NCBI RefSeq assembly: GCF_006345805.1
Contig: NW_021829009.1
Coordinates: 1-7,068 of the forward strand
Source: Octopus sinensis
Lineage: Eukaryota
Length of the DNA stretch: 7,068 nt
Direction of reading: 5' to 3'
Shown: positions 1 to 7,068 of the stretch, piece by piece
Numbering within the stretch: position 1 is the stretch's first letter
Layout of the letters: each line of letters begins with the position of its first letter
The notes under the pieces: generated by a model
What the model was told of the DNA's origin: nothing
Databases searched by the model: none
Seen by the model: only the letters and a program-made list of their open reading frames with translations
Program-made: the position numbers and the translations under genes

Positions 1-527
1 AGCAGGGAGGATGCCACATCTTTGACCAGCCAATATGAAGCGGAGAAAAGATTGAGCCAATGAGATGGTGGAGAGGCCATTAGCATTTGCAGACACTGTC
101 ATATTCTCTGATGAGTCCAGATTTGCTGTATTTCCTAACAGTGGTCGAGTGTGGGTCTGGAGACTCTGTGATCAAGAATTAGATGTGAAAAGATTGCAAC
201 CAGCAATTCTGTGATGGTCTGGGGAACAATTTGGAGCAATGGTTGATCAGAGCTGGTGGAGTATGAACGAAAAATAAACACAAATAAATATGTGTCCATG
301 TTGCAAGCCCGTCACCAGATATGAACCCTATAGAACACCTCTGGGGCATAATGGACAGGACATTTCATAAACAGAACAAGAAAGCATCTTCAAAGCCAGA
401 ACTTTTGAGATTATTGCATGAAACTTTGCAAGAAATTCCGCAAGAGAATATTCATCATCTGATCAGGAACATGCCTATAAGAGCCCTTGCATTTTAAAAG
501 GCAAAGAGCATGTCTACTAAATATTAA
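1..527 (+). pseudogene. Decayed Tc1/mariner (Tc1-type DDE) transposase, C-terminal catalytic domain; 5' part lies outside the window
   Basis: Manual translation over three frames. Frame 2 gives TVIFSDESRF..GRVWVWR (FSDES at 104-118, first catalytic D). Frame 1 gives SVMVWGTIW (from 208). Frame 3 gives SPDMNPIEHLWG (from 312, catalytic E) through LIRNMP..KAKSMSTKY* (stop 525-527). In-frame stops and two frameshifts are present, and the block with the second catalytic D (QDNA-type) is missing near 308. Confidence 0.93.
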
Positions 528-585
528 ATACATTATTTACATTATTTACAATTGACGGATATTTGTCCTCATCTAGTTTGTTGTT

Positions 586-631
586 AACACAAAGTTTCGG
601 CTGATAGACCCTCCAGCCTTCATCAGGTGTC
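586..631 (-). ncRNA. Minimal type I hammerhead ribozyme motif (possibly inactive copy)
   Basis: Minus-strand RNA reads GACAC-CUGAUGA-A-GGCUG-gagggucuau-CAGCC-GAAAC-UUU-GUGUU. Stem I is GACAC/GUGUU, stem II is GGCUG/CAGCC, and both core boxes are intact. There is an extra A after A9, and stem III is nearly absent (AACUUU, one change from the palindrome AACGUU). Confidence 0.65.
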
Positions 632-678
632 TTGGGAAAATTTCGAACCTAGGTTCTCATTCCTAAGGTATTTTTCGA

Positions 679-695
679 TGTTGTTGTTGTTGTTC

Positions 696-730
<35 letters not shown>
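679..730. repeat. (GTT)n-(ATT)n compound microsatellite
   Basis: Read directly from the sequence. Confidence 0.97.
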
Positions 731-753
731 GATCAGGTCAGATATGTAAAAGT

Positions 754-877
754 ATACACATACATACAAACATACGTATGTACATACATACGTACATACA
801 TACATACATACATACATACATACATACATACATACACACACATATGTATATGCATACGCATACGCACATACATGCAT
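754..877. repeat. (TACA)n microsatellite with variants
   Basis: Read directly from the sequence; explains most of ORF 623..877. Confidence 0.97.
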
Positions 878-884
878 ATTTTTG

Positions 885-923
885 ATAAAGCATATTACTC
901 TACCTCTAGTAGAATAATATGCT
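885..923. repeat. Fold-back inverted repeat built from a fragment of the element at 2685-2820
   Basis: AGCATATTACTCTAC (889-903) and GTAGAATAATATGCT (909-923) pair at 14/15 positions with a 5-nt loop. 885-911 matches 2760-2786 at 24/27. Confidence 0.8.
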
Positions 924-950
924 CACTGCTCTCTACCAGTTGGTACTCGT

Positions 951-980
951 TTGGTTGGTTGGTTGCTTGGTTGGTTGGTT
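951..980. repeat. (TTGG)n microsatellite
   Basis: About 7 units with one variant. Confidence 0.92.
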
Positions 981-1109
981 TCTCCGATCACACTTTAGAT
1001 CGCATAAACAGCAAAAAGAGACTAAAAGGAAGATACAGAGAAAGTTAAAATAAGAGGTACTGAAAGAGTGTACGTAATAGGCTTGGTGACGAGAGGAAAC
1101 AAGAAATGA

Positions 1110-1558
1110 CGGATCTTTTCGCTTTAAACGGCAGTTTTTTCTAGCGGTGTCATATAAAATTGTCACCCATAATTATGACCCTAGTATCGATCTATTGCAT
1201 TTCAATCTGTTTTAGGGTTAGGGTTAGTTAGGACTAGTTAGGGTTAGTTAGGGTTAGGGTGGGAGGAAGGGTATCTTTTTTTCTTCACAAATGTAAATAA
1301 ACCCAATCTGTTTCTTAAACGAGGGACATATTCATACGACACAGAATGTATTTTACCTCAATGGACGTCATTGATTGGTTGAAATTGCAGAAATTGAAGA
1401 AAAAACAACAACAAATATCTTAAAAACTATAGAATTTTCTCAATAAAGCCAAGAGAAAAAGATGTTTTACAAACACATTCTACCAGTATACGAAGTTTAA
1501 AATTTTTTAGTTACCTAGAAATTATGTTAAAAACTGCCGGTCAAACCTAAAAGATCCG
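1110..1558. mobile_element. Non-autonomous TIR DNA transposon (MITE), superfamily unassigned
   Basis: Left TIR CGGATCTTTTCGCTTTAAACGGCAGTTTTT (1110-1139) matches the reverse complement of 1529-1558, CGGATCTTTTAGGTTTGACCGGCAGTTTTT, at 26/30. Flanks AAATGA (1104-1109) and AAATTA (1559-1564) suggest a 6-bp TSD with one mismatch. No coding capacity. Confidence 0.88.
1212..1263 (+). repeat. Telomere-like TTAGGG/TTAG array inside the MITE
   Basis: Five exact TTAGGG units (1212, 1218, 1238, 1248, 1254) interspersed with TTAG, TTAGGA and CTAG. Confidence 0.9.
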
Positions 1559-1676
1559 AAATTACAAATAACAAAGTAATTATAGAAGGATTCGTACAAA
1601 TGAGTATTTTTTTAAATTTAAATTTATTTCGAAGAAGTACATAGTTTTCTTTTGAAAATTGTAGTTCATTTCATCA

Positions 1677-2071
1677 TCTCTCTCTATATAAACGGCAGTT
1701 TGTCTGTGCGTTTTCTGTGTGTCTGTTTTCTCGTACCCTCACTCTGACCACGGCTTTCAACCGATTCTGATGAAACTTGACACACACATAGCCCAATGTC
1801 ATAATTCAAAACTAACGCAGCGAAAATTTTGAAAAGTTCCCCCAGTTCTGAAAAAAATCGATAAATTCGACATGGGGTCGAGAATCAGAAACCCAAACCA
1901 CAGACCGTCTACGGGACGCAACTCCACCTTTTTTAACTCTCAAAAAAATTTACCATCATTTTTTTTTCCATTTTTTTGCTATTTTTTTGCTATTTTTTGG
2001 CTATAACTCTCTAAAAATGCTTTATAGTTATTTCCCTTACAAACCTGAGCAACGCCGGGCGATACTGCTAG
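1677..2071 (+). mobile_element. Non-autonomous Helitron (~395 bp)
   Basis: 5' end A|TC(TC)nTATATAAA. 3' GC-rich hairpin CCTGAGC-AAC-GCCGGG (2044-2059), an 8-nt spacer, then CTAG|T (2068-2071). This is consistent with insertion in an AT dinucleotide without a TSD. Internal AACCGATTCTGATGAAACTTG and ATTTTTTTGCT tandem units (~1970-2002). The exact 5' TC is ambiguous within the TC run. Confidence 0.82.
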
Positions 2072-2157
2072 TTTTGTATAAGCACCAAGAAATTTGATAC
2101 AAGTTAAATTATAATGATTGTATGAAAGCCATATTTTCTAACATTATGCGTAGTGGC

Positions 2158-2207
2158 GAAAGTATACTTTCCGAAATTACTCGTCATATGGCGAATGACA
2201 AAACTAG
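2158..2207 (+). mobile_element. Second Helitron-like 3' terminus
   Basis: Near-palindrome TCGTCATATGGCGA (2181-2194), a 9-nt spacer, then CTAG|T (2204-2207). It is preceded by the perfect 14-bp palindrome GAAAGTATACTTTC (2158-2171). Confidence 0.45.
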
Positions 2208-2262
2208 TATTTATATATGTATATTAACTTCACTAGCTTAAATAAAACTCATTGTGTACATA

Positions 2263-2288
2263 TCTCACTCTCCCACTCACTCTCTCTC

Positions 2289-2363
<75 letters not shown>

Positions 2364-2412
2364 TGTGTGTGTGCGCGCGCGCGCGTGTGTGTGTGTGTGT
2401 GTGTGTATGTAT
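2263..2412. repeat. Compound (TC)n-(TA)n-(TG)n-(CG)6-(TG)n microsatellite
   Basis: Read directly from the sequence; (CG)6 at 2374-2385. Source of several spurious ORFs. Confidence 0.97.
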
Positions 2413-2535
2413 AAAAATACAAACTGGGACAAGAACGGAAAACATTTAGGAGACGATACAAAAAACACGGACGGGACATTCGAAGCCTTCAATCTTCAGT
2501 CAAGAACCGGATCATCCTCGCAATTTCGGCTGATA
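2413..2535 (-). mobile_element. Complex island between microsatellites, probably a retroelement terminal fragment
   Basis: Sharp microsatellite borders on both sides. The minus strand carries AUCAGCCGAAA (TTTCGGCTGATA at 2524-2535 is identical to 595-606) and CUGAAGA (2493-2499). Family not identifiable from the window alone. Confidence 0.4.
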
Positions 2536-2684
2536 CATATATATATGTATGTATACACAAACACACACACACATATGTATATATGCATGTATGTATGTAT
2601 GTATGTATGTATGTATGTATGTATGTATGTATGTATGTATGTATGTATGTATGTATGTGTGTGTGTATGTATGTATGTATGTAT
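2536..2684. repeat. (TA)/(CA)/(TATG)n microsatellite
   Basis: Read directly from the sequence. Confidence 0.97.
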
Positions 2685-2820
2685 AAAGACAAAACTGTCC
2701 GACGAACGGCAACGTGAAACTCTGAGTAACAGTTTTTGTGATATTTTTGCTGCTTTCTAATAAATCATATTACTCTACCTATGGTATTCGAGTATTATTT
2801 TTTTCCTCCTTGTTTCACAT
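2685..2820 (+). mobile_element. Putative Penelope-like pseudo-LTR/3' terminal fragment
   Basis: HHR fold followed by AATAAA (2759-2764) and a T-rich stretch. It is embedded in microsatellites, co-oriented with the PLE ORF remnant at 2877, and partly duplicated at 885-911. Confidence 0.6.
2691..2736 (+). ncRNA. Minimal type I hammerhead ribozyme motif with a U4C core variant
   Basis: AAAACUGU-CCGACGA-ACG(GCAA)CGU-GAAAC-UCUGA-GUA-ACAGUUUU. Perfect 8-bp stem I (2691-2698/2729-2736), 3-bp stem II with a GNRA loop, self-complementary stem III ACUC-U-GAGU, and cleavage triplet GUA (cut after 2728). The core differs from CUGANGA only at 2700. Confidence 0.8.
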
Positions 2821-2877
2821 TTATATATATTAATATATATATATAATATATATATATTTATATATATATATATATAT
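2821..2877. repeat. (TA)n microsatellite
   Basis: Read directly from the sequence. Confidence 0.97.
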
Positions 2878-3377
2878 CCACCTCCATCCACTACAAACAC
2901 ACAGACTCCACTCATGCCTCAACTTCTCCTCCTCCCACCCTAAACACGCCAAGCTTTCCATCCTCCGTCTACGCAGGCTCTGTAGTGACGACCATGATTT
3001 TGAAACTCAGTTTCAACTCATAGCTCGCCACTTCATCCTACGTGGATATCCCCTCACCACTATCCACACCGCTCTTGCTAGAGTATGTTCCGTGGATCGT
3101 ACATCTGCTCTCTCCCCCCTCACCTGCCCCGCCGTCTCCCGTTTCCCCCTCACCTACCAACCCCACACCACCGCTCCAACGCACAATCCTCCGAGCCTTC
3201 CGGCGACTCCAGTCCGACCCCTCCACTTCGCACATCTTCCCTAACCGACTCCTCCCCTCTTTCAAACGAACTCACAACCTACGAGGCCTCTTGGTCCACA
3301 GCTTCTACCCTAACACAACCTCCTAACCCGGCTCGTTCCCCTGCTCCCACCCACGCTGCCGCACTTGCCCTTTTTTC
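2877..3377 (+). pseudogene. Decayed Penelope-like element ORF fragment (RT thumb/C-terminal region plus Cys-rich linker preceding GIY-YIG), Neptune-type
   Basis: Translation across frameshifts gives TSIHYKHTDS / HSCLNFSSSHPKHAKLSI-LRLRRLCSDDHDF..HFILRGYP..FPLTYQP / LQRTILRAFRRLQSDPSTSHIFPNRLLPSFKRTHNLRGLLVHS..* PGSFPCSHPRCRTCPF. This matches the PLE motifs YxKPTD, SxHP, LRxRRICS, RGYP, LTYHP, R..NLR..LV and Cx4Cx2C. The strand is strongly C-rich, the PYSQF-type segment is missing, and there is a stop at 3324-3326. Confidence 0.9.
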
Positions 3378-3480
3378 TATGTTTTGTATAATGTTTTGCT
3401 GTACATTAAGGCCTCAAATTAAATTTATGCAACGATCGGATATACGTATATTGCCGTTCTGTTTTCAGTGTTATACATGA

Positions 3481-3506
3481 GTGTGTTTGTGTGTGTTTGT
3501 GTATGT

Positions 3507-3568
<62 letters not shown>

Positions 3569-3631
3569 TATATCACTGGCTCTGGAGGTGTATCTTCGCG
3601 CATATATTACAAACACATACACACACACACA
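3481..3631. repeat. (TG)n tract (3481-3568), short unique spacer, then (CA)n tract (~3610-3631)
   Basis: Read directly from the sequence. Confidence 0.93.
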
Positions 3632-3633
3632 TG

Positions 3634-3842
3634 CCTTTCCACAAGAGGAACAAAGTCTGAACATTTGGGTGAGCGGATACTCGACTACATCGACCCCAGT
3701 GTTCGACTGGTACTTATTTCAACGGTCCTGAAAGGATGAAAGGCAAAGTCAACCTCGGCGGAATTTTAATTCAGCATGTAAAGAGCCTGAGAAATAACGC
3801 TAAGCATTTGTCCGGAGTGCTAGCGATTCTCCAGTTCGCCTT
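3634..3842 (-). mobile_element. tRNA-derived SINE, family A (Meta/MESC-like central domain), near full length
   Basis: Reverse complement reads GGCGAACTGGAGAATCGCTAGC..TATTTCTCAGGCTCTTTACAT..CCGAGGTTGACTTTGCCTTTCATCCTTTC..AAATAAGTACCAGTCGAACACTGG. It aligns by eye with 4713-4860 and 6662-6887. The domain name is from recall. Confidence 0.88.
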
Positions 3843-4006
3843 ATGTATATTATATATATATTATATATAATATATATATTATATATATATATATCACGTG
3901 ACCGACCAGGCTGTCAGATGTTGCTACACATCGCTGGTCACAATGCGCTCACATTGTTTTAGCCTTCAAATGACGCACCCCGCTGGCTAAGCGTGCAGGC
4001 CAATAT

Positions 4007-4048
<42 letters not shown>
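3843..4048. repeat. (TA)n microsatellite split by a ~108-bp GC-richer island (3895-4002)
   Basis: TA runs at 3843-3894 and 4003-4048. The island is probably a repeat fragment. Confidence 0.9.
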
Positions 4049-4051
<3 letters not shown>

Positions 4052-4097
4052 ATGCCAAATGAAGCACTGAACGAACTCATTTCATATTCTGTAAAGT

Positions 4098-4185
4098 TCA
4101 CACGCACACGCGTGCGTACATACTCATTATTAAGACGATCGATAAAAAATGGCGGGTCGCCATATGGAGTTGTTTATCATGTAGG
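4098..4185 (+). promoter_or_regulatory. Possible promoter-like element with paired YY1-type cores
   Basis: AAAAATGGCGG followed by the inverted core CGCCAT (ATGGCG 4149-4154, CGCCAT 4158-4163) in locally CpG-containing, apparently non-repeat DNA. Motif match only. Confidence 0.2.
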
Positions 4186-4712
4186 TTTTTTTTTTTTGTT
4201 TTGCTTTCTCTTCAATCACATGTGTTGCTTCTGTGTAATTTAAGTGGTTATATTTTAACTTGAACACGAGCCCTGATACATATTGACATATAAAATATCT
4301 AAAAGTAGACAGCATTGTGCGATGGGACAGCAAACTGTAATCGAAGCCTTCAAATGTGTTGAGCTTGCAATGGTTGCTCTTATTGATTTTAGGCTTACGC
4401 TGGACGAGAGAGGAGCGAGGTGTATATTCGATTACAATACTTGATAGATATTCTAGTTTATAGGTGGAGTTTTGGAATAGCTGTCTCTTGAATTCCTTTA
4501 TCTCATAGGAAAGGTAAAGGTACGGAATCGTTTGAAAAAATGTGGAATGTTAAAATTTGGGATATACAATTTTGTTTCAAAATTGAAAATCGTAATTTCC
4601 GTGGAAGGAAACACATTGCTTAGTCTAAAGTCTGTCAAGAGACCTAGGACTCGTAAGGCCGATGTCCAGAAGAAAAAAAGTCACATTTTATTCAAATTTT
4701 CTATTGTTCCAT

Positions 4713-4860
4713 CGGTTAGCTAATATAATCATTTGTAGGCCGGACGAAATGTTTAGCGATATTACGTCCGTCCTTAAACCGAAGTTGACTTTGCTTTCAT
4801 CCTTTCGGAGTTGATAAAATAAGTACCAGTTGAACACTGGTGTCAACATAATTGACTTAA
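4713..4860 (+). mobile_element. SINE family A copy with internal deletion of the B-box region
   Basis: CCGGACGAAATGTTTAGCG..CCGAAGTTGACTTTGCTTTCATCCTTTCGGAGTTGATAAAATAAGTACCAGTTGAACACTGG is homologous to 3634-3842 and 6662-6887. The TTCTGAGTTCAAAT segment is absent near 4775. Confidence 0.87.
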
Positions 4861-5734
4861 CTACTCTTGGGTACGAGTATAAAAACTGCATTCCTCTGCC
4901 AAGCGATGTCGAGCCAGTGTAGCTGAGTAAGATCGTCGAATCAGTTTGATTTCAAGCTCAAATTCACGGGTCTCCGCATCAGACTACAGTTGAAGAGAAC
5001 ATGCTGAGGTTTTCGGCTGCAGTGGACTTAACATGATCAAGCCAATCCGATCCAATTATAAACAATTAAAGTAATATAATAAACAGATATTTTTTAATCA
5101 TTTATTAATTGACAGAACATGACTTTTACACAATTTATATTCGATGGGATTACACATACGTGAAACAAAAAAAAATATCCTTTTATTCGGTTTCTTAAGC
5201 GAAGACAATGAAAGCAAAAAATTAAGTCAGTCATTTGTTGACAATTCATGACATGTACAGATTGAAAACACCTTATGTAGTATCGCGGTATTACATGTAT
5301 ATTCAATATTTTAACGTTCATGACTTAGACAAAAATTCCAGCCGACGCTATGAAGGAACTCTGCCACAGTCTATTGTGTTTCTGTCGAGCAACACACAAA
5401 TTGTGAAAGTGTTCTTGTGGCTGCACGTTTTCCGATATACTTCTCTCGCAACTGTTTGAGCGCGAAGCGCTCCACGCGACCGCAGGTTCGTGAGATGGTT
5501 GTGATCTGAAAACAGTTTTGAGAAGGAACCGGAAAGGGGGATATAAACACGCAATGCGCATGTCAAACAAGTTATATGATGGTCTTATACCACGTTTAAT
5601 ACCTCTTGTTTTTTTCCTATGACTTTTTTTGTTTTGTTTGTCTGAATTTTTAAGGTTTAATCTGGATTCCATAGCGTAGAACGGCTGCGATTACAACTCT
5701 CCCTCAGTCTACAACAGAATTAATTTCCCAGGTA

Positions 5735-5860
5735 TTGTTGCATCTCATTTACAGCTGAGTGTACTGAAGCTATATAAAATGAAGTGCTTTGTTCAAAAAA
5801 AACAAAGTACTGCCTGATCTGGGAATCAAATGCAACACCCTAACTTCTAAGCTACGCGCC
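5735..5860 (-). mobile_element. Degenerate tRNA-derived SINE, family C (CORE-like)
   Basis: Reverse complement begins GGCGCGTAGCTTAGAAGTTAGGGTG (A-box-like), then TTTGATTCCC (decayed B box), TTGAACAAAGCACTT (decayed CCTTGRGCAAGNCACTT core) and CTCAGCTGTAAATGAG. Confidence 0.7.
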
Positions 5861-5983
5861 AGGAAGTACATTAGTACTAAAGGAAAAAAAAAAGAAGAAA
5901 ACTATCCCTTTCCCTTTCCTGCGAGGTAAGGGATTTCGAGGGACAGCGATTCCAAAATTCCGCCTCTTTATCGTCGTTGTATT

Positions 5984-6120
5984 GCTGGAAACGTTAGAGC
6001 GTCGAATAAATATACCTACGGTATTTTTACTTACGATTCTGTACGTTTTGAATTCAAATCCTGCACAGCATAATTTGGCATTTTCAGGGATCGAAAAAAT
6101 AATGGATCAATTAAGTATTG
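5984..6120 (+). mobile_element. Highly degenerate SINE family A copy
   Basis: GAAACGTTAGAGCGTCGAATAAAT..CGGTATTT..TACGTTTTGAATTCAAATCC..GGGATCGAAAAAATAA is colinear with the other family A copies. Confidence 0.6.
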
Positions 6121-6129
6121 CTATAAACT

Positions 6130-6280
6130 TGGCTGTGTGGTTAAGAAGCTCGCTTTGCAAATCACATGGTTTCGAGTTCAGACCCCGCTGCGCGGTACTT
6201 TTGGGAAAGTATCTTCAGTTATAACCCTTGGTCGCCCAATTTCTCGAGTGAAATTGGTAGACGTAAATTGTGTAAGCCTC

Positions 6281-6350
<70 letters not shown>

Positions 6351-6567
6351 ATGTCTTTGTGTTTGCGCTCCCCCACCACCATTTGAGAACCAGTGTTGAT
6401 TTGTTTACGTTAATGTAACTTAGTAGTTCGGTAAAAGACACTGATAGACTAAGTACCAGACTTAAGAAAAAAAAGTTTTGAGGTTGACTTGTTCGATTAA
6501 ACCCGTCGATGTGGTGCCCCAGCATGGCCGCAATCCAAAGACTGAAACAAGTAAAAGATAAAGGATA
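6130..6567 (+). mobile_element. tRNA-derived SINE, family B, near full length with internal (TG)n
   Basis: A box TGGCTGTGTGG (6130-6140) and B-box-like GTTCAGACC (6176-6184). The 5' ~150 bp is homologous to 6896-7068. (TG)n at ~6283-6349. The 3' region ends GGTGCCCCAGCATGGCCGC..ACTGAAACAAGTAAAAGATAAAGGATA. Confidence 0.9.
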
Positions 6568-6661
6568 TTAATATAATGTCTCTAAGATGTGACGGTATTT
6601 ATAATAAAAGAAAGAAAAAGGCATAAAAATGGAAAGTAAAGTCAACCCTACCCTAGAACAT

Positions 6662-6887
6662 AATATAGAACTGTTAAGTACACAGGATAAAGCGCTGCCT
6701 TCCACTATTTCTTCAGGCTCTTTACATTCTGAGTTCAAATCCCACCGAGGTAATTTTGTTTTTCATCCTTTCGGAGCCGATGAAACAAGTACCAATCAAG
6801 CACAGAGTTCTATATAATCGACTAGCCCCACCTCGCACAAAATTCTAGGCCTTGTGCCTATAATACAAAGAATTGTTATTATTATTT
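6662..6887 (+). mobile_element. SINE family A copy with (ATT)n tail
   Basis: B box GAGTTCAAATCCC (6731-6743), core TTTCATCCTTTCGGAGCCGATGAAACAAGTACCA, then GGCCTTGTGCCTATA and an ATT tail. Confidence 0.87.
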
Positions 6888-6895
6888 CGACAGTA

Positions 6896-7068
6896 GGCGC
6901 AGGAGTGGCTTTGTGGTAAGTAGCTTGCTTACCAACCACATGGTTCCAGGTTCAATCCCACTGCGTGGCATCTTGGGTAAGTGTCTTCTGCTATAGCCTC
7001 GGGCCGACCAATGCCTTGTGAATGGATTTGGTAGACGGAAACTGAAAGAAGCCTGTCGTATATATGTA
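6896..7068 (+). mobile_element. SINE family B copy, 5' portion, runs off the window
   Basis: GGCGCAGGAG start, A box TGGCTTTGTGG (6906-6916), B box GGTTCAATCCC (6949-6959), CTTGGGTAAGTGTCTT, TTGGTAGACGGAAACTG, then the start of the internal microsatellite. Confidence 0.92.

What the first reader, a model, noticed from the sequence alone, without database searches (positions are those of the whole stretch)
529..740. Second, unrelated hammerhead inside a SINE-like element with a Pol III B-box-like motif
Seen: minus-strand CUGAUGA and GAAAC boxes with correctly placed stems I and II, about 10 nt downstream of GGTTCGAAAT, and followed by a short tandem 3' tail. Known: Pol III-type retroposons with HHRs exist (Schistosoma SM-alpha), as do animal non-LTR retrozymes. 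Inference: a SINE-hammerhead hybrid that may be mobilised by PLE machinery and that I do not know to be characterised in this lineage. This copy has UUU where GUU would give a palindromic AACGUU dimer stem, so it may be inactive.
Basis: partly seen in the sequence, partly recalled or inferred. Interest (0 to 1): 0.75.

Follow-up and report, generated by a model that had tools for sequence, protein, structure and literature searches.

The report
Dead SINE copy with Penelope-type hammerhead
Window bases 529-740 hold a truncated, mutated copy of a very abundant short repeat that carries a minimal hammerhead ribozyme motif of the Penelope-retrotransposon type, and the way its relatives sit in the genome suggests the family is likely copied by Penelope-like enzymes rather than by a LINE.

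Summary
On the minus strand at 631-586 lie GACAC-CUGAUGA-A-GGCUG-(10 nt)-CAGCC-GAAAC-UUU-GUGUU. This is a hammerhead core with helix I (5 bp), helix II (5-6 bp) and no helix III. My descriptor found no such motif in 42 Mb of shuffled window.

The stretch is one copy of a family of thousands: 4,903 exact 26-mers and 761 fully intact 46-nt motifs in the genome. Longer copies have a 5' head with Pol III A and B boxes, then an internal (AAT)n(AAC)n microsatellite, the hammerhead body, 9-nt repeats and a 30-35 nt extension.

The motif meets each sequence feature of the "min-HHR" of metazoan Penelope-like elements. Many insertions are head-to-head inverted dimers inside one target-site duplication, with the extension at one end only. 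That is the published Penelope insertion footprint.

Three things did not hold. GGTTCGAAAT is not the B box. There are no tandem arrays. No autonomous element sharing the 3' end was found. Rfam and ARAGORN see neither a hammerhead nor a tRNA.

The window copy lacks the head and has G16.2 changed to U, so it is predicted to be dead. Cleavage and Penelope dependence are inferred, not shown.

The parts
734..740 (-). Remnant (TGACCTG) of the 3' end of the family's Pol III-type head; the rest of the head, with the A and B boxes, is missing (5' truncation)
   Evidence: Compared with full heads ...CCAGGCAGTGACCTG(AAT)n in L005, L017, L029 and others. The segment map finds no head in the window.
679..733 (-). 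Internal microsatellite of the element, (AAT)n(AAC)n on the element's strand
   Evidence: TRF. Same position in all 39 aligned arms.
640..649 (-). GGTTCGAAAT, B-box-like word inside the body; not the family's promoter box
   Evidence: The true A and B boxes lie in the head upstream of the microsatellite.
586..631 (-). Minimal type I hammerhead motif: helix I 631-627/590-586, CUGAUGA 626-620, extra A 619, helix II 618-614/603-599, GAAA 598-595, C15.2 594, U16.2 593 (consensus G), U16.1 592, U17 591. Predicted cut between 591 and 590.
   Evidence: Consensus.
551..585 (-). 3' body downstream of the predicted cut. In copies that keep the extension, AGAUGAGGA here is predicted to pair with UCCUCAUCU of the extension.
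   Evidence: Fold of L012, (9-bp stem in both the MFE and the centroid structure).
529..550 (-). 9-nt terminal repeats (GTAAATAAT x2.4). This is the 3' end of this copy; the 30-35 nt extension seen in other copies is absent.

Best explanation
Window 529-740 (minus strand) is a 5'-truncated, point-mutated copy of a high-copy SINE whose body carries a Penelope-type minimal hammerhead motif, and the family is likely mobilised by the reverse transcriptase/GIY-YIG endonuclease of Penelope-like elements (PLEs).

Shown: the full element reads 5' head with Pol III A and B boxes, (AAT)n(AAC)n, body with GACAC-CUGAUGA-A-GGCUG...CAGCC-GAAAC-GUU|GUGUU, (GUAAAUAAU)2-3, and a 30-35 nt extension. The hammerhead lies on the same strand as the promoter boxes. 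Copies are 5'-truncated to varying degrees. Many are head-to-head inverted pairs enclosed by a single 8-14 bp target-site duplication, with the extension at one outer end only.

Inferred:
1. Pol III transcribes the element from the head.
2. A PLE enzyme nicks the target and primes reverse transcription on the RNA's 3' end. Often both DNA ends prime, which would give two arms that meet head to head.
3. The hammerhead has no helix III, so it could cut only as a dimer through its ACGU palindrome. There are no tandem copies, so that would have to happen between two RNAs. The motif may therefore serve more as a recognition or docking module taken from a PLE end than as an efficient self-cleaver.

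The window copy is predicted to be inert. It has no promoter head, no extension, and U instead of G at 16.2, which breaks the palindrome.
For: Family size: 3,371 first-look candidates, with the 40 scored full-length matches 92-100% identical. There are 4,903 exact copies of the 26-nt CpG-free core plus helix II and 761 exact copies of the whole 46-nt motif; the reversed-pattern controls gave 0.

Consensus motif (39 arms). It meets the features listed for metazoan PLE min-HHRs in PMC4209133 (parts 1-2 read): no helix III, helix I 4-5 bp, an extra nucleotide between A9 and G10.1, a G10.1-C11.1 pair, and palindromic 15.2-16.2. Helices I and II appear in the MFE fold of both the consensus and the window copy.

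Head: the strict pattern TRGCNNAGTGG-N25-45-GTTCGANNCC occurs in 12 of 41 family loci, always just before (AAT)n, and in 0 of 59 control loci (383 kb).

Footprint:
- 18 of 30 mapped places are inverted dimers (19). This sample is biased towards dimers.
- 2 of 12 are dimers in a less biased sample.
- Among the first 100 genomic places, all 8 close pairs are (-,+), that is head to head; none are (+,-) or same-strand.
- The extension sits on exactly one arm in 17 of the 18 dimers, and in L010 and both dimers.
- 8 of 18 dimers have outer direct repeats of >=10 nt, against a control 95th percentile of 9; 12 of 18 have >=8 nt. Solo copy L116 has an 11-nt TSD, seen by eye.

Resident PLEs are abundant (3,534 and 5,029 first-look candidates) and have RVT_1 plus GIY-YIG ORFs. 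Two PLE families carry the same motif layout near their 3' ends (10 instances each).
Against: - No autonomous element shares the SINE's 3' module. blastn against 29 + 30 PLE loci found nothing. Three negative-context pattern searches gave only 17, 17 and 66 heterogeneous hits.
- Rfam reports no hammerhead and no tRNA in the window or in 6 family loci. ARAGORN finds no tRNA in 8 loci.
- 0 of 5 head-bearing solo copies tested showed a TSD of >=8 nt.
- Raw RNA-seq reads cover the family equally in both mate orientations. Depth rises gradually from head to 3' end, as copy number would predict. There is no pile of read starts or ends at the head start or at the predicted cut.
- Arms of a dimer are no more alike (91.5%, n=9) than arms from different loci (92.7%, n=731). 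This does not show that the two arms come from one RNA.
- There are no partial tandems (pLTRs).
- Published min-HHRs cleave poorly in vitro (PMC4209133).
Confidence: 0.68

Rival explanations
1. An ordinary LINE-mobilised SINE. The hammerhead-like motif would be a passenger with no role, and the inverted pairs would arise from a LINE-type process such as twin priming or template switching.
For: 5' truncation and variable TSDs are common to all target-primed retroposons. No PLE partner was found. No cleavage signal appears in RNA reads.
Against: In the dimers both arms begin at the element's 3' end, which twin priming does not produce. The 30-35 nt extension is one-sided in 17 of 18 dimers, a feature PMC8557442 says is not seen with non-LTR elements. 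The motif matches the PLE min-HHR feature list (PMC4209133). The negative-context searches also found no LINE sharing the tail.
Confidence: 0.17
2. A fold-back or MITE-type DNA transposon with long terminal inverted repeats and a microsatellite centre.
For: Many loci look like ~200-bp inverted arms around a microsatellite-rich centre.
Against: TSD length varies from 8 to 14 nt. The arms are unequal and truncated from the inner (head) side. The extension is on one side only. A/B-box heads sit at the centre facing outwards. Solo copies are common: 10 of 12 in the less biased sample.
Confidence: 0.03
3. A non-LTR retrozyme: tandem repeats with type I hammerheads that are cut to unit length and circularised.
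For: Retrozymes are the described non-autonomous hammerhead elements of animals and are thought to depend on PLEs (PMC7229834 passages; preprint 10.64898/2026.07.22.740005, abstract and passages).
Against: No same-strand pairs lie within 1 kb among the first 100 places. Each transcript has one hammerhead. Retrozymes are not described with a Pol III head. No back-joined reads were listed; the joints seen were opposite-strand ones.
Confidence: 0.03
4. A chance resemblance to hammerhead boxes.
For: Rfam gives no hit. The z-score of the 46-nt fold is modest: -12.6 against -9.0 +/- 2.6 kcal/mol with mononucleotide shuffles.
Against: 0 descriptor hits in 42.4 Mb of shuffles. Every core position is canonical in the consensus. 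The same layout occurs in two resident PLE families.
Confidence: 0.01

Closest known systems
Minimal hammerheads (min-HHR) in the terminal repeats of metazoan Penelope-like elements (Cervera and De la Pena 2014, PMC4209133; Lunse, Weinberg and Breaker 2017, which is not held here and is cited from recall and from the reference list of PMC8490949)
   Same: Canonical core. No helix III, with a palindromic ACGU. An extra nucleotide between A9 and G10.1. A G10.1-C11.1 pair. A short helix I (5 bp). Thousands of mostly single copies. Pairs on opposite strands 100-700 bp apart were also reported for Schistosoma mansoni.
   Different: It sits in a short element with a Pol III-type head and no ORF, not in a pLTR. 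Helix II is 5-6 bp, against 7-8 bp in the S. mansoni families. No PLE with a homologous end was found.
Sm-alpha / Sj-alpha SINE-like retroposons of schistosomes (Ferbeyre et al. 1998; Laha et al. 2000; seen here only as cited in PMC8490949, details recalled)
   Same: A short interspersed, SINE-like element that carries a type I hammerhead.
   Different: Sm-alpha has a canonical hammerhead with helix III that cleaves well (recalled). Here the motif is the helix III-less PLE type. The head-to-head, one-sided-tail footprint is, as far as I saw, not described for Sm-alpha. No sequence comparison was possible.
Insertion units of endonuclease-bearing PLEs (Craig et al. 2021, PMC8557442, passages read)
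   Same: 5' truncation, an inverted 5'-truncated copy adjacent at the 5' end, and a 30-40 bp tail at one end only.
   Different: No partial tandems (pLTRs). The element is about 300 nt and non-coding.
Animal non-LTR retrozymes (PMC7229834; preprint 10.64898/2026.07.22.740005)
   Same: A non-autonomous hammerhead element thought to use PLE enzymes.
   Different: No tandem arrays, one hammerhead per unit, a Pol III head, and no sign of circles.

Membership tests
PLE-type min-HHR (PMC4209133) | Conserved core CUGANGA ... GAAA | tested here: met
   Window 626-620 and 598-595. Consensus.
PLE-type min-HHR (PMC4209133) | No helix III; positions 15.2-16.2 palindromic (ACGU), allowing a dimer | tested here: not met
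   The window copy has ACUU (593 = U). The family consensus does meet it: GAAACGUU, 80% of RNA reads, and 11 of 39 arms pass the strict descriptor.
PLE-type min-HHR (PMC4209133) | Extra unpaired nucleotide between A9 and G10.1, and a G10.1-C11.1 pair | tested here: met
   A at 619; G618-C599.
PLE-type min-HHR (PMC4209133) | Short helix I (4-5 bp) flush with the core and the cut site | tested here: met
   GACAC/GUGUU, 5 pairs including one G-U.
PLE-type min-HHR (PMC4209133) | Located in the terminal repeat of a PLE | tested here: not met
   It lies in a SINE body. No PLE shares the sequence.
PLE-type min-HHR (PMC4209133) | Self-cleavage as a dimer | not testable with these tools
   RNA reads show no end pile at 591/590, but such libraries are poor at showing it.
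Rfam hammerhead families (types I, II, III, HH9, HH10) | Match to a covariance model | tested here: not met
   No hit at E<=1 (window), E<=10 (500-760), E<=5 (6 loci) or E<=10 (L017). This is expected for a motif without helix III.
tRNA-derived SINE | Internal Pol III A and B boxes at the 5' end | tested here: met
   12 of 41 family loci match the strict pattern, 0 of 59 control loci. The box consensus is recalled. This window copy lacks the head.
tRNA-derived SINE | Head folds as, or scores as, a tRNA | tested here: not met
   ARAGORN: 0 genes in 8 loci. No Rfam tRNA hit.
tRNA-derived SINE | Dispersed copies with TSDs and 5' truncation | tested here: met
   TSDs were seen mainly around dimers.
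PLE-type insertion unit (PMC8557442) | Inverted 5'-truncated copy adjacent at the 5' end | tested here: met
   18-19 of 30 places (biased sample) and 2 of 12. All 8 close pairs are head to head. The window copy itself is solo.
PLE-type insertion unit (PMC8557442) | 30-40 bp tail at only one end | tested here: met
   17 of 18 dimers, plus L010, L117 and L118. Absent from the window copy.
PLE-type insertion unit (PMC8557442) | Partial tandems forming pLTRs | tested here: not met
   0 same-strand pairs within 1 kb in 100 places.
Non-LTR retrozyme (PMC7229834) | Short tandem repeats, each unit with a type I hammerhead; circular RNA | tested here: not met
   No tandem arrays. Circles could not be tested properly.

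The most novel reading that the evidence does not exclude
The helix III-less hammerhead of this SINE is an RNA-RNA docking site, not a self-cleaver. Its ACGU palindrome, also present in at least one resident Penelope family (GAAACGUA), would let the Pol III transcript form a heterodimeric hammerhead stem with a Penelope RNA and so ride into the Penelope RT/endonuclease particle. That would make this the first SINE class partnered with Penelope-like elements. It would give min-HHRs a non-catalytic job.
Probability: 0.1. Interest if true: 0.8.

Novelty: new variant of a known kind. Interest (0 to 1): 0.5.

Why it matters
SINEs are classed by the LINE that moves them, and I know of no recognised SINE class partnered with Penelope-like elements. 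Four searches of the held library found no paper linking a hammerhead to a cephalopod SINE. Repbase and Dfam could not be consulted.

A short repeat of roughly 6,000-10,000 copies that carries the Penelope ribozyme type and the Penelope insertion scar would be a compact natural reporter for the poorly understood Penelope integration mechanism: double priming, the one-sided tail, and 5' joining. It also bears on the open question of what minimal hammerheads do when only one copy is present per transcript.

The window copy itself is an ordinary dead copy.

Tried and rejected
- Rfam on the window, on 500-760 and on family loci gave only microsatellite-driven miRNA look-alikes.
- ARAGORN on 8 loci found nothing.
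- Partner search:
  - blastn of a full SINE against 29 loci of the window's own PLE family and against 30 GIY-YIG loci found nothing but one 17-nt word.
  - Patterns asking for the body start, the extension or the 9-mer tail in a non-SINE context gave 17, 17 and 66 heterogeneous hits with no recurring alternative context.
- A sequence seen upstream of the SINE body in L010, L021 and L119 looked like a possible partner. It proved to be a separate ~560-nt repeat inserted into the (AAT)n microsatellite.
- RNA:
  - No listed holder was on record as RNA except one raw-read run of a same-species label.
  - Laying that run gave no strand bias and no discrete ends.
  - The contig runs guessed to be RNA (X15, X18, X20) cannot show ends.
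- Arm-to-arm identity in dimers did not differ from the background.
- A protein search with a resident PLE ORF named only bivalve and symbiont-bin records, so it did not fix the host lineage. I take the genome to be an octopus only from recall of its other SINEs and from earlier notes of this scan.
- Papers PMC5785218 and PMC108972 are not held.
No family-A PLE motif is in the window.

Full report
**1. What is in the window**

On the minus strand the stretch reads, 5' to 3':
- a 7-nt remnant TGACCTG (740-734);
- a microsatellite (AAT)n(AAC)n (733-679);
- a unique body (678-551);
- 2.4 copies of a 9-nt repeat (550-529).

Inside the body lies GACAC (631-627), CUGAUGA (626-620), A (619), GGCUG (618-614), a 10-nt loop, CAGCC (603-599), GAAA (598-595), C (594), UUU (593-591) and GUGUU (590-586). 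This is a type I hammerhead core with helices I and II and no helix III.

**2. Is it more than chance**

The loose pattern CTGANGA-N8-38-GAAA has 2 matches in the window against 0.30 expected. The other match, at 6170-6218, lies in a different repeat and has no helices.

I wrote a fuller descriptor: flush helix I of >=4 bp, an optional bulge, helix II of >=4 bp closed by G-C, and GAAA-A-N-N-U-H. It finds only 631-586 in the window and nothing in 3,000 dinucleotide shuffles (42.4 Mb), with or without the 15.2-16.2 pair. The window copy fails only that pair. ViennaRNA puts helices I and II in the minimum-energy fold of both the window copy and the consensus.

Rfam reports no hammerhead anywhere. 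This is expected, since its models need helix III. It means this motif is not a member of the Rfam families as modelled.

**3. The family**

The 172-nt body has 3,371 first-look candidates in the window's own 2.7-Gb genome, and the 40 scored matches are 92-100% identical. Exact counts:
- 4,903 copies of the 26-nt CpG-free core plus helix II;
- 761 copies of the complete 46-nt motif;
- 0 for the reversed-pattern controls in both searches.

In my 39 aligned arms, 20 keep the 26-mer and 5 keep the 46-mer. The genome therefore holds very roughly 6,000-10,000 hammerhead-bearing arms.

The majority line of the alignment reads ...CCCCAAGACAC CTGATGA A GGCTG GAGGGTATAT CAGCC GAAAC GTT GTGTT AACAAC.... 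In raw RNA-seq reads, 1,355 of 1,689 (80%) carry the consensus base at 593. The other frequent variants (594, 598, 599, and 593 A>T) are CpG decay.

Mean pairwise identity of arms is 92.7%.

**4. The full element**

Longer copies begin with about 80 nt: (C)CCACGGGCATATGGCGTAGTGGTTAAGAGCNCGGGCTACTAACCCCAAGATTCCGAGTTCGATTCCAGGCAGTGACCTG. After it come the microsatellite, the body, the 9-mers and, in about half of the ends, a further ACATAATTCCTCATCTCTTAAATATAGAACTG(TAT).

The head contains TGGCGTAGTGG and AGTTCGATTCC, which match the Pol III A-box and B-box consensus as I recall it. The strict two-box pattern occurs in 12 of 41 family loci, always just before (AAT)n, and in 0 of 59 control loci. 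The boxes and the hammerhead are on the same strand.

ARAGORN (0 genes in 8 loci) and Rfam do not score the head as a tRNA. A tRNA origin is therefore unproven. It is not the promoter box.

The window copy keeps only the last 7 nt of the head and has no extension.

**5. How copies sit in the genome**

I mapped head, body and extension on 29 loci plus the window.
- 18 units are inverted, head-to-head dimers and 12 are solos. L017 and L018 are the same sequence.
- L010 later proved to be a 19th dimer, with its head pushed away by another repeat inserted in the microsatellite.
- This sample is biased, because places with two arms collect more query words.

In 12 loci taken in chromosome order for an intact motif, 2 are dimers.

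An orientation test free of that bias uses the first 100 genomic places of the 26-mer. All 8 pairs closer than 1 kb (142-395 nt apart) are (-,+), that is head to head. None is (+,-) or same-strand.

The extension is on exactly one outer end in 17 of 18 dimers (L015 has it on both), and likewise in L010, L117 and L118.

Direct repeats at the outer ends of dimers reach >=10 nt in 8 of 18 and >=8 nt in 12 of 18. For 506 mismatched flank pairs the mean is 5.9 and the 95th percentile is 9. Each such dimer is therefore one insertion event.

Against this, none of the 5 head-bearing solos tested there showed a repeat of >=8 nt. One solo (L116) has an 11-nt duplication, seen by eye.

Inner ends of arms are truncated at varied points in the head, the microsatellite or the body.

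Arms of one dimer are no more alike than unrelated arms: 91.5% (n=9) against 92.7% (n=731). That fits two fresh copies decaying independently, and it excludes a recent fold-back duplication.

**6. Comparison with what is known**

Cervera and De la Pena (PMC4209133, parts 1-2 read) defined min-HHRs of metazoan Penelope-like elements. Their features are no helix III, a 4-5 bp helix I, an unpaired nucleotide between 9 and 10.1, conserved G10.1-C11.1, and palindromic 15.2-16.2. They also report action as dimers, weak cleavage in vitro, thousands of mostly single copies, and some pairs 100-700 bp apart on opposite strands. The family consensus here meets each sequence feature.

Craig et al. (PMC8557442, passages read) describe PLE insertions as 5'-truncated, often with an inverted 5'-truncated copy adjacent at the 5' end and a 30-40 bp tail at only one end. 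They state that these features are not seen with non-LTR elements. The SINE shows this footprint but not the partial tandems (pLTRs).

The genome is rich in PLEs. The window's own ORF remnant (2915-3130 searched) has 3,534 first-look candidates. GIY-YIG has 5,029. Two sampled ORFs carry RVT_1 plus a C-terminal GIY-YIG. Both PLE families have a helix III-less hammerhead-like motif near the 3' end (10 instances each):
- TCTTT-CTGTTGAA-GAGC-GTAG-GCTC-GAAAC-GT-A|AAAGA, with U at core position 6;
- TTGATAA-GGTTC...GAACC-GAAAC-ATGT-A|AAAT, the U3/A8 core variant that PMC4209133 reports.

The layout is shared. The sequences are not.

**7. What was not found**

No autonomous element shares the SINE's body, extension or 9-mer tail. 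There are no tandem arrays, so this is not a retrozyme in the sense of PMC7229834.

Raw RNA-seq reads cover the family at 700-2,000x per orientation against 0-2x in the flanks. But the two orientations are equal, depth follows the expected copy-number gradient from head to tail, and there is no pile of starts or ends at the head start or at the predicted cut. This neither shows nor excludes a Pol III transcript or cleavage.

**8. Mechanism**

The anatomy and footprint above are shown. The following steps are inferred.
1. Pol III starts about 10 nt before the A box.
2. The transcript's 3' part includes a predicted 9-bp stem between AGAUGAGGA of the body and UCCUCAUCU of the extension. By my rough estimate such a match would arise by chance about 0.5% of the time. 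This 3' part is used by a PLE RT/endonuclease for target-primed reverse transcription.
3. Often both nicked DNA ends prime on the 3' end of SINE RNA, and the two cDNAs are joined head to head.
4. One end starts at the true 3' end and carries the extension. The other starts in the 9-mers.

Because each RNA has a single helix III-less hammerhead, cutting would need pairing of two RNAs through ACGU. A cut would also sever the head from the tail, yet retroposed copies contain both. I therefore think the motif more likely acts as a recognition or docking module inherited from a PLE end than as an efficient processor. My odds are about 65-70% for PLE dependence. The role of the motif is open.

**9. 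The window copy**

It has no head and no extension. G16.2 is changed to U, which breaks the palindrome. It has a TTTT run at 639-636 where the consensus has TTT. I saw no target-site duplication. It is predicted to be inert.

**10. Novelty**

Four library searches and passages of a 2026 octopus repeat survey (PMC13282606) gave no description of a hammerhead-bearing cephalopod SINE or of a SINE partnered with PLEs. Repbase and Dfam could not be checked.

Earlier notes of this scan reach the same reading for what appears to be the same family in other windows. They are leads, not independent evidence.

The host lineage is not fixed by my calls. A protein search named only bivalve records, and "octopus" rests on recall and on those notes.

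Noticed in passing
window 2915-3330 (+); loci L032-L060: Remnant of a Penelope-like ORF. Its family has 3,534 first-look candidates; relative L048 has RVT_1 plus a weak GIY-YIG match. The family's 3' region carries a min-HHR-like motif with U instead of the invariant A at core position 6 (10 instances). L032 holds two such motifs 1,924 nt apart on the same strand, which looks like a pLTR.
   Followed up: partly
loci L065-L090 (for example L068:2354): A second PLE family (RVT_1 + GIY-YIG) has a helix III-less hammerhead with the U3/A8 core covariation and an ACAUGU palindrome. The motif lies about 66 nt before a (TA)n end.
   Followed up: partly
L010:1700-2290 (-), L021, L119, L137-L166: A ~560-nt repeat (AATGCCCTGATGCAG...CTCTCTCACTC) with 6,423 first-look candidates and copies 97-98% alike. 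Every copy I looked at is flanked by (AAT)n on both sides. In three loci it is inserted in the SINE's internal microsatellite. It appears to be a young element that targets (AAT)n.
   Followed up: partly
L176/L179 (G000:C4, about 1.148-1.152 Mb): The SINE's 9-nt terminal repeat is expanded to an array of more than 2 kb on the extension-less arm of a dimer.
   Followed up: no
window 618; L005:1583/1638: RNA-seq reads show a recurrent opposite-strand joint inside the hammerhead region: 197 loose ends with 0.98 agreement at window 618, and 164 reads at L005 1583/1638. This could be an abundant or highly expressed inverted variant of the element.
   Followed up: no
window 624: About 16% of raw RNA reads of run X24 carry G5>A in the hammerhead core, but almost no contigs of the other runs do. 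This may be a subfamily or a species difference.
   Followed up: no
window 1-520 (+): By eye this looks like a Tc1/mariner-type transposase remnant (the CTGATGAGTCC at 108 reads as coding ...FSDES...). The SINE's 3' end abuts it. Not checked with a tool: the one Pfam attempt failed on stop codons.
   Followed up: no
window 6095-6260 and 6890-7068 (+); 3690-3790, 4770-4860, 6740-6830: Other SINE-like repeats, seen by eye, with A/B-box-like heads (GTGGTTAAGA..., GGTTCCAGGTTCAATCCC). One motif family recurs in both orientations.
   Followed up: no
window 1212-1260 (+): A short degenerate run of TTAGGG-like telomere-type repeats, seen by eye.
   Followed up: no

What the first reader, a model, noticed from the sequence alone, without database searches (positions are those of the whole stretch)
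2691..2736. Near-perfect minimal hammerhead ribozyme next to a Penelope-like ORF remnant
Seen: a complete type I HHR topology with 8-bp stem I, GCAA-capped stem II, GAAAC, self-complementary stem III (ACUCUGAGU) and GUA triplet, followed by AATAAA, with a co-oriented PLE ORF fragment about 140 bp downstream. Known: PLE pseudo-LTRs carry minimal type I HHRs whose palindromic stem III favours dimeric cleavage. Inference: this is the terminal ribozyme of a Neptune-type PLE or a non-autonomous derivative. The U4C change at 2700 is either decay or a family-wide core variant.
Basis: partly seen in the sequence, partly recalled or inferred. Interest (0 to 1): 0.8.

Follow-up and report, generated by a model that had tools for sequence, protein, structure and literature searches.

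The report
Variant hammerhead ribozyme in Penelope retroelements
This is a short copy of one end of a jumping gene whose self-cutting RNA motif carried a non-standard core letter in all its older subfamilies and the standard letter only in the youngest, which likely makes it a natural series for testing whether these elements need their RNA to cut itself.

Summary
The hammerhead fold at 2691-2736 is real (0 of 3000 shuffles match). It is a ~135-nt copy of the end of a Hydra-type Penelope-like element (PLE), found by walking copies up to intact pLTR-ORF-pLTR elements. It is not Neptune. The ORF remnant 140 bp downstream is a separate Neptune-type family with its own ribozyme variant.

C at position 4 (CCGA) is not decay. 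It is the majority state of every older subfamily sampled, including one with a 639-aa open frame. U4 copies there look like CpG decay (oldest group: CG 36, TG 25, CA 23 of 100). Only the youngest subfamily has canonical CUGA fixed, as do all 26 published Hydra rows, so U4 to C4 and back is inferred.

Copy 5' ends pile up at a sharp edge 47 nt upstream of the cut site (40 of 90 at -47..-34; 3 at the cut). Uncut RNA is therefore the likely template, perhaps starting at that edge. Cleavage was not tested. CCGA hammerheads are known in viroid-like RNAs; I found no report of a family-wide one in an animal retroelement.

The parts
2689..2822 (+). Short copy of the terminal repeat of a Hydra-type Penelope-like element (subfamily S1 here). 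The 5' end is about 40-44 nt upstream of the cut site; the 3' end is about 15 nt short of the usual family end.
   Evidence: closest to S1 with 8 differences against 11-17 for the other groups
2691..2698 (+). Hammerhead stem I, 5' strand (pairs with 2729-2736)
   Evidence: sequence, folding; inner 4 pairs unchanged between subfamilies
2699..2705 (+). Core C3-A9 with C at position 4 (2700) instead of U
   Evidence: family state
2706..2715 (+). Stem II: A-U closing pair at 10.1/11.1, two C-G/G-C pairs, GNRA loop
   Evidence: 11.1 is U, G or A by subfamily
2716..2728 (+). G12-A14, near-palindromic helix III ACUC-U-GAGU, GUA triplet; predicted cut between 2728 and 2729
   Evidence: self-dimer of the 9-mer -7.9 kcal/mol; the same ACUC-N-GAGU in 5 published Hydra families
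2729..2736 (+). Hammerhead stem I, 3' strand
2759..2765 (+). AATAAA(G) block; inverted partner copies end right after it, a likely first reverse-transcription start site
   Evidence: 0 of 50 partners found carried the full tail
2766..2822 (+). 'Tail' extension with a predicted hairpin at about 2767-2798
   Evidence: analogy to the PAc tail (PMC11167929)
2574..2684 (.). (TATG)n microsatellite, 5' flank
2822..2877 (.). (TA)n microsatellite, 3' flank and likely target, shared with the neighbouring insertion
2878..3372 (+). Separate, broken fragment of a Neptune-type PLE (RT thumb to C-x4-C-x2-C linker at 3342-3368); not part of the ribozyme's element

Best explanation
The segment is a short genomic copy of the terminal repeat of a Hydra-type Penelope-like retroelement whose hammerhead motif has C at core position 4 in all older subfamilies sampled and U only in the youngest; it is likely a slow, dimer- or protein-assisted ribozyme, and the element is likely copied from uncut RNA. 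Shown: family, clade motifs, subfamily states and ages, two fixed 3' ends, and a sharp 5' edge at -47. Inferred steps: (1) transcription starts about 47 nt upstream of the cut site, at an Initiator-like CCATTCT (consensus recalled), so the RNA reads ribozyme, tail, ORF, long 3' UTR, ribozyme, tail. (2) The element's protein nicks (TA)n DNA and starts reverse transcription at either end of a tail. The upstream tail gives short copies like this one, which stop at the RNA 5' end; the downstream tail gives long copies. (3) Fast cutting would remove the cap or separate the ORF from its priming tail, so a weak core is tolerated. (4) The youngest subfamily regained U4 by a CpG transition while it also lost the 10.1-11.1 pair. 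This window copy is a promoter-less relic and probably does nothing.
For: Family: 1376 exact GGAA-loop cores, 90 of the first 100 listed with C4; 3702 GCAA-loop cores, 32 C4 and 68 U4 in the first 100. CpG symmetry in the oldest group: CG 36, TG 25, CA 23, TA 5, other 11 of 100 listed, TG vs CA p 0.89. Non-CpG divergence falls from 0.10-0.12 (S0) through 0.05 (S1), 0.03, 0.02, 0.02 and 0.016 (median, S3) to 0.007 (S4); S4 is U4 in 37 of 38. L144 pairs C4 with a 639-aa open frame 92% identical to S4; S1 ORFs are mostly about 55-75% identical. In the tree, S3+S4 (97/98) are sister to the S1 group, so C4 lies on both sides. All 26 Hydra rows in the published table have CUGA. Between subfamilies 0 of 28 core and inner-helix columns changed apart from one 4:4 CpG tie, against 8 of 20 in the 3' spacer (p 0.0003). 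G5A and G8A, the opposite-strand CpG changes, never became fixed. 5' ends: 40 of 90 at -47..-34, 5 at -99..-48 and 3 exactly at the cut, similar in U4 (22 of 50) and C4 (15 of 29) classes. Literature: a CCGA hammerhead cleaved in vitro (bioRxiv 10.64898/2026.09.16.752053); U4C is weaker but viable in a viroid (PMC3088659 passage); PAc insertion does not need cleavage and its ribozyme needs the protein (PMC11167929).
Against: No cleavage or RNA-end data; only assembled contigs were available. The tail is also conserved (8 of 69 columns changed; 0 of 28 vs 8 of 69, p 0.10), so the constraint is not shown to be ribozyme-specific. Covariation is weak: 5 pairs with double changes, slid controls reach similar cell counts, and the alignment was filtered for an intact core. 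In the S1-type pattern U4 (90) exceeds G5A (61), p 0.022, a small excess over symmetric decay. The published Hydra rows came from a CUGANGA descriptor, so they could not show CCGA. Listed rows are the first along the largest contigs, not random, and S1/S0 ages come partly from similarity-picked hits. No ORF was found for S0. The Hydra linker CxCx5C reads CxFx5C here. Many 5' junctions are fold-backs at short palindromes, which could shape the -47 edge.
Confidence: 0.68

Rival explanations
1. The C4 motif is catalytically dead. The fold and core are kept for another job (binding of the element's protein, promoter or RT-start signal), and the return to U4 is a neutral CpG change like C7 to U7.
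For: C4 lasted through six subfamily groups despite CpG pressure toward U; the 5'-end pattern is the same for C4 and U4; the tail is conserved too; PAc ribozyme mutants still insert in vitro; the neighbouring Neptune-type family carries an A6U core.
Against: All other catalytic positions stayed fixed while loops and mismatch sites changed; CCGA cores cleave elsewhere; U4C is a tolerated change in a viroid.
Confidence: 0.17
2. Cleavage is needed: two ribozymes cut out a unit-length RNA that is ligated into a circle (model of PMC4209133). Copies run through the rebuilt junction, and the -47 edge is an RT stall or fold-back after stem I rather than a transcription start.
For: Tandem pLTR-ORF-pLTR units exist (L139, L140); the palindrome favours dimers; a few copies start exactly at the cut (3 of 90 and 1 of 30); fold-back junctions are common (62 of 90 flagged with an inverted partner).
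Against: The edge is sharp and one-sided (40 vs 3 in adjacent 14-nt bins, p 3e-9). It also shows in copies without an inverted partner (9 of 31) and in S1 (12 of 30), whose sequence there differs. It falls on an Initiator-like motif. Two of the four cut-site starts are explained by stem I microhomology.
Confidence: 0.12
3. One reading: terminal ribozyme of a Neptune-type element that includes the ORF remnant downstream.
For: Same strand and 140 bp apart; the remnant is Neptune-like.
Against: 0 of 29 other remnant copies carry this ribozyme nearby; 20 of 29 carry a different one; the ribozyme's ORF is Hydra-type and unrelated by BLASTP; a (TA)n array separates them.
Confidence: 0.02
4. C at 2700 is decay in this copy, or the fold is chance.
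For: No Rfam hit and an ordinary folding z-score.
Against: Thousands of exact C4 copies; 0 of 3000 shuffles match.
Confidence: 0.01

Closest known systems
Hydra-clade PLEs (Craig et al. 2021, PMC8557442), especially Hydra-2_Amil, Hydra-1/2_Ajap, Penelope-3_HM and Penelope-16_HM
   Same: RWK and DKT motifs; C-terminal GIY-YIG-type domain with CxxC and CxH around the conserved E and N; (TA)n targets; 3' hammerhead with ACUC-N-GAGU helix III; CUGU/ACAG stem I as in Hydra-2_Amil; often a mismatch at the base of stem II
   Different: C4 core in most subfamilies (all 26 published rows have CUGA); only two firm pairs in stem II; linker CxFx5C; 3.35-kb unit with a 1.0-1.5-kb 3' UTR. It is not Hydra-1_Obim, which has another protein and ribozyme.
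Minimal type I hammerheads of metazoan PLEs (Cervera and de la Pena 2014, PMC4209133)
   Same: Type I topology in the terminal repeat, palindromic helix III, many solo and opposite-strand copies
   Different: Their consensus is CUGANGAH with G10.1-C11.1, and the core variant named in the parts read is U3-A8. Here it is U4C with A-U, A.G or A.A at 10.1/11.1.
CCGA-core hammerheads of a viroid variant and of zeta virus / betaviroid-like RNAs
   Same: Same U4C change; reported active
   Different: Those are type III motifs or single variants in RNA replicons. Here the change is fixed in thousands of copies of an animal retroelement and later reverted.
PAc (Poseidon, Anolis; PMC11167929)
   Same: Two RT start sites bounding a tail, AT-rich targets, uncut RNA as the dominant template
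   Different: Different clade, canonical core overlapping the ORF start, 30-40-nt tail against about 70 nt here

Membership tests
Type I hammerhead (PLE minimal type) | Three helices around the core with open stem I and an NUH triplet | tested here: met
Type I hammerhead (PLE minimal type) | Core CUGANGA (U4) | tested here: not met
   C at 2700; family-wide in S0-S3, met only in S4. So it is filed as a core variant, not as a canonical member.
Type I hammerhead (PLE minimal type) | C3, G5, A6, G8, A9, G12-A14, A15.1-U16.1 | tested here: met
   0 of 10 columns changed between subfamilies
Type I hammerhead (PLE minimal type) | G10.1-C11.1 pair | tested here: not met
   A-U here, A.G in S3, A.A in S4; mismatches at this place also occur in published Hydra rows
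Type I hammerhead (PLE minimal type) | Palindromic helix III allowing a dimer | tested here: met
   4 bp + 1 mismatch + 4 bp, -7.9 kcal/mol; arms unchanged, only the centre varies
Type I hammerhead (PLE minimal type) | Match to an Rfam hammerhead model | tested here: not met
   no hit at E up to 10
Type I hammerhead (PLE minimal type) | Self-cleavage after NUH | not testable with these tools
   needs an in vitro assay or raw RNA reads; only contigs were held
Hydra-clade PLE | RWK motif and DKT in place of DKG | tested here: met
   RWK at aa 37 of L140; DKT in L139, L142, L143, L144, L145; single-copy changes in L140 and L141
Hydra-clade PLE | C-terminal endonuclease without CCHH, with CxxC and CxH flanking E and N | tested here: met
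   CxLC..EK..LNQR.E....CRH in S1, S3 and S4 frames; Pfam gave no hit
Hydra-clade PLE | Linker CxCX5C | tested here: inconclusive
   reads CxFx5CP in S1, S3 and S4, while the four homologues checked read CxCx5CP: same place, second Cys replaced. Hence 'Hydra-type'.
Hydra-clade PLE | Insertion into (TA)n; pLTR, inverted 5' copy and tail | tested here: met
Hydra-clade PLE | Placement with named Hydra elements in an RT tree | not tested
   the tree used unnamed homologues; named proteins were only read in the supplement
Neptune PLE (for the ribozyme's element) | DKG motif, CX2-5CxxC linker, CCHH in the endonuclease | tested here: not met
   absent from the ribozyme-linked ORF; the CX4CxxC linker belongs to the separate remnant at 3342-3368
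Non-autonomous retrozyme (tandem short repeats) | Short tandem non-coding unit with no ORF | tested here: not met
   copies walk up into an ORF-bearing 3.35-kb unit

The most novel reading that the evidence does not exclude
Animal Penelope-like elements tune their hammerheads down on purpose. This lineage held a U4C core across about 35% protein divergence because the ribozyme sits just 47 nt from the cap of its own mRNA and template. The youngest burst regained U4 only together with loss of the first stem II pair, which would keep activity low. A second family in the same genome did the same with A6U. The genomic copies record both the transcription start and the use of uncut RNA.
Probability: 0.25. 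Interest if true: 0.75.

Novelty: new variant of a known kind. Interest (0 to 1): 0.5.

Why it matters
Why PLEs keep hammerheads is an open question (PMC8557442 says the function is unclear; PMC11167929 found cleavage dispensable in vitro). This genome offers a dated natural series of one ribozyme: C4/A-U, C4/A.G and U4/A.A, with open ORFs for the last two. Activity, dimer dependence and transposition can be compared directly. It also shows that CUGANGA-only descriptors would miss thousands of real PLE motifs, so some 'ribozyme-less' PLE families may carry core variants. The window copy itself is an ordinary relic.

Tried and rejected
Rfam, whole window and motif alone: no hammerhead hit. Pfam on the window remnant, on the ribozyme-linked endonuclease and on the intact ORF: nothing useful. 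Folding z-score was not informative. Covariation counting was weak and biased by core filtering.

Sequencing runs: no RNA holder listed and only contigs, so expression and RNA ends were not tested. Laying contigs on the window copy listed no C-to-T row at 2700. Laying on the young element showed both letters at that place in four runs under four coded organism labels. Depths are not copy numbers, so neither was used for the main argument.

An ungapped 5'-end walk stopped at indels and was replaced by a gapped one. A similarity search for the oldest group was biased toward U4 by its query (18 TG of 31) and was replaced by a pattern with N at positions 4-5. GIY-YIG hits in L019 and L089 were unrelated neighbours.

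The original viroid U4C paper is not held; it is cited only through PMC3088659. Three look-ups in earlier scan findings returned nothing. Rejected readings: Neptune identity, linkage to the downstream ORF, single-copy decay, non-autonomous retrozyme, and AATAAA as a shown poly(A) signal.

Full report
Observation. A descriptor allowing U or C at position 4 finds only this site in the window. In 3000 shuffles it gave 0, 1 and 5 matches for stem I of at least 8, 6 and 4 bp. Rfam has no hammerhead hit and the folding z-score is 0.26. The genome is 2.72 Gb in 13,516 contigs; its size and repeats look like an octopus (recalled, not established by a call).

Family. A DNA search with 2685-2822 gave 2367 candidates, 40 of them scored, at 89-93% identity for the non-self best places. 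Copies sit in (TA)n, and many have an inverted partial copy just upstream. Walking upstream led through an AT-rich 3' UTR of 1.0-1.5 kb to an ORF end with a CxLC..E..LN..E..CRH pattern. A protein search with that frame found broken relatives at 72-81% identity and a young group at about 67% with open frames up to 766 aa. L140 is a full pLTR-ORF-pLTR unit of 3353 nt with an inverted 5' copy, and L139 is a tandem. The ORF has RWK, DKT (5 of 7 long frames) and the Hydra-type endonuclease described in PMC8557442 section 11. Its linker reads CxFx5C instead of CxCx5C. It has 1076 homologues among 7999 scored candidates, the best at 57%, nearly all unnamed. The published Hydra table (supplement part 2) shows the same ACUC-N-GAGU helix in five families and CUGA in all 26 rows. 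The octopus element there, Hydra-1_Obim, is a different family, and 5 of 6 motif searches for ours in that supplement found nothing; the one hit was another Hydra element.

The neighbour. The ORF remnant at about 2878-3372 has 2783 candidates. Its copies run into a GIY-YIG domain, a C-rich UTR and their own terminal motif, and they resemble the Neptune1_Ap row by eye. None of 29 other copies has the CCGA motif within 1.5 kb. Twenty of the 29 show the other motif, with U at position 6. BLASTP against the Hydra-type ORF gives E 1.1. The two pieces are best read as independent insertions into one microsatellite.

Position 4. The GGAA-loop pattern has 1376 exact matches, 90 of the first 100 listed with C4. 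The exact U4 form has 90 matches and the opposite-strand CpG change G5A has 61 (p 0.022), so U4 is roughly at the level of CpG decay with a small excess. The GCAA-loop pattern has 3702 matches; of the first 100, 32 are C4 and 68 U4, 65 of these of one type. The oldest group has 294 matches; of the first 100, positions 4-5 read CG 36, TG 25, CA 23, TA 5, other 11, which is symmetric decay of CG (p 0.89). A few of those rows are junction artefacts of younger copies.

Subfamilies and ages. I classed 224 copies by sites outside position 4; 36 stayed unclassed and were left out, and 30 pattern-picked old copies were added. Non-CpG divergence in tail-bearing copies is 0.10-0.12 (S0, n 14 and 11), 0.050 (S1, n 38), 0.032 (n 4), 0.023 (n 5), 0.018 (S2, n 6), 0.030 mean and 0.016 median (S3, n 8), and 0.007 (S4, n 18). 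C4 is the commonest letter in S0 (pattern-picked set) through S3; U4 is in 37 of 38 S4 copies. L144 (S3) has C4 and a 639-aa open frame 92% identical to S4. A tree of 29 protein rows places S3+S4 (97/98) as sister to the S1 group (90/91), with S4 as one clade (84/86, not starred). With published Hydra elements at U4, the simplest history is U to C in this lineage and back to U in S4 by a CpG transition (inference). The window copy is nearest S1 (8 differences).

Constraint. Between subfamilies, 0 of 10 fixed core columns, 0 of 8 inner stem I columns, 0 of 6 palindrome-arm columns and 0 of 4 stem II pair columns changed (one 4:4 CpG tie was set aside). Changes fell at N4, N7, the GNRA loop, 11.1, the palindrome centre, the fifth stem I pair and the outer stem. 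Against the 3' spacer (8 of 20) p is 0.0003, but against the tail (8 of 69) p is only 0.10. Pair counts on 93 core-filtered sequences gave 88% paired and weak covariation. As a monomer the active fold costs +0.1 to +0.6 kcal/mol in S3/S4 against -5.4 in the window copy, while the 9-mer self-pairs at -7.4 to -7.9. Dimer or protein help is therefore predicted, above all for the young forms.

Ends of copies. To avoid selecting for an intact ribozyme I picked copies by the tail (2809 and 63 matches) and measured 5' ends in the first 90 of 2809 and 30 of 63 (three near-duplicate pairs were kept). In S2-S4, relative to the cut: 16 run past -100, 5 end at -99..-48, 40 at -47..-34, 19 at -33..-6, 8 at -5..+8 (3 exactly at 0) and 2 beyond. 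U4 and C4 classes look alike (22 of 50; 15 of 29; 11 unclassed). In S1, 12 of 30 end at -47..-34 and 1 exactly at 0. The edge is one-sided (40 vs 3, p 3e-9) and falls on the A of CCATTCT, an Initiator-like motif (consensus recalled). Most tail copies end at one site followed by (TA)n. Of 50 inverted partners found, 45 end at AATAAAG followed by a TA-type run and none carries the full tail. This matches the two RT start sites of PAc.

Mechanism. Shown: family, clade motifs, subfamily states, two 3' ends, and the 5' edge. Inferred: transcription starts at about -47; the protein primes at a tail on nicked (TA)n; the upstream tail yields short copies like this one; the template is mostly uncut; and the ribozyme is slow and needs a dimer or the protein. 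CCGA cores can cleave (ZV1 minus strand, preprint passages), U4C is weaker but viable in a viroid (PMC3088659 passage), and PAc inserts without cleavage. Rivals are a dead core kept for binding or promoter roles, and the circular-RNA model, in which copies also run through the junction.

Literature seen. PMC4209133: parts 1-2 of 4 and supplement passages; its file 1 was not searched. PMC8557442: passages, section 11, supplement part 2 of 59 and searches. PMC3088659: passages and section 8. PMC11167929: passages and the second part of section 3. bioRxiv 10.64898/2026.09.16.752053: passages only; its supplements are closed. The viroid U4C paper was not held. Searches for a family-wide CCGA hammerhead in PLEs or cephalopods showed none in their listings. 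Subscription papers, figures and Repbase were not searchable, so this is not proof of absence.

Verdict. A real feature and a new variant of a known kind. PLE hammerheads, Hydra elements in octopus and CCGA cores are each known. The lineage-wide U4C with a late reversion, and the sharp 5' edge showing uncut templates, were not found in print and make an open question testable. Interest 0.5.

Noticed in passing
L033-L059 3' ends (family of the window remnant 2878-3372): The Neptune-type family ends in a minimal hammerhead whose core reads CUGUNGA (A6 replaced by U) in the copies matched: 20 of 29 family loci show the motif, with an AACGU(U/A) palindrome. A related motif with CUGACGA or CCGAC(G/A)A cores also occurs in a few loci. 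This is a second family-wide core variant in the same genome.
   Followed up: partly
window 575-640, minus strand: Another minimal type I hammerhead end with a canonical CUGAUGA core and 6-bp stem II. The AACGUU palindrome is broken in this copy; 12 matches in the fetched loci.
   Followed up: partly
window 2410-2536, minus strand: High-identity repeat end in (TA)n with a CUGAAGA core followed by a GAAUG(U/A)C instead of GAAAC; possibly a degenerate hammerhead of another PLE family; 15 matches in the fetched loci, 2 of them the window itself.
   Followed up: partly
window 879-945: Small fold-back fragment of the same Hydra-type tail (family D14), with an inverted repeat.
   Followed up: no
window 56-497: Broken Tc1/mariner-like transposase remnant (weak DDE_3, E 0.0006, below cut-off).
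   Followed up: no
window 3670-3840, 4740-4860, 6130-6560, 6720-6860, 6895-7068: Several dispersed short repeats that recur in many fetched loci; they look like SINE-type elements (label recalled, not tested).
   Followed up: no
L140:4140-4170 and S1/S3 frames: The second Cys of the Hydra CxCx5C linker is Phe throughout this lineage, yet (TA)n targeting is kept, which bears on the idea that the linker sets target choice.
   Followed up: no
tail hairpin, window about 2767-2798: Several subfamily changes in the tail fall in the loop and bulge of a predicted hairpin just downstream of the first copy end; a candidate RT-start signal.
   Followed up: partly
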